Source: Glycera tridactyla | Taxonomy: Eukaryota | Assembly: GCA_965644265.1 (NCBI GenBank) | Contig: OZ286459.1 | Coordinates: 108,810,001 to 108,874,000 of the forward strand | Reading direction: 5' to 3' | Length of the DNA stretch: 64,000 bases | Shown here: positions 1 to 64,000 of the stretch, piece by piece | Layout of the letters: each line of letters begins with the position of its first letter | How positions within the stretch are numbered: position 1 is the stretch's first letter | Program-made: the position numbers and the translations under genes | The notes under the pieces: generated by a model | The model's input: only the letters and a program-made list of their open reading frames with translations | What the model was told of the DNA's origin: nothing | Database searches by the model: none

Positions 1-1435
1 ACAGAACTGACCAAAATATATGCCAGTGGCTCAGCAGTCACATTTGAAAATGATTCCATTTCTTGAATGAACTGGAAGCTGTCATAACTACAGTAAGCAA
101 GGATCAGTCATTGATAAAACAGATTTCTATTGGAAATCCAAGTTTGGATTTAAAACATTTTATAATAACACACAGTGTCTTTCCGTATTCTTCAAATCTG
201 TTAATTGAATTGATCTATCTCATATTCCTGCTGCAATTGTGCTAAATTTCCTCCAGAAACCTGTAGTTCACTCCAGTAATTGACAAGTCAAATGAAAAAA
301 GTTCAAATTTTATTTCAGAATTGGTACCAAAATACTTTGGTGATAGTTTGCAAGGAGACTGCGTGGAAAAACAAGCGATGAAGTCTACTCAGTTGAAAGC
401 AGAACACTCAAGAGAACCTTACTCTACACACATTTTGCAGGATGAAAAAGGTTGCATTTGCGAGGTCCATGTGGCGGGAATAAAGAAGTAGTACTAGTAG
501 TAGCATTCCCAATGAGTTGGATCATATCTCAGAGACTCTCAGAAGTTTTTACCTAATTTCGCTATTTTTACGTAACCGCCTGTAAGACAAGGTCATTGGA
601 TTATTTTTAGTTCCAGATTTCCCACGGTTGTCACTATCAACTGGGTGTACATTTTCTACCTCTTGGATGAATCTTACTTCAAAATAGCATGATTAATAAT
701 CACATGAAAATAGAAACAATGAACATGAGAGTGGGTGGCCAATCGAACCAAAAACAAACACTATCAGAGACCTGTTTCCAACAAGTTTCAAGATGACATG
801 ACCAATCCCAGTATACAGCTGACATTACCTTGATGACTATGTGTTGATGGGATATCTAAGAATATTCCCATTTTACTCAAGTTTCCGGCATCGTTTCAGA
901 AACCAGTCATGTCAGAATAGAGATAAAAAACCATGCCTGAGATCTCTGTGACCACATCAAGCCCTTGAAGCTAGCAACACATGAGGCAAGGACTGAGTTT
1001 TCAGAACCCCAATCAGGGCATTGAAAATAATGAAAATATCTACTGCATCAATTTCCTTTTCAACTAGAGGTAGATGAAATCTCAATAAATATATATGTGG
1101 CTTAAAAGTGATGATGCTTCCTATTGTCTCTAATATACTGTATTCTCTCTCCGATTCTGTGGCAGTATACCATGAATCGACATACAGGAGACAAAAAGTC
1201 TGCTTGTATCGCTCCATATTGTCCACATGTTAGTAGGTGGTGAACACTAGTGACTCGGGAGTTGTATGGCCACCTTTGAGTGAATGTTTCAAACATGGGT
1301 ACAATAAAATGCATGCACACATACATTAAATCAATCTAAAATGCACTTAAAAATGTATTTTCACAAATGTCATGAGGACAACATAATTCAAACACATGAC
1401 ACACAACATGCACTGGAGAAACAGATGATCCAGAA

Positions 1436-1639
1436 GTGCCATCTAGTGTACAGTAGTAGATTTGCAGTGATGTGGTTTGACCACTGAGCTCCATCTAGTG
1501 AGGGTTTCCAGAGTGCTGCCACCTGGTGCGGTGGCTGATAGAAGAAACATCAACCAGAAAAAGTAACGAAAGTGACATCATCACTCAGAGATAGTTGTCT
1601 TCTGATGAAAAGATTTCACAATCAAAAGCCACCTAGTGG
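1436..1639 (-). promoter_or_regulatory. Cluster of four co-oriented CTCF-like motifs
   Basis: Minus-strand ACACTAGATGGCAC (1449-1436), TCACTAGATGGAGC (1501-1488), GCACCAGGTGGCAGC (1529-1515) and CCACTAGGTGGC (1639-1628). Confidence 0.55.
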
Positions 1640-2981
1640 CAGAATTGAGAGTTGGAGACACTGAGAGAGAATATCGATTGAAACGGAAATGAACCTTCAT
1701 GCAGCTTGCATGATGAATGGAAAGCATACTGGCACAGCCAGGGTAGGTCCACAGAGCCGAATGCTCTGCTATATGCAGAGTGACATCTTGTGGAAGATGA
1801 GAGAGCAATGCCAGCAATATCCATGATCTTTAATCTAGCAGTGACAGAGAAGGAGAGGAGAGTGGCTCTAGATGAGATCAGAGAGAATAACAATCAGGTA
1901 ATAATTTAGTTTTACATTTCTCGATTGCATCACCTATCCTGAAATAATACCTAGCATATTCTTTCTCCACAATTTTTACAGTAATTAGAAGTGCATTATT
2001 TATATCAAACACATTTTGCTGAGACACACTCACATATTTGTATTACTGCTCCATCTAACATACTACACAGATTGATGAACATAAAATAATGATCCCGAAT
2101 GAATAAGATGATGACATCGCTTTGGAGTTCACATTCAATCGTTGCAAGCCAGGGGGAATGGGAACATAATACGGGGCTCTTTCGATTACTTAGGGTTCAT
2201 CAATTGTCAAGAAAGACTGTCTGTTTGATACTCAATAGAATTGAATTTAATTAGTGATGCAGTTAATGGGCCAATGATTTTTGGATGTCTGATGGATTGA
2301 GCTCCATACTCACCAGGATAAACTGCAAAGTCTGATGACGGATTATAGTTAGAAATTGTATCCATGGAAGATTCATGCTATATCCCACAGATGTTTGATC
2401 TTGATAAGGTTGAATCACACCAAATGGAATATAACTTGAATATTTCACAGGCATAATCTCTTGCTTTTATACCACACATATCAATCACAATGTAACATTC
2501 CAGCATGTAGGAGGTGGCAATTATATTCCTAGTGGGCACATATGGGAAATCCTGTGCTGTGAGATTTCTTCATTTGCCCAGAAAACTAAAGTGTGCTGGT
2601 CATTGCCGAATCATGGTGATATTTCTGATGTCTGATAAAGAACCAATTGGGCACATTCATGAGTAAACCAAGCTCCATTTTTTCATTTAATGTGCGCCGG
2701 ACATAGCTTAGGAATATCTCTACCGTTACACCAATAGCAACCTCCTCTTCCAAGATATTTGTGGTATAAAGCCTATTTCACTAGTCTACAGAAACACCCT
2801 TCTCATGGTTCTAGATGTTTTCCATCCCAGAAGATAATTTGTGAATCCAAAAGATATCAGCGGAAATACAAGGTCATCCCAAGCTCATGTGAACTTCATT
2901 GATGGAGTACAAAATGGACAGTGAGCATATAATCACTCTGACATCTGGGGTGGTGAAATCAAGATTCATACTTTAACAAAC

Positions 2982-3191
2982 TTTATTATTATCCAGGGAG
3001 CAGAGGGAAAGCAGGCTGTGGGCTAAAAACATTTAATCTGAATGATCTTTGCTGGCTGGCTGGCTGAAAAGAAGATATACATGATCCACCTAGAGCCAAA
3101 TACTCGGAGGTGCCAAATAAGGAGAGCAAGATGAGAAGTTGGGGGAGAATGAAGGAGTGTGAGAGGTCTGCTGACGAGAAGCAGGAGTGAT
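2982..3191 (-). other. Candidate alternative terminal or poison exon: acceptor at 3191, in-frame TAG at 3092-3090, AATAAA at 2987-2982
   Basis: CACTAAC-acttgctttctctcttcag|ATC. Phase-0 reading gives 33 codons and then TAG. Confidence 0.45.
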
Positions 3192-5781
3192 CTGAAGAGA
3201 GAAAGCAAGTGTTAGTGATTGAAACGATGCCAGTCATGGAGTGTACTAACATCAGGCGAGCGAGTGAGTGAGAGTTCTCGGATCACGTACATGATCCCAT
3301 TCACAATTATCATACCGCATCAATTTCTTGATCAAATTATCAATGAACAAAGGCATACAAAAGAAACACAAGTACTACATTCAAAACAATGACTAAGTGG
3401 GCAATGGTAACTTATGTATGATTATTTGCATCAGTTCTCTCATTGTCACATCCACGTCTCCCAACCAGAACTTACAACTTCATCCAAGTTCAAACAAGCC
3501 TTCAGAAGCTTTGCCATATAAATGAAAATAAATCTAGGCATCATAATTGATTATCACAGAATTGCATGAAGGGTGTTCAAAATATGGGGCATATATCCTA
3601 AGATACTCAAGGATGGGGTATTTCAAATTTGAATTAAGCCAATGAGGGGAGCTACTGCTCACCGGGCAACTACAAAGAGAGCCAAAATGAACTGATATTT
3701 CAAATGTCCGGCAATATCTGTCAAAAAAGGCCGATATCTGAACAGAAGTTGTCCCAATCTTTATGTAACACTGTGATCTGAAATAATATAACCATGCAAT
3801 ATCTTGTGGTTGGGAATTGGCTTGATGCAACAATGAGAGAGGTCTATGGTTGGGCAAAATACCATGATACTTCTTATGGATCTAGGGGGCTAGTGAGGAT
3901 GGATACAGAGTGAAAGGTATGTACACATTACAGAGCATCCTGTAAGACTTCCATGGACTCTCACTAGTTTGAATCCTTTTGCAAATCTCACAGGATGGTG
4001 TAGAATAGGCTTTGAGTCTTATTCTCGTACCACAGATATAACTAAATATTAGCAGACATATTCCAACAGAAAATTGTATGTGTCTATATGGTACAGCCCA
4101 GAGCCTTACAAGTACCCGAAATCAAGTTCAGTGTCCAGATGAACTATGCCCCATCCGGGCATGGTCTATGGATTTCCTGTCATCAGGAATACGATGAGGA
4201 CACCATACATTCTTGATCTTCCATTACTAATGAAACGTCAAATCTGTGGTAAAATAGCTCTACTGCTGCATATGACTGACAACCTTTATCAAGACAAACA
4301 CTAAGCACTTCGACGTTGTATCAAATTGACACTTGCATTGTCAATTGATTCTGTTCACTTTTCACCTGTGCCATTTTCAACGATTGGTTACTTTCAAAAA
4401 TGGCTGGGATCACTTGCCTACAAGAAAATTCCATGTCATCTGAGCACATTTTATTTGCCCCAATTAACCCCCATCAGGGAGATGATAAATGATCAAAATT
4501 TCAGCTTGAAACTAATTCTGGTGATCTGAACATGCAAGTGTCAATCAGTAGAGGAATGGTACTGCTGGGTTGTATCAAGGAAAGGTACAACCCACTGCAT
4601 TATTTTCCTTTGCATCAATTCTGTTAGGATAGTTCATGCTGTGAGAGTGGCCCTAGATATTTCATTTGGTGCTACAAGCTTCATAACTAAGAAGGCATCC
4701 ACAAACAAGCATCCCTTTGAAAACTTGACGAATGAATGTCATCCAGAAAACCGGAGTATAATTTTCAAGTCAAACTTGAAGTTCTAGTCAGATTTTAACA
4801 AATTCTGAATTCTTGTTTTTTACGTAGTTTTTGAAAAAAAAAATCTCATCACTGGATACCATCTTTAGGCAGGCATAAACCATCAAATTTGTCTATGATT
4901 AATGACAAGCAGGCTACATGTATTATGTAAGGTGAGGTAGAGAAAATGCAGCTTTATTTTAATTCAAAAAAGAGAAAATGCAGCTAAATAGTTCCCAAGC
5001 ATGTGCAAAAGTTACTGGTTCCCTCATTTAATGTGCACTAACCCATTATGACAGGCAGGAAACTTTCATACTACAGGGATGAAGATGGTGACTGATATCC
5101 AAGCTTCAAGAGCAATACTTTCCTTGGAGGATGCATCAGAAGCTCCATTACATTACATTAATGTGCGCAACATTAAAGCTCAGCCATCACAAGAAACTGT
5201 TACCAAGTGTAAATAGCTTGGCCTGGTGGGTACGAAATGGCTTTTGGAAGATTTTCGAATGGGATGGAGTGATATCAGCTTTAAACTCACATCAAACAAA
5301 GTGCTCACCTTGAACACCAAATGTAAAATGAGGGGAAAATTTCAGGATGTATAGTGGCAAACTTGCAAACCACTTAAACTGCCCAAAAAATGAGAGAAAG
5401 TGACACTTCCATATCTGAACTGATGAGAGGGAAAATAATTTCAATGAGGTAACATTGAGTGTAATAGTCTGTTCTATTCAAGAGATCTCAGTCTCCCCTG
5501 GAGTTACTAATTTTGCAAAAACCGACCAGACTGAAGCAGTGTGCAAGATGCCTTAGAAGCAGCATCTAGAATTTGCAAGTATTGTGAACTGGCTTGACCA
5601 TGTTTTGAAACAACATTCTTGATCACAAATGTTTCTAGTGAAAAGATAAAAAGGAGGAAATAAGCTGCATTCAGACCGATTAAAAATCTACACAGCTTAA
5701 CATGCAACAGTTGGCAGTTTGGTTCGGAGGTGACCCATTATCCTAGTTCTTTGTCCCAACAATATTAGAGCACGGTAGTAC

Positions 5782-5813
5782 CTCGTAACTTTGGCGAGGC
5801 TGCGAGGTGAAAC
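5782..5813 (-). other. Candidate 32-nt exon VSPRSLAKVT, resembling the start of vertebrate PTBP1 exon 11
   Basis: tttctcatcacag|GTTTCACCTCGCAGCCTCGCCAAAGTTACGAG|gtacta. The donor is weak. Confidence 0.25.
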
Positions 5814-6700
5814 CTGTGATGAGAAACCACTCAACAAAACCAACCTCTCGTGGGGCAGCACTTGCCTGGAACAGCTTCGCTATTTGACAATATTTCCTCT
5901 AATGTGAGGTCATTTCCTTTGAAAGATTGGGTGGCATTTAGGGTGGTCTCCCATCACAGGTTTCACGTACTACTAAATAGCAATTATAGTCTTGATAATC
6001 TCTGCCACCAGCACTGGATAACTACCTATAGGTCCAATTATGCAGAATGATCATCCCACTTAAATCTGAACATACAAGTGATTGATTGATTGATGGAGCA
6101 TAAAACAGACAATGGCATAAATTCTTCACATATATATGGCCATCCATCTTTTTCCCCATGTTTTTAAACTCAATATGACAATACATGGCATTTCTAACTC
6201 TGAACCTGAAAAATATGGAAGAAATATTTATGTCCACATATCCACATAGGCCAATTTTCCATATGACCAATGGATGTCTCCGTAGACAGATTAGACCATA
6301 ATGTGGTGGTGCATGAATTGACTGAAAAATGATCAACAATCTTTTTTTTTCTTTTCTGATCAACAATCTTGTATGTTCAGACAAACGCATTTCCAAAAGC
6401 AAAAATGGGTATGAGCATACACAGCCCATACACACCTCATTACTATCTTAGCACTTCACAGCAGGTCAGCATGCAGTCAAAAGGTCATCTAAACTACATG
6501 ATGGAAGTTACCATTGCCCACATAATGTCCGTACAAATACAGATTCACATAAAATTTACATCACATTTCTTTCAACAATTGAAAATCTCAGTTTTGGTCA
6601 AAGAAGAGACAGACAGCTCAGGGGGATGAGCATGAGTATGAAAGACATTATGAGCTTGGTCTGAGGTGTGCAGGTGTGAAGACACTGGTGTGAGTCCTAC

Positions 6701-6834
6701 CTGCTCATTGAGGTTGGAGACGAGAAGCACTGGTCCAGTGGCGGGTTGTCCTGGCATGCGCATGCCCGCGGCACCGAGAGCTTGTATGTGCTGTGCTGGC
6801 AGTCCAAGGCCAAATGGTGATGCCGCCGCTGCTG
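6701..6834 (-). CDS. PTBP1: PTB coding exon, end of linker and RRM3 beta1 (134 nt, phase 1-0): AAAASPFGLGLPAQHIQALGAAGMRMPGQPATGPVLLVSNLNEQ
   Basis: Acceptor atgttcag|CAG, donor CAG|gtagga. VLLVSNLN is the PTB RRM3 start. Confidence 0.95.
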
Positions 6835-8651
6835 CTGAACATATCAAGAACAATCAGTCAAAATCAAAATCACCCTGGTAAATTCGAAATAATGAAACAT
6901 TCATTCAATTCCAACACTGTTAAACGCAAGTCATGCGGACACATTATCCGTAATCCAGTGCGATATCACAAAAATTTCCCTCATATAGTCTCCAATGCAT
7001 CTGATTCCAGCTGATTCCGAATTTTAATTCTTGCATGAAAATGAGCATCAGAAATGCAGTGATGCAAGTGCATAAAAACTAAATTTCCTGAAACCTGACC
7101 TAATTCCCTGAAACGACACCCCTATACTTGGATTTTGAATTTCGTGACTAATTTCCTGAATTCAGGAAATTTCCTGAAAATTGGAAATGGAAGCCTGATT
7201 TATGAAATTTTGGCTACCATATATGAACCAATATGGAGCACTTATGAAGTTGGAGACATTACATGTGGTAAGGCGATGGTTTCGTGTAAATTTATTGTGA
7301 GCAAGCATGATCCCAGCTGGATCAAACACAGATGCTTCATCAAACATCGAAGCTGGAAATTCTACTGAAAACAGGTGCAAGTACTGCTTTCACATGCATC
7401 CATTACAAGTTGCATCTGAAATATCTGCCCTGGCTAGTTGCATCACTGCAAATATGGTGAACTTTGATGTACCATTCATAATATCGCTCTTCTAAAGCTC
7501 AATAGAAGTAGTAGCTGCGATCAATGTCGAGTGAAAAAGTGGAAATTTTTGGAAGTAGTGAAATGCATATACGACATAGATTTGGTCATCCAGATACACC
7601 CAGGCAACACTGTGGATGGTATTTTGAGAATAGATCTGGCTGCACATGCAAACTAAGTCACTCCTGAATGAGAAAACTTCTCAGCCTATGACTGGTCAGC
7701 ACCGACGAACCTATTTAAATCACGACATCAACCAATAAATTATTACATGTATGCAATGAGACCAACGAGTGAGACCAATCGACATGTAGAAAATCACACC
7801 TAGCTTTGAGAAAATGGAGGAACGCTAAGTTACTCTAGTGTCAAAGACTGATCCTGGACATAAATTATGGTACTGCATCAAACTTGATGTAACTCGCCAA
7901 ACAAAATGTGTCAAGGTAGTCAAAAATTGGCCTGGGATGAGTCTGTTTGTAGCATAAAACAGACCACTTTGATCAAGCATATACCCCAATAATGCCAAAA
8001 TCAATATTTGAGGACTTTAGTATGGGAGAATTAAGAAGTCATTGGGAACAACAAAAACTGACAAAGGCTCAGAGATATCACTTGCAAAAATTATGAGAAT
8101 GAAAGTTTTGACTGATGATTCTCATTGCCATGTGCTCTGTGTGAGTCATAAAATTCTCTAAAGCAGCATGATAACCAATAGTGTGAAAAATGTTCAAATG
8201 TTTTGAATAATTGAAAAATCTAAAGATGATGGATTGATCTGAGTGTGGATTTTGGTATCCAAGACACCAGACAGAGTTGAAGTTGGATGCGAAAGCTAAT
8301 CATTTCATCAAGATGAATAAAAAACCAAGATGAGATCCGGAGTCGTAGAAAATACCTGAACTGGGATGTCAACCACTGATCATCAAAATGTGATTATTTC
8401 AATTTCAGAAAATCTAATGATATGAAATAGTTTTGGGGCAAAATGGACTGTTGTGAATATTATGATATACAATCGAATAATCACCAAACTTATCATATCG
8501 ATAACCTGACAAATATGTGAGAATAGATCCTATGTTATAAAGAGACAAGTTGAGAACCGAGAAGAGACCATCGATAGAACAGATTGAAGAGAGACAGAGG
8601 AACCAAGAAGTAGTTCATGCAACACACGATGGACGGAATTAGTAATCTTAC

Positions 8652-8678
8652 CTTGCAAACCTAGATGAGGTTGACCAG
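8652..8678 (-). CDS. PTBP1: 27-nt microexon (phase 1-1): (A)GQPHLGLQ
   Basis: Long tract ttctcttctgttttttcttttcattcactccag|CTGGTCAACCTCATCTAGGTTTGCAAG|gtaaga. Stop-free in the PTB frame. Confidence 0.75.
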
Positions 8679-8944
8679 CTGGAGTGAATGAAAAGAAAAA
8701 ACAGAAGAGAACCCCATTTTATACATCACCACTGTCAGCGGGGACAACACATACAATCAGTACATCGACACCGAATACACAAATATGGAAATCGAAATCT
8801 AATATTAGATTGGGCAAACCATGTGTGTCAAGCAGCACTTTTTCTCCTAGTTAGGATTTTTCAACAATCAATTAACGACATGGGATTCTGGGGCATGGGG
8901 GTTCTTTATGAGTGAGCAAATTATGCTGGAAATGAAATTCTTAC

Positions 8945-8986
8945 CTTTGTTCATGACCGGTTCCGGTCGATCCATGACTTACTGAA
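8945..8986 (-). other. Candidate regulated exon with one donor and three acceptors: 42 nt (in-frame TAA), 37 nt (frameshift) or 33 nt (in frame, MDRPEPVMNK)
   Basis: Pyrimidine tract ctgtccatcctccctttcccccAAG-ttCAG-tAAG and strong donor AAG|gtaaga at 8944. Confidence 0.6.
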
Positions 8987-10173
8987 CTTGGGGGAAAGGG
9001 AGGATGGACAGTAAGAACTAACTAAATAAATGTAATATGTGGATGGTGAATGAACTAGCTAAGTACGGATGACAGTGTATACAGATCACAAGGCCACATT
9101 TAGCAAATGTCCAGTAGCCCCTGTTTTATTTTTTTATTTTTCCAGTAGCTGTTTCACAAAAGCATAAGTGCCCTAACACTGATGTAATCAGTTGATAGCA
9201 GTTATCAACTGTTAGCAACAATTTTGAACACTCAAACTTCACTGAAATGGGGCTCCGTGGACATCCCGGCAGCATTAGTGACAGTAGCCATAGCCACAAC
9301 AACCACAATATAACGAGAAACATGCTGTAAATACACATTGCAGGAAAAATCCAGCGATACAATGCCAAAATTTATAATTCCCACAATTATTCACATATGC
9401 TCTTTGTAAGCCTCTGTAAATATTTGAGGAAACAAAATTAACTTTGAACTTCTAAACAAATCATAACACAGACACCAATATTTTTTGCAGACTACCCACC
9501 TGACCTTCAAACAAGTCACAGAAAAATCTTTCATATTATTTATTTTTCAACTTTTATTGGAGGGGGGGGGGGGGGGGGGGCATATATTTTGATGAGCATT
9601 TGCTGATAGTCATAGCTGGATCATATAAGATATCACAGTCAAATGCAAAGCAATGACAATACTGACTTCGGTGATAAACTATTATCACTGCTCATTGAAA
9701 TTGCTGCAATGTTATTCTAAGCCCAAATAAGTTTCACCAGACTATATGATCTCTGCAGTAAGATAATCATTTCCATTTGCACCAGCAAGCTTTCAAAATC
9801 TGGTGCTTGGTTCAATGACAGTTTCATGAATGGTCTTCATTCCAGGAATGATATTCACTGTTGAGACAGCACTCATGAATTTGATTCATGAAATATGCAC
9901 AAAGAGATCCAAATGACAGTCAATCTTCTATAGAGTCATCCAGAGCAGAAACATATAAGTGCGTAATAACAAATATCAGGTACAGGGAACCAACTCCTCA
10001 TCCTATTGTTACCAATCTGTCAGACCTAGACTATTAGAAATAAATTTTGAGAGCTACTCCAATGAGATATAAGTCATATCGATTACTAGAGTAACACTCA
10101 TTTTTGCACATCACACTGATGAAATGTCGCATACAGAAAACACTTTGGGGACTGATTATGGTAACAAACATAC

Positions 10174-10191
10174 AGTGGGTAGGGTCGAGGG
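10174..10191 (-). CDS. Candidate 18-nt microexon (phase 1-1), (A)LDPTH. An upstream in-frame acceptor at 10230 would give 57 nt.
   Basis: Branch ACTAAC, then cttcgtcccacctccag|CCCTCGACCCTACCCACT|gtatgt. Stop-free in the PTB frame. No homology recognised. Confidence 0.5.
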
Positions 10192-10820
10192 CTGGAGGTG
10201 GGACGAAGTTCACCATGTTAGTTCTCACTACTAGCAAATGAATTTGCTGGATCTGTACACATGTCGTCTGTTGCTAGATGATTCATCTTCACATGATACT
10301 GATGGAATGGGTGTGCTTGTGCACGGCCGCTCACCAAATAAGCATGCAGATGTGCTGTGAGCAAAATGTGGAGGGATGGAAACAGAGTCAAAGATCACTC
10401 TTAAGCCAAATTATTCAGCAAGAATTCCCATCAACAGACTGTTCTTGCTGGCCTGTGGTCTAGTTTCAATAATCTATAGATGTCTATAGCTTGAAATCCA
10501 ATAAATGTGGCAGCATTTTCGCAGCACCTTAACACCAAAATTGGCAAAATTGAGTGAACATCTAGGAAGCAGGATCTCCAAATGAAAGGAAAGAGCCTGC
10601 TGATTTTTGAGAATAATACTGCCTCAACTACTAGCAGTATCATCAATTAAATTTATTGTTTTAAAATATCATCAAATTACAAAGATTTCTTCAATCGGAA
10701 TACACTCCACATTGAGCTAACATTGGGCAGACAAATAGGGTTTAGTAGTAGCGTAAGCAGGTGGCTAGTTGAAGGGAAAGCATGGATGGCTGATTGATAA
10801 GCGGTAAAGCGGGTGCGTAC

Positions 10821-10901
10821 CTCCTAATCCTGGCCCGTACGCTGTTAGTTGAGATCCAAAACCCGGCATTGCAAACGGTGACGCCAGCACACCGGGGGCA
10901 C
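10821..10901 (-). CDS. PTBP1: Linker cassette exon (81 nt, phase 1-1): (S)APGVLASPFAMPGFGSQLTAYGPGLG, homologous to vertebrate PTBP1 exon 9
   Basis: Acceptor gtgaag|GTGCCCCCGGT, donor GAG|gtacgc. Stop-free and frame-preserving. The peptide resembles GAPGIISASPYAGAGF (recalled). Branch-like AACTGAC lies about 25 nt upstream. Confidence 0.85.
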
Positions 10902-12622
10902 CTTCACAATCCGGGGCAAATAATAGTCAGTTAAAACATGCTATTAATAGCACAAAAACAGCAATTAACAGTGGTACGCAGCATGTAGGCGGCCAATATT
11001 TCCACCCAGCTCATCCCCACACTTGAAATCAAACACAATAAAGCTTTTCACCCAAAAACATTCACATTTTCACTCCAAGAGGAAAGGCAATGGATGCCAG
11101 CCAGACTGCAGAAAATGTTGATGTTTTTGAGAACAGGGCATCAACTGGTAGTGCCAATGTATAAAACTAAATCAAGAATGAATATTCGATCAAAATAACA
11201 GGGCGCTTCCCACCAAAGTTGTCTGAAATTGGCAGGCAGTTGGTAGCCAAGGTGTCTACACAAAGTGAAAGCATATCTTCAGTGAAATGGCCTCAAGCTT
11301 TTTGAAAATGCTTCACTAATTTCTGTGTGTAGATCATAGTATTAGTTCTTTGACAAAGATATGATTTGTATGTGAGCAAAACATTATGACTCATATTCAA
11401 GGGGTAAATGGAGCTAATTCAGCAGGGCATCCTTATCAAATGCCTCCAAGATCCCTTTCATTTCACGAGCTTAACCCTTACTGTGTCATATTCTCTTAAA
11501 AATGCAACTACATTTCATCTGCCACCTTCAGTAATTTGGTATTTCTCTACGTCCATTATTCATCATGTCTTTCTTAAATTCTGAAAGATTTTGAAGATGG
11601 CAATACAAATGTACATCCATGGTACACTTAATGAACCACTGAATAGAAGACAGTCAGCAAAATCTTTCTTTGACTGAAATCAACTGCCAACATTCACACT
11701 GAAAATATAGCTTTAATATCTCCACAGAGGATACACAGAAACGTCACTCAAGTGAGCTGTGAATATCTGCCAAATATGGCTGACTTAGGAATTCAACTTT
11801 CTCATACCTATGACCAGATTTTTGAGTGGGAAAATCGTGATACTTTATTCAAGCCATCTGAGAACCATCTGGTTGCAACTTTCCATGGAATGATGAGACT
11901 GATCATAATTTACGAGATGAAAGATGTGTGGTCCAGGATGTGCAGATACCTGAAAGGCTGATCATGGAAGGCAAGACAAAAGAGAAATGTTAGCAGTCCA
12001 AATTCACCATCTTACAGAGAATCTGATCAGATGATCGATCACAAGAAGTACGATTGGTTCTCTTGATGCACGAGTTAAGCTCTTACAATAGGAGCTGTTA
12101 CATGATGACGACATGCAAAGAAAGTCTCCGGTAGAAATAACAAGATGCACTCTAAAGAGATTCATCTATTCAGGGTGATGTATTTATAATGATTAAGGAG
12201 CTTATCAAAACATCTGCTATAGTGTGCAAGCACAACTCTGTGACCAACAGATGCACGGCCTAGCAGGTATCCCAATAACCAGTGAACACCAGTAAGGGTT
12301 AAGACTCATCTTGCATCTAGATTTAGTTACACAAATACAGAGGCCAAATAAAAGCATTAGGCATTTATTGCATAAAAACAAAACTGATTCCATAGTATAT
12401 TCCATGCTAAGTTGACTAAGTGAAAGGCAAATACGCCATACATAATCACCTATCTTGATTGTCAACTGAGCTTGAAATGTACTACCCCTAAATATGGTGA
12501 CACAGGACTAGAACTGCATTCCCACAGGGTACAATTCTAGACATACATTTTTCAAGACAACATTACTGTTGGTAGTGACATAGTGAGAGAGGTGAGAGTG
12601 AGCCTATACACGATATGTATGC

Positions 12623-12819
12623 CAGGGCTCTACATTAAGGCCTGCCCTACCCCCACAAACACGATTATAAACGGCTGTGGCAGGTAATTTGATCCGAGTA
12701 CCTGTCAAATAGGCATGTCCGTGATCAAGATACTGTTTGTATTTCCATGAAGGACAGGTGCAAATTCAACTTCACTTGCCTGATTCACATCTCAAGTAAA
12801 AATTGAATGTAGAGCCCTG
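12623..12819. mobile_element. 197-bp MITE with CAGGG termini (hAT-like)
   Basis: CAGGGCTCTACATT...AATGTAGAGCCCTG: 14-bp perfect TIR. No 8-bp target duplication is visible. Confidence 0.8.
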
Positions 12820-15819
12820 CATAGATGCATACAACTACTATAGACTATGTGATCTGACGCATCCTGGGTGATATTTGCACTATATCAAACACTGGGATGC
12901 CTCTACCAGCCTGGAATGCCTCCAATCCAGTCACTCCTGCGAGCAGATACCTAACAAATGATGAAACTTGCATAGCAATCAAACTGGGAGTCAAAGCATC
13001 ATCATTGTTCCAAGTCTAAGAATTCTGGTTGAGTTTGTATTAATTGACGGAATGAGATTTTCCCATATATATAAAATTGTGATTTTGTATGCCAACAAGT
13101 CACCGGACTGCGGCTGATTTAAAATGAGAATTAATATCATAGTGACTCTGAGACACATATATATCTGGGTTGTGCAACCAACAGTTTAGGTGCAACGCTC
13201 CATGAGCTGAGTGAAATGACTTGGTGTAGCCACAGATCAGTTTCTTGGTTAAGTTCAGACTTCAACTTGAACACGTGAATATTGTCGGATAATGAAAAAT
13301 TATCGCCATATTGCGATATGTAACCACTCATGAAAGCTTCATGAGGTCAAAGGTATCAAACATTGCCAAATTTTTTAGGCCAGAATGGTCGAATTACTAG
13401 ATTCTTTCAAATGCTGAAGATCTAATTATAAGCACCCCCACTCTCTACCATGCTCTGCAAAAAGAATAAGTTAAAGGATAACTTTCTAATCCTGTGTCAA
13501 CTAATAACAATAACGGGTGAACTGGCAGGAGATCATGAAGGAAAGGGGCTCCAGGTCAGAGCAGCAAAGAAGCAGGAATCATACAACAGGTAGGGGCAAA
13601 TACACCACAATCTGTGGCACCAAGCTGCTATTGATTTGGTTGCAATGACTGCATAAGGACTGAAATGGATACAATTTGTGGTTGAAAAATTACCCGTGAA
13701 GCTGCGGGATGTTTTTTTTGGCTCCGAGGTTAGCATGAGCCATAAGCCTGATCATTGCTAAAATTATCATCATTAGGCTGGAGAAGTTCATTAATTTTAG
13801 CTGAATTGGCCCAGAGATTTTTTGACTCACACACTCATAACTTAGACGGACATCAGAAACCCCTGCTTGAATCATGATTTTAGAAATGGAGAAGTCCAAA
13901 ATCATGCTTCAGTCACAGATATTGGATGTCTGAAAGAAACGAAATGCTCTCTCAATCAAATCAAGGAAAAGCAGAGTTTTGCTGTGAATTTGGCAATACT
14001 TTAGCCAAATTTGCTGAGGGGTACAAACTTGAAAAGCAGGGAATAGCTTTTCTTGTCCCTGATATCAAAATGAATTGAATATAATGCCGAATATTTAGAT
14101 ATATCCGAATGTCAAAAAAAAAATTCACACATAGAGAATAATATCAGACTAAGAATGAACAAGGGCTGTAAAAACAATTTGATTTGAGTATGATAATGAA
14201 TATGCAGCTGGTCACCACATGGGATGTGCTCCAAGGAGATAAATAAAATGAATACCTGATAGAAGAGCACCAGCAGTCGTAGATGTGAGAGTTAGAAGTA
14301 GGAGGAGGAGGTGGAGGAGGAGATGGACAGGGAGAAATAAGATGGAAAACGAGGACAGCACGAGACTTATATGGGACACAAACATCCAAGATCATCTTCA
14401 TTGCCATTGCAGTGCTGCTTGCTCTAGGCTCGGACTACTTTTTTTTCCAGTCTCGGCTGGCTCTCAAATCATACATGTTACATGCACAATGACAAGTAAA
14501 AATCTCACTAGTCAAATTCAAACCAAGCACATCGGGCATCATGACTAATCTCGTCTCAGATGAAGTTTATGATCATTTCATGATATATTCAGCTTCCGGA
14601 GGACAGGCTGATTCTATACGCATTGACAATGAGGTCACTTGACAACGGACCGAACTGTTTTAAGAAGCCATATGCTGATGAAAAGATTGCTGAAAGCTCC
14701 GACTTTCTAAAGCCACCGTGCATAACATGGGTCCTATTATCTTCATAATTTGCACTGAATGTGTTGTTGCACGAGCACATCTGTCCCCTCGATTCTCATG
14801 CAGAAGTCAGAAGAAATAGTGAACGACAGCTGACCATTCCAAAACATAATCAATAATAGTACTGGTTAAAGACGAGAGATGTAATTGAAAACCAGACAGA
14901 GATGAATGAAATAGAAGGCTGTAGGAGAAAAAGAGTCTGCCAATACATCCACAACTTCATAATCAACAGCGATAGTGGGCTTAAAATCATCAAATCACTT
15001 CATTGGAGAGGGGGAATCATTACACTTTCATCTCAAGTTCAGGAAGTTCACTATTCACCAGACACGCATCAAAGTCATTGGTTGGCTGAGAATATGTTTT
15101 TTCTTGAGTTGACCACCGGGTACTCAACTTGTAGAACACAAGTCCTATCCAAGCATAAATTGATACTTGGTAAACCGTCTCCATGTTTACTGGGTAACAT
15201 GAACTTAGTGACCTGGAGGTGAAAGTGCAATTTGAGGTAAAGCTTTCACCTTGGGAAGATGAAACAATCTCCACCATACCAAATACAGGGGTTGGTTCGT
15301 TCCCAGGATTGATGTTGCAGTAATTGGCTTTGAATAACTTATTCCAATCCTCAATTTTGAAACATAATCACAAGGCACAAAGGTTGCCAGCTATCTTGCC
15401 GAAAAGGGCAAAGGGAAACCAATATGTACTTGCCTGATTGATTGAGGAGTTGGAGTTTGATGGCATGTATCAACCCTAAGGTTTATATATGCTGGTATTT
15501 GCCCGACTAGCAAATTTGCAACACAGAATATCCAAAAAATTCAATTACTTTGTGGACAAGTGTGCATTGAAATCAACTTCATTTTACATCAATTTTATCT
15601 TTCCCAGGCAATAAGGCACCCCAACATCAAACCTAGGTTACCCAGAGGCTGGAATTTCCTGTGTTTATTCCACCATTCAAGCTACATCAGTGGCACAAAG
15701 GATGAGATGAACATGGTAAACTCCAGCCATGGCAAACAGAGCGATCCAACCCAAGAGTAACACTGATACCCACTCTCAATAAGAGGGCTGGGGGGAAAAA
15801 CAATACGAAAAGGACTTAC

Positions 15820-15994
15820 TTCCGAAACCTAATGCAGATACTTCACCGGGCAGAGCACCATCTCCAGAAGGCAGGCTAGGGTTTGTGTAGTCACGACTCT
15901 TGTCATTGTTGTATTTGACATTGAGGGTGGTCAACTTGGAAAAGTCTATGCGGAGTGTACAGCAGCCATTGTAGATGTTCTGACCATTGAGTGA
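15820..15994 (-). CDS. PTBP1: PTB coding exon, end of RRM2 (175 nt, phase 0-1): [58 protein letters not shown]
   Basis: Acceptor ttttttattttcag|TCA, donor GAA|gtaagt. Near-invariant PTB motif [37 protein letters not shown]. Confidence 0.97.
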
Positions 15995-17414
15995 CTGAAA
16001 ATAAAAAAAAAAGGAATGGAATGTATAATATCAGATCAGTGATTCAAGATTATATGAATTGGAGGTTGAACATCAGAACAACATCCACACATGCATGCAC
16101 ATGCACGCGTGCAGGCAGGCACATCACACACACACACACACCCACACAAAAGCAGATATACAACTTGTAAAGTAATATGGTCCATGTTTGATGTTGAAGA
16201 CAAGGTGTCGACTGTTAGTCGTCATACAGCGGAAGGAAATGTGAGAGGATTTAGCTCAGTGAATATGATACTTTAGCCTGAAAAAGACAATCTCTATCAA
16301 CTCTGCCTGCAGGACACACTACATCATGAAAGATATGACTGCTTTGTAAGAGACCACAATGCTTTTCATGAAAGTGGTTGGAACTCTGTGCTCCATCATA
16401 TCATGATTGTTCCATACCTGAACAAGTACCAGCTGATTCAGTCCAACAGTTGTATTTATTCATTGTTGTGGTATTTATTTGTTAAGTCACTGTATTTAAG
16501 AAAATTTTTGATATGGATCCCAAGGTTCTGTTACAGGAGATGACATTCCTACTAGAACAAACTTGTCTCCAAAAGCGACACAGTTTGATAGAAAATAGAC
16601 AAAACTTTATCTATCTAATTTATTTAACTAATATTGATGAGTGTCCTCTGTATAAAGGTGGTTTTTTTGTATGGTATACTATGTTGCATTTACCGCTTGG
16701 AAGCAGCCTTTAAAGGCATGTGACCAAAAAAAGCAGGTCAGATTGATCAGTGGAAAATACCAGGGCTGTATAGATGATTCAATGCAGCCTTGAGTGAGGA
16801 ACCTCTTTAATAATCTCAACGTGAAGACTGTTCAATGGAAAATTTTCTATTGTGTTAGTCTGATATACATCTTTGAGTATGTACCACAATTAATGTAATT
16901 GGTATGGTACTGGTACGTATTACTGTCAGCAGGAGATATCAACTACAATCTACAGCTTCATATTGAATGGTGGCATGTGTGCTACATAATACACTCCATG
17001 ACCTAATGAAGATAATATCACCCAGTACCAAGACCTGATGAGTTGACCCAGATCAAAGAGGGAATCCATCATCACTGCTGCCCTGTGCCACAATCTTCGC
17101 GTTTCCATGGATACATGAGGGTGTCAGTGTGTGAGTGAAGGTTTCCCTGGCCTGCGCCAGACAGGCAATGGCTCCACTCATCTCAGTCTAGCTCATGCAT
17201 AAATGCAAAGCTGCCGCCATTTGTCCTGTTTACTCATCTGCCTGCCATATATCTCCTGCCTTAATTCATCTAAACAATTCCCACAGAACAAAATCAACTC
17301 TCCCCTGACCTAGACTGCATCTCTCCATCAGCAATCACCTGGTTTTTCTTCCACTGGCCTCTGCTCTCATGGTTGAAACCTTTTCTGATCAGCACATTGA
17401 TCCCATTGTGCGTG

Positions 17415-17416
<2 letters not shown>

Positions 17417-17480
<64 letters not shown>
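17417..17480. repeat. (TG)32 microsatellite
   Basis: Read directly. Confidence 0.97.
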
Positions 17481-17484
<4 letters not shown>

Positions 17485-17559
17485 CATGCATGTGAGCATG
17501 TGTGTGTTTGTATGTGTGAGCACATGTGCACTGAGCTCTGTTTTTTGTGGGATGACTCT

Positions 17560-17662
17560 GTGGTGCAGCAGTTAGCAGTGCCAGCAATGGTAGTGGGGGT
17601 CTTACTCAGAGGTTGTGGGTTCAACCCCACATGAACACCCAAAATTGGGACATTGCATGGAT
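17560..17662 (+). mobile_element. tRNA-derived SINE-like fragment
   Basis: B-box-like GGTTCAACCCC within AGAGGTTGTGGGTTCAACCCC...CCCAAAATT. A homologous copy lies on the minus strand near 52367-52423. Confidence 0.55.
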
Positions 17663-18710
17663 GTTGGAGGGTTATGGAGATTCCGGACAGATGCAAACAG
17701 GGCAAGGGCATTATGCACAGTCTGCATAAAGCGTGTGGATCATTAGATCATTACAAGGATCATTAGTTCATTATGGGTCATCGTGGATAAGATCACAATA
17801 TCATCAGTTATCGCCATGGCAGCGGCAATGAAAGCTCAATCACATCAGCTATCGTCCTCATCACAGACAAATGTCATCAGCAGTGCTGCCATTACCCATC
17901 CAACCGCCGCTAATGGCACAGTTGGCTCTGACACGTACTCATGGTCCTCCCAACATCAGGAACTGACATCTATACAATCCTAAGTATTCAGCAGGTTTTT
18001 TTATACTTTAAACATGATTTGAATCAAGTATGTTTTGAACTAAATTCACTGCAAGCAAAAGTGCCAAATTGAAGAAAAAGTTCGGAATTGTTTCACATTT
18101 CATTCAAACCTGATATGAATTGAGTATGTTGTCAACTAAATTCATAGTGAACAAAATATGTCCAAAGTTCCACACACTCTTCTCATTTCATCTCTAAGAA
18201 TGAGTTGATGAAATAACAGTAATCTGAACTTTCATCTTGATTACTGACCCACAGTTTATGAATATGTACCTCCCTGCTTCATTCAATGTTAGCAAATTTC
18301 ATGAGTTTCACCTCAACAACTAGCCAGAAAAAGTATAAATATAATTTTGTAATGTGCAAAGGGCATATACCTCAAGGCTAATGATTGCAATAAGAAGTGA
18401 AACTTGCTGATGTTTTTATGTTTTCATAACAAACCTCGGTGATAATTTGGTCAGAGCAAGACATTTCAGAGTTGGAGTGACAGGTGAGTGTACAATACAT
18501 TACTAGCTGTCAGGCAGTGGCGTCCTCGTCTGTTAGATCAGAGTTGACTTCAGTTCATCTAAACACAGAGCCTTCAAAGCGTCCTTCTCTCTCTCTATTC
18601 CTGTCCTCACTCGCACATCACTTGAATTCATCTTTTACCATTCTCTTGGAAACTTTGCACAAAGAACAGCAACATCCCCCACTTTCAAGTGGCAGATGTA
18701 ACCATACACC

Positions 18711-18712
<2 letters not shown>

Positions 18713-18760
<48 letters not shown>
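18713..18760. repeat. (TG)24 microsatellite
   Basis: Read directly. Confidence 0.97.
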
Positions 18761-18761
<1 letters not shown>

Positions 18762-18829
18762 ATGCGTATGCGTGCATGCATGCACATATGAGAGGAAGTC
18801 AGACAATAGCTGCACACATATTTCTGGTA

Positions 18830-19958
18830 CAGTAAAACCTGCTATGAGCGACCCTCTAATGAGCGACCACCTCTCTTGAACGACCGCTTTTTCCCACCAA
18901 AATAGTTTCTCTTATGTATTCCACCTCTAATGAGAGACCCCTCCTATGAGCGACCACCTCTTTTGAAAGACCGCCTTCGTACTGTCGAAAAACCTGCTAT
19001 GGACGACCGTTGACGAGTTGAGACTGGGCGATTATCGCCGAAAATTGCATGCTTGGCTACACATCTGCTCACCTTGCCGCGATGCTCACTGTTTCTATCA
19101 CCCCCATGCTATTGTTTGGCCAATCGCGCCGACATACTCCACTGATTCCCAAGAATCGGTCGCTGTAAACGTCTATATCGACGAACAAACACGTCTGAGT
19201 AGCGATCTTTATGCGAAAAGCAATCGTACACGTGGGCTGAACTGCCATCACATGATCATAAAGAAAACAAGATGGCGGCCAGCCCCAAAGAAACTATCAT
19301 TGAGAATAAAGCATCTCGGCCAATATTTCGTTTATACGTACAATTATGTTCGAAATCGTACAGGAACGCATTGGTAGATTTTGCAGGGAATACATTTCTG
19401 TCTTCATTTAATGTGTATATGCTCTCTCTGAGCCGATGATCGCAGATTACCGGATATTAATGAAATTTTCAATGGCGCCATTTCGTGGGTCTTCTCACGC
19501 TAGACGAGAATATTCGACTGGATGGTTATGTTTCGAATGAATTTATCATCGGGATGACGAGTATGCCGATATTTCATGATAAACGATCGTTTTACATGCA
19601 ATTGTCGTATAAATATCGCCTTGGCAATATTTTGCGTCGTCTGTCGAATGATGAAAACAACAAGAGGCAAGATGGCGGACATGGATGCAATCGTGTATAG
19701 TCGCAAGTGAATTTATCACAATCATGGCCAAAATGTCGATATTTCTTCGCAAACGGTCGCTTGGTATGCAAATATAGGATAGATTTGGCGTGGACTGCAT
19801 CAGTGGTCACGAGTTGAATGTACACAGTCGAAATCGTCTTCTGGTTTTAGTCTTTTATGTTTTACCGGCCGACTTCGAACCTCTTATGGGCGACCACCTC
19901 TTTTGAACGACCGATTTTGGTTGACATTTGGGGCGGTCTCACAAAATAGGTTTTACTG
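18830..19958. mobile_element. Non-autonomous DNA transposon (Tc1/mariner/pogo-like), 1129 bp
   Basis: TA|CAGTAAAACCT...AGGTTTTACTG|TA: 11-bp perfect TIR and TA target duplication. Subterminal GCGACCACCTC units, CpG-rich interior, no long ORF. Confidence 0.85.
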
Positions 19959-21526
19959 TATCTTCTATGAGAGGCTGTCAATATTTTGTTCATATGAATA
20001 GCTCATATATGAATAGCCGATGCTCTCAATAAAATTTAATGAATGCTGCATACACAGAAAAATTTGATGGCAGTACCTAGAAAAATTAGAATGCAGTTCA
20101 TTAGTAACCAGCCAAATTATTCTCTCCTAGTTCTGGCGAGTCTCAGGGTATGCCATTAGCTCTCACTTCTTGTCAAATGAGCAAGTGCATAAAATGCATA
20201 TATGCACCACTTAATTTAACATTAGCTCTGCACTCTTGGCGGTGCTTTATAGCAGAGGCACCTGCTACCTACCCATCAATTAAAGGCCTCCACTGATGAT
20301 TCTGTACCATCTGTCATCAAATTCTGCTCCTTCCCTGACATGTTTTAGTCTCAGAGCACACAGCATGGTTGTGTAGGTTGAGGTAAAAAGTTACATTTAA
20401 TAAAGTTTGATAACAGGTTTCTCATTAAGGTGACATAATGTCTCGTGTTGAATTTCCGCGACTTCAATCATATACGTGTCACGCTCCTAATTAATAGTTT
20501 GTGCACACAATCTCCCTCGCTCACGTGCACACAAAAACACAAATGCACACGCACATGCATACATACATACACACACACACACCACAAAATACATGGACAT
20601 AAAAAAACACTAATATAATGAATAAAGGTAACTATCTAAACTAAATATTAATAAGAAACATCAATTCTCAACAGCTTCATGCAGGAAAGGCAGCTGAACA
20701 TCATTGGATTGATTGATTGATTGACAGATCAATCAATTGATAAGAATTTATCGGGATATACTAAGCCAAAGGATTATGTATGCTGTTTGTTCTCAATCAA
20801 TTAAAACTGAATGCTCCACACAATGCAGGCATTTCACACAAAAATCCTGCAGCCCAGATGATGGTGGTGGTCCAAGTGTTAAGATGGCATATGATTTTTT
20901 ATGGACGCATTACGCTGAGGATCAAATGGTGAGCACCATCTGGTGACGGCTCCCTGACCACTAATCTGTGACCTCCTGCTAATCTCATCAAAGAACCTCC
21001 GAGATTTTCTTTGCTCACTATTTCCGGCGATTATCACCTGATGACGGCGATTTTCATCTGATGAAGAGGGCCAAAAGATAATACATCCTGCTATCTCATA
21101 TAGCAAGAATCCACGTGTGTATTCAGAGAAATGACGCATGCATATTCAGAGAAATGAGGAGATTCCAGCTGATGCATCCGGTCATGAAGTGTTTTTCTGG
21201 TCTGAAAGTTGAACTTTTCCTAAGCATGACTTGTATTAAAATGTGACTGTATATTATGATTTTCATGGATGTGGTTGGCTTACAACCAAAACCCCTGAAA
21301 ACATGCAGGAATTTATTTTAGAACCATCTTCTGGATACTATGATACAAAGCACGGGCCTTTTCAATCACCTGCATCTTCTGTGCCCTATCTTCATTGATT
21401 CTAAACTGACCTTCATGATCTAAATGCCAAAACCGGCAGTATTACAAGTTCTTCTCAGCCATCATATATGGATATCTGCATTCACCATTGTGACAACTAA
21501 GGAAAGCCAGAAAACAAGATACTTAC

Positions 21527-21585
21527 CACCCGTGCAGTCTGTGCAGCAATGGGATCGGAGTACTCAATAAGTGCTTGGAATGTAT
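21527..21585 (-). CDS. PTBP1: PTB coding exon, RRM2 (59 nt, phase 1-0): (N)TFQALIEYSDPIAAQTARV
   Basis: Acceptor tttcttctttccag|AT, donor GTG|gtaagt. Corresponds to PTB NQFQALLQYADPVSAQHAKL, and the phase fits both neighbours. Confidence 0.94.
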
Positions 21586-22842
21586 CTGGAAAGAAGAAAT
21601 ACAAATTATTTTATCTTAATCACATCACATGAGAGGGTTGACTCTCCTCACAAAACCCACCCTTGAATAATCCTGTCAACACCCCTTCTCACCACTGCTA
21701 CCCCTGACATCTTTAATGAGCCCACCCCTGACAGAATTAATGATAGAAGCCAGCCCTAATCAATCAATCTTTCTTACAATATCTGGGATCCTGCAACCCT
21801 TCCTCTGACAGCAACCCTACTGACTTCCTGAAACACCCCTCCTTACAGAAGCCACCCTCGAATGACCCAGATCATTCCTGAGCAAAACAGACAAGATGCT
21901 GTCAGTGATCAATCTTCCGACATGTAAGTCACTCTGGACACCATCTCCAGCATGGTAGATTTCAGTGTTACATTTGCAGATCCTGAAAATGTTTCAGATG
22001 GCATCCGCAAATGCAAATACCAAAACCAAAAGAGAAAGGAGATGTAAACCATACAGCTCTTGTCCATCCACACTAAAGTTAGCAGCAAGAACCCAGATTT
22101 TATCCTTTTAGCTAAGATATTGCCCAAGCTTTCTTCGAAAGTAGGGTGGTGGAAGTTAGGGTGGTGGTGGATTGATTCTGAAAGAGCACCTTCAAGAAGC
22201 CTGGTGTTCTTAGGCAAGGCACATTTGGAAGCCACAAGTCTTAGACTGTTTACATTATGATGTTTATGTACAGAAGTGCACTATCTCACCTAGTTCTATT
22301 TACACTGAGACACAGAATGCCAAGTGTTGAACCGGGGCAGCTGTTCACCAACATCATTCACAGAGGTGGCTGCTCACCTTGCGCTGCCTGTATTAAAGCA
22401 TGTTTTCACAAGATTCCCACCATGTCTTTCTTAAAATTTTACCCTAGTATAGCGGTACTAATGAGATGAAACAATTTAGAAATATGGTTACCAAGTTCCA
22501 GCCAAATTGCATGTATGCCACGCACGCACGCTGCGAGTGTGCTCACGCGCACATACGCATACGCATACGCACACGCACACCAAAAACAATGTCTTCCATG
22601 ATACTGCTGGCAGGGACCATCAGGCAGGGGTATGGGGTGCCTATCCCAGATATTAAGCACCAGTTGCTCACCAGGTCTAATTATGTACCATGTTGATCTT
22701 GGCACCCCTTTCACAAGCAGATGATATACAACACATGACATACAACTGTTACCAATGGCTGGGAAAATTCAACAATATCATCAGCAATTTGTAGATATAC
22801 ATGCAGGTTTCCATGTCAACTCTAACTCTACCCCCACATCTG

Positions 22843-22846
<4 letters not shown>

Positions 22847-22900
<54 letters not shown>

Positions 22901-22985
22901 ATACATGTGTGCATACATGTACGCATGCACGTGCATGCATGCATGCACACAAACATATGCGTGGGCATATGCACACACTGTGCAT
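22847..22985. repeat. (GT)n microsatellite (pure to 22899) with a degenerate purine-pyrimidine tail
   Basis: Read directly. Confidence 0.95.
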
Positions 22986-23431
22986 GTTTGAAGTGGAACT
23001 GTGTCACCCAGTCAAGTATCCCCAGCTTATGTACTGGTAGGCCATATGTGAGTGTGTGCGTGTGCGTAGGCTTTGCATCTCTCTGTGGCCCAGCATTAAA
23101 CTAGAGCTAGACAGGCAGATAAATATTTACTTGATCTTCAACACTGGACAAGGGGCCCCACCATAGATGCCCTCTTGCCAACCCCCTGAACCAGGCATTT
23201 CAAAGACTTATCTAAAAGCTCCGCAACAGCCCCCACAAACAATCACCCACACACTATTCACTTTCACCAGGCTTTGGTTTCCACCAGATGGAGCTTATGA
23301 AGGTCATGTGTGAGTGAAATAGCTACTAGAGATTTGCACTGGTCATACTTCAGATCTCTGTCACATTCCACACCCACAAAATGAGGCAGACAGTACATCA
23401 AATAAATCAGTATAGATAAATGAATACTCAC

Positions 23432-23483
23432 TGTTCTTGTTGAATGTGACTATTCTGAGAACTTGTCCATATCGGGCAAATAT
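23432..23483 (-). CDS. PTBP1: PTB coding exon, RRM2 (52 nt, phase 0-1): IFARYGQVLRIVTFNKN
   Basis: Acceptor ttttttctcttcttccag|ATA, donor ACA|gtgagt. Corresponds to PTB IFSKFGTVLKIITFTKN. Confidence 0.94.
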
Positions 23484-24612
23484 CTGGAAGAAGAGAAAAA
23501 ACAAATCATTAATATGATAACTCTAGTGAATTCATTGAACGACAGCATGATGCAATAAGGTGGCTAACAGGCAGAAATTATGACCTGTAATAAAACTGAC
23601 TTCATACGTAAATTGACTGCGCAAAGACACATGTGGTTCCTGAAATAGGGGTGACAGCTTGACAGAGCATAATCAAACTGAAAGATGGTCTCTGTGGAGA
23701 GGTGGGTTGAAAGGGTCACAGATTCAGAATCCTTCTACCCCAAAAACGGAAGATTTAATGATAGCCAACCATGATCTGATCCTTCTCAGGTGGCAACCCC
23801 CTCCCATTCACCATCTATTACTTGATATCGATGATACACTCAGTATTTCAGGAAAAGATAACACGAAAAACCAGTGACGAATCACCACCCTAAATGTCAC
23901 CAAATAGTAGTCTTGAAGATGTGGTCTTTTGTTGGGGGGGGGGGGGGATATTAGAATATTTAAAACTGCCCCGAAAAACCGGCTTGGTGGGGGGGGGGGG
24001 GGGGGGGGGGCCTTGTGCAATCCATTGGATGGGCCACAATTTGTGGAGTCAGGCCTCTACTGTACTGGAGTACATGTAGTGAAATGGTTAATATTATAAG
24101 GATTGGGTGGGGGCCAGCCGAGCCCAGTGAAGTGGCTGCCAGCTCTCGACTCCCGACAGGCTGCACTCAACTGTGAAGGTCAACTCAACAGGTGTGCAAG
24201 CTGTCAAGATGGAGGCTTCCATGGCAACCATATGGGAGCGCTACCTGCCAGCCTCCTACCACAACCACATCTTTCTCCATCAAAGATAAAGATGTGATAT
24301 ATGAATACCACCTTCCACGCTCCCCAGTCTAATGTTTGCCAAAGTGCAATTCTTCCCTCAACAAAAATAGTATTGATTTCTGAATTAAGACAAAGGAGAC
24401 TGGAACCTATGGAACCTTCTGTCTACTTTCATTCTAATGTGAGTACCAGGAATTTTTTCCTATCAGAGTTAAAATGTCCGTTTCCCAAATAATGAGAAAA
24501 TTTTGAATTTATTGGTGTGATTGCATGCACAGAAGGGTAGTAATTTGGTGCAATAATAATTACTACCCCAAAATTGGAGTGTCTGGAGAGCATACATACC
24601 CACTCCCTACAC

Positions 24613-24726
24613 CAGGGCTCTATGTTGCTACCTGTGAGTAGCCAAATTTACCCTCTGACTACCATATTTTAAAAGTAAGATAGGGGCCCACTGGTTCCTA
24701 AATATTTGGGCCAAAATACGGCCCTG
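24613..24726. mobile_element. Short CAGGG-ended element
   Basis: CAGGGC...GCCCTG termini. The start CAGGGCTCTA is shared with 12623. Confidence 0.45.
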
Positions 24727-27593
24727 TACACATGCATGCAGCACACGCACACACAATCATGCTGCATTTTCTCTGCTATCATCTTTCCCCAGATCGAGGC
24801 ATGGAGGAAAAAAAGCACAAGACACGGTACGACTCCATTTTCTCTTCCATAAAATCCCATTAGCAGCACTTTTGCCATCCTCTCATCTCTGAGACCTCTG
24901 TCAGAACACTTGCGGGGCACGAGCTGTACCATACACATGTTTTATTCTATGATCCATGTGCACAAACACTATAGATATCTGATAATATCATGGGTTCACA
25001 AGGGCCATTAAACCCTGGAAAACCAATTGACACCTGCTGCTATTGGCCAATGAGAACTTACAAACAAACAGCTGAAATTGCAGCGTCAAAACATATCAAT
25101 TCCTATGTATGCTGAATCTGTGACTCATGTCAAATCATGATACATATTGATTTGTGCCTACAATTGGAGTTTTTAATGATAAAACATGCAAATTATTATA
25201 TTTTCTCATTATACAGAAAATATGTGTGTCATGAAATATCTAAAATGACACACTGAGTGTCTGAAATTTACATCCTTTCACCTTCTGTGAGGGACCCAGA
25301 AGGAGAAATTTTGAATGATCCAACCCATGCCCATGCAATCATCATTATTATCGTCAGAGCATCAACCTCCCCAACCCTGAGTGGGATCAGCATGGAAGAT
25401 TTTCTTGACCAACTTCATTTCCGATTTTATGAATACACATGGGAAATTGAAGCTGGATGTATAAAATAAAACAGCCGATTCATCAGCACATGTTATTGAG
25501 ATAGAGCTGGTTTCATAAGAGTTTATGGGCAATCACTCTCTCACATGTGGTGGTCATGAATGACATGATAATGGCCTGGACTTGATAATGGCCTTAATAA
25601 TGGGGGGCTTGATAATGGCGGAGGCTGGGCAGCATCCTCACAGCTTCCCGCTCGTGTCACCTCTCCATGTCACCTCTCCGCACCACTTGGCCTTTAGCAG
25701 CCCGTTGTCGCCTGCGCAAACCACCCCCTCCCTGGAGATGACTCATGACTCTTTCTTGTCAGGTGTCATTTAGCACGAGGTCACACTTTCCATGGATGAA
25801 GGATGAAGGACTTGACAGCTGAATGTGTTTGATCAATACATGTATCTACCATGCACTCAATGTGACTTTTATTGTCTCTCAACTGACGTGGGTTTACAAC
25901 AATAATTCATTGAAGGCAGAGCCAGATTTCATTCATGCATTGGCCAGGAAAAATGGATGTTCTTTGTGCCCAATTTCTAATGTTATGACAACTATATTGA
26001 GCTCCATGCATTGGTAATGTAGACAAAATGCTCTGAGGTTCATATGAGAGTGTGCCGAATATACCAGGAACGGGAATGCTGTCAAATGATGAAGTTGTCG
26101 GTAATTGAGAAGAGAACCAAGGTTGAGTTCAATTTCTCACATGAAAAAAATTGCATAACTGGCTCTGTATGATTATCATGCACAACTTCAATATTATTTC
26201 TTATCACAACAGATTTTTGTAATTATCAGAAGTGCTGCACCATCATTATGTGTTATGTGCTGAGCATGTACTGAGGGGGCAGCAGTTCAGATAATTACAA
26301 GATTTTTTTCTAGCACTCTGTCGTGGTAGAAAAAATTGAAGCTGAGCATGATGATTACACATAGTCAGTAAGGTAATTACTTCGGAGATGGAGAGACAAT
26401 TCATCCTAAGAACCACCACCTTCAACCAGGGTAGAGTCAACAAATTTCACCATCGAGAAGATGTTTTTGTTGGTTCCAATTTCACTATATTTTTTAAAAT
26501 ACAAAAGCTGGGTCAATATGTTTCACCATATTCATTAATACACAATGGCATTTTTGTCGATTACCATTGCATGCAGGTAAAACCAGTCAATATATGTTCG
26601 ATTCATGACAGAATAATTGCCGTCACTGGCCTCCAAGTTCAAGCACATTTTTAATGGTACAGCCAAACCTGTCGTAAGCATGGGTCTATGGGTGAGAGTG
26701 GGTTCATGCTCAGTGGTGGGAATCGCTCAGGGCAAGTCAATGCCTAGTACAGTTCTAGCTTTGGACATGTTGGCATGGTGAGAATTGCCATCAAATCCAC
26801 CTTGACTGATAGTACCCATTTAGTGAGACTACTCGATCCAAGTAGCCGTCTCCGAAATGGGCCACTGTCTTGAATCCTGGGGAAAGTAAATATTTCAGTC
26901 GATGACTGTGAAGACGGAACACTGAAGTTTTGACTCCAGCGACAACAAACCTAATTCCCCCTGAGAGGGATCTGCATATATCTGTACATGTCAGATTCTG
27001 AAGAAATAACTTCAGCAAGATATGGGTTGGTGCAACTTGAGATCACACATGACACAGATGAGTTGGAATCCATATCTTGCTCAGGCATTTATTCACACAA
27101 ATATCTTGCCCTCAGGATGGCCTAATTTCTATTGCTTTCCATTTTGAATTAGATAAAATTTGGGAGTGAATTTATCTTTTGGAGGATGAGTTTTCAAATA
27201 TGCTCTCCTGTTGGGATGGTGAAGAAGTTTTTCATAGAGATTGAAGTAGCCATTGGCAATTACTAATGACTGGTTTTATAGAATCAGTTTTGGGTTGAAC
27301 CACAATGCCCAGAGAGATGACCTCTGTCCATATACATTAAGTGTATGATACATTATATGGTTCTCTTTCAGGGCACAATGCTATGGTCACTGCCCGAGGC
27401 AATACTCATTCCTGAAGCCGCTTTGTCATGCCATGAGTGAGAATCCACAGGAAGATCAACTTGTCAGTCTCAATCCCATACACGACATTCACCAAGTGGC
27501 CCAAATATTTTATGAAATTCTATTCTCCCAACACATTAGTCTTCAACCTTTTTATTTTTCCATAGAGGCATTTGACGTATCAAATTTGATAGC

Positions 27594-27790
27594 TTATTAT
27601 ATGTTCGTTTGACGTCAACGACGGCAGAATGACTATGGATGACGCCAATCAGCGCATTTGATACCCTCTCATACTGCCTCTATGCAGAATCCATGAAATA
27701 TTATCAGTGTAATTATGGAGGCACGATCTGATGGCGAGCTCCAGATCTAGCCTTCTCTCTGTTAACGTTAACAGTACGAGAGATGACTCA
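27594..27790. promoter_or_regulatory. Promoter/enhancer-like motif cluster
   Basis: TGACGTCA at 27610-27617, CCAAT at 27645-27649, TATA-like TATAATAA (minus, 27601-27594), 16-bp palindrome at 27759-27774, TGACTCA at 27784-27790. Confidence 0.3.
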
Positions 27791-28351
27791 TAATCCGACC
27801 ATCATTCCAAGTACAAAACAATACAGGAACCCCATCTCTGCTCCTGGGGGATCATGACAGAGGAAATAGATGGAGCAGCTGATTTCATGAGATTAGATGC
27901 ATCTCGTCTCCCTCGATCCAAGACTAGTCCTCGAAGCCTAGACTTTTTCATTTTTTAATCAAATGATTTGCCAAGTAAGGAAGAACAGGTAATGTAACAC
28001 AAATATGTGTAATGAATGATCAGGCTGCGAGGTTTGTTAAGAAGCATCCATTTGTATACAAGTTTTCTACTTGATCAAATCGGTAGATCCTCTGCTAGCT
28101 ACATAGCTAATTTGACATATAGCTAACATGGCTGATGTCTATTCGGCTAAGGACTATTTGGAGGAGAATGCAGTGATAGCAGACTGCAGTTGATGAGGCA
28201 GCGCTGGTCACTTGAGGTTCATATGACCACCACAATCATACTGGGTTACAAGGAACAGGATAACCTTCACGCATGTGACTGATGAAAGCAGAATATCGGG
28301 CTTTAATCTGACAGTAACAGACATATATGTGCCCCCAACACACACACACTC

Positions 28352-28510
28352 NNNNNNNNNNNNNNNNNNNNNNNNNNNNNNNNNNNNNNNNNNNNNNNNN
28401 NNNNNNNNNNNNNNNNNNNNNNNNNNNNNNNNNNNNNNNNNNNNNNNNNNNNNNNNNNNNNNNNNNNNNNNNNNNNNNNNNNNNNNNNNNNNNNNNNNNN
28501 NNNNNNNNNN
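28352..28510. other. Assembly gap (N run)
   Basis: 159 N following a CA repeat. Confidence 1.
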
Positions 28511-29085
28511 ATCCACTCAGGCATAGACCATGAGATGTACTGATTGATATTTATCATTTTCACCTGCCCTCCTGCATATTATCATGAGATCAAATGATCT
28601 TTAGGTGCCAGCCAATTGGGCAGGCAGACCGATGAGATCACCTGCCCATAGTCTAGAAAACTGGCAGAGACACACAGTGACAGACACACACAAATACACA
28701 AGTGGACAGACCCACAAACCCAGCACATGTCTGCATCAATCATAGTCTGAACTCCAATATATAACAATCAGTGACGAGCCAAGGCAGTTGTCTGACCTTC
28801 TGGTCCTCCAGCTTGTGCCAGTGGCACAAAAATACCTACTCAAAATGCCATCCCTTACAAATAGCAAGTGTTATTGAACACTTTCACCCAATCCATATCA
28901 TACCAGTGATATCCGAGCCTAAACCACTGATACTAATTCTGGTTGAATATTGCTGGATGGATACCATTTTCCTTCATAAGAGCATCTTTTATTGATATCT
29001 TATGAGCTGATATGCAGTAAGTGTTACAAAATCTGAGGGATCAAAGCTATATTTGCCATGAAATATGGTTATGGAGTATGGTTGA

Positions 29086-29178
29086 TTCAACAGTAAATGA
29101 CCTTTCTATAAAGACCACCTGTCTGTGAGGGCCATTTTTTATGCGACCGAAGGCGGTTTTTATAGATAGGTTCAACTG
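29086..29178 (+). mobile_element. Half copy of the same MITE family (copy D)
   Basis: TTCAACAGTAAATGACCTTTCTATAAAGACCACCT...AGGTTCAACTG|TA aligns to the right half of copy C. Confidence 0.85.
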
Positions 29179-29288
29179 TATACCAACTTTGGTTATTGGG
29201 CAATGAGGGAACTTGTTCATGAAGAACAGTCAGGACCACCGAATAGAACAGAGTTCAGGATAAAATCATATCTATTGAATGTATTTAC

Positions 29289-29417
29289 CTGTTTAAGGAC
29301 ATCAATTGTGACTGGGTAGAGCATGTGTTCTATGATGACGCGAAGCACCACTTTCGGTTCCTCCATGCTTCCCATCAGCTGCTGTGCGGCTTGTAATGCG
29401 GCCTGTGCACCCGCATT
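29289..29417 (-). CDS. PTBP1: PTB coding exon, RRM1-2 linker and start of RRM2 (129 nt, phase 0-0): NAGAQAALQAAQQLMGSMEEPKVVLRVIIEHMLYPVTIDVLKQ
   Basis: Acceptor tctgttacag|AAT, donor CAG|gtaaat. AQAALQA and VLR.I.E...YPVT.DVL.Q match PTB. Confidence 0.95.
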
Positions 29418-30354
29418 CTGTAACAGATAAACACAATTCCATAAATATTACACGGCAAAATCCAACCTCATCAGCAAACCTTGAACCCAAAAATTGAAAC
29501 GAAAACGAATCACAATATTAATGGAATGAAACTGAGTAATAACAGGGCAGTTAAGAAGTGTTAGAAGTTAGGTATAAAGAATGAAGTGCAGTACTTAACG
29601 GGAGGTGTTTGGGGGTCAGCTGCAAAGATACTAACCGTAGAAGAACAAGAAAGCTGGGCAGTCTGAAGAGCAGCATGTGTACCAGCATTCTGAAAACAGG
29701 ATATTGCAAACAGCGTGTCAGACATAAAGCAAGCCAAAAAGGAGAAAAACAGCAGCAGGGAGAAAAATGCACAATACAGCTGACATGATCAAACACTGGC
29801 CACATTGATCAAAATTTTCACATTGGAAATGCACATCTGGAGCTGGTCATGAAGCATAAAAGTGTGCATTTCCAACAGAAACTCCCAATCAATGGGTCTC
29901 TTAACTTGCCAACATTGAGCCAGTCATTTTATAGCACAGACAAGCCCATCTTATTTGACATGCAGCAACTGTATCTAATAATTCACAACCAGGTTGAGCA
30001 GCATAGTTGGGGAGGATTGGTTGAATCTCCCAATACTATAGCAGTGCCAATGTGAGTTTGGGGCAGAGTGACATATTAGGTGAGCTTGCTTTTGTGAAAA
30101 AACAATTTCATGAATATAGAGCCACCGCAACCATAAACAGTGAGTTGCTTGTATTCAAATCAATTCTGAATCGTGGTTGGTCATTGTTACATCAGTTTAG
30201 ACTGGCTTTGTTCCTGAAGACGTATAAAATGCAGACACCAGCCTGAGTGAAAATATCCTACTATTTCGAACCAGTCATGGATGAAGCCATAGGTTTATCA
30301 CCCAAGTTGACAGCGACTTCGTTCTACATACAGTTAGCATAGCATTCAATGAAT

Positions 30355-30470
30355 CTCCTCCAAAGACCACCTCTGTAGAGGCCAGTTCCAGTCGACTGCA
30401 ATATTTTTGTTTACTATAATGGACCTTTCTATAGAGGTCACCTTCTAGAGAGACCACTTCCACAAGACCA
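30355..30470. repeat. Decayed fragment of the AGACCACCTCT MITE group
   Basis: AAAGACCACCTCTGTAGAG...GACCTTTCTATAGAGG...AGAGACCAC. No termini found. Confidence 0.45.
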
Positions 30471-33400
30471 GATTGCCTTTGTACACTGATCCACAGCACA
30501 TAACTAGGAATATGACGAGAAATAATTTAATAGTACCTTTTGTACACATTGACAAGGCTGCGAGAGCGTTCTCGGTTGACGGGCCAAAATTTTGGAACCA
30601 TCTGACACCGCAGCTGAGATAGATTCAATCTGTACCACAATTCAAAACAGCCTACTTGTTATCATATGGTTTTGTATGAATATCAATCTATGCAACCTGA
30701 GTATACTTCTGGTTTGCAGCCTCCCCGACGATGTAGTCACCATGAATGAAATAAGCATTGTTAGTATATAGAAATAACGCTGGTTATTCCTGTTTTATTT
30801 ATGCACCTTGTTGGGTTAAGTTACCAACATGACTGAATATGAATATGGTGTACAATTGTAGACGACGGTATCCACTGTACTAACTAACACCTCTATTGAG
30901 CAGACAGGTGTGGATTTTTGCCACGCGGCTGCAGCAAATCTCTCTCTCTCAAGAGCAGCTCCTGTATGATGCGTGAATAAAGAAGTGTTTATTATTATTA
31001 TTATTATCCGACACAACCCTCTTTTTGGCCAAATGATTAAGATATAATCATTTACAAATATAATTCTGTGATCATTCATCAGCTCACATGAACTTTATCG
31101 TTACATTATACCATCTCTATCCACCTGCTCACAGAATCATGGCATAAGCCCCGCAGACATTGGTGTGTATTGTCAAAAATAAGATTGATATCACCTTGAA
31201 ACTCGATTTGAGTGGATGAATCCAATTCATATATTGACCAGCACTAGTATGGATTATTGCGTATGTACAAAGTGTGGCAACCACAGAATCCAGTATCGAA
31301 CATATCTTATAGGATGACTGAAGCACTCTTTAAATGGCAGTGATGTCATAACATGCCTGTTGTGTTCAATGTGCATGAGCATGCCACCGTTAGTAGAGGC
31401 TAGGAAATGGCAGCTGGGTGATACAAAACAGAAAAAAGGCCTCCACTCAAGCTGTAGGAGTTTCTAGCAACTAGACATACAAATTGAAGGCAGGAGGAAT
31501 TGGTATATTTCCGATTCAGTTTCAGGAGGAAATGAAAGAAAAAATTTCAACTCAAACATAGAACTAGGCATGAGAGACAGAACTAGTGAAGGATCAATCA
31601 GACATTTGCAATGAGTCACGAGTTCTGGTAGCATGCGAGAAAATTGTGCACCAGGGAGCAAAGGCCCATGCCCCACCCATTGACAATCATTACAGCTCAC
31701 CTGTATACAGTAGAACACAGACATTAATTGCCAATCTAGTACACTACACTAACAATGGTGCAGAACCCCCCCCCCCCCCACACACACATACGCCCTCAAT
31801 GAGATGTAGTGAGTGGCATGATCAAACCCCTCCCCCACCTACACATACACACTTTATCTTGTGATTTTCCTCTTCTTTGTCTACTTTCTCATAAAAACTT
31901 CTAGTTGATGCGATAGGAACAAAGGTATTCAAAGTTGAAATTCATTTAAAAAAATTCAAGTTAAAATTCATGATAATTTAGAATACAGTGGGTATATATG
32001 AGTTAAGTGCAATTGGATCCATTGTTTTATCATGAAATCATAGAAAATATTAGCAATTCAATTTGCCACTCAATATGGAGACAGAGATTATTCTTTTCTC
32101 ATGGGACAGAGCTACAATTTGAGGCCATGTCCAGATCTTCGTTGATAAACTTTTGGCTCACCCTATTGGCAATTCAGGTAACATACAATGCAGTAATTGG
32201 ACCTTCACAATCGCACAACGACAAATAAGGCCAACAGTCTCAGACTGGCTTATATCACTTATTTCGGTGGCAGGGAAAGATCTACCAGCGAGTAATCCCG
32301 CTGAATGACAGGCGTCTACCTGCACATGACAGCCATGTACAGGCATGCTAAGCCCCGCCCCCAACCATATCACCAGCATAATTTGACATTCACTTTTTGA
32401 TCTATGAACCACCCTAATTTCAAAACCATTCATTTACTAAATTCTTCCCTCAAAATTTGGAACCAATCAATCAAATGGTTCCCTGTTGAACTTTAGTGAT
32501 TTGATCCATACCATATTGATCTATGACATAACAACATTGAGGAAGATCGAGCACGATTTTATTAACGAGATTTGGTTTATGAGGGTTAAATGAGGTAGGT
32601 AGATGCAGCAGTAGCAGCAGCTGTGAGGGAGCATAATAATAATGCATACCAATTCAACTTTAATTTTCATAATCCTTTAATAATGAATGCGAATATGTGA
32701 GCATGCATGCTTGTCGGTTCTCGACTAATCAAGCAAAGCTAGCTGATAAAACACCTGCATATAGTATTGTTGAATCAGGTTCGAATGTGGAATTATTTCT
32801 TTGCACTGCCTCCAACCCTTCAACACCCACATCATATTGATTCCAACTTTGATAACAAACTAGACAGAACAAGAATCTCAGGAGTAAGAGCAATTTTTTC
32901 ACAGGTAGTTATAAACAATATGCATTTGTTCAACTGCGATCACTAAATGTTTTCATCTTTCAATATAATGAATGCCCTTTTCAACTGGTATTATGTAGAA
33001 GCTAAATTCCGTTTGGTGGTGCCTCCATATAAATCCATTACCACACGATTTATAAGCGATTTATAAGTGGTATCTCAATACCTTTAGAGATTAACTGATG
33101 GGATCTAGCCACCGGACTGAACATGACAACAGTCACCTGGGTCCAGTGGGATGTAGCCCTTGGAATGTGGATCAAACACCGAGTGAAAGAGTTAAAAACG
33201 GCAGTTATCAAGAGCTCCGATGTCCAGGTAAAACTGATGAATCCAGCCTGCACATTCACAATAACCTACCAATCCTATTTCAAATTGATTTCTCTCTGTC
33301 ACGAGCGGTGCGAGATTGCATAAAACATGAAACTGTCAATGCAAGATGGATACAAAATGAATTCTTTTCAGATGGAGAAGATGACAATCAGTGCATCCGT

Positions 33401-33723
33401 GGGAATGCATCTCATACAGCAGCCTTCCTATAAATGATGGAGTTGATTCAGAACATTCAACCATAAAACAGCCACCTATATTCTAATCACCAATGAAGCC
33501 AGAAGAAATATTGTACCTAGCATAGACATCAATTTTTCTTGCTCTCTAGATACACTCGTATTTCATGATTAGAAACAAATCTGAATTTAACACTATATCG
33601 CGAGAAAAGCTGGCATCAAATTTGAGAACGATGTTTAACTAGGATGTCGGGGAAAATATGACGTGAAATTTGAGATCGATGTTGAGCTAAGATCTTGAAG
33701 CGTTAATCTCTGATGCCAATATG

Positions 33724-33767
33724 CCACTAGGAGGCGTGCCACACTTACATTTCCATTAGATGGCAGT
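33724..33767 (+). promoter_or_regulatory. Pair of CTCF-like motifs
   Basis: CCACTAGGAGGCGT (33724-33737) and CCATTAGATGGCAGT (33753-33767). Confidence 0.45.
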
Positions 33768-34629
33768 CTCCGATTACAAATTCATGTTTTCTCAACTGAT
33801 ATGATTCATGACTAGAAGCACACTGTCAGCAGTTGTGAGCCAGCCTAGCCGACCTGGCGCATGTCTATACATCTCATTCAATTAAGGCAATCTCCAAATG
33901 CATTATTCTCCCCATGATTAGCACATCGCATATCAACCATTTCTATACTCCATCATCTTTCTTATTATTCTCCCTATTCACATAATGAGACATATTTTAT
34001 GGAGTCTGCTGCATTCACTGAGATTCACATCTGATGCTATGTACTGTCATATCTCACACAGCCCCTTGCATCTATCAGGATTCCTATCCTCAACTGTCAT
34101 ATGCCTTTTGCACCCGTTCTCTGATATATTATGTATATTTCCATCTATTTTTCCATCCAATTGATGATCGTGAGATCGAACAAACCTCCTTAGTTCCGTC
34201 CACTACTTTCACAAGCGAGATGAGACAAAACTTCTCAAACTGCGGTCAAATTTGTTACTAATTTTCACACAAAATCTAAGAAATAATCCTGTCAACTTTT
34301 GGATTCTGTTCTGGCAAAACAGAAACAGAATAGCAATGAGGTTAGCATATGTAGGAGGTGATGCATTGGATATACTTTGCTGATGATCAAAACATTATGA
34401 CAGAATATGTTTAAGCTGCCAGAGCTATTACCCTACATAACAAAAAAGAAGATGAAAAAGGAGAAAGAATCTCAGCTTAAGAGAGCTCCTTTTTGGCAAC
34501 TAGGTTGTACCGACTGGCACTTTCCATCTCAATTTGATACACACACACACACACACACAGAGGACAGACATATGTATGATTTATTCTGATCATACACACC
34601 GAGCTTTACTCTAATATTCCTCCCAGAGA

Positions 34630-34782
34630 CAGGGTGAGAAGAGATAGCCGCCCACCTGCCCGGGACAGGTAGATTTTTCTGGTGGGAAGGTAGAAATTCA
34701 TTATAAATGACATGCTTATATAAGCAGGGCAGGTCAATTTTCCAGTTGGGCATGTTGATTTTCCTGATGACTTCTCACCCTG
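34630..34782. mobile_element. 153-bp MITE with CAGGG termini
   Basis: CAGGGTGAGAAG...CTTCTCACCCTG: 12-bp perfect TIR, with AGAGA on both flanks. Confidence 0.75.
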
Positions 34783-37700
34783 AGAGAGATTTGAATCTGT
34801 TCCTCAGATTACCATTCGGTTCTAACTTATGGATCTAGTGTTGGTGCCAACTGCAGAAATAGCATTTTACAACCATGACATGCTGAGAAGTTTGTGGCCA
34901 TATGATCAAAGCAATGAGCACTGCACTCAGGTGGGACAGGAAAGGGAGTGAAAATTTATCCTTTTTGGAAACAGTGTTACATATTGGGCAGCATATACAC
35001 TGACAAATAATCATTTTCAAAGAAAACTACAGGAAATGCAATGATAGGATTTGTATGATTAAACAGGCAGAATCTAGTGCTTCAGAAGTCGCATCACAAT
35101 ACACATGATGTGTAAAGTATGGAACCGGAGTTGTTATCATGCAGGTATCATTAAATTCTTGTGAAACTTTTTTGATTCTCTTTTTGATGATGAAGGAAAG
35201 CAATTTAAATGTGAGCGGGTCGAGCCTGTGGACAGAGTAAAGGTTGTGGCTGGATGCATCAAGGAGATGACAGTACAGTGCATGTACACAGTTTCTGCAC
35301 ACGCAACCAACCAAATGCTCACAATCTGCCACCCACTCAATACACAGAACACCTTCATTTAGATTTCACTACTTCTAATGCATGCCCTTGATGCTGGCAC
35401 ATTTTTTTCTTTGGATTCAAGTAAACTAAAAAGCTGATGGATCCAGCTGAGCCCTGTCAGAATGGGCAAAAATACGCAGAAAAACATCACTAGCAAAAAG
35501 CAGCCTTGGAATTGTAAACCAGAAGACTTATGACACCTCTGTATATATTTCCACTGACCAGAGCAGAGTTATGACCAGGTTAGAAGGTGAAAACTTGGAA
35601 TTGAGGAGTAATATCACAAGTTTTAATACTCTTCCCAATCTGTTTCTTAACATCACTTGCTATACCTGCAGTGGCTGATACAGGGCACAGCTTGCAACAG
35701 CTGGCCTAATGAGAAGCTGCAGTGTAGCACAATTTCTAAAGTTCAGGTAAGGACAAGGACTCATTCACAACAGGGGAGGTGTAATTGAATTAGAGGAGAC
35801 ACACTTGCAAAACCATGTAAACTGACAGCATGTGTATCATTTTCAAGCACATTCATGTCTCAAATGAAACAGGCCCGTGTATAGCAGTCCATGTGTGGGA
35901 TGAGAAACTAATGAGAATTTGATGAGTTAATTCACATGAGATGGTTCCCCTTGACACCTCACTACAGAGACTAACTGAAAAATCTCAAAATCCTGACATT
36001 GCAGGTTCCTTGAGTAGCCTGTCAAGCCAATCTATTGATTGAATAATGCCTGCTAATCCATTATATAAGACAGCCATGCTGAACAACTGAAGATAAGGGG
36101 CTGGACAACTGATGGGAATATTGACCACCCCGTTCCAAATACTGAACCCTCAAGGCGGAGCAGAGAATGGGAAGGCGTTACAAGAGTATGTTGTAGGGTA
36201 GTTCTAATACCAAGTCAGAAAAGATGCAGAAAATCAAATATCCGAAGACAAGACACGACAGAAAATTCCAAAATGAGCACCTTCATGTCGAAAATTGCGA
36301 TTCATGAACCCACCTCCCATACAACTTGGGGTTCTACAAGTATCATAATCACCACCTTCTTGTGTGGGGTTTCCTCAGGAGTTGTGACTCCATAAAGTTT
36401 GTTACTCCCTGCCATTCTCAAATTCCTATCTTTATGTATTTTGCCACCAGGAAATGTCTACTCATTCCTCATTCACTCTCTACCTCAACTTGAATTTGTT
36501 TTGCAGTATTTGAGCAAACACAAACAATTTGAATGCTGAGCCTACACAGAATAACTCACCCAGAGTGGGTGATAACAACAGGTACAAGAGCAGGGTGGTA
36601 GCGAATGGTATACTCTCCACCACGTCAGATAAAATTAGTCAGTCAAGCCTTGGCTTGAAACTCAACTATACAAATTTTGATGTTTTAGTTGTACTTATCT
36701 TGTAAAATCTTGATTCATATTCATAGATATAGAATGGCAGGAATACTGATTTTCATCTTCTCTCATTAATGTAGTATAGGGAATCCTGTATTCAGAACTT
36801 TTTCTGAGAACAATATGTCTTGATCTGACTAGATAGCAATTCCTTCAAAATGATTCACTGATATGTATCCAAGAGACAAGACCTGATGCCCAAGAGATAA
36901 ATAAACAGATAGAAGTTTGGCCATGATGATGATGATGGGACAATGCTGACCTCAAGCAAATGGGTCACCATCCACAATTGCCTAAGAAATCAGATGTGAA
37001 AGTGTGAAGGTGGATCAAAGATGGCCTTGGAAGAAGTTGCCGGTGGTGGAGTTGCTTATCGAAGACTGGCCTTTAGAGTAATCTTACAATACCCAGCTGG
37101 CATCCTAGAGCCCTCAGATAACAAGAGATAAATGTTCATCCCCGACACGACCAACACACACTCTCAGCAACACTTCAACCCCCTTCAATTCCACACCACA
37201 CACCTAATGGTTAACAATGAACACTCAGCTCACAAGAGGTGGCTGTGAATCAAACTTGACATTGAAACCAGCTAATAGTAACAAATGGAAGAGGTACATT
37301 CCCAAATCTGAGGAGCTATGTTGTGCCTCATAATAGCACCTCTGTTAACTGGCACCACATTAGATATACAATTTTTTTCCTCACCAAGATAAAACAGTTT
37401 ATATCCTGTACTAATGTGAAAACAGGAAAGCCGGTATATATCATATGAGTGGGGGCTCTATCCGACCCTATCAAACATAAATTTGGTTTTTCATATCTGT
37501 CAACATATCCCTGCCTTACATTGCTGTCCTCATTCCACGCTTATCATGTTCACATCATGTTGGGGTGAGGAGGACAAATCTTTATGGGCACTGTACAATG
37601 ATAGTGCAACAAACTTATTCAAAACTGAGGACAATTGCTTGTGAATGTTACATGTTTTTCTTTGATCTCCACCACTGAAGTGGCATCTCTTGTACTTATC

Positions 37701-38586
37701 GGGATGTGGAGGTTAATAAATCGACCTCTGCCTGGGGTCTATTGATGAACTTCTCCCTAATTTGGGTTCAAAATGTTGAGATTCACTGTCCCATGTATTT
37801 ATGTCTTTGCTTTACATGCATTTGACATCAAACATGCTTGACTGCCCCAAACTGAAAAACAAGATGACAGTGAAGGGTCGTCAATGTGGCCCTAGAGGTC
37901 TCGCAAGCACTACTGCAAAGAACTTCTTCATGAAAAATGAGTGAGCTTCCCTTTTGAGAGAAGTGACAGCAGATATCTTACCATGAAGGTTTTTTAAAAC
38001 TTGATGTGACCAGCCTTTCAAGTGTCCAGTGGGTCTGTTTACCATTACTGTGGCAGGTAATTTACAGGGGAGCAAAATCGCTGTAATTTACCACAGCTTT
38101 ACCCCACCGTTTCATACCAGACCCTACAAAGTGGAAACTGCAAAGACCTTCTGGTGGGAAAGCATGTCCTGTGAAACAATTTAATCTCAAATTTTCATCA
38201 CAAGGCCATATCAGAGGAAATGTCAAATGCGCTCTATGAACAGATTAGCTTATTGACATATTCTGTTGACAGAAAGCCATCGATCACGTGTCATTTATAT
38301 CTAACATCCAGAGATGCAAACCTCATAGATAGAGATAATCATGCCAATTTCTGAAGAATTATGACAACTGTATTTGTTAGAAAATGAGATTTTCATTGTA
38401 TTGTTTTGTGCATCCCATGAATTTGGTCCAGGGCAGTATTCATTACTCTGAAAATTATAATGCTTAGCGGTTCTGCTCTAATACACCAAGACACATACAC
38501 ACCTAAACCTACATATATTCTCATGCTGGTGCTCAAAGTATTGTAGAAGCATTAAAATATAGAAATAGAGATTAAAGATCACTTAC

Positions 38587-38727
38587 CTGGCTAGAAGACT
38601 CTGTCTTGAGCTGTTCGTGATTTGAGAACTGGACGTAGATGGTTCGGCCTCGGATCTGAGGTTTGTTTTCTGTGTAGTAGTTCATCATGGTGGTTGCGAT
38701 ATTGATATCAGCCATTTCTAGTAATGC
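38587..38727 (-). CDS. PTBP1: PTB coding exon, second half of RRM1 (141 nt, phase 0-0): ALLEMADINIATTMMNYYTENKPQIRGRTIYVQFSNHEQLKTESSSQ
   Basis: Acceptor tgtttgatag|GCA, donor CAG|gtaagt. It carries the PTB signature RG..IY.QFSNH..LKT. Confidence 0.96.
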
Positions 38728-39508
38728 CTATCAAACATAAGAGGCAACACACAATCAGTCAAATGTATGATGCAAAAGTTACGCAAATGACCATATTAGA
38801 ATACATTTGTAACATCTTTCAAAATATCTGCAATGATGAATACTGGCGATGTGAAATGCAGAGATTATTCGGTTGAACGATGACCAACACCTGAAAATTA
38901 TGATAATAGGCAGCAACAACTAGTGATATTCATAATTCATTCTCCTTACAAATTTCTCTTCTATAAAGATATGCTGGCAAATGATTTTCACATCTCGCTT
39001 CTGGATCGAGAATATGTATGTATGTGTGCATATACACACCTGTACAGGTGCAAACTCAAACACACTAACAAGTCTCGCATTTTATATGAAGGAATCATGT
39101 GGTGTGGATGTCATGAATTTTTATTGGATGTAAGCGAAGAGCTAATATTCACTGTGTAAATTGGCAATATGAGAAGCTAATACACCTGCAGTATGGAGAT
39201 TTCCTGAACGAGACCCAAAACTAAAATAAAACAGAGGCAATTTTCTCTCAGCCCTGTCCAATTCCACACCTGTAAATATTCAACTTCATATTAAGGATGA
39301 AAGTCCTCATCATGAGAGATATCTGAAATTAGTCATGAATACCCATCCAATACGATCAAAATATCTCGAAACGTGACATTTTAATGCCAAAATACTTGAT
39401 TACAGATAATTATCTGAAAATGTTCACCACTGTCATGTAGCTTGCCTTATGTAGTCAGTCTCAAAATTTGCAAATTTATAATCTCAATATGAAATGGCCA
39501 AATCTATA

Positions 39509-39685
39509 CAGTCAAACCTCTCTATAAAGACCGCCATGGTCGCATCAAAAAGTGGTTTTTATAGGGAGGTGGTCTTTATAGAGAGGTCATTTACTGTTGA
39601 AAATACTACCATGGTCGCAGCTCAGCGCGGTCCTTATAGAGAGGTGGTCTTTATAGAGAGGTGGTCTTTAGAGCAGGTTCGACTG
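39509..39685 (-). mobile_element. 177-bp TA-flanked MITE (copy B)
   Basis: TA|CAGTCAAACCT...AGGTTCGACTG|TA with internal TCTATAAAGACCACC units. It is a reverse-complement homologue of 44029-44205. Confidence 0.9.
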
Positions 39686-39693
39686 TAATCCCT

Positions 39694-39819
39694 AATTTCA
39701 ATTTGAAATCGTCCATGATCCTCAAGATGAATTGGAAGACATAAATTTGGTGCATAAATTTCAATTTGAAATCGTCCATGATCCTCAAGATGAATTGGAA
39801 GACATAAATTTGGTGCATA
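39694..39819. repeat. Exact 63-bp tandem duplication
   Basis: AATTTCAATTTG...TTTGGTGCATA occurs twice with no mismatch. Confidence 0.95.
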
Positions 39820-40574
39820 TTGTACGCTATCCAGTATGAAAAAGAGAGAATCTCTGATAATAAGAGTGAATATTGAGGAGACAATGGGTGCAGCGCACAT
39901 AATCTTGTGAATCAAGTTCACACCAGTTGGATTGTAAAAGTATCATGGACTATTGCACCAACACATACAAGCTCCATAAAAATAGATAAAACTGAATACT
40001 GCATTCTTTTTGATAGGCTAACAAGATAAGTGTGAGCGAAACAACTTCAAATGTAAGCAATTTGCTTCTGGTATAGGCCAAAATGTGCCAGATGGCTCTC
40101 TAAGAAAACATGCCTCCAGCGAACTGGGGCTGGCAATGGCTTCCACTTGCCGCTGCTGAGGCTGATGAAAAATACACCCCAAAAATATCAGTATAAAAGT
40201 TGACACTAAATACTAGGCAAAAACAGTTCGCTTTAACATGTACTGAGGTACATTACTTGTGTAAACAACAGAGAAGTGACATTGAAAAAAATCATTATCT
40301 GTCAAGTTTGAGTGAAGAATGGAATGAGGAATTTGCAAAGGAATGTCAGGCAAGGCGGGCAGTTTCGTTCTGCCTAGGCTGATACCTCTAATTGCACAGT
40401 AGTGGGTAAGTGAAACCACAGAATGCCAAACCCTTCAGCCTCGATTCAGTAATATTGTTTTGAATTGGAAATGCAGCAATGCGAATGAGCTATGGAATTT
40501 TTGGTGAATTTCTCCACTTCAATTTTTCACCAAATTCTGGGAAAATTGGCACCAGTGGAGATGATAGTATTATA

Positions 40575-40717
40575 CAGTCAAACCTGTGTGACAGGCCACC
40601 TCTATACAGAGGCCACCCTGAGCTGTGACCATGATGGTATATCTTCCCGTAAACAACCTGTCTACAAGACCACTTCATGGAGTGACTGAGGATGGCCTTT
40701 GTAGACAATTTTGACTG
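40575..40717. mobile_element. Degenerate TA-type MITE
   Basis: TA|CAGTCAAACC...TTTGACTG with internal GGCCACCTCT/AGACCAC units. Confidence 0.65.
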
Positions 40718-42019
40718 TTATTTCTCCCTCAGAATGTTGTGTAATCTGAACTAAATTACACACATGAGAAACCGGTATATTTCCTGCTTGTCAATACATG
40801 TATATTTGTTGCCTACATTTGGCATGTTTGAACTATTAGTGTTAGTATCCTACTTAAATTTATGCATAGATCTTGCACTAGTCAAAAGGCCACAACTTCA
40901 ACAGCTTGTCAAAGTCATCAATTCTGCTGCTCGTCGAAATGTCAATTCTTATGATCTGAAGGTGGAATGAATATATGCTACCAAAACTGAGTTAACGCAA
41001 GTGAACCACATGAGAATCTGCAACTGTATTTCCAGCTTTGAGTGGCATATTTGTCAACGAAAAGTTCGTTATCGGTATCCTATTTCAATTTAGGCAAGGA
41101 TCTCATATTAATCCAAAGGTCATCAATTCTAGTGATGATCAGAGGGTGGTAAATTTTTGTTGGTGATACTTAATGAGGGATGGCATCAGGCCTGTCAGGT
41201 CATACATCAATAATGCCAGGCAAAAGCCCCACAGTCATCAGCAGACAAATATTGTCACAAGCAACTGATTTCTTTCATCAATACATCAATCTTCACAAAA
41301 TATTGACTCCCGATAAATAGTCGAAATCGTGGGCCTGTTCATGTTTAACAACACACTCCTTCCTATCATCATCATACTCTCCAACTCGGGAGATATGGAA
41401 GGAGCAATGAGAGAATGCATGCTGAAGCATTCTCCGAATTCATCTCAATTACTCCCCTGAGATACAAACATTCCACTTTTTCACTAATTTGTATTTTTAG
41501 GTTTCAGGCATGGACTCGGTGGTTGTGTGCATTTGAAAATATGCCCAGGCATGTATGCACATGTGGCTAGTGAATCCAAGGTTATCAACCGTCATATTCA
41601 GATGCATACACTCAGTGGAGAAAGAGGGCAGTCAACAAAATCCCTGAGATTTGATCATTTATGGAATGAAGAAACTGCCATATCCCATTGAAAACTCAAT
41701 TTCAAATCCAAATGCTTCCAGATTTACTTCATGATTCATCATTTAAAACTGAATTTCATGAATTTGAACATAAATCCTAGAAATTTCCACCACTGAAGGA
41801 GAATGGCTTCTTACAGATTAGTACAGTGTGGGTTAAAATTCGTGTACATGACAATAACCAAATGACTACTGGGACACAATTTCAGTGCCATCATAGTTCA
41901 TCGAACATGGCACATCAGACTATGCAAGACAACTAAATAGTGCTGATGAATATTTAATGTGCGTCATATACTCTGCCAGTCATCCTGGAATTGGGACATG
42001 TATTATCACATGGTTCATA

Positions 42020-42489
42020 CAAGGTTCTTATGAAAAAATTCCAGAGTTTTTCCAGAGCATTTCCAGTACAGCATGAAGAATTTCCAGAACACGCACTACC
42101 AATAAATTCATGGTTTTCAAAGTGAATGCCTCATAATTAATGGTGATTTTACATGTGCAGCATCAGCGACTGGAGGTAGTATGTCTGAACCACTGAGTTC
42201 TAACATTCTCCATTATGATGGTGATCACGATTTTTTCATGTGCACATCTGGGTGGTCATTCTGAGATCTATCAGAACCATTGATGTCTACAGTGTGCACT
42301 GTCAATCAGCAAAAATGAGTGAAATTATTAGGTTTTTGCTGATCTCCAGAACATAGGTATGAGTTCCAGAGTGCAAATCTCAAAATTCCAGTATTTTTCC
42401 AGAACAATAAAGTGAAAAACATGTTTTCCAGAACATTTCCAGTATAGGTAATGATTTCCAGAACATTTCCAGAGTCTGTGTAAACCCTG
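42020..42489. mobile_element. About 470-bp element with subterminal TTTCCAGA repeats
   Basis: TA|CAAGGTT...AACCCTG|TA with arrays of TTTCCAGA(G/A)CATTTCCAG at both ends. Confidence 0.5.
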
Positions 42490-43102
42490 TATTAACAAAT
42501 GAGCAACTTCACTGAAGCATGAGAGTTACTTGAAATTGGATTCAGATCTATACATCTATACCAGAGTGAAATACCCCATGGGGAGCTCTAAGCTGGAGAC
42601 AATTTACATCAGTTCAATTAGATGTACATGCAACACTGATGAATAAAATATTACATATCGTTGGGATGTGATTAATGTCATTTACGGCACACAGTAGAGG
42701 GTAGTTGCTACTCTGTTTGTGTCTATATGTCTACAATCTATGATATAACTGTGTCTAACTGGCTCCTCCAGTGTCTAACTGTCTCAGTCTAACTGGAGAA
42801 AGTGTTTGATCCGAACATTGGCATCACCCATCATACAAGATTCCAGCTGTTCTCACTGGGTGGCTGATTATACCACTTCCTGAAACCCAGGTGATATCTT
42901 TCTGTCACTGATTATTAAGTTTCTTGTGGGTCTAATGGCCCTAAACTAACTTTTTTCTTGAGCCCTTTGGACAGGTGAAACTGATTTTTTCACCTACCCT
43001 GCTGTATATATTCATAGACTGAATCATGATGATAGGTCTTCCCATCAGGAAGACAGGGCAAAGTATCATCACACTGGATGATATTCGTGCTTATGATGAT
43101 AT

Positions 43103-43284
43103 CAATGATGCAAATGCACCAAGACAGAATTTCCTGGAACTTGTCTAAATTTCTTGAAACTACTCCTCTATACTTCCAAAAGCACCAGATTTGAAACCCT
43201 CAGCCTGATTCCAGAAATTTACGATTTTGAATTTCTCAACAAATTTCCGGAATTCAGGAAACTTTCTGAAAATTTGCATCACTA
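43103..43284 (+). mobile_element. About 180-bp MITE-like element; related copy at about 7056-7196
   Basis: CAATGATGCAAAT...ATTTGCATCACTA imperfect TIR. AATTTCC(T/G)GAATTCAGGAAA is shared with the 7.1-kb copy. Confidence 0.6.
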
Positions 43285-44028
43285 TGATATTCCCTGAGAT
43301 GCAGGTTTTAATTTTCACATAGTTCCAGGAAGTGCCTGGAGTATTATATCACAGCATCCTTTATCAGAAGTTCCCTTATCAAAGGGCAGATGTTTGGCGT
43401 CAGCCCCCCCCCCCCCCCACCATAGGGGTGGGGGTGGTGTGGGGAGGGGGGTAGCAGGGTCTCTTGTGTCCATTAACTGCTGCACCCGGCTCCAACCATC
43501 ATGCCTGATATCAAATTATGCAGCCATTACATCATGCTGGAAACCCCACCGGGGATCTATTACACAGAGACCCATCACAGCTTCAACCACTCACCCCAGC
43601 AGGCCTATCAGCAGGACCTGCTTCTGCTATGAGGCCCTTTCATATGTCTACACTGAGTTCATGTTCCTCTGCCATTATCAAATTCTAGGACTTACTGGCA
43701 ACCATAAGAGGCATCTGATTCTTTTGTCAGGAGTATTCAACAAGTCGGTTCAGAATGTTTTTAAGGATTGTGTGGGTCTCAAAGTTCCCATTGCACATCA
43801 ACCAAATAAATCTGAGGAGGGGGGGGGGGGGGGATCCGTTAAGTTTGAACAGCTTCTCAATCTGGATTTCGCCTGCAAATTTCCGCCACTGGTCGTCGAT
43901 TCTTACTGAGGATTTCACTACACTGACAGCAAAAAAATCTTGTGTATGAATTGAAACAACCTCCACAAGGAATCAGATGATTTCTGAAAATGTAATCTCT
44001 ACATTACAATGATGTATTGTGAAGTATA

Positions 44029-44205
44029 CAGTTGAACCTGCTCTAAAGACCACCTTTCTATAAAGACCACCTCTCTATAAAGACCACATAGGCTGCGACC
44101 GTGGTAGTATTTTCAACGGTAAATGACTACTCTATAAAGACCATCTGCCCATAAAGACCGCTTTTTGATGCGACCGAAGGCGGTCTTTGTAGATAAGTTC
44201 AACTG
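44029..44205 (+). mobile_element. 177-bp TA-flanked MITE (copy C, same family as B)
   Basis: TA|CAGTTGAACCT...AAGTTCAACTG|TA. Same length as the inverted copy B and colinear with it. Confidence 0.9.
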
Positions 44206-44668
44206 TAGTTTCATTCTAATGTATGAATTGGACAACAACGCAGTAGAATTCATGATGGAGCATCCTGTCTGATTAAGTGGTGTCACCAATTACTGCACTG
44301 CCACTAGCCAGTCATCACATCAGAAATATGTGATGTGGGTGCAATCATACCCACTTACTGGTCCAACCAATTACATGTCCTGTTGAAGCATGGAAAATAG
44401 GGCTACAGTTGATTGCTATAGCATGACCTACAATCTCTCAATGTTATCAGGCACAATGTCACATCCACTGATCCACTTATAGAGTAAATCATGCTAGACC
44501 ACAAGAGTTTTTAAAATTAGAAATAACCATTGTCTATACCATTATCTTGTTCAAGGATTCTGGTCTAGTTTTCGGGATGAAATGTCTAGGCAATTAATGC
44601 CATTTTCGATCAGATGGATGAGATTTTGCCTTGCTTTTGATGGAGGACAGTTTAGAGAATGGCTAGTA

Positions 44669-44852
44669 CAGTGAAATCTGCAATTAAAAACCCCTGATGG
44701 AAGTCCACATTTGAGGTGAGACCACGTTTTCAGGGAAGCTTTCCATTTGACTTAATCAATTATACCTTAGACGAGTCCACCTCTTTTGAAAAGCACATCC
44801 TGATGACACCTAGGGCAGTCTCATAGGGCAGTCTCTCATTGCAAGTTTCACC
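44669..44852. mobile_element. Degenerate TA-type MITE
   Basis: TA|CAGTGAAATCTGCAAT...ATTGCAAGTTTCAC with internal CCACCTCTTTTGAAA, as in the 18830 element. Confidence 0.55.
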
Positions 44853-45998
44853 ATAAATGGCATTTTTTTAGTGAGAACTCACGAGAATTGTATGAGTGAT
44901 GGCAGATGGTCTGAATCTGAACATGAAATGATGACTAAACCCTTGTTGAAAACTCTCTTCACAGTTATCGATTTCTAGGGCAGACAGAGGGACTCACTGT
45001 TAAGACTGTGCAAATTTACCACAGCTAAATGCAAGTTGAAAACCAAGACCTTGCCATGGGCCTCATTTAAAATGTCCTTCTTGCTCTTTTACCAGAGCTG
45101 TGATGAAGACGTATGTTCATATGATTTTTTCACTCCCTACAGTGTCTTTCAATAGGCACAATAATCTCTACATGCAATTTGCCCAATAATGAGAATTATA
45201 AGCAGTCATAACAAAAATCAACAAAAGATGTCAGTATTGTCTGAAAACATGTTTTTGAATCAATACTAAGCATTCACAATTCTGAATTATGGTTCTCTTG
45301 AGAAGTGTTTGCATATGGCGCTCACTGAAAGGACTGGGAGCACCAAGTAGGTACATGTACATACATTTATTTTGAGATATGCTTAGTCACTGTAGAATAT
45401 CACACACCCCCTCCCCACTCTAGCAAATATCAATGAGTAATATGTTACATTGGTCACACCAAGAGTGGACTTTCCTACAGACATTCATGAATAACTAGTG
45501 AGATTCTTTCATGAGATTTCATGATCTGCCAGGGGCCAGAAAGTTGAGGAGCTTGAAATGAGTGTGTTCCATAGTTTATTACAAGATTGTTGTAATACAG
45601 GGCCCCATGCATTGACATATTCCTTACCCCTCCATAGAAAATGCACCAGACATTGATGAACAACCAACACACTCCAATAAAACGCTTAAAAGAGCACATA
45701 AAATACATCCATTCCCACTGATGAACTGACTGCACAGCATTTATTCAATTTCATTATACTGGAACATCAGACTATAAAAATACTGATTCATCTATATATA
45801 ATATATACATAAGATTCAATAACCCAGTAGCAGATTCTAACACTAGAAGCAGAGAACGGAGAATTAGTTGCAATTTTATAACATGAAATACCAGTGTGAA
45901 CAAATAAGTAGCTCGGCTCAATACTCAAGATCTGTCTATCATTTATTGTCTGATACAACTAACATGATATGAGAAGGAACGTGTTCAGTAAAAGTTGA

Positions 45999-46193
45999 CA
46001 GGGCAATTTTACTGTTGTGGTACTGATTTTCACCTGCCCTCCCTGCCATCTTCACCTGCCCTCCGGCATATAATCATAGACTGAGCAGTGATTGGGTACC
46101 CGCTCCTCGGGCAGGCAGATCAATAAAATCACCAGCCCTAACAACAAAACTGCCTGCTTGTGCCTGTAGGGCAGCCCTCAGCATTGAACCCTG
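45999..46193. mobile_element. Degenerate CAGGG-ended element; related fragment at about 28557-28650
   Basis: CAGGG...CCCTG ends. TTTTCACCTGCCCTCC and GGGCAGGCAGA are shared with 28557-28650. Confidence 0.45.
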
Positions 46194-47040
46194 TGGTAAG
46201 ATTCAGCAACTGACAATAGCTTCACTCCTATTCCATTCCTTCAATTCTATTCCTGGCATGAAAAAATAATTACCAAAAGAGTGAAACTAATTTAATCAAA
46301 TAACTTGTGCTGGCACCTACCTCAGAACAAAGTCTCTTATTTAATTAATCACACGGGTTTCCAAAAAAAAAAATGCATCTTTTCTCACACCGCAGTAACA
46401 TCAATACATCATGCCTATATGGGAGCCACAAAAAGATGATGGTGTCTTCTAAAAGGCAGCAAGATAGTCCCAGTTACTTATATCACTGTATATAGAATTA
46501 TTGGAGGGGAAACAACCACTTTATGTCCCATCTGTCCATCCACCCCCTCCCCATACTATCAAATTTATTTCTGAATATTACTGTACCATCAATGATTTTA
46601 ATCCCATCGGTATTTGGCACTCTGCACATCCAAGAATGCTGAAAAATCTACCAGGCCCAGAAACTGCAACATAAATATTCAGGTTGCAAGGGCCAAGTCC
46701 TGTGCACCAGAATGCCTGGAATTTTAGCAAATTTTGTTCATAGACCGAAGTTTTGTTGCACAATTTGACAATCATGCTAGCCTGATTACTGAATAAATGA
46801 GAGCAAGGACGGGAAGCAAATGTGTTGAGTGAAGGTTATCCACAGTGTCACCATTTATTGATCCCTGAAGCCTGCCTGAATCCTCTACAATATATCCCCC
46901 TTCAACATTGATCCAACCCATAAAATTACCACCTATCACATCATGTGTAGAGAACATGGCTTACTATCTAATATGCCTGGGGGTAGGATGGTTGGTTGAT
47001 TGGCTGATGTACAACGGCATGTGTCAGCCCAAGGATTATG

Positions 47041-47225
47041 TATGCAGGGATGTGATTGGCTCACAACCAAAAGCACTGAAAACCTGACCAGAGGCGTTTT
47101 TTCCCAACATTTTGTGGACCAAGGAATCGCTACAACTGCTGATTGATGGCTACTATGACTGTATATAAACTATGTGCTCTATCCCCACTAATACTGGTCG
47201 ATTTTCATGATCTAAAATCCAAAAT
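47041..47225 (+). repeat. Unclassified dispersed repeat, three co-oriented copies (about 21261-21430, 47041-47225, 58801-58965)
   Basis: Shared ATGTG(A/G)TTGGCT(C/T)ACAA(C/T)CAAAA...CTGAAAAC and TTCATGATCTAAA. Confidence 0.8.
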
Positions 47226-47835
47226 AATGTTCTTTTCTGTCGTTTGCATGGATTACTGAATTCACAACCAAAAACCTGGAATCTGCTGATCCGTGGAAAA
47301 TCACATCCTACGGTATTGCTGCTCTATGAATGCTGCATGCACTGTCTCTTCAAGCATCACTCACACAATCCCTGAACATGATATGACAGGCCTGGTATTT
47401 CACTGTCTCAAACTTGCATGGGAAATAATTCATCCATTTCCCCTTATAAGCTGTAAAATATGTCAGTGTGTTGGTTCTATTGTTCCGGTAATAAATGGAA
47501 AGTTTTAGACTGGCTTATGAAATAAATCCCCTGTCTCACAATTATAAGCTATGAAATATAACCTCTAGTCCAAATGAAATATATCATCACAGAATTCAGG
47601 TGATAAAATGAACATCTTATGTGAGAGGTAATTTGCTTGACTGAGCAAGAAAGAGTTCTCAAATCTCAGCTGAAATTCAAACAAAGCACTGTGTGCTGGA
47701 TCCCTGAATACACAGTTATAGTTTTAATTGAATAGTTAACTGGAAGTCTAATGGATAGCTCCCCATTCTTTCCATTCTTTCACTATGCTCAGCAATGGAG
47801 CAATGTAATGTCTTCTTGAATAAGATATGAGGATG

Positions 47836-47839
<4 letters not shown>

Positions 47840-47902
<63 letters not shown>

Positions 47903-47934
47903 GTGCCCGCGTGTGTGTGAGAGAGAGTGTATGT

Positions 47935-47987
<53 letters not shown>
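47840..47987. repeat. Compound (TG)n microsatellite
   Basis: Two long TG runs separated by an interrupted segment. Confidence 0.95.
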
Positions 47988-47990
<3 letters not shown>

Positions 47991-49479
47991 CATGTGTGCA
48001 TATGCTTGTATCCATGTGTACATGCATTTGAACATACATATTCAAGAACACCTGTTATCATCCTGGATTACACAAACAGAAACTAAGACCATTTCAAAAC
48101 ACTGCAAAATGGAAGATACAAATGTTGAGTTATCATCATCCTTGTGTCTGAAAGAGATAGAAAAAGCACAGTTTACTACAAGCATTGATACCTATGAAGC
48201 TTCACATTTATGCTTATACCAAGAGATGAATGGAATTCAGTTGAACCAAAATAAATACTATAAACCTCTTATATGCAACAGAAAATCAAAGTATTCTATG
48301 TAAAATAAAGTGATATGGTCTGGCTGCTCTAATGATCTCAATCTGGGTACTCTGACTGATTGATTGATTGATTCACTCATCTATCACAGTTTTCACTAAA
48401 GGCCAATATTGCCCAGTTCTGATTGATGGCATTAAAAATGTTTCGTAAAGGCAGTTGGATATTCTTCTGAGAGCACAAATGTAGTCGTCAGTCACAAAAT
48501 CTGACGGTATGCTGAATTTTTCCATTTCCAGACATTTACGGAGTCCCATCGGGAATCTCCATTCAATGAATCTTGCAGTATGATAACAACATCATTACAG
48601 AGAGATTTAGAGTAATACCAGTAATATGTCAATGACATTACAATGATCCAAGTTATACGTGAGTAATGCACTTCACTCTGTACTAATTTCTGTTCAAAGG
48701 ATTTTCAAGCCAAAAATTGCACGATACATTTCAAACACTGAAACGCTTTCAGACAAGATCCAAAGTTAAGACATTTTGTAAAGTTATGACCTAGTGCCAA
48801 CATGAAAAGTGCAGGAATGATGATTTGAAGTGTGACATACCGCTTTCATCGGATTAGCTTAGTAAATGTGCACTTCAATCTAGTGGACAGATCAACATGT
48901 AATACAGAACAAAATAAATTCCAAACACGCCAAAAAGAACTTTCAATTCAATGTAAGTAGTAAAAGTTAGTTGTAAACAGTCCCTGTTTCAAATATGTGC
49001 ACTTTACGTTAGTGAGAAATGGTCCAAATCTGCGATTGCATTGAGTTAGTTACATGAACAGACCCTCCTCTTGTACTTATCACCCAAATGGTAACTCTAT
49101 TAGGGTCAACAACAGCCTGTGCATCTTTCAAACTTTGTAGATCACACAATTAACATTTATTTGACTTAATACTTAGATTTAATGCCCAAACATCACCTGT
49201 TTAATGAAAGAAACATGCAGAACCGATTATACACCCATAGGGCATCAACCATGAGATGTACAAATAAACCATAATAACGCATTAGTCAAAAAAGGAACCA
49301 AAATAAAAACATAAGCACAGGAAGAAAAGTTTGATGTCAGGTACCCAGACCAAATGCAGGGGTGCTTAAAGAGTCCGAGGGAGGGGGTGAAGCATTTGTT
49401 TTGACACGAAGATGGTGGTTTCTGACTGCAAAGTGACTGGTTAGGCAGCAGCAGCAGGAGACTGAGGGAGTTGAGATGG

Positions 49480-49545
49480 AAAGGCATGTCGGCGGGCGGG
49501 CGCAGAGTTCGTCCCAAGATGGCGGATAATGGCGGTACTACTAAC
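49480..49545. promoter_or_regulatory. Small CpG-rich island with a GC box and YY1-type motifs
   Basis: GGCGGGCGGGCG, CAAGATGGCGG and GATAATGGCGG within about 60 bp, in an otherwise CpG-poor intron. Confidence 0.45.
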
Positions 49546-49596
49546 CTGTTGTAGGGGGTACTGAGAGGAGTACGGGTACATGGAATTTCCTTGCTG
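49546..49596 (-). other. Candidate 51/48-nt phase-0 exon or alternative first exon: QQGNSMYPYSSQYPLQQ
   Basis: Acceptors taaAG|cAG|, donor CAACAG|gttagt. Stop-free, with ATG at 49581. Adjacent to a CpG-rich patch. Confidence 0.4.
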
Positions 49597-51384
49597 CTTT
49601 AAATCAAACAACGGACATGAATTTATCAATCAAACTGTCACAAAGCAAGCATAAGCTCAAGATATCATGTCAACCTGTCACGTCCCCACAGGAAAAAAAA
49701 AGCTTCCATCACCTACAAAGTTAGAAAAATAAATTCAAACATATCAGTGAATTCACGCCAAAGTAGTGCTTTATGTATCCACTAGATGGCAAGCTTGAAC
49801 GGGCAGTCGACTGATATTGATAAGTCCGTCTTATGCATGAGGACACCAATGTTGGTGAGCGTGCCGTCCATCTAATCATATCGTGCAGAAAAACACTGCT
49901 GTACGCCAAGCCTAGATTAATCTTCACTTGATGAAATACTGATTCCAGCTCCTCATGACACAGCATCTTCTATTAATTCTGCGCAGTCAGTTGACTCTCA
50001 AGTCTTAAGGGACAAAATTACTCTTCTTATTTTTCAAATGGTAGCTACACAATGGTATCTCCGTTATTAGCTCGGACAGCACACTCAGGTATGCATGCAC
50101 ATGTATGCAATTGCGCATGCATACACACATCTGTATGGGAATACAGGGATGATTGTGTTAAAGGCAATAATGATTTGGATGGGCGAAGCAAAGGTTGGTC
50201 ACACAAAAGATGCTAGTCCCTGGACCTAATCCTCTACAATGGAGACTAGCATGAATAATTCCCTCACCAACCTTTCTCTGCCAGTACATTTTTTTATCAC
50301 GGCAAACCAGGTAATCAGTATCTTGATGTGACAAAGAAGTTTGATGAAAATGGTCGATCAAGTTTGCATCACACAAATGGCTCATAATAAACAAACTAAG
50401 ACAACCAGCTTTATTCCCATAATGATTTTTTCTTTGTGTGTGTGTGGGGGGGGGGGGGGGGGGTAGAAGTTAAGAAGGTGTGAGTGGTTTCTCACAAGAG
50501 CATATGACTCTGTCTAATGGAAGAGGGGCATGAAAAAGTGATCTCTTGAAACAGGGGGCATTTTAACACACCAAAAGTCTCATGATCATCTGGCACTACA
50601 GACCAAAGAGGGGTCACTGAAAGGGTTTTTAAGTTGGCAGTGGGTCTTATTTTTTGGCAAGCAGATGCATTGGAAGGGCACAATTCATCAGAATGACATT
50701 GGAAACTTTGGCCATCTAACTCACAGCAAAACTGTTCAGATGCCGGTCTGCATGCATTTCAACAAAAAGCGTGCAATTGGCATTATGTCAGCCAAGTGAT
50801 ATTTAATCCTTTCGTTCAGGTATTTGTTTTGCTGGATCACGATCTGGTATGATCATGAAAATGCATGCACACATTCAACCAAGGCTGCCAAGCCGCAGCT
50901 AAATCATAAACATTCTGTGTTTACATCCAATCTCAAAAGGAAATCAATACAGGTATCTTCAATTTAATCCAAAACCAGTCATCATCACAGTCTTAGCAAG
51001 AGGCGAATCTAGACGTCTTTTTGACACATAATTCTCAAAACTGACCCCCTGAAGTTTCAGTATTGCATGGATGTCAATCTTTGATGACCAAAATTAGTAA
51101 TAATAAGACTTATAAAGAGTGATGATGGCACTATTTACAATACTCAGAAATAAAGATTATGATTTACTTTGGGTAAATATTCAGTGAAAAATGCCGTTTG
51201 TTTTGGTTAAAGAGTGACACCCACTCCCAAAATCATAATGGTTGGCATCTATGGACAATGGACATCTTCTTTGCATGAGGATTACATGTAGTGGAATCCA
51301 TCAATTTGAATACTCCATACTGAAATCCTGGCAGCATCACTGGTCATTGTGTCATCATATTCAGCACAACAAGCACTTGCTGGA

Positions 51385-51448
51385 GGATGGATGGATGGAT
51401 GGATGGATGGATGGATGGATGGATGGATGGATGGATGGATGGATGGAT
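51385..51448. repeat. (GGAT)16 microsatellite
   Basis: Read directly. Confidence 0.97.
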
Positions 51449-52203
51449 GCTGACCTCAGCTGTGGTACTTGATGGACACAGGTCAGCAATGTGTACCAGA
51501 TGGTGGCCAGTCTGCTCCTACCAGTACCTCACCAGTATCACACTCACTGATCAATGTCCAGTCACATGCAGGTTCACACCTGCATGTCACTCTAGACAGA
51601 CTTGTCCTTAGCTCACTCCAATTGTTACACAACACCAAGCAGAACCCCCACCTAGACTGCTGACCTATGATGGATAAGACTGAAAATTCACTGTATTCTC
51701 TAAAAAGGCAGAATAGGCCGTACCAACAACCCAAGATCATTTAGCTGGTCCTATTTACCTTACCACTTTACCCCATTCAGGTGTTAATACATACATAGCA
51801 GATCTTTGGATGTTTTGCAAGATAGGTGCCCCTGTGACCCATAAACCAGAAATATGAGTCAGAACTCAAAATGATGGGCCCTCTCATATATTAACAGGGA
51901 TAAACAGGGGGAATGATTACATGAATAAGCTCAAACAGAACTGCCAGAGCAGGTACTGGTAGACAGGTTTGTAAACTTGCTGAATACAAGTGAACTTGCC
52001 CGGACATCTCTACATACACCTTGCACCTTTTCCCATTGATCATTCCTTTGAGTTTCTGACCACACTGCACCAGGACTAGAGCAGAATGGAGATTGCCAGC
52101 TCTCTCATTATGCCTGATACCTGGATCCTCCATATTTACACTGGCCACAAATATTTACATCACAAACAGTATCCGCCCCATTCCACATCTTTTTCCTAGG
52201 TAA

Positions 52204-52334
52204 NNNNNNNNNNNNNNNNNNNNNNNNNNNNNNNNNNNNNNNNNNNNNNNNNNNNNNNNNNNNNNNNNNNNNNNNNNNNNNNNNNNNNNNNNNNNNNNNN
52301 NNNNNNNNNNNNNNNNNNNNNNNNNNNNNNNNNN
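52204..52334. other. Assembly gap (N run)
   Basis: 131 N. Confidence 1.
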
Positions 52335-52366
52335 TAAATTAATATCAGGGATTTACTGCAAGAGAT

Positions 52367-52423
52367 CCATGAAATGTGTCAAATTTTGGGGGATTCTTAT
52401 GGGGATTGAACCCACAACCTCTT
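52367..52423 (-). mobile_element. tRNA-derived SINE-like fragment (second copy)
   Basis: Minus strand AGAGGTTGTGGGTTCAATCCCCATAAGAATCCCCCAAAATTT...CATGGAT. Confidence 0.55.
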
Positions 52424-55400
52424 GGTAAGGCACAACATGCACCCACACACCCACACAACCACCCCCCCCCCCCCACACACACACAGTATCAAGGACAAGA
52501 ACAAGTGAATGGAATGGCAGACAAATATGAGTTATTGTGGGTGTTGAATGTGAGATGGTGGGTGGGCGGGTGGAGATCATGTCCTCAAGGCAACAGGTGG
52601 GCTTCCTTAGCTCATCATCCTCAGACATGCTATCACCAACCTTGCCCACTATCTACACCATCATTCAACCCTCCCCACTCACCACCATGCTTCTTCCACC
52701 CCATAAACTTACCCCACTCACCCATACCTCATGGATTCTCACTCTAACCATAAATATTCTTAAGTTCTCAACACAGAACATCAACTGTTCATAGCTTCAT
52801 CTCAGTAGAAATATTCTTGCTGGAGATCCTTCTTTCAAACAGAACTGGCAATATATACATGGGGAACACTCAGAGACCCAAAAAAATATCAGGTGTTCAA
52901 GCAAACAAGCATTATTTAGCACTAAGTTTTGTGGAGCTAATAAACCATTTTTTCTCAAGGCAAATTTGCCACTTTTCCAGGGCGAGTGTGTCATATATTT
53001 GTGCTTTCAAAATAGCAGCGTGCATAAAATATACTTGATGAACAGGCAAACCAAATTTGATGTGAGCTCCAAATATTTTCAAGGACAAATTGTGGGCCCA
53101 TCCAAGGTCCAGTAATTCGAGAGCACTCTAAATGGAGGCATTCTTGAAGTGAATGAAGTCAGGAATCTCAAGAAATTGGGATGTAAGTAGTGAGATGATA
53201 GACAAGAATGTATTCCATCTTGCAGTGACATCTGTTGAGCAAATTCATAAATATTCAATCAACAACTAGTTGTCTGATCATCATTTAGAGAGCTGTATGA
53301 TACAGTGCAACCTGTTTATACAAGCCGCCAATGGCGGCATGAAGTGGTCTTTGTAGATGGATTGCCAATGTAGAAAGGTGATATATGGATGTGGTTGTTT
53401 TCCGGGCAGAATACCTCATTTTGACAACTTCTTGGGACCCAAGAGACCTACCACTGAAAGCGCGGACTCAATCACAGTCTTTACTCAGCCTATGGTCTTG
53501 AACTCTTTAGAACTACATTTCCCAGACCAACTCTCACTCAGTTATACCTCCACAATTTTCCAAACCCACCACAGGAAAGACTATGTAATAAGATGATCCT
53601 ATGGTATGTAACATGTATATTGGCCTGGCATGGTTGGCTACAATGAAAGCAGGTATGAAATATGCTATCTGCAATACATCATGCAGGAATGTCTCCCACA
53701 GGAATACATTATTTATGAGTTCATCCTTCTCTGAATGGTCCTGATGGGGAGGGCACCTGGGACAATACACAGGGGAACCCATAAACTGGCCCCGCATAGG
53801 AATATGAGCAGCAAAACAGGTGAGCTAAGGGCATCAAATGTCATGATACAACCCACCAATGAATACATGGCATCTATGTTATGATCCCTGCCATTATAAC
53901 GATCCTAGTCCAGTGCATCAATTATCTCACATGCTATTTCCTAGATATTTTGGTGAAAGAAAATCCTGAAATTGGCAAGAAACAAAAGATCTTACTCAAC
54001 AGAAAGGGGTGCCTTTATTTGATTATATTGGCAGCCTGAGGATCAGAAATAGGTATCATCATTTCAAAATTTGGAGAAGGCCCACACTAGTTCTGAGCTG
54101 GATAACACTGTAGGATAATAGAATCTTCACCATGAAAATATGGGGAGGATCAGTCAAGAGACTTCATATGTTCTAACCTGGCTACATATAGAGAACAGAA
54201 TGAGAACATAGAGAGAAGAGATCATCATTATGGGGTCAGCTGAATTAGTCAGCATTTCTGCTCGTTCATCAGTGAAATAGCCAGCTTCCCGACATCACAT
54301 CGATGTAAAAAAAATCCACCGGGTTGTGATCAGCTAATGATCCAACCCTAGATGAACATCACATTACACTTGATGGTGAATTCCCTGGACAGCCATTATA
54401 ACTGCTAAATTCCCATAACCATTCAAAACCTCTACAAACACTCTGACAAAGAGTGCAGGAGTGGATATCAGTGTCTGATTATGACAACCACTTCGCATGG
54501 TGTAATGAATGCTTGAATGTTGCAATCATACGCTTCCAATCTCATCAAATTTAACTTGATTCTAATTGATTTTTCATTTCTCTCCCTAAAATCCAGGGAT
54601 ATGGAGGTGCTGAATGAAGTTTTGATCTCGCCAGGGCGCAGCTTCAAACATCGATTATCTAAATCAGCAACAGGTTTGACTTTTTATGAGCGAAACCGCA
54701 GATACATTTTCCAGAAATGATTTCTAGAGCAATGTTCCAGATGATGCAATTTGAGGTAAATCTTGGATTCAAAGATAGCGAGGTGAAAACTCATATCAAT
54801 TTGTGAAGCAACACTAACAAAGTTATAATGAAGAGAAAAGCCCATATTCAGTCAATAGTAGGAAGATTGCATCACTGAATATCTATCCATCTAGACAACC
54901 GAGCTGACAGACACTAGTCCGAATGTGAATCTGCTAAAAAATGATGGGAGAGTTGAAATCCAGCAGGCAAAAGCAAATGTATCCTAATGAATTGTGTATG
55001 GGAACGCTGAATAGATGGATGCATCTCAGGTTCAATCTATGTACGGATTACGGAATGACTCTAATACATACCTGATTTTGAGGGTAGTAATGAGGAACAT
55101 AGGGATAGTAAATATGCTCAGGATACTCCATGAGAACTGATATAAGTGGAAACGACTGACGTAGGATAAATCCGGGATATAATAGTAGAATAAAACCGGG
55201 ATGGAATCGTAGCTCTAGACCGTCACTACCTTGAAAGATGCACCCACAATTGTTGATGCCAGGAGGGCAAACTGTAAGATGGTCAGACAGAGATGGTGGT
55301 CAGTACATGGAGATGTATATGCACATATGTATGTATATATGCAGTTAGTGACCCAGATCCAGCTGTAAGAATGTCCCCAGGAGAAAGGTATGGCAATGAG

Positions 55401-55561
55401 GAGTAGGAGGAAACAGCAGGTTTGGCTCGCATCTGACATTGTCCAGTGCTGACCTCCTGACCTCTGACCTGCCCATCCAGCCCAAACAGGTTGCCATCTC
55501 CAACCTACTCCTAACTGTACATGGTACATGGTCTAACCCACTATGGGATACAACCGTTATA

Positions 55562-55732
55562 CAGTGAAACCTGCGACAAGAGACCACCCCAAATGTCACC
55601 AAAAAACGGTCTTTCAAAAGAGATGGTCTCTCGTCAGAGGTATAATTGACTATGTCAAATAGAAATGCTGCCCTAGAAACGCGGTCTCCCGCTGGATGCC
55701 TTGTAGGGGGTCTCCCTTCGCAGGTTTCACTG
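55562..55732. mobile_element. 171-bp TA-flanked MITE
   Basis: TA|CAGTGAAACCTGCG...CGCAGGTTTCACTG|TA: 14-bp perfect TIR. Confidence 0.9.
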
Positions 55733-58700
55733 TACAGGGTCTGACCCACCATGGGATACAACCTTTATATCAGCTCCACTAACCTCTAAAAGACCAACCA
55801 TTATATTTTCTGTGCTTTCATATCTGAAATTATTGTTGGATTCTGTTGTTCCATAACATGTTTTTTTCGGCAACACATATTCTATGTGTGCATGTGCACA
55901 TGCTCATGTATGAGTATGCATAGGTGTTCATGCATATATGCACACAGCTAGCTGCGTATGTGGGCAGGCACCCTGTGTATTTGCACAGTGGAGTGTATTT
56001 ACTCGAAGTAAGCAATCCAGCTAGTTACATACATAGCATGTATCACATCAGCTGCAACAGGTGTGCCTGCATTCGTTTCAGGTACAGACAAAAGGGCCCC
56101 CACCCACCACCTGCCCTACCCCCACCCACCCAACCACCCAATATGCCTGCTTTGTGCCACATGATTAGGCCCTGCACATGAAATATCGCCTTCATCCGAA
56201 TCATGACCACCTTCATCAAAATCCGTGACAGATTGATATGAATAAGATGACAGACAGGTAGTGCTGCAATATAGCAAGAAACCATTATAACTTCATCACA
56301 TGAAATTGCTATGAAGTCCAGGGTTTTCAATTTTTTATAGGTCTGGTTGATAATCAATCATCCTGATAATATTTCAAGAAATCCTCAATTCAGAGAACTA
56401 TAAATATGGTAAATTTGAAAATTTGTCTGTTTCAGTTTGAAGGAGAGATGGATAATCAACACAATCGACACATGGAGAGTTCAAGGGGAAAACCAGTGAC
56501 ACAGGTGTGTTTATACTGGAAGGATTTTAACATCAGAACTGCATCAGATTCCTGAATATAGTGACTGGCTATACCCAGCCAATGTATATTCATCAATTCA
56601 ATTCAATTTAAAATTCTTCATTTTCACTGTATTCATGCAGGACATAGGCAACTACATAACAGGCTGACAATTGATCTCTATATTATAACAATTAATCATA
56701 AGGGGGAGCCTAGTCCATGGGAGGGGGGGGGGCATACCTATCCTCCTAGGGGAGCCAATCATCACTGCAGGGGCAATCATCTCTGCTGGGCCACCATAAC
56801 CATCACTGCAGGATGCCCAATCATCCCTGGAGGGGCACTGTCATGATCAAACTAAGGGGTCATGTTAGGGCACAGTCAACACAGGAGGGGGGCACAGTAA
56901 CTGAGATAGGTGGGGGCTACCTTTACCTAGATGTAGAACCATAGCAGAACCCTAACATTGCCTGGGTTATTGCCAATTAGAAGTGACATTTCGGTCCATC
57001 AGGAAGGGAACATCCTGCCAATTATCAGAGACAATAGATGAAATCCTAGGGACAAAAAGTCCGTGGTATATGCCATCCACATGATCTCAAACATGACCTC
57101 CCTGATTCTGGAGCAACGATGAGCTAGTGCATGAATACAATTCAGAATTCATCAATTGATACAGATGACCTTTGGGAAGAGAGAACTAGCTTGCATGATT
57201 TCAAGAATAGCAAAAAATCTTGACAAGTTTCATCGGCACTGACCAAATATAATGGCGCCATCTGTTAGAAATCATCTGAACATTGTGGGGAATTGTATAA
57301 AATATGAAAGCGAGCCCCGGCCAATTCAATATTGTTACCATGAACTGAGAAGGGTTTTTTCATCTTTTTGTATTCTCTCATATGGAGCCGATGGAATTAG
57401 CCAGATTTGATTCAGTACAGGTAAAATCGGACTGACAATGATAGAGCCATTGCCTTTCTCAGGTTGCACTTCTGTATTGTGAATTTTCATATGGATGTAC
57501 TTTACCGTTTTGTTATTTTTCTCACAAGTTTGGAATCATATTTCAGCTTCCCAGAACAATGGAGAAAGGGGATTCTCAAAGTTTAGTGCACTTTTGAGCT
57601 CTCTGAGATCAAATTTGAAAGTAATGCTTGGATTGCTCACCCAGTATTGTGCTATGACACCATCAAATAAGTCAGTTTTCATGATACTAACTTAGCAGGT
57701 CCAATTATGAATCAGTGAATACCCTTCGCGGATGTTCAGTTCTCTGTAGTGGACCTGTGTGGTTTCCCCCAGTTCTTTGAAAGGCCGTGCAACTGTACAA
57801 ATCAAAAGCCTATTTTCGAAGAGGTGCAGATAGTATTCTCTCGTTCCCATGAACCTGGGATCACACCTTTCTCATGATAAAAGAATCCTGGACATGGGTT
57901 AACAAAACAGGTATGGCTGGTGGATCAAATGAACCTGATTATACACATGATGGTGGGAGGGTAGTATCATTTGGCCATTGTGCCACCAAACTGTGTGTGA
58001 AATATCTGGTCAAAGGAATCAAGCTGAGTCTTGACATTGTTCCGGTACAGTTTGATGAGAGAATGGAGGAGAATGATGAGGCATTTCACTTGGACATTCC
58101 CATGTTCAATCCATATTTTGAGCCACTAATTCTGTCCAAAATATGTAAGGAACTCCGCACAAAATCTCAACATCTTCAATAACTTGGATGACCGAATCTT
58201 GTTGTTTACCCATAATGTGTGGGTATGATAGTTTTGCGGTATATGCATATAATAGATGCCAATCATTAAAGGACAAAAATAGTAGTGGTGCCAATTTTGC
58301 CAATTTCAAAGAGTACCTATGCCCATATTTGCAATAGGATGAGAAAATTCTTAATTTTGCAGATGCATCACGAATAAAATGCAATAGTTGTGGCCTGAAG
58401 AGAGAAGTTAGTGCTTCAATATAGCAGCGGTTGGCATGTATGGGGTATATATGTGTACTAGTATAAAGTGAGGAATGAACTTGTGAATATATCAAACTGT
58501 GTGGTATTGTGTGATATATGAGAATATGGAGCATACGGAAGCTGGCATGTCCTCCATCCACTCCATCAGCCCTGCCATTACACTCAACACCACTGAACCT
58601 ATCTGATATGTCACATCTCACTGTGAAAATAAATCGCTACCTAACCCTCCCCGCTCTACCCCACCAGCCAGACCCCTGGTCCTGATTCCTATCTTCAGCA

Positions 58701-61700
58701 CTTCTTCTATCAAGGATGGCAGGCAAGTCCTACTGCTTGCACGGATGCTATATCTCTCTAAGTCAACCTCTGGTTATTCTGTGAGAAGAATAAAACAGAT
58801 CACACCAGGTATGTGATTGGCTCACAATCAAAACCCCTGAAAACTAGATTTTGTGAGCTGCGCAACCCGAACAACTGCTAATAATCATAGCTACTAAAAC
58901 TGCATATACTTAGTGCTCTATCTCCACTAATTCTGGTCAGATTTTCATGATCTAAAATCCATAATATTTAGCATAAAGTGCTCTTCCGTGCATACAGAAC
59001 TTACAAAATCAGGGATGCTAATCTTTGCAGAATGTAATTAGTTATGATGGCAATTTCCAAAAGTAATGATGGTAGCAGTTGCAATAATAAAATAAGAGGA
59101 TTATGAAATTCTTGAGAGTGATGTCACTCGTAAAATGCCAAAATTTTGGCTCAGAACGGGTAATCATTGACCACATCTCTGAGAAATGCATTTATTCGAA
59201 GGACCGACTTCATCAATGGTTAGGTTAGTAAGTCTATACTGGAAAGAAAATATCCGCAGACCAGCCATCAATAAACTGATTGCAGTTTACTGATAAAAGT
59301 AATATCTGGACATTTTTGTCAATCACATTCATATTATGCAGCAAAATAGACACTTATTTTCCTGCAAGTATCAGATGAAACTACATGATTACTTGGTCAA
59401 GGTGTGTTCAATGAGTCTAGTGGTGCCTGAGATTTTCAATTAATGTTAAAAATGTCAAAAACTGATCATAATGATTTAGAATATGTAAGCAATCTAATCC
59501 ATCCAGAGTTTCTGCTATCTATATGGCCACCACAATATTCATTGTGATGACACACACAGTGTAGAGCATTATACAATACTGAAAATTCCCAGTCACATGG
59601 ATATAAAACTGAATCTCATTAGTCATTTTCCAAGCATGCCATGAGTTGGGGTGAGATATTCAAATCCATATTCTCCAAACTTTGAGTGGAAAGCCATGTA
59701 ACTTTGACAGGAACCTGTCTCTACAGAACAATTTGGCATCAACGAGGGAGAGTATGAAGAAGAAATATGGGGTGGAATGATGTGGATTAATTACAGCATG
59801 AGTATATGAGGCGAACCTCACCAACCCCTGGCATCATTCAAGCTCGTTACAAGTGCTTGCAAGGCCATTAGGTTTCACTAAATCTAAATGGTGTGAGATT
59901 CACACATATACAGGCATCCTTAGATGCTTTCTAGCTTTCTGCCTCTCTTGGGAAGGCCTATTCCATGAACTGCAGCAGAATTTGCTATCAGCAGCTCCTG
60001 TGTGTCAAATTACCCAATATTAGGGTGCGTGACCTTTTGGGGCATTTATCAATATGTGTAACTTGATTGCTTCTTGGTAACTTGATACTTTTTTTGGCCA
60101 GTGAGATGTTGATTTCAACCAATACTAAGAGGGTGCTGCCCATCTGCGAAGCCCCCCCCCCCCCACCCCCACCTAATCTACTTGCAGGAGTGCTGCCCCA
60201 TCTTCAAAAGGCCTAAAAGCTCTACTTTACTTACTCTGCATTGTTCATGACACTAGATATGCCCTCCTCACATTCACCTAAATAAATTGTCTGAATGCAC
60301 AGAGACTAATATATGGATAATACAAGATCGGTGCTTGTGCTTTGTGACTCCATTTTCAAGAGAGATATCCCATAATTTGAAGAAATGGGAGACAAATTTA
60401 CCCTATCCAGTTGCATTTAGGTGGAAAACTGCAATTGGGTAGTTAAAAGATTTGGGAAATTTAGGCAGGACATGGTGCGTTCAGACTGTTTTTTACTTAT
60501 AAAAATTTCTGGTGAACACATGACTCAAATGTGTGCGTATGTGCACACACACATGCACACACACACTGAGCTAGGGTGTAATCTTGGATACATCAGATGG
60601 GTGAGCTCTGCTGTCACTAAATGATAGCCCCTGATGACAAGAACAGGCAGTAGTGTACACACCAAGGCTGATGATGTTTTTCCAGCATCACCTACCCCAA
60701 GGCTAGAATAATATTTGATCATTTACAGAAACAACAGACCATAATGAATGAAAGCCCACTCATTACTTGCCTGATGGCTGTGCTGACCTTTCTCTGGGTG
60801 ATGGTAGCTACACATTCTCCAAGCATCTGGGCCCACGATAATAACACCACAACCAAGAGGCTTCCCATCATGCCACTATAAGTCTCTTGACTTCAGCCAG
60901 AAAAATCAAATCAATCAGTACAGTTACTGAATAATCTATACGATCAGTATCATTCAACTTTTTAGCAGTTTTCCACTATTTTAGAAAACATTTCCCAGAT
61001 GATTCCAGTAATCAGATTCAGAATTGGGAGGAGTGAAGTGTTCTGGCAATGATCTGAGATGATTGTCAGTCATGCAACAGATAAACTGGAGCCATGTTGA
61101 CAGTGTCCATTCACATGGACACAAATCCTATGTGACAATTTTTACACAAAGCAGAGATTTGAAAGTTTCAATTTGAGTATGAGGATTCTGAGACCCATCA
61201 ACTGATCTTTTGCGCACCATCTATCAAAATATATAAACCATCTTCAACATGGGAGTATTAATGGCACATGACCTAAACCAAATGAATTCTTCAAAACCAC
61301 AAGTCATTCAAAACCACACGAGTCATGTGAGCTGGAGGGATACATGACAAGTCTAGTGGGACTGACTATCGGAAAAAGGCTGGGACTATCAGCCTAGACT
61401 AGGAGCTCCATGAGTTTCAGTCAGCTGCAGGCTGTGATCAGAGTCAAACCAGCAACTAAACAACCCTAATAAGAAACCACCGCAGATATAAATCTAAATT
61501 GGATCTATCCAGCATGGCACCAACCATCATCTCATCTTGCCTGTGTATGAGCACACGTTCTGAGTTGTACAGTGTAAGAATCCCTATTCAAACCTGTTGA
61601 TCATGGATGCTCATAAGGATGTCATGATGTGTAGCCCTGGCTCCATCACAAGCTCTATGAACACTGAGAACAGGGAACCTATTTTCAAACAAAATCCCAA

Positions 61701-62404
61701 GTTCTTACCACAAACTACACTCCTTGCTATCTTCCTCTACTCCCCTAAATGACCCAAATGGTAGCTAAGAGTTAGGTAGTGTTGAGTTTCAGGATGACAG
61801 ACTGATTGAGGGAGATCGAATGACAACCAACCAGTGGGAATGATCCTATCTAGAAGGATGTGAGCCTAATCTCGTATTTTGAGGTGGCCAGCATGTGCTA
61901 CAGACAGGATACACAGTGATACTGGTCAGATACCAGAACACAACACCATCACTTCCTTATTCCTGTATACTGGCACCACATATCAAGTGGGACCACATAT
62001 CCTAATGACCATGACCTAACACACAACTCACAACTCTGGACACTATGATCAACACACTCTTCATTTTGTTTGGAGATTTGAGCGTCTGTTCTGAATGTCA
62101 TGTTTGATAATTCGAAAGCTCTAGGTTGAAACTAGTTCCCAATGACCATACAGCTTCAAACTTTTTAAAACAATTTCTAAATTTATGCCATTTTCATCAA
62201 ACTTCTGTCTGAGAACATTATGGAAGGTTGGGGGAGGGGGTGTATGCTAGGGTTCCGTAGGGGGAAAAAAGTTTGGAAGATATGTCAAGCCATTCCACAG
62301 GAATGCTGCCGGTGGAAGTGCACACATTTATATATCATGTCCAATAGCACAAATATAGACAAACAATATTCTGCTTGCATAAGATGCTGAAGAAAATAAC
62401 TCAC

Positions 62405-62551
62405 CTGATTCTTCTTCTTTGCCAAGACTAGATTGGTCATACGGCCAAACGGCAAGCCCAACTGTATGATTTCACTCTCTGTGGCGTCATTTGGAACGTT
62501 GCGCAGATGCAACACCCGCGATGGTTTGCACACATTCTGTTCCAGTTTGAC
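62405..62551 (-). CDS. PTBP1: PTB-family protein coding exon, first half of RRM1 (147 nt, phase 0-0): [49 protein letters not shown]
   Basis: Acceptor tcttcttttag|GTC, donor CAG|gtgagt. The peptide matches the PTB RRM1 pattern PSRVIHIR...[22 protein letters not shown] (recalled). Confidence 0.96.
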
Positions 62552-64000
62552 CTAAAAGAAGACAAACAACAATCCATCTTATAGTTTCGGAGAATGAATC
62601 AGCTGAAATCTTATACAACTTGTTATCAGTGATGCTATTGAACTGTGATAAAATTTCCTGAAAGGTAAACAAATTTTCGTGAAAATTCTCCTATATAGTC
62701 CAAACAACATCAGACAAGAAACCTACAGCCCAAACTGAGATGTTCTTTATTGTTGATTACAATTTTTGAGAAAAATGTCTGAGTTCAGAGTACTTTCCTG
62801 AAAATGGGCATCACTGTGGCAGAATCTTTGAATATATTATAGTAGGCAGGTATGAATCCATTGAGTATAAGATAACAGAGAGTGTGCAAGCACATGCATG
62901 CTCAATAGCGTGGATGATACATGCACCTGAGATTGCCGGTGTGGGAAATACACTGCAAATCTAATGGATGTCATCTAAAATCAAAGAACAAAACGATTTA
63001 TAGAAAAAAGAACCCCTAATTGAAGGGACTTTCTTTCTTTACATAAGTTAAATTGTAGAAAAAACTGCAACTACAACTCTACCATCTGCTATGTTAATGA
63101 GTAAAATGGTGGACCTGTTATCTTTAGAGTATTGTATTGAATTGATAACTTTTTTCATAACAATAGTATTTTCACTGCCTTTATACAATCACAACAGACA
63201 TACGAAGACCAGCCTGAACAGTAAACCTCCAATCTACAAGGGCCACCTGTCCACGAAGATCAGTTTTTTATGAGCCTGATGGTGGTGTTGTAGACATGTG
63301 TATACTAAATGCTGTGGTCAAATCAATTATTGAATGCTGGCCATCATGTGTCCTGGGGAACACTCTATTGAACATACTGTGAGAGGCATCTATCTATCTA
63401 TGATGCACCCTGTTCCCTGCTGTCAGCTCTGTGTGCATCTGTCGGGAGAGGGGGGTATCCAGCTAACAAGGGCTGTATCTATGCACAGAGAGCATCAGTG
63501 AACACTGCCAGTTTGCATGACAACTGCCTCCGATGACAGCTCACTTCTCACACTGCACATCCCCCATATTATTGGATGCTTCACCTCATCAATGCCAACC
63601 CCCAAGAAGTATCTATGATGCCAATTCTTAGGGATAATGATAGTGCAATTTTGACAAACCTATTGGAAGATTTAATTCTCCAGAGATGCCAACCTTTGAA
63701 GGACATAATAGTAGCTTTGCCCATTTCGCAGAGTAGCAGTGCCATTATTTCCAATTGAATGGGGAGAGAAAAATTTCCTTCTTTTTTTGTGGAGTAGCAT
63801 GAATCAAGAAATGCAAGAAATTTTGTCTAAAAATAGTCACTATCTTCAAATTGTATTGGTTGGCATCTTTATTCTGTAAAGTGGAAGTGGTAACTCTGAG
63901 GATCATATCAGAGAGACACTGAGAAGTCAGTAATAGCAGGTTGGCACAGGCTAATGCTCTGTGCCACCTCCAAGGGCTATCAACTTCATGCCTCTGGCTC

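What the first reader, a model, noticed from the sequence alone, without database searches (positions are those of the whole stretch)
2982..3300. Orphan strong 3' splice site leading to a stop and AATAAA: possible RRM1-2-only PTB isoform
Seen: consensus branch CACTAAC, tract UUGCUUUCUCUCUUCAG and a 53-nt AG-free zone. Joined to the 6701 donor it reads ...NLNEQ|ITPASRQQ...SIWL* (102 nt). The TAG is directly followed by gtggat (a possible donor). A second strong acceptor at 3063 gives PASQQ...LPG*, followed at once by AATAAA (2987-2982). The whole block is CU-rich. Inference: it is either an alternative last exon producing a truncated PTB lacking the RNA-looping RRM3-4 didomain (possible dominant negative) or a poison exon. 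Either would be a PTB-sensing feedback element.
Basis: partly seen in the sequence, partly recalled or inferred. Interest (0 to 1): 0.7.

Follow-up and report, generated by a model that had tools for sequence, protein, structure and literature searches.

The report
Candidate poison exon in annelid PTB gene
A long intron of an annelid's PTB splicing-regulator gene holds an unusually strong, pyrimidine-rich exon-like block ending in a stop codon; one other public data set carries exactly this block letter for letter, so it is probably a conserved "unproductive" exon, but no RNA data could be obtained to show that it is used.

Summary
On the minus strand, in the intron over 6.7 kb long after the PTB exon ending ...VLLVSNLNEQ (6835-6701), there are:
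- CACTAAC at 3217-3211;
- a 13/14-pyrimidine tract plus AG;
- a 102-nt block (3191-3090) in frame with the 6701 donor, ending TAG|GTGGAT;
- a second acceptor at 3063;
- AATAAA at 2987-2982.

An acceptor of this quality is expected 0.0014 times in 6.7 kb. The block is in the 99.9th percentile for pyrimidine content and PTB-type motifs.

New evidence:
- The only public run holding the region (X1, unknown kind, contigs) has one contig identical over 3195-3082. That is the exon plus 8 nt of its donor. The contig then diverges, and the rest of about 6 kb is unmatched.
- A perfect 17-bp complement (6521-6505 with 3413-3397) could bring donor and acceptor together.

Not shown: any use of the exon. 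No RNA run or junction was available, and no orthologous intron was reachable.

The reading frame says nothing about coding, because all three frames are open. The conserved block stops before the AATAAA. The motif layout is that of a PTB-repressed exon, which would not give homeostatic feedback.

Best reading (about 0.4): a conserved PTB-repressible poison cassette exon. A truncated-protein terminal exon is at about 0.15, and an unused decoy or a duplicated fragment at about 0.4.

The parts
6701..6835 (-). Upstream PTB exon (linker plus first strand of RRM3, ...GPVLLVSNLNEQ). It ends in phase 0 and has the weak donor CAG|GTAGGA.
   Evidence: Translation. tblastn alignment to the PTB proteins P0105 and P0076. 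The boundary falls at the same protein position as in relatives (NLNE-x | V-I/V-T).
6505..6521 (-). Arm 1 of a 17-bp perfect long-range complement, about 180 nt downstream of the 6701 donor.
   Evidence: Self-blastn. k-mer scan: it is the only inverted match of 16 nt or more in the 6.7-kb intron part. The extended duplex is -34 kcal/mol.
3397..3413 (-). Arm 2 of the complement, about 205 nt upstream of the acceptor at 3191.
   Evidence: The match is sharply bounded; flanks are about 30% identical, so it is not part of a longer inverted repeat.
3211..3217 (-). Branch-point-like CACTAAC.
3192..3208 (-). Polypyrimidine tract TTGCTTTCTCTCTTC plus AG. It contains CUCUCU and UCUU motifs.
   Evidence: chance expectation.
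3090..3191 (-). Exon A: 102 nt, CU-rich, in frame with the 6701 donor; its last codon is TAG.
   Evidence: Covered at 100% identity by the X1 contig.
3084..3089 (-). Weak donor-like GTGGAT directly after the TAG.
   Evidence: It lies inside the block held identically by X1, which ends at 3082.
3082..3195 (-). The 114-nt block identical in run X1. The contig ends at 3195 and carries 85 nt of unlike sequence beyond 3082.
   Evidence: tables 7 and 8. The unlike flank is not found anywhere in the window.
3063..3080 (-). Second acceptor: tract GTATATCTTCTTTTCAG, exon start 3063. Its AG-free zone is only 24 nt. It also serves as a UCUUCUUUUC PTB-type site just downstream of exon A.
2982..2987 (-). 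AATAAA, overlapping the TAA stops of the exon-B frame, 103 nt after the exon-A stop.
   Evidence: The hexamer occurs 0.6 per kb on this strand.

Best explanation
Exon A (3191-3090) is a conserved, normally skipped 'poison' cassette exon in the intron that precedes the RRM3 exons of a single annelid PTB/hephaestus-type gene.

How it would work:
- When spliced in between the 6701 donor and the RRM3 exons, which lie beyond the window start, its last codon TAG ends the reading frame after RRM1-RRM2. The mRNA is then unproductive: it is degraded by NMD or yields only a truncated protein.
- The acceptor is near-optimal and the donor (TAG|GTGGAT) is weak. The tract, the exon body and the first 25 nt downstream are loaded with UCUU/CUCUCU-type motifs. 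PTB itself is therefore expected to bind across the exon and keep it skipped.
- Loss of PTB would let the exon in. This gives a self-reinforcing off-switch, or suppression of a cryptic exon, rather than homeostatic negative feedback.
- A 17-bp RNA helix between 6521-6505 and 3413-3397 could loop out 3.1 kb and place the acceptor about 400 nt from the donor, making the distant exon competitive.

Shown: the sequence elements, their rarity, the identical outside copy of exactly this block, and the complementarity.

Inferred: that the exon is used, NMD, PTB binding, the direction of regulation, and that the helix forms.
For: - The host gene is PTB. The RRM2 exon hits PTB-family proteins at up to 90% identity, exons map onto named PTB proteins, and no RRM3/4 exon lies in 1-6700.
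- Acceptor quality: it is the only such site in 128 kb of sequence counting both strands, against 0.0014 expected in the intron part.
- Exon A is 102 nt, in frame, and ends TAG|GT.
- Pyrimidine content and PTB-motif density are both in the 99.9th percentile.
- One X1 contig of 199 nt at depth 4 matches 3195-3082 with 0 differences and then runs on for 85 nt of unlike sequence. Apart from a 36-nt SINE core, nothing else of 1050-7000 is matched at 90% or more, although the run holds 1,027 Mb of contigs. This fits DNA of a related species in which only this block is conserved: the exon plus 5' splice-site positions +1 to +8.
- It is not a known RNA family and is not structured (z = 0.34).
- It has no second copy in the window.
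- The 17-bp complement is the only one of 16 nt or more in the intron part, with about 0.001 expected.
[quoted passage not shown] PTBP1-repressed exons carry sites upstream, within and just downstream of the exon (PMC3907290).
Against: - No transcript evidence exists. No RNA run holds the region, no junction was seen, and no protein in the collections carries the peptide.
- The kind and organism of X1 are unknown. The contig could come from a second copy, another haplotype or a duplicated fragment rather than an orthologue.
- The X1 contig ends 4 nt upstream of the AG, so conservation of the tract and branch point is not shown.
- The donor is weak: no G at +5.
- Short orphan inverted matches of 17 nt or more are commoner in this window than chance (about 3 against 0.1 expected), which lowers the weight of the 17-bp helix.
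- The acceptor criteria were set after the fact.
Confidence: 0.4

Rival explanations
1. Unused decoy. This is a chance or decaying pseudo-exon in a long intron, perhaps a remnant of a partial duplication of the true RRM3 exon's 5' end. It is never, or only negligibly, spliced and has no regulatory role.
For: - There is no expression evidence.
- The donor is weak, the open frame is compositional and the AATAAA is unremarkable.
- The strongest orphan acceptor in a window is what a reader would pick, so there is a selection effect.
- Exon A starts with ATCACTCC (I-T-P), the same 8-mer as a second ITP...LFTLG|GT pseudo-exon-like stretch at 5276-5205. Relatives' real exon starts V-I/V-T-P/T. This hints at decayed copies.
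- Other notes on this genome describe copied acceptors that transcripts ignore (s1-329791).
Against: - The joint acceptor features are expected 0.0014 times in this intron part.
- An outside data set holds precisely this block at 100% and almost nothing else of the intron. That is unexpected for neutral sequence unless X1 carries a very recent copy.
Confidence: 0.28
2. Alternative last exon. Splicing goes from 6701 to 3191 (or 3063), with read-through of the weak GTGGAT donor and cleavage about 20-30 nt after AATAAA (2987-2982). The stable mRNA would encode RRM1-RRM2-linker plus a 33-residue tail, lacking RRM3-4.
For: - A strong 3' splice site, a weak 5' splice site and a canonical hexamer 103 nt after the stop make the standard layout of an intronic-polyadenylation terminal exon.
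- There is GU-rich sequence about 40-55 nt after the hexamer.
Against: - The identical block in X1 stops at 3082, inside the would-be 3' UTR and 95 nt before the hexamer.
- The hexamer is common by chance.
- The tail peptide has no relatives and no coding signal.
- There are no 3'-end data.
Confidence: 0.15
3. A duplicated or mobile fragment. The 114-nt block is part of a low-copy repeat, segmental duplication or retro-copied piece of another CU-rich transcript, and X1's contig comes from the other copy. The exon-like features would then be incidental.
For: - The X1 contig continues into sequence that is nowhere in the window.
- The break at 3082 is not a canonical splice junction on either strand (reading).
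- The only other X1 matches are to a SINE core.
Against: - There is no second copy, terminal inverted repeat or direct repeat in 64 kb.
- Depth 4 is at the low end of the depths of the other X1 contigs laid here (2.8-30), so the block is not high-copy.
- No neighbouring part of a larger element is matched.
- The block borders coincide with the splice signals to within 4 and 8 nt.
Confidence: 0.12
4. A conserved non-exonic element. The block would be a PTB-binding intronic silencer or enhancer platform, or a DNA-level enhancer, that regulates the neighbouring RRM3 micro-exon or transcription without ever being an exon.
For: - The motif density is extreme.
- Vertebrate PTB and nPTB regulated exons have long conserved, PTB-site-rich upstream regions (PMC1940037).
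Against: - The block is more than 3 kb from both flanking exons within the window.
- Its borders fit an AG| and a |GT.
- A consensus branch point serves no purpose in a mere binding platform.
Confidence: 0.05

Closest known systems
Vertebrate PTBP1 exon 11 / PTBP2 (nPTB) exon 10 unproductive splicing (AS-NMD auto- and cross-regulation; PMC1940037)
   Same: It is the same gene family and the same part of the gene: the junction between the RRM2-RRM3 linker and RRM3. The intron here follows ...LLVSNLNE-x, the position where relatives' proteins continue with V-I/V-T-P-DALFTLFG. Both have PTB-motif-rich surroundings, an extended AG-free zone and an unproductive outcome. nPTB exon 10 lies in an ultraconserved element, and here a 114-nt block is held identically by an outside run.
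   Different: In vertebrates the regulated exon is a 34-nt coding exon, and its skipping causes the frameshift. Here the candidate is an extra, stop-carrying exon whose inclusion would be unproductive. With PTB as a repressor, the sign of the feedback is therefore reversed. Use of the exon is not shown here.
Poison cassette exons of splicing regulators (SR and hnRNP genes, often ultraconserved; the Arabidopsis PTB homologues use a PTC-carrying cassette exon, the latter from my own knowledge of Stauffer et al. 2010)
   Same: A stop-carrying cassette exon inside a splicing-factor gene, binding motifs for the encoded protein, and conservation at the nucleotide rather than the codon level.
   Different: There is no inclusion or NMD evidence. 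Conservation rests on one contig of unknown origin. The layout predicts repression rather than activation by the gene's own protein.
Intronic polyadenylation / skipped terminal exons giving truncated RNA-binding proteins
   Same: A strong acceptor, an in-frame stop, a weak donor, and AATAAA about 100 nt downstream.
   Different: The identical block does not extend to the poly(A) signal, and there are no 3'-end data.
PTBP1/PTBP2-repressed cryptic exons flanked by CU-rich sequence (own knowledge: Ling et al. 2016)
   Same: An intronic pseudo-exon with CU-rich elements over the 3' splice site and exon, unproductive if included.
   Different: Those exons are described as non-conserved. This one sits in the PTB gene itself and appears to be conserved.
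Long-range RNA helices ('RNA bridges') that bring distant splice sites together
   Same: A 17-bp perfect complement lies about 180 nt after the donor and about 205 nt before the acceptor, looping out 3.1 kb.
   Different: There is no covariation or conservation test. Short orphan inverted matches are over-represented in this window. An earlier follow-up on another gene of this genome judged a similar 18-nt case a copying accident (s1-320753).

Membership tests
PTB / hnRNP I / hephaestus gene (host gene) | Exons encoding PTB-type RRM1 and RRM2 and the start of RRM3, in the canonical order. | tested here: met
   phmmer with the RRM2 exon gave 405 hits at E<=1e-10, the best at 90% identity. tblastn of P0076, P0105 and P0072 maps RRM1, RRM2 and the NLNE exon in order on the minus strand, and the hits are named PTB/hephaestus family. 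Single exons are too short for Pfam. RRM3-4 lie outside the window.
AS-NMD poison cassette exon | Functional 3' and 5' splice sites flanking an internal exon. | tested here: inconclusive
   The 3' splice site is exceptional. The 5' splice site TAG|GTGGAT is weak but lies inside the block held identically by X1.
AS-NMD poison cassette exon | A premature in-frame stop with coding exons downstream. | tested here: met
   TAG is the last codon of the 102-nt exon, in the frame of the 6701 donor. RRM3-4 exons are absent from 1-6700 and so must lie downstream.
AS-NMD poison cassette exon | Inclusion seen in transcripts, rising when NMD is blocked. | not testable with these tools
Only one run holds the region, it is not on record as RNA, and it is kept as contigs.
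AS-NMD poison cassette exon | Nucleotide-level conservation across species. | tested here: inconclusive
   There is a 114/114 identity in X1 beside unmatched flanks, but X1's organism is coded. The nearest reachable relatives (L001-L003) are 75% identical in a coding exon, and their contigs are too short to reach the intron.
Autoregulatory element of the encoded RNA-binding protein | Clustered binding motifs for the gene's own protein at the regulated exon. | tested here: met
   UCUU, CUCUCU, UUCU and UCUC density is in the 99.9th percentile of the transcribed strand. Binding itself was not tested.
Alternative last exon (intronic polyadenylation) | A poly(A) signal with mapped cleavage downstream of the stop. 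| tested here: inconclusive
   AATAAA is present at 2987-2982 but is expected about 7% of the time by chance. There are no 3'-end data, and the identical block ends before it.
Recursive splice site / RS-exon | A 3' splice site directly followed by a 5' splice site (AG|GTRAGT), so that a donor is regenerated after the first step. | tested here: not met
   The sequence after the AG is ATCACT, and the join GAGCAG|ATCACT regenerates no GT.
Known structured RNA (Rfam) | A match to a covariance model, or a stable fold. | tested here: not met
   No Rfam match at E<=1 in 1-8000. The fold z-score is 0.34.
Transposable element or other repeat | Further copies, terminal repeats, or an element-encoded protein. 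| tested here: inconclusive
   There are none within 64 kb, and no Pfam or protein hits. Genome-wide copy number is not testable here.

The most novel reading that the evidence does not exclude
The block is an invertebrate ultraconserved poison exon of the single PTB gene. It is identical between annelid species whose introns are otherwise unalignable, is kept silent by PTB itself, and is brought to its donor by a 17-bp RNA bridge. The gene would then carry a self-locking (bistable) off-switch at the same RRM2/RRM3 boundary where vertebrates evolved the opposite, homeostatic exon-skipping loop.
Probability: 0.1. Interest if true: 0.65.

Novelty: new member of a known kind. Interest (0 to 1): 0.4.

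Why it matters
Splicing regulators commonly control themselves through unproductive splicing. For PTB this is known in vertebrates (skipping of a 34-nt exon) and in plants (a poison exon). As far as my searches reached, it has not been described in lophotrochozoans.

A conserved stop-carrying exon at the same domain boundary in an annelid would show that this boundary is a recurrent control point, reached by different mechanisms. Because the motif layout predicts repression by PTB, it would also give a testable case of positive rather than negative feedback. If the exon is unused, the locus is simply an example of how convincing a decoy acceptor can look.

Tried and rejected
- RNA evidence. 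The look-up of sequencing runs on 2850-3350 listed only X1, which is not on record as RNA. Read laying on 1050-7000 showed no joints.
- X1 contig as spliced RNA: rejected. The break at 3082|3081 has no GT or AG on either strand. The 30 known letters of the unlike flank do not encode RRM3 and occur nowhere in the window.
- Orthologues.
  - Word searches with the NLNEQ exon, with the 97-aa open frame over the block, and with a PTB profile that included the window's exons gave nothing close.
  - The big search gave draft-genome fragments only 75% identical in a coding exon, on contigs of 3-8 kb.
  - An exact look-up of ten window ORFs showed this genome is not in the protein collection, so DNA beyond the window start could not be fetched.
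  - Metagenome scans for an exon-A 28-mer and for the NLNEQ exon peptide found nothing (one search was a size slip).
- Known ncRNA or structure: none.
- tRNA or SINE head nearby: none.
- Repeats within 1-12000 and blastn of 2600-3700 against the window: nothing except the 17-nt complement.
- Recursive splice site: rejected.
- Pfam on single exons and on the tail peptide: nothing, because they are too short.
- Three big-search hits (P0067, P0068, P0075) look like vertebrate, possibly human, PTBP1 read-through products. I left them aside and compared nothing with them.
Full report
**Setting.** The window carries, on its minus strand, most of a PTB/hnRNP I/hephaestus-type gene of an annelid.
- The exons are at 62551-62405 and 38727-38587 (RRM1); ...-29289, 23483-~23430, ~21585-21528 and 15994-15820 (RRM2); and 6835-6701 (linker plus ...GPVLLVSNLNEQ, the first strand of RRM3).
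- They were placed by translation and by tblastn with PTB proteins returned by the big search.
- The 6835-6701 exon ends in phase 0 at a weak donor, CAG|GTAGGA.
- No RRM3 or RRM4 exon, not even a short TP-DALFTLFG-type exon, lies in 1-6700. The intron is therefore longer than 6.7 kb and the next constitutive exon is beyond the window start.
- In relatives the protein continues V-I/V-T-P/T-DALFTLFGVYGDV right after NLNE-x. [quoted passage not shown]

**The observation.**
- CACTAAC lies at 3217-3211, and TTGCTTTCTCTCTTCAG at 3208-3192.
- The AG-free zone is 52 nt.
- The 102-nt block 3191-3090 reads NLNEQ|ITPASRQQ...SIWL* when joined to the 6701 donor.
- The TAG is followed by GTGGAT.
- A second acceptor gives an exon start at 3063.
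- AATAAA lies at 2987-2982, overlapping three TAA codons.

**Is it more than chance?**
- I counted acceptors with a pyrimidine at -3, at least 13 of 14 pyrimidines before it, an AG-free zone of at least 40 nt and a CTAAC 15-45 nt upstream. This site is the only one on either strand of the window.
- Sequences simulated with the strand's dinucleotide statistics give 0.013 such sites per 64 kb, or 0.0014 for the 6.7 kb of intron. The criteria were fitted to the site, so the true significance is weaker, but the site is clearly unusual.
- The block is the second most pyrimidine-rich 120-nt window of the transcribed strand, and UCUU/CUCUCU-type motifs reach the 99.9th percentile.
AATAAA occurs 0.6 times per kb on this strand, so about 7% by chance within 110 nt of the stop. 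All three reading frames are open over the block because stops need purines, so the 33-residue tail is no sign of coding.

**What the outside data show.** Only one public run holds any of 2850-3350: X1, kind unknown, kept as contigs, with 20% of the sampled words. I laid it on 1050-7000.
- One 199-nt contig at depth 4 matches 3195-3082 with no difference. It ends at 3195 and carries 85 further letters beyond 3082 that are unlike the window.
- Those letters are found nowhere in the 64 kb.
- The only other matches are four contigs on a 36-nt SINE-like core at 5930-5966, with 2-3 mismatches.
- The matched stretch is the predicted exon plus 4 nt of the acceptor and 8 nt of the donor.
- The break at 3082 is not a splice junction: the window continues TGTATA, with no GT at the break and no AG on the other strand. 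The known 30 letters of the flank do not encode RRM3. The contig is therefore not a spliced mRNA of this locus.
- X1 holds 1,027 Mb in 16.5 million contigs. A DNA run of the same species at that scale would cover most of the 6 kb, and it covers 2.5%.
- The simplest coherent reading is low-coverage DNA of a related species. Only this block stays at or above 90% identity (it is at 100%), and the shared SINE core also matches.
- Under that reading, 114 identical letters beside unalignable intron means strong selection at the nucleotide level. The end of identity 8 nt after the GT fits a conserved 5' splice site.
- I cannot exclude that the contig comes from a second copy or a structural variant. 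The organism is coded, and my single calls of both read tools are spent.
- The absence of the 6835-6701 exon from the laid contigs means nothing, because the tool silently drops human-like conserved sequence.

**A further feature.** 6521-6505 is the perfect reverse complement of 3413-3397 (17 bp, 19 of 20). The extended duplex is -34 kcal/mol.
- The arms lie about 180 nt after the 6701 donor and about 205 nt before the 3191 acceptor.
- It is the only inverted match of 16 nt or more in the intron part, where about 0.001 is expected. The flanks are unrelated.
- Against over-reading it: the window has about three such orphan matches of 17 nt or more where 0.1 is expected. An earlier follow-up judged an 18-nt case in another gene of this genome a copying accident.

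**What it is not.**
- There is no Rfam family at E<=1 in 1-8000 and no stable fold.
- There is no tRNA and no repeat copy or terminal repeat within the window.
- It is not a recursive splice site, because AG is followed by ATCACT.
- There is no Pfam or protein relative of any frame.

**Mechanism.** I commit to a poison cassette exon as the most likely reading (about 0.4).
- The 3' splice site is optimal, the stop is the last codon, the donor is weak but lies within the conserved block, and the conserved block does not reach the poly(A) signal.
- A terminal-exon isoform (about 0.15) remains possible, because a weak donor followed by AATAAA is the usual layout for intronic polyadenylation. Both outcomes could coexist.
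PTB-type motifs cover the branch point and tract, the exon and the first 25 nt downstream (UCUUCUUUUC at 3075-3066). In mammals this is the layout of exons that PTBP1 represses, whereas enhanced exons rarely have exonic sites (PMC3907290).
- If annelid PTB behaves alike, abundant PTB keeps the exon out and falling PTB lets it in. That is a self-reinforcing switch or cryptic-exon suppression, not homeostasis. This step is an inference from mammalian data.

**Rivals.**
- An unused decoy (about 0.28). It is supported by the lack of any expression evidence and by a hint that exon A and a second stretch (5276-5205, reading ITP...AKLFTLG|GT) share the 8-mer ATCACTCC and may be decayed copies of the true RRM3 exon start.
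- A duplicated or mobile fragment (about 0.12).
- A conserved non-exonic PTB platform (about 0.05).

**What I could not reach.**
- Orthologous introns. The three word searches, the big search, two metagenome scans and an exact look-up of window ORFs gave only distant relatives on short contigs. They also showed that this genome is not in the protein collection.
- Any RNA data for this species.

**Verdict.** If real, it is a new member of a known kind (AS-NMD control of a splicing regulator). Interest is moderate, pending a simple junction-read test.

Noticed in passing
window 5205-5285 (minus strand): ...aaag|CTGAT ATC ACT CCA ... GCC AAG CTA TTT ACA CTT G|GTAACAG reads ITP...AKLFTLG|gt. This resembles the expected first RRM3 exon of relatives (V-I/V-T-P-DALFTLFG|), but with about 14 extra codons and a poor acceptor. 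It shares ATCACTCC with the first 8 nt of exon A. It may be a decayed exon copy.
   Followed up: partly
window 62188-62206 and 50335-50353: A perfect 19-nt inverted complement. Both arms lie inside the intron after the first RRM1 exon, and one arm is about 200 nt after that exon's donor. It is the same kind of orphan long-range complement as the 17-mer near exon A.
   Followed up: no
window 29086-29183, 39516-39685, 44024-44117, 5930-5966: Copies of a SINE/MITE-like family with the core GTGGTCTTTATAGAGAGGT and a GG-L-Y-R-x-V-type pseudo-ORF. The core at 5930-5966 is matched in run X1 at depths up to 30 with 2-3 mismatches, so the family is shared with X1's organism.
   Followed up: partly
window 6695-6701 (minus strand): The donor of the exon that precedes the long intron is weak (CAG|GTAGGA), unlike most other donors of the gene (GTGAGT or GTAAGT). 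This fits a regulated junction.
   Followed up: no
L001 2294-2375 versus window 21605-21521: In a draft genome of a distant relative (GCA_022702875.1), the only alignable DNA besides the RRM2c exon (75% identity) is the preceding RRM2 exon (81%). Introns are not alignable, which shows how diverged the reachable relatives are.
   Followed up: yes
proteins P0067, P0068, P0075 (big search): These vertebrate-like, possibly human, PTBP1 products read through into intron after ...LLVSNLNPE or earlier. They are database examples of predicted RRM1-2-only products from the same boundary.
   Followed up: no

Follow-up and report, generated by a model that had tools for sequence, protein, structure and literature searches.

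The question raised by this locus is how many optional small exons lie in the linker that joins RNA-recognition motif 2 to motif 3 (RRM2 and RRM3) of PTB, a master splicing repressor, in Glycera tridactyla. The original prediction for the 64,000-nt stretch of DNA analysed here, which we call the window, was that four small segments lying after the last RRM2 exon and before the first RRM3 exon are combinatorial cassettes giving up to 16 in-frame linkers, and that the 33/37/42-nt one among them additionally forms an NMD switch. Having examined the window alongside related genomes, transcript-like contigs and annotated PTB proteins, we favour, with a probability of roughly 70%, a reading in which the linker intron contains two genuine small exons, an exon-9 orthologue that is most likely a cassette and a micro-exon that is mostly or always included, while the other two segments are chance occurrences.

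Most of a PTB/hephaestus-type gene (polypyrimidine tract-binding protein, hnRNP I) is found on the minus strand of the window, in the order RRM1 (exons 62551-62402 and 38727-38599), RRM2 (29417-29289, 23483-23432, 21585-21527 and 15994-15820) and the start of RRM3 (6834-6701), with the remainder of RRM3 and RRM4 beyond the window start. No PTB-like sequence was found in window positions 1-6700, so the window stops within the intron that follows the first RRM3 exon. The exons align to PTB proteins and to the spliced contig L011, the RRM2-end exon included. When this last exon was compared with solved structures it matched RRM2 of PTB (1sjr, 2adb and 3zzy) with an E value of 1e-23, as against 1e-11 for hnRNP L, and the PTB-specific C-terminal extension of RRM2 is also present; identity to PTB proteins is 72-92%. 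Homologues of the first RRM3 exon were identified in five related genomes (L001, L002, L008, L009 and L010) and in three related transcripts (L011, L012 and L013). On sequence grounds we take the gene to be the PTB/hephaestus orthologue.

Other searches were less informative. Single exons were too short for Pfam scoring and gave a sub-threshold RRM_8 as the sole match. A word search with the RRM2-end exon returned short genomic ORF fragments only, none of them from Glycera tridactyla, and no matches came from the same type of search when the query was the ORF that surrounds the RRM3-start exon; a representative search yielded the backbone proteins along with the closest fragments (P0121, 90% identical), whose contigs (L004-L006) are only 3-8 kb long. 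We also observed two runs of N in the window (28352-28510 and 52204-52334) and, in one related genome, a place immediately upstream of the genuine RRM2-end exon where the beginning of this exon (SLNGQNI..) recurs in short tandem copies (L009:9687-10002).

Translation of the flanking exons bore out the phases that had been assigned to them. The last RRM2 exon, of 175 nt, begins in phase 0, encodes ...SALGFG and closes in phase 1; the first of the RRM3 exons, 134 nt long, is entered in phase 1 and encodes AAAASPFGLGLP...VLLVSNLNEQ; a codon is split between the two, the former ending on its first base and the latter opening with its last two. It is likewise correct, in coordinates and in arithmetic, that four small segments with AG/GT borders lie between these exons, each with an in-frame form, and this is one of the points in favour of four cassettes. 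However, the linker intron is 8,985 nt long and contains 467 AG and 543 GT dinucleotides, and approximately 420 AG..GT segments of 12-120 nt within it keep the frame and are stop-free in phase 1. AG/GT borders therefore carry little weight, and in this intron their possession together with an in-frame form is not beyond chance.

The splice-site pairs were scored with a crude matrix of general consensus frequencies, not trained on Glycera tridactyla, and were ranked among the 3,047 pairs of the linker intron, with dinucleotide-shuffled introns as the control. By this measure the 27-nt segment ranked 1, the 37- and 42-nt forms 2-3, the 81-nt segment 52, the 33-nt form 57 and the 18- and 57-nt forms 76 and 161, respectively. 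No pair reaching the threshold score of 18 was present on the plus strand of the window. Elsewhere on the minus strand, four AG..GT pairs (5309-5414, 43696-43811, 46321-46414 and 58665-58778) scored like the known PTB exons; these may represent exons that are not annotated, not translated or used alternatively, or may have arisen by chance. A run of 20 C bases is found in the linker intron at 9563-9582, and no repeats were found within the window around the four segments.

The 81-nt exon (10901-10821, minus strand) is bordered by AG and GT, is in phase 1 at both ends and encodes APGVLASPFAMPGFGSQLTAYGPGLG, which directly follows the ..ALGFG of the RRM2-end exon. It has the features of an exon-9 orthologue, being a separate exon after the end of RRM2, in phase 1 on both sides, of about 78 nt and with the motif APG..SP[FY]A. 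Exon 9 of vertebrate PTBP1 (exon 8 in mouse) is 78 nt long rather than 81 and has the same phase and the same place after ..AFG or ..GFG, and the longer motif APG[VI][LI]..SP[FY]A..GF is common to the two. Thus in the vertebrate hit P0146 the sequence APGII.ASPYAGAGF.. comes directly after ..AFG, and in vertebrate-type hits generally either APGII.ASPYAGAGFPPTFAIPQAAG is found right after ..AAAFG or the segment is missing. Two further hits, P0161 and P0162, resemble PTBP1 fragments from a mammal, possibly human. The arthropod PTB module GAPGVLASPFAAMHGL.. sits where the peptide of the 81-nt exon does and matches it, and among all of the linker sequences that we collected the exon-9-type module was alone in matching the window intron, with 55 matches. 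By position, phase and motif, we regard the 81-nt exon as the orthologue of vertebrate PTBP1 exon 9.

Homologues of this exon are present at the genomic loci of all five relatives, with lengths of 99 nt (L001), 93 nt (L002), 81 nt (L008), 87 nt (L009) and 81 nt (L010), so that the lengths range over 81-99 nt and every one is a multiple of three; a homologue was additionally found in L018. An AAG|GT acceptor and a GGAG|GTA donor are common to the 81-nt exon and its five genomic homologues. When the 9-kb intron was compared by blastn, nucleotide conservation was confined to the 81-nt exon and up to 48 nt of the intron upstream of it. In each of the six genomes the exon has a weak acceptor, with scores of 1.4-5.8 as against 12.9 at the neighbouring upstream exon. 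An intronic element, TTAATAGCATG (10937-10947, minus strand), is located 40 nt upstream of the exon in the window, and its pattern TAAT-N-GCATG occurs at -34 to -44 of the exon-9 homologue in the window and in each of the five related genomes. The element could comprise a branch-point-like TAAT beside an Rbfox-type GCAUG, and Rbfox may play a role at the 81-nt exon. Because the weak acceptor and the intronic element are both conserved, we infer that the 81-nt exon can be skipped in Glycera tridactyla, where it is probably a regulated cassette.

Metagenome contigs were scanned with the RRM2-end exon, which yielded 26 intron-less, transcript-like PTB contigs. The proteins encoded by three of these contigs, the related transcripts L011, L012 and L013, are by inspection about nine-tenths identical to that of the window across RRM1 and RRM2. 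L012 and L013 are 99.9% identical to each other over 829 nt, and an exact segment of 84 nt, GTGCCC...GGGAG, distinguishes the two; it is homologous to the 81-nt exon. This segment is found in L013 and also in L011 but is missing from L012, in which the RRM2-end exon is joined straight to the micro-exon described below. From its exact presence in one transcript and absence from the other we conclude that a close relative uses the exon-9 homologue as a true cassette. Alternative splicing is thus observed in the relative, and alternative use of the 81-nt exon is probable in Glycera tridactyla.

The observation bears on an alternative explanation, namely that both of the conserved small exons are constitutive in Glycera tridactyla, with a fixed, unregulated linker as the result. 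Non-mammalian vertebrates include exon 9 constitutively, according to the part of PMC12992808 that summarises Gueroussov et al. (2015), which would fit a fixed linker, as would the constitutive-strength splice sites of the micro-exon and the presence of its homologue in each of the three related transcripts. However, skipping of the 81-nt homologue in one of two near-identical transcripts, and the conservation of the weak acceptor with its upstream GCAUG, both argue for regulation, and shrimps, cockroaches, locusts and ticks have annotated isoforms with and without the APGVLASPF module. We therefore consider a fixed linker unlikely. Under the preferred reading, an ancient exon 9, with its conserved weak 3' splice site and TAAT-N-GCAUG some 40 nt upstream, would be either included or skipped, making the flexible linker longer or shorter by 27 residues, and the 27-nt micro-exon, with its strong splice sites, would probably be in most or all transcripts.

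L012 also differs from L011 further downstream. It can be seen that at L012:1540-1600 (Ga0210370_1058693) exactly the exon that follows NLNEQ, encoding MVTPDALFTLF, is missing; the reading frame is shifted as a result and meets a stop eight codons on. This skip is the invertebrate counterpart of the skipping of vertebrate PTBP1 exon 11 and PTBP2 exon 10, a 34-nt exon whose omission is reportedly an autoregulatory NMD switch. The 34-nt exon is outside the four proposed segments; no homologue of it was found in window positions 1-6700, and the exon lies beyond the window start. As it is this 34-nt exon that L012 skips, the stop-creating event seen in a relative is the known one and not the proposed switch exon.

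The second small exon, of 27 nt (8678-8652, minus strand), is in phase 1 at both ends, is bordered by AG and GT and encodes GQPHLGLQ. In addition to heading the ranking within the intron, it is the joint top pair of the whole 64-kb window together with a known RRM2 exon, and its score was reached by 3% of the shuffled introns; its splice sites are as strong as those of the constitutive exons. In four of the related genomes (L001, L002, L009 and L010) the top symmetric pair of the linker intron is again an exon of 21-30 nt, encoding LQVGALQ, GLGALQ, GFPSLQ and AAAGLPGLQ, respectively. Each of these counterparts ends ..CAAG|GT, and they always come after the exon-9 homologue and before the RRM3 exon. 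In L008 this place is taken by a candidate of 42 nt, the homology of which is doubtful. The three related transcripts all carry a 21-nt homologue, its peptide being AGMGALQ or AGIGALQ, but their number is too small to rule out rare isoforms. In L010 the homologue (6794-6823) opens with repeated CAG, and these may be tandem acceptors giving forms of 30, 27, 24 and 18 nt.

As judged by its splice sites and its conservation, the micro-exon is a genuine, conserved exon, and it may be constitutive, given that none of the three related transcripts lacks its homologue. The idea that the linker is built from extra small phase-1 exons is therefore upheld for the 81-nt and 27-nt exons, both of which are conserved in relatives. 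Their proposed use as cassettes fared differently: it was confirmed in a relative for the 81-nt exon by the comparison of L012 with L013, whereas for the 27-nt exon, retained in three of three transcripts, skipping found no support.

Neural micro-exons of the eMIC/SRRM4 type carry a UGC that follows the pyrimidine tract and precedes the 3' splice-site AG. When the final 30 nt of intron ahead of the micro-exon were inspected, no TGC was present in the window, L001, L002, L008 or L010, L009 alone having one, and without UGC the 27-nt exon was not assigned to this type. Downstream of the micro-exon is a CU-rich tract (8651-8532, minus strand) with nine UCUU/UUCU/CUCUCU motifs per 120 nt, which corresponds to the 99th percentile of the intron, and a TGCATG at +32 (8616-8621). 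Neither the dense CU motifs nor the TGCATG near the micro-exon are conserved in the relatives. The CU-rich flanks could provide added self-regulation by PTB of its own linker in Glycera tridactyla.

The remaining two segments gave a different picture. The 18- or 57-nt segment (10191-10174 or 10191-10135, minus strand) is bordered by AG and GT and has weak donors, and its 57-nt form encodes the hydrophobic LDPTHCMFVTIISPQSVF. The 33/37/42-nt segment (8977/8981/8986-8945, minus strand) has one strong donor, scoring 10.3, and three AGs. Its in-frame form is the one of 33 nt, which depends on the third AG, the weakest of the set (score 0.4); the form of 42 nt is interrupted by an in-frame TAA, and that of 37 nt alters the reading frame so that a stop is met at the end of the following exon. 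Smith-Waterman comparison of the 18/57-nt and 33/42-nt segments with the five related genomes gave nothing above shuffled controls, blastn of the 18/57- and 33/37/42-nt segments returned no block in the relatives, and no similar high-scoring splice pair was found there for either segment. The peptides of both were without a tblastn match in some 90 fetched PTB loci, including the 26 transcript-like contigs, and both segments are absent from the three related transcripts. The relatives are distant, with exons of about 80% DNA identity and introns that cannot be aligned, and at this distance a young lineage-specific exon would be undetectable by conservation.

These results speak against the reading in which all four segments are combinatorial cassettes. 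It could draw on the 37- and 42-nt forms being the second-best splice pair of the intron, and on the coexistence of four optional linker modules in decapod PTB annotations. Yet the in-frame 33-nt form rests on the weakest of its three AGs and the 18/57-nt donors are weak, the peptides LDPTH.. and MDRPEPVMNK are unlike the Gly/Ala/Pro-rich linker, and in five genomes, three close transcripts and 26 transcript-like contigs neither segment was encountered. Conservation of splice sites in relatives, which had been offered as the check, holds for the 81- and 27-nt exons and fails for the 18/57- and 33/37/42-nt segments. Since the latter two are without counterparts, neither four cassettes nor 16 linkers has support; the number of supported in-frame linkers is four at most, and we give the four-cassette arrangement, NMD switch included, only a very slight chance. 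Most likely the AG..GT borders of the 18/57-nt and 33/37/42-nt segments are paired by chance, and the second of these segments, for which support as a coding cassette is lacking, would at best be a candidate poison exon.

As such, the 37/42-nt segment (8981/8986-8945) would be a lineage-specific exon that lowers PTB output via NMD, in the manner of exon 9N of mouse Ptbp1. Along with its strong donor the segment has a CAG acceptor preceded by a good pyrimidine tract, and a premature stop results from either of its likely forms. In mouse, Rbfox promotes inclusion of the 56-nt poison exon 9N, and the minigene carrying 9N spans exons 6-9, so that 9N appears to be in the linker part of the gene (bioRxiv 10.1101/2024.09.09.612108); the mouse exon and the segment are thus both small, stop-creating and apparently in the same gene part. 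However, exon 9N is conserved in mammals and has two functional downstream GCAUG motifs, as shown with the minigene, and the 37/42-nt segment has none of these: it is not conserved, and no GCATG was seen, when the sequence was read by eye, between the donor at 8945 and the micro-exon. The score of the 37/42-nt pair was moreover reached by 43% of the shuffled introns, and the stop-creating isoform of the relative arises by skipping of the 34-nt exon. A poison exon at this position therefore seems improbable to us, and we retain the reading with two genuine small exons.

The original prediction also came with the remark that no description of an expanded linker of this kind was known. A profile search with a shrimp backbone and the window exons returned arthropod PTBs only and no annelid proteins. 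In NCBI predicted isoforms of Penaeus, Procambarus and Homarus the linker contains four optional pieces, a 30-aa exon-9 homologue, VSSLS, APNLNLPNRTGENATPTG and MPFTG, which are combined in at least ten ways, Penaeus chinensis by itself having six; for a single decapod species NCBI annotates as many as 49 PTB isoforms (P0236-P0293). Predicted isoforms of cockroach (Periplaneta) and locust (Schistocerca) have an ELLPQLLL.. module and an APGVL module, and those of ticks have an APGIL module and a DQFDKKQ insert. No ELLPQLLL-type module was found in the window intron.

Overall, the isoforms that NCBI annotates for decapods, insects and ticks have two to four optional linker modules, and arthropod hephaestus resembles the present gene in having several such modules between RRM2 and RRM3, with the exon-9 homologue either present or absent. 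The decapod piece MPFTG, of 5 aa, is located just before the RRM3 exon and so occupies the position of the 27-nt micro-exon, although the sequences are dissimilar, and whereas the predicted decapod isoforms have four optional pieces, two exons are supported in Glycera tridactyla. Our literature search found no paper describing a multi-cassette PTB linker; the arrangement is nevertheless already visible in public annotation, and the claim of novelty is weakened to that extent. We conclude that, apart from the exon-9 homologue, the PTB gene here is unexceptional and varies an established design in an ordinary way.

The exon-9 homologue is the part with wider implications. In mammals skipping of exon 9 weakens PTB repression and reshapes neural splicing, and in the portion of PMC12992808 that summarises Gueroussov et al. 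(2015) the skipping is called specific to mammals among vertebrates and is said to weaken repression. Mammals thus use exon 9 as a cassette, and a relative of Glycera tridactyla does so with the homologue of the 81-nt exon; the 81-nt exon might also alter the strength of the repressor. In mouse, Rbfox stimulates the inclusion of Ptbp1 exon 8 (human exon 9) via a downstream GCAUG (bioRxiv 10.1101/2024.09.09.612108), whereas at the 81-nt exon the GCAUG is upstream, near the presumed branch point. It is tempting to suggest, although we hold this only tentatively and consider it somewhat doubtful, that exon-9 skipping is an old or recurrent bilaterian feature, governed in a protostome clade by the upstream TAAT-N-GCAUG, where binding of Rbfox near the branch point would force skipping. 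If true, cross-talk between Rbfox and PTB via the linker exon would be older than the vertebrates; the site would lie on the other flank of the exon, and its effect would probably be the reverse. The evidence that exon-9 skipping extends beyond mammals, with a conserved upstream GCAUG, is the most interesting residue of this analysis: as an annelid and several other invertebrates possess exon 9, and some transcripts of a close relative leave it out, the age of the switch becomes directly testable.

What the first reader, a model, noticed from the sequence alone, without database searches (positions are those of the whole stretch)
8945..9030. One donor, three acceptors: a stop, frameshift or in-frame switch exon containing a hairpin
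Seen: AGs spaced 5 and 4 nt apart. The 42-nt form reads xTT CAG TAA (stop). The 37-nt form, which uses the best-looking CAG, shifts frame to a TGA at 6707-6705. The 33-nt form is in frame (MDRPEPVMNK). The body can fold as UCAU-[GGAUC]-GACCG(GAAC)CGGUC-AUGA. A GTAAGT donor also overlaps the second acceptor, which would allow a 4-nt exon TTCA. Established: splicing factors, including PTBP1/2, are controlled by AS-NMD. Inference: this is an inclusion-type poison exon, mechanistically different from the vertebrate exon-11 skipping route.
Basis: partly seen in the sequence, partly recalled or inferred. Interest (0 to 1): 0.72.

Follow-up and report, generated by a model that had tools for sequence, protein, structure and literature searches.

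The report
Unconfirmed stop-carrying mini-exon in PTB gene
A 33-42-base stretch with unusually good splice signals sits in an intron of this animal's only PTB splicing-regulator gene and would mostly break the reading frame if spliced in, but the one RNA data set available shows it skipped, so it is a plausible yet unproven "poison exon".

Summary
On the minus strand, a 28-nt AG-free pyrimidine tract (9016-8989) leads to three AGs giving exon starts at 8986, 8981 and 8977. All share the donor AAG|GTAAGA after 8945.

Spliced in silico, the 42-nt form reads ...GLGVQ*, the 37-nt form shifts frame to TGA 6707-6705, and the 33-nt form inserts VMDRPEPVMNK in frame.

The host is a single-copy PTBP gene. 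The candidate lies in the RRM2-RRM3 linker intron, between an 81-nt exon (10901-10821) and a 27-nt microexon (8678-8652).

Splice signals this strong are rare: 1 per 320 kb of control sequence, against 3 on the gene strand here, two of them real exons.

The only RNA run shows junctions 10821|6831 and 8652|6831. None touches the candidate, and a low-depth unspliced contig runs straight through it, so inclusion is at most a few percent.

- The hairpin is no better than shuffles.
- PTB and Rbfox motifs are nearly absent.
- There is no conservation in four distant relatives, but the RNA-proven microexon also fails that test.

Best reading, at about 0.45: a lineage-specific, normally skipped cassette whose inclusion is unproductive. 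An inert pseudo-exon is nearly as likely. Mouse Ptbp1 already has an inclusion-type poison exon, by my inference from exon numbering in the equivalent intron.

The parts
8989..9016 (-). AG-free, C-rich polypyrimidine tract (uucuuacuguccauccucccuuuccccca). It holds a branch-point-like cuuAc with its A at 9012, 25 nt before the first AG.
   Evidence: Sequence read. 18 of the 20 bases before the first AG are pyrimidines, and 30 of 40. That is stronger than the tracts of the constitutively used 81-nt and RRM3-start exons, at 22-23 of 40.
8978..8988 (-). Three candidate acceptor AGs: AAG 8989-8987, CAG 8984-8982 and AAG 8980-8978. They give exon starts at 8986, 8981 and 8977.
   Evidence: No junction to any of them appears in run X1.
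8945..8986 (-). Candidate cassette exon in its 42-nt form. The nested 37-nt form starts at 8981 and the 33-nt form at 8977.
   Evidence: In-silico splicing. The 42-nt form gives ..GLGVQ* followed by VMDRPEPVMNK. The 37-nt form gives a frameshift. The 33-nt form gives an in-frame VMDRPEPVMNK. The sequence is single-copy in the 2.04-Gb genome.
8979..8981 (-). In-frame TAA of the 42-nt form. An in-frame ATG follows 3 nt later at 8975-8973, in a G(-3)/G(+4) context.
8977..8982 (-). Internal GTAAGT that shares its G with the second acceptor AG.
   Evidence: The AG and the GT overlap by one base, so this is not an AG|GTAAGT recursive splice site.
8955..8968 (-). Five-base-pair hairpin GACCG(GAAC)CGGUC.
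   Evidence: It is present in the MFE and centroid folds but is not better than shuffles (z -0.75 and +1.07). The two differences in the X1 contig, at 8960 and 8962, fall in the loop.
8939..8944 (-). Donor GTAAGA preceded by AAG. It matches 8 of 9 positions of the MAG|GTRAGT consensus.
   Evidence: No junction from 8945 appears in X1.
8652..8678 (-). Neighbouring 27-nt phase-1 microexon (A)GQPHLGLQ, 266 nt downstream of the candidate. It serves as the RNA-validated comparator.
   Evidence: Junction 8652|6831 with GT..AG ends, contig depth 16.4. It is surrounded by dense UCUU/CUCUCU motifs and has a UGCAUG at 8621.
10821..10901 (-). Upstream 81-nt phase-1 linker exon (S)APGVLASPFAMPGFGSQLTAYGPGLG.
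   Evidence: Junction 10821|6831, contig depth 28.7. It is conserved in four relatives, with z between 5 and 37.
6701..6831 (-). RRM3-start exon (AAASPFGL...LLVSNLNEQ). It contains the TGA 6707-6705 reached by the 37-nt form.
   Evidence: A 4122-nt X1 contig starts here. The exon is homologous to Penaeus PTBP residues 369-421. The stop position was computed.
15820..15994 (-). End-of-RRM2 exon ([36 protein letters not shown]...ALGFG). It ends in phase 1 with donor GTAAGT at 15819.

Best explanation
The stretch is a lineage-specific cassette exon in the RRM2-RRM3 linker intron of the animal's single PTBP gene. It can be spliced but is normally skipped, and its inclusion is unproductive.

How it would work:
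- The strong C-rich pyrimidine tract, the branch-point-like cuuAc and the AAG|GTAAGA donor define it as a microexon.
- The first AG after the branch point (AAG, 42-nt form) and the intrinsically better CAG 5 nt further on (37-nt form) should take most of the splicing. Both create a premature stop: the TAA inside the exon, or the TGA at 6707-6705.
- At least five exon junctions lie downstream of that stop, so the mRNA should go to nonsense-mediated decay.
- The in-frame 33-nt form uses the third, least favoured AG and should be minor.

What is shown and what is inferred:
- Shown: the anatomy, the reading-frame consequences, the rarity of such signals by chance, and the skipping in the one RNA run.
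- Inferred: that the exon is included at all, the preference among the acceptors, and the decay.

Whether inclusion is regulated, by PTB or by another factor, or is only splicing noise removed by NMD, is open. I put regulation at about one in five.
For: - Splice-signal strength. A tract with at least 18 of 20 pyrimidines, an AG, 20-60 nt and GTRAG occurs once per 320 kb of control strand. It occurs 3 times on the gene strand of the window, the other two being a real 52-nt RRM2 exon and the RNA-confirmed 27-nt microexon. It never occurs on the opposite strand.
- With the donor required to be AG|GTRAG, only the microexon and the candidate remain in the window, and the control set gives 0-1 hits.
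- Context. The linker is modular. X1 shows alternative use of the 27-nt microexon (junctions 10821|6831 and 8652|6831). Decapod PTBP isoform sets carry several small cassettes at the same place.
- All flanking exons are phase 1, so the frame consequences hold whichever neighbour is joined.
- The downstream 34-nt, RRM3 and RRM4 exons exist beyond the window start, so the stop is premature.
- Precedents: PTB family genes are controlled by AS-NMD (PMC1940037). Mouse Ptbp1 has an inclusion-type 56-nt poison exon in the linker region (10.1101/2024.09.09.612108). Unproductive splicing arises repeatedly and independently in RNA-binding-protein genes (PMC4379411).
Against: - There is no junction at 8945 or at 8986/8981/8977 in the only RNA run.
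- The two observed junction classes, at depths 28.7 and 16.4, account for the downstream exon's depth of 42.2.
- The only contig over the candidate (8890-9081, depth 2.3) is colinear with the genome.
- There is no detectable conservation in four orthologous introns. The test has no power here, because the RNA-proven microexon also fails it.
- The two differences between X1 and the assembly fall inside the 42 nt, with none in the 150 flanking nt. This shows no sign of constraint on the exon body.
- The GTAAGT sitting on the acceptors could bind U1 and silence the exon.
Confidence: 0.45

Rival explanations
1. The stretch is an inert pseudo-exon. A good pyrimidine tract and a good donor lie 33-42 nt apart by chance, or as a leftover. 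The spliceosome does not use the pair above noise, for example because the GTAAGT overlapping the acceptors, or exonic silencers, block exon definition. It has no function.
For: - X1 shows no junction at the candidate and only an unspliced contig over it.
- There is no conservation.
- Both polymorphisms fall inside the exon body.
- The hairpin is at chance level.
- There are no regulator motifs.
- Chance expectation over the whole 64-kb gene strand is not negligible, at about 0.2.
Against: Within the 4-kb intron the chance expectation is only about 0.01. Its signals are stronger than those of neighbouring exons that are used. Contigs cannot show the absence of a rare or degraded isoform (tool statement).
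Confidence: 0.35
2. The stretch is a tissue-specific coding microexon. The 33-nt form adds VMDRPEPVMNK to the RRM2-RRM3 linker as one more module, alongside the 81-nt and 27-nt cassettes. The two upstream AGs are bypassed in the tissue that uses it.
For: The 33-nt form is in frame and phase 1 like its neighbours. The linker is modular here and in arthropods. X1 is a single sample of unknown tissue.
Against: - It needs the third AG, 9 nt after the first, behind a CAG. By established knowledge of 3' splice-site choice this is the least favoured.
- Both X1 differences are non-synonymous in this frame (E>G, P>S). The one difference in the proven microexon is synonymous.
- No similar peptide occurs in 389 PTBP sequences.
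- The charged peptide is unlike the Gly/Ala/Pro-rich linker.
Confidence: 0.1
3. The stretch is a PTB-autoregulated homeostatic switch. PTB protein binds near the exon and drives its inclusion when PTB is high, giving negative feedback through NMD.
For: PTB family genes autoregulate through AS-NMD in vertebrates (PMC1940037). The exon sits in the PTB gene itself and behind a pyrimidine tract.
Against: - There is only one UCUU in the 100 nt upstream. No CUCUCU occurs near the candidate, and the downstream UCUU/UUCU motifs belong to the microexon's own tract.
- The tract is C-rich (CCUCCCUUUCCCCC). The neighbouring microexon, by contrast, is embedded in UCUU/CUCUCU.
- PTB binding to the exon's own pyrimidine tract would repress inclusion, which is positive feedback.
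- The 34-nt exon used for the vertebrate feedback is present here.
Confidence: 0.06
4. The stretch is a recursive-splicing or zero-length-exon site. The juxtaposed acceptor and GTAAGT would let the long intron be removed in two steps, with the 42-nt unit acting as an RS-exon.
For: A pyrimidine tract, an AG and a perfect GTAAGT lie within 10 nt, with a second donor downstream.
Against: - The AG and the GT share one base (cAGTaagt).
- The regenerated donor would remove the last G of the upstream exon, or leave TTCA, and either outcome shifts the frame.
- The intron is only 4-9 kb long.
Confidence: 0.02

Closest known systems
Mouse Ptbp1 poison exon 9N (56 nt, Rbfox-promoted; bioRxiv 10.1101/2024.09.09.612108)
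   Same: It is an inclusion-type, stop-introducing cassette in a PTB gene. It lies in the linker region upstream of the exon that starts RRM3; the position is inferred from the paper's exon numbering and PMC1940037.
   Different: Exon 9N is shown by RNA-seq and minigenes, is conserved among mammals, and depends on two downstream GCAUG motifs. The candidate here has no RNA support, no GCAUG within its flanks, no sequence similarity to 9N, and a different length.
PTBP1 exon 11 / PTBP2 exon 10 skipping coupled to NMD (PMC1940037)
   Same: It is the same gene family and has the same outcome: a frameshift, a premature stop and decay.
   Different: The vertebrate event is skipping of a constitutive 34-nt exon, repressed by PTB itself. 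Here a non-coding cassette would have to be included. The orthologous 34-nt exon (KVSPDALFTLFG) exists in this gene about 2.6 kb beyond the window start, so both routes are structurally possible.
Ultraconserved poison exons of SR-protein genes (SRSF3, TRA2B; PMC11791180, PMC4379411)
   Same: These are cassette exons with in-frame stops in splicing-regulator genes, kept at a low steady-state level.
   Different: Those exons are long, extremely conserved and bound by their own protein. This one is 33-42 nt and is not conserved in relatives whose synonymous sites are saturated. It also carries two polymorphisms in its body.
Tandem (NAGNAG-type) acceptors
   Same: Several AGs lie behind one pyrimidine tract and give alternative exon starts.
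   Different: NAGNAG sites are 3 nt apart and keep the frame. Here the spacings are 5 and 4 nt. A true CAGCAGCAG acceptor is present at the RRM3-start exon (6837-6829), where X1 uses the AG at 6833-6832.
Recursive splice sites and RS-exons
   Same: An acceptor abuts a consensus GTAAGT, and a second donor lies downstream.
   Different: The defining register AG|GTAAGT is off by one base, so recursion would not restore the reading frame.

Membership tests
Poison (AS-NMD) cassette exon | The exon is actually spliced into some transcripts. | tested here: inconclusive
   No junction at 8945 or at 8986/8981/8977 appears in the contigs of the only RNA run, and an unspliced contig lies over the candidate. 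Contigs without NMD inhibition cannot exclude a rare isoform.
Poison (AS-NMD) cassette exon | Inclusion creates a premature stop upstream of further exon junctions. | tested here: met
   The 42-nt form has a TAA at 8981-8979 and the 37-nt form reaches the TGA at 6707-6705. At least five exons lie downstream.
Poison (AS-NMD) cassette exon | The inclusion isoform rises when NMD or translation is blocked. | not testable with these tools
   It needs treated tissue or cells of this species.
Poison (AS-NMD) cassette exon | Sequence conservation beyond that of the surrounding intron (typical of the family, not obligatory). | tested here: not met
   The best local alignments to four orthologous introns stay within the range of shuffles. 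The 81-nt exon scores z 5-37, and the RNA-proven microexon also fails, so the test has low power.
PTB-autoregulated exon | Clusters of UCUU/CUCUCU PTB motifs flank the exon. | tested here: not met
   There is one UCUU in the 100 nt upstream and no CUCUCU near the candidate. The neighbouring microexon has 4 UCUU, 4 UCUCU and 1 CUCUCU downstream.
Rbfox-driven exon (as Ptbp1 exon 9N) | A (U)GCAUG lies in the downstream intron. | tested here: not met
   No GCATG occurs between 8986 and 8679. The nearest one, at 8621, lies downstream of the microexon.
NAGNAG tandem acceptor | Two AGs lie exactly 3 nt apart and preserve the frame. | tested here: not met
   The spacings are 5 and 4 nt.
Recursive splice site | The register AG|GTAAGT, so that the donor is regenerated exactly at the junction. 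| tested here: not met
   In cAGTaagt the AG and the GT share the G at 8982.
PTBP (polypyrimidine tract-binding protein) gene, as host | Four RRMs with PTB-type sequence in the usual order. | tested here: met
   Exons along 62.5 kb of the window, and continuing to about 7.5 kb beyond its start, match Penaeus PTBP residues 111-579 in order. Hits in the protein search are named PTBP1/2/3 and carry Pfam RRM_5, RRM_1 and RRM_8. The gene is single-copy by two exon searches of the genome.

The most novel reading that the evidence does not exclude
The exon is a three-way switch with a stop-restart option. In the 42-nt form, the TAA is followed 3 nt later by an in-frame AUG in a G(-3)/G(+4) context (GUAAGUCAUGG). 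Termination and re-initiation, or escape from NMD through downstream initiation, could then split PTB into an RRM1-2 half and an MDRPEPVMNK-RRM3-4 half. The 37-nt form would destroy the message, and the 33-nt form would lengthen the linker. The choice among acceptors 5 and 4 nt apart would set the ratio of the three outcomes.
Probability: 0.02. Interest if true: 0.75.

Novelty: new member of a known kind. Interest (0 to 1): 0.25.

Why it matters
If the exon is used, it would be an invertebrate PTB gene with an inclusion-type unproductive exon in the same linker intron where mouse Ptbp1 carries exon 9N. It would also keep the 34-nt exon of the vertebrate skipping route. That would be a case of repeated, independent invention of AS-NMD control in one splicing-regulator gene, in line with Lareau and Brenner (PMC4379411).

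As it stands, it is a well-formed candidate without expression evidence. It is worth a cheap RT-PCR or a look at raw reads, but not more.

Tried and rejected
- **RNA evidence.** An exon-only query would probably have listed more runs. Another note on this genome mentions four RNA runs.
- **Protein word searches.**
  - The RRM3-start exon ORF gave no hit in the allowed length range.
  - A search with a Penaeus full-length PTBP returned only arthropods, none closer to this species.
  - A search with the end-of-RRM2 exon gave genomic ORFs of distant relatives.
- **Walking along a 751-kb contig of a relative from RRM1.** This was abandoned. Its gene calls read through TGA and cannot be referenced. 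Searching that contig's genome is not possible.
- **Exact look-up of five ORFs around the candidate.** None is in the collection.
- **Metagenome scans.** The scan for the exon body gave nothing. The scan for the proven 81|RRM3 junction, run as a positive control, also gave nothing, so the first negative means nothing.
- **Peptide and DNA comparison with four orthologous introns.** Nothing scored above chance.
- **Rejected readings.**
  - A significant hairpin.
  - A 4-nt exon TTCA; no evidence for it, and such exons are implausible.
  - A recursive splice site; the register is off by one.
  - Repeat or transposon origin; the sequence is single-copy.

No contig looked human.

Full report
**What is there**

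The window carries most of a PTBP (polypyrimidine tract-binding protein) gene on the minus strand.
- RRM1 exons lie near 62.4 kb and 38.6 kb.
- RRM2 exons lie at 29.3, 23.4, 21.5 and 15.9 kb.
- The exon that starts RRM3 is at 6831-6701.
- The remaining exons lie beyond the window start. These are a 34-nt exon KVSPDALFTLFG about 2.6 kb out, then RRM3, then RRM4.
- Two exon searches of the 2.04-Gb genome found one copy only.

Between the end of RRM2 (exon 15994-15820) and the RRM3-start exon lie an 81-nt exon (10901-10821) and a 27-nt microexon (8678-8652). The candidate sits between these two.

On the minus strand a 28-nt AG-free pyrimidine tract (9016-8989) contains a branch-point-like cuuAc. 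Three AGs follow at 8988-87, 8983-82 and 8979-78. The exon body ends at G8945, followed by GTAAGA.

I spliced the three forms in silico between the flanking phase-1 exons.
- The 42-nt form gives ...GPGLGVQ* and then VMDRPEPVMNK.
- The 37-nt form shifts frame and stops at TGA 6707-6705.
- The 33-nt form inserts VMDRPEPVMNK in frame.

The GTAAGT at 8982-8977 and the palindrome GACCG-GAAC-CGGUC at 8968-8955 are also as described.

**More than chance?**

For the splice signals, yes. I required at least 18 pyrimidines in the 20 nt before an AG, then 20-60 nt, then GTRAG.
- The gene strand of the window has three hits: a real 52-nt RRM2 exon, the 27-nt microexon and the candidate. The opposite strand has none.
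- Sixteen 10-kb control stretches of the same chromosome, both strands, have one hit in 320,000 bases.
- That is about 0.2 expected per 64 kb, and about 0.01 in the 4-kb intron.
- The candidate's tract (30 of 40 pyrimidines) is stronger than those of the neighbouring used exons (22-23 of 40).

For the hairpin, no. The exon folds at -8.4 kcal/mol with z -0.75, and 42 of 200 shuffles fold as well. In 86 nt of context z is +1.07.

The stretch is single-copy, not a repeat.

**RNA**

Only one run could be found and laid. It is X1, consisting of assembled contigs that are 98.5-100% identical to the window in the exons. It is evidently RNA, since it holds spliced junctions.
- It shows junction 10821|6831 at contig depth 28.7 and junction 8652|6831 at depth 16.4. 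Both have GT..AG ends on the minus strand.
- Their sum, 45, matches the depth of the downstream exon, 42.2. A third class of junction into that exon can be a few percent at most.
- No junction touches 8945 or any of the three acceptors.
- The bin depths over 8800-9199 are fully accounted for by two low-depth contigs colinear with the genome: 8609-8838 at depth 2.2 and 8890-9081 at depth 2.3. These are unspliced RNA or a trace of DNA.
- The X1 contig differs from the assembly at 8960 and 8962. Both lie in the hairpin loop, and both are non-synonymous in the 33-nt frame. There is no difference in the 150 flanking bases.
- The one difference in the proven microexon (8656) is synonymous.

This weakens the coding reading and shows no constraint on the exon body, but the numbers are tiny. 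Contigs drop rare variants and no NMD inhibition was applied, so a degraded poison isoform is not excluded.

**Relatives**

No close relative could be reached. Four orthologous loci were obtained from genomic ORFs that contain the RRM2-end exon: L010, L011, L013 and L014. Their synonymous sites are saturated, with exon DNA identity of 75-80%.
- The 81-nt exon is found in all four, with local-alignment z between 5 and 37.
- The candidate and the RNA-proven 27-nt microexon both stay within the shuffle range.
- No comparable strong mini-exon appears in their linker introns.

The candidate is therefore not an ancient or ultraconserved element. The test says nothing about a lineage-specific exon.

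Among 389 PTBP sequences collected, including decapod isoform sets with several small linker cassettes, none carries a peptide like MDRPEPVMNK.

**Mechanism**

By established knowledge of 3' splice-site choice, the first AG after the branch point is preferred, and within a few nucleotides CAG beats AAG. The 42-nt and 37-nt forms should therefore dominate any inclusion, and both are unproductive. The stop lies at least five junctions before the end of the message. The in-frame form needs the third AG.

I therefore read the element as a normally skipped cassette whose inclusion sends the mRNA to NMD (confidence 0.45). An inert pseudo-exon is nearly as likely (0.35), perhaps silenced by U1 binding to the GTAAGT that sits on the acceptors.

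Direct PTB autoregulation is poorly supported.
- There is one UCUU upstream, no CUCUCU and no GCAUG. The microexon next door is embedded in such motifs and has a UGCAUG at 8621.
- PTB binding to the exon's own tract would repress a poison exon, which is positive feedback.

A recursive-splicing reading fails because the AG and the GT overlap by one base.

**Comparison with what is known**
- PTB exon 11 skipping and nPTB exon 10 skipping give NMD substrates (PMC1940037).
Mouse Ptbp1 has a 56-nt inclusion-type poison exon 9N, promoted by Rbfox through downstream GCAUG motifs. It lies between mouse exon 8 (human exon 9) and the next exon (10.1101/2024.09.09.612108). By inference from the exon numbering, that is the intron just before the RRM3-start exon, the same relative place as here.
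- The 34-nt exon is also present in this gene.
- Independent origins of unproductive splicing in RNA-binding-protein genes are well documented (PMC4379411).

If real, the candidate is a new member of a known kind.

**Verdict**

Interest is modest at 0.25. It would rise if junction reads appear under NMD inhibition.

Noticed in passing
window 6829-6837 (minus strand): The RRM3-start exon has a triple CAGCAGCAG acceptor. The X1 contigs use the AG at 6833-6832, so the exon starts at 6831. This is a true NAGNAG-type site that could add or drop an alanine.
   Followed up: partly
L005:7344-7377 (minus strand), about 2.6 kb beyond the window start: A 34-nt exon encoding KVSPDALFTLFG is the counterpart of vertebrate PTBP1 exon 11 / PTBP2 exon 10. 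tblastn hits at the same place in three relatives (L010, L011, L013) suggest it is present there too; their exon lengths were not checked. The vertebrate skip-and-decay route is therefore structurally available in this invertebrate.
   Followed up: partly
window 8652-8678 and flanks 8400-8780 (minus strand): The 27-nt microexon is confirmed by a spliced contig (8652|6831, depth 16.4, roughly a third of transcripts). It has a synonymous polymorphism at 8656, dense UCUU/CUCUCU downstream and a UGCAUG at 8621. This is the signature of a PTB/Rbfox-regulated exon, which the candidate lacks.
   Followed up: partly
window 7128-7184: A short repeat is covered at very high summed depth (about 700) by many X1 contigs that continue into unlike sequence. 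It is an expressed dispersed repeat inside the intron.
   Followed up: no
window 53931-53965, 37234-37271 and 21019-21057 (minus strand): Three further acceptor-donor pairs have 16 of 20 pyrimidines and GTGAG donors. At that stringency the background is about 3.4 per 64 kb, so they are at chance level.
   Followed up: partly
window 8609-9081 and about 9400-9599: All intronic contigs of X1 in the 4-kb intron fall within 1 kb around the two small cassettes, at depth about 2.2, and none falls elsewhere. This could be chance (roughly p 0.2) or slower splicing around the alternative exons.
   Followed up: no
L006 (ENA ERZ26052378, 751-kb contig) and similar loci: ENA 'metagenome' assemblies hold long animal contigs. 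In L006 the four gene calls checked read through TGA, so the products of such calls are artefacts and cannot be referenced.
   Followed up: partly
P0162-P0215 (decapod PTBP isoforms): The arthropod RRM2-RRM3 linker is built from several optional cassettes: about 30 aa GAPGVLASPF..., 5 aa VSSLS, 17 aa APNLNLPNRTGENATPT and 5 aa GMPFT. This parallels the modular linker seen here.
   Followed up: no
window about 9553-9572 (minus strand): A run of about 19 C lies in the intron upstream of the candidate.
   Followed up: no
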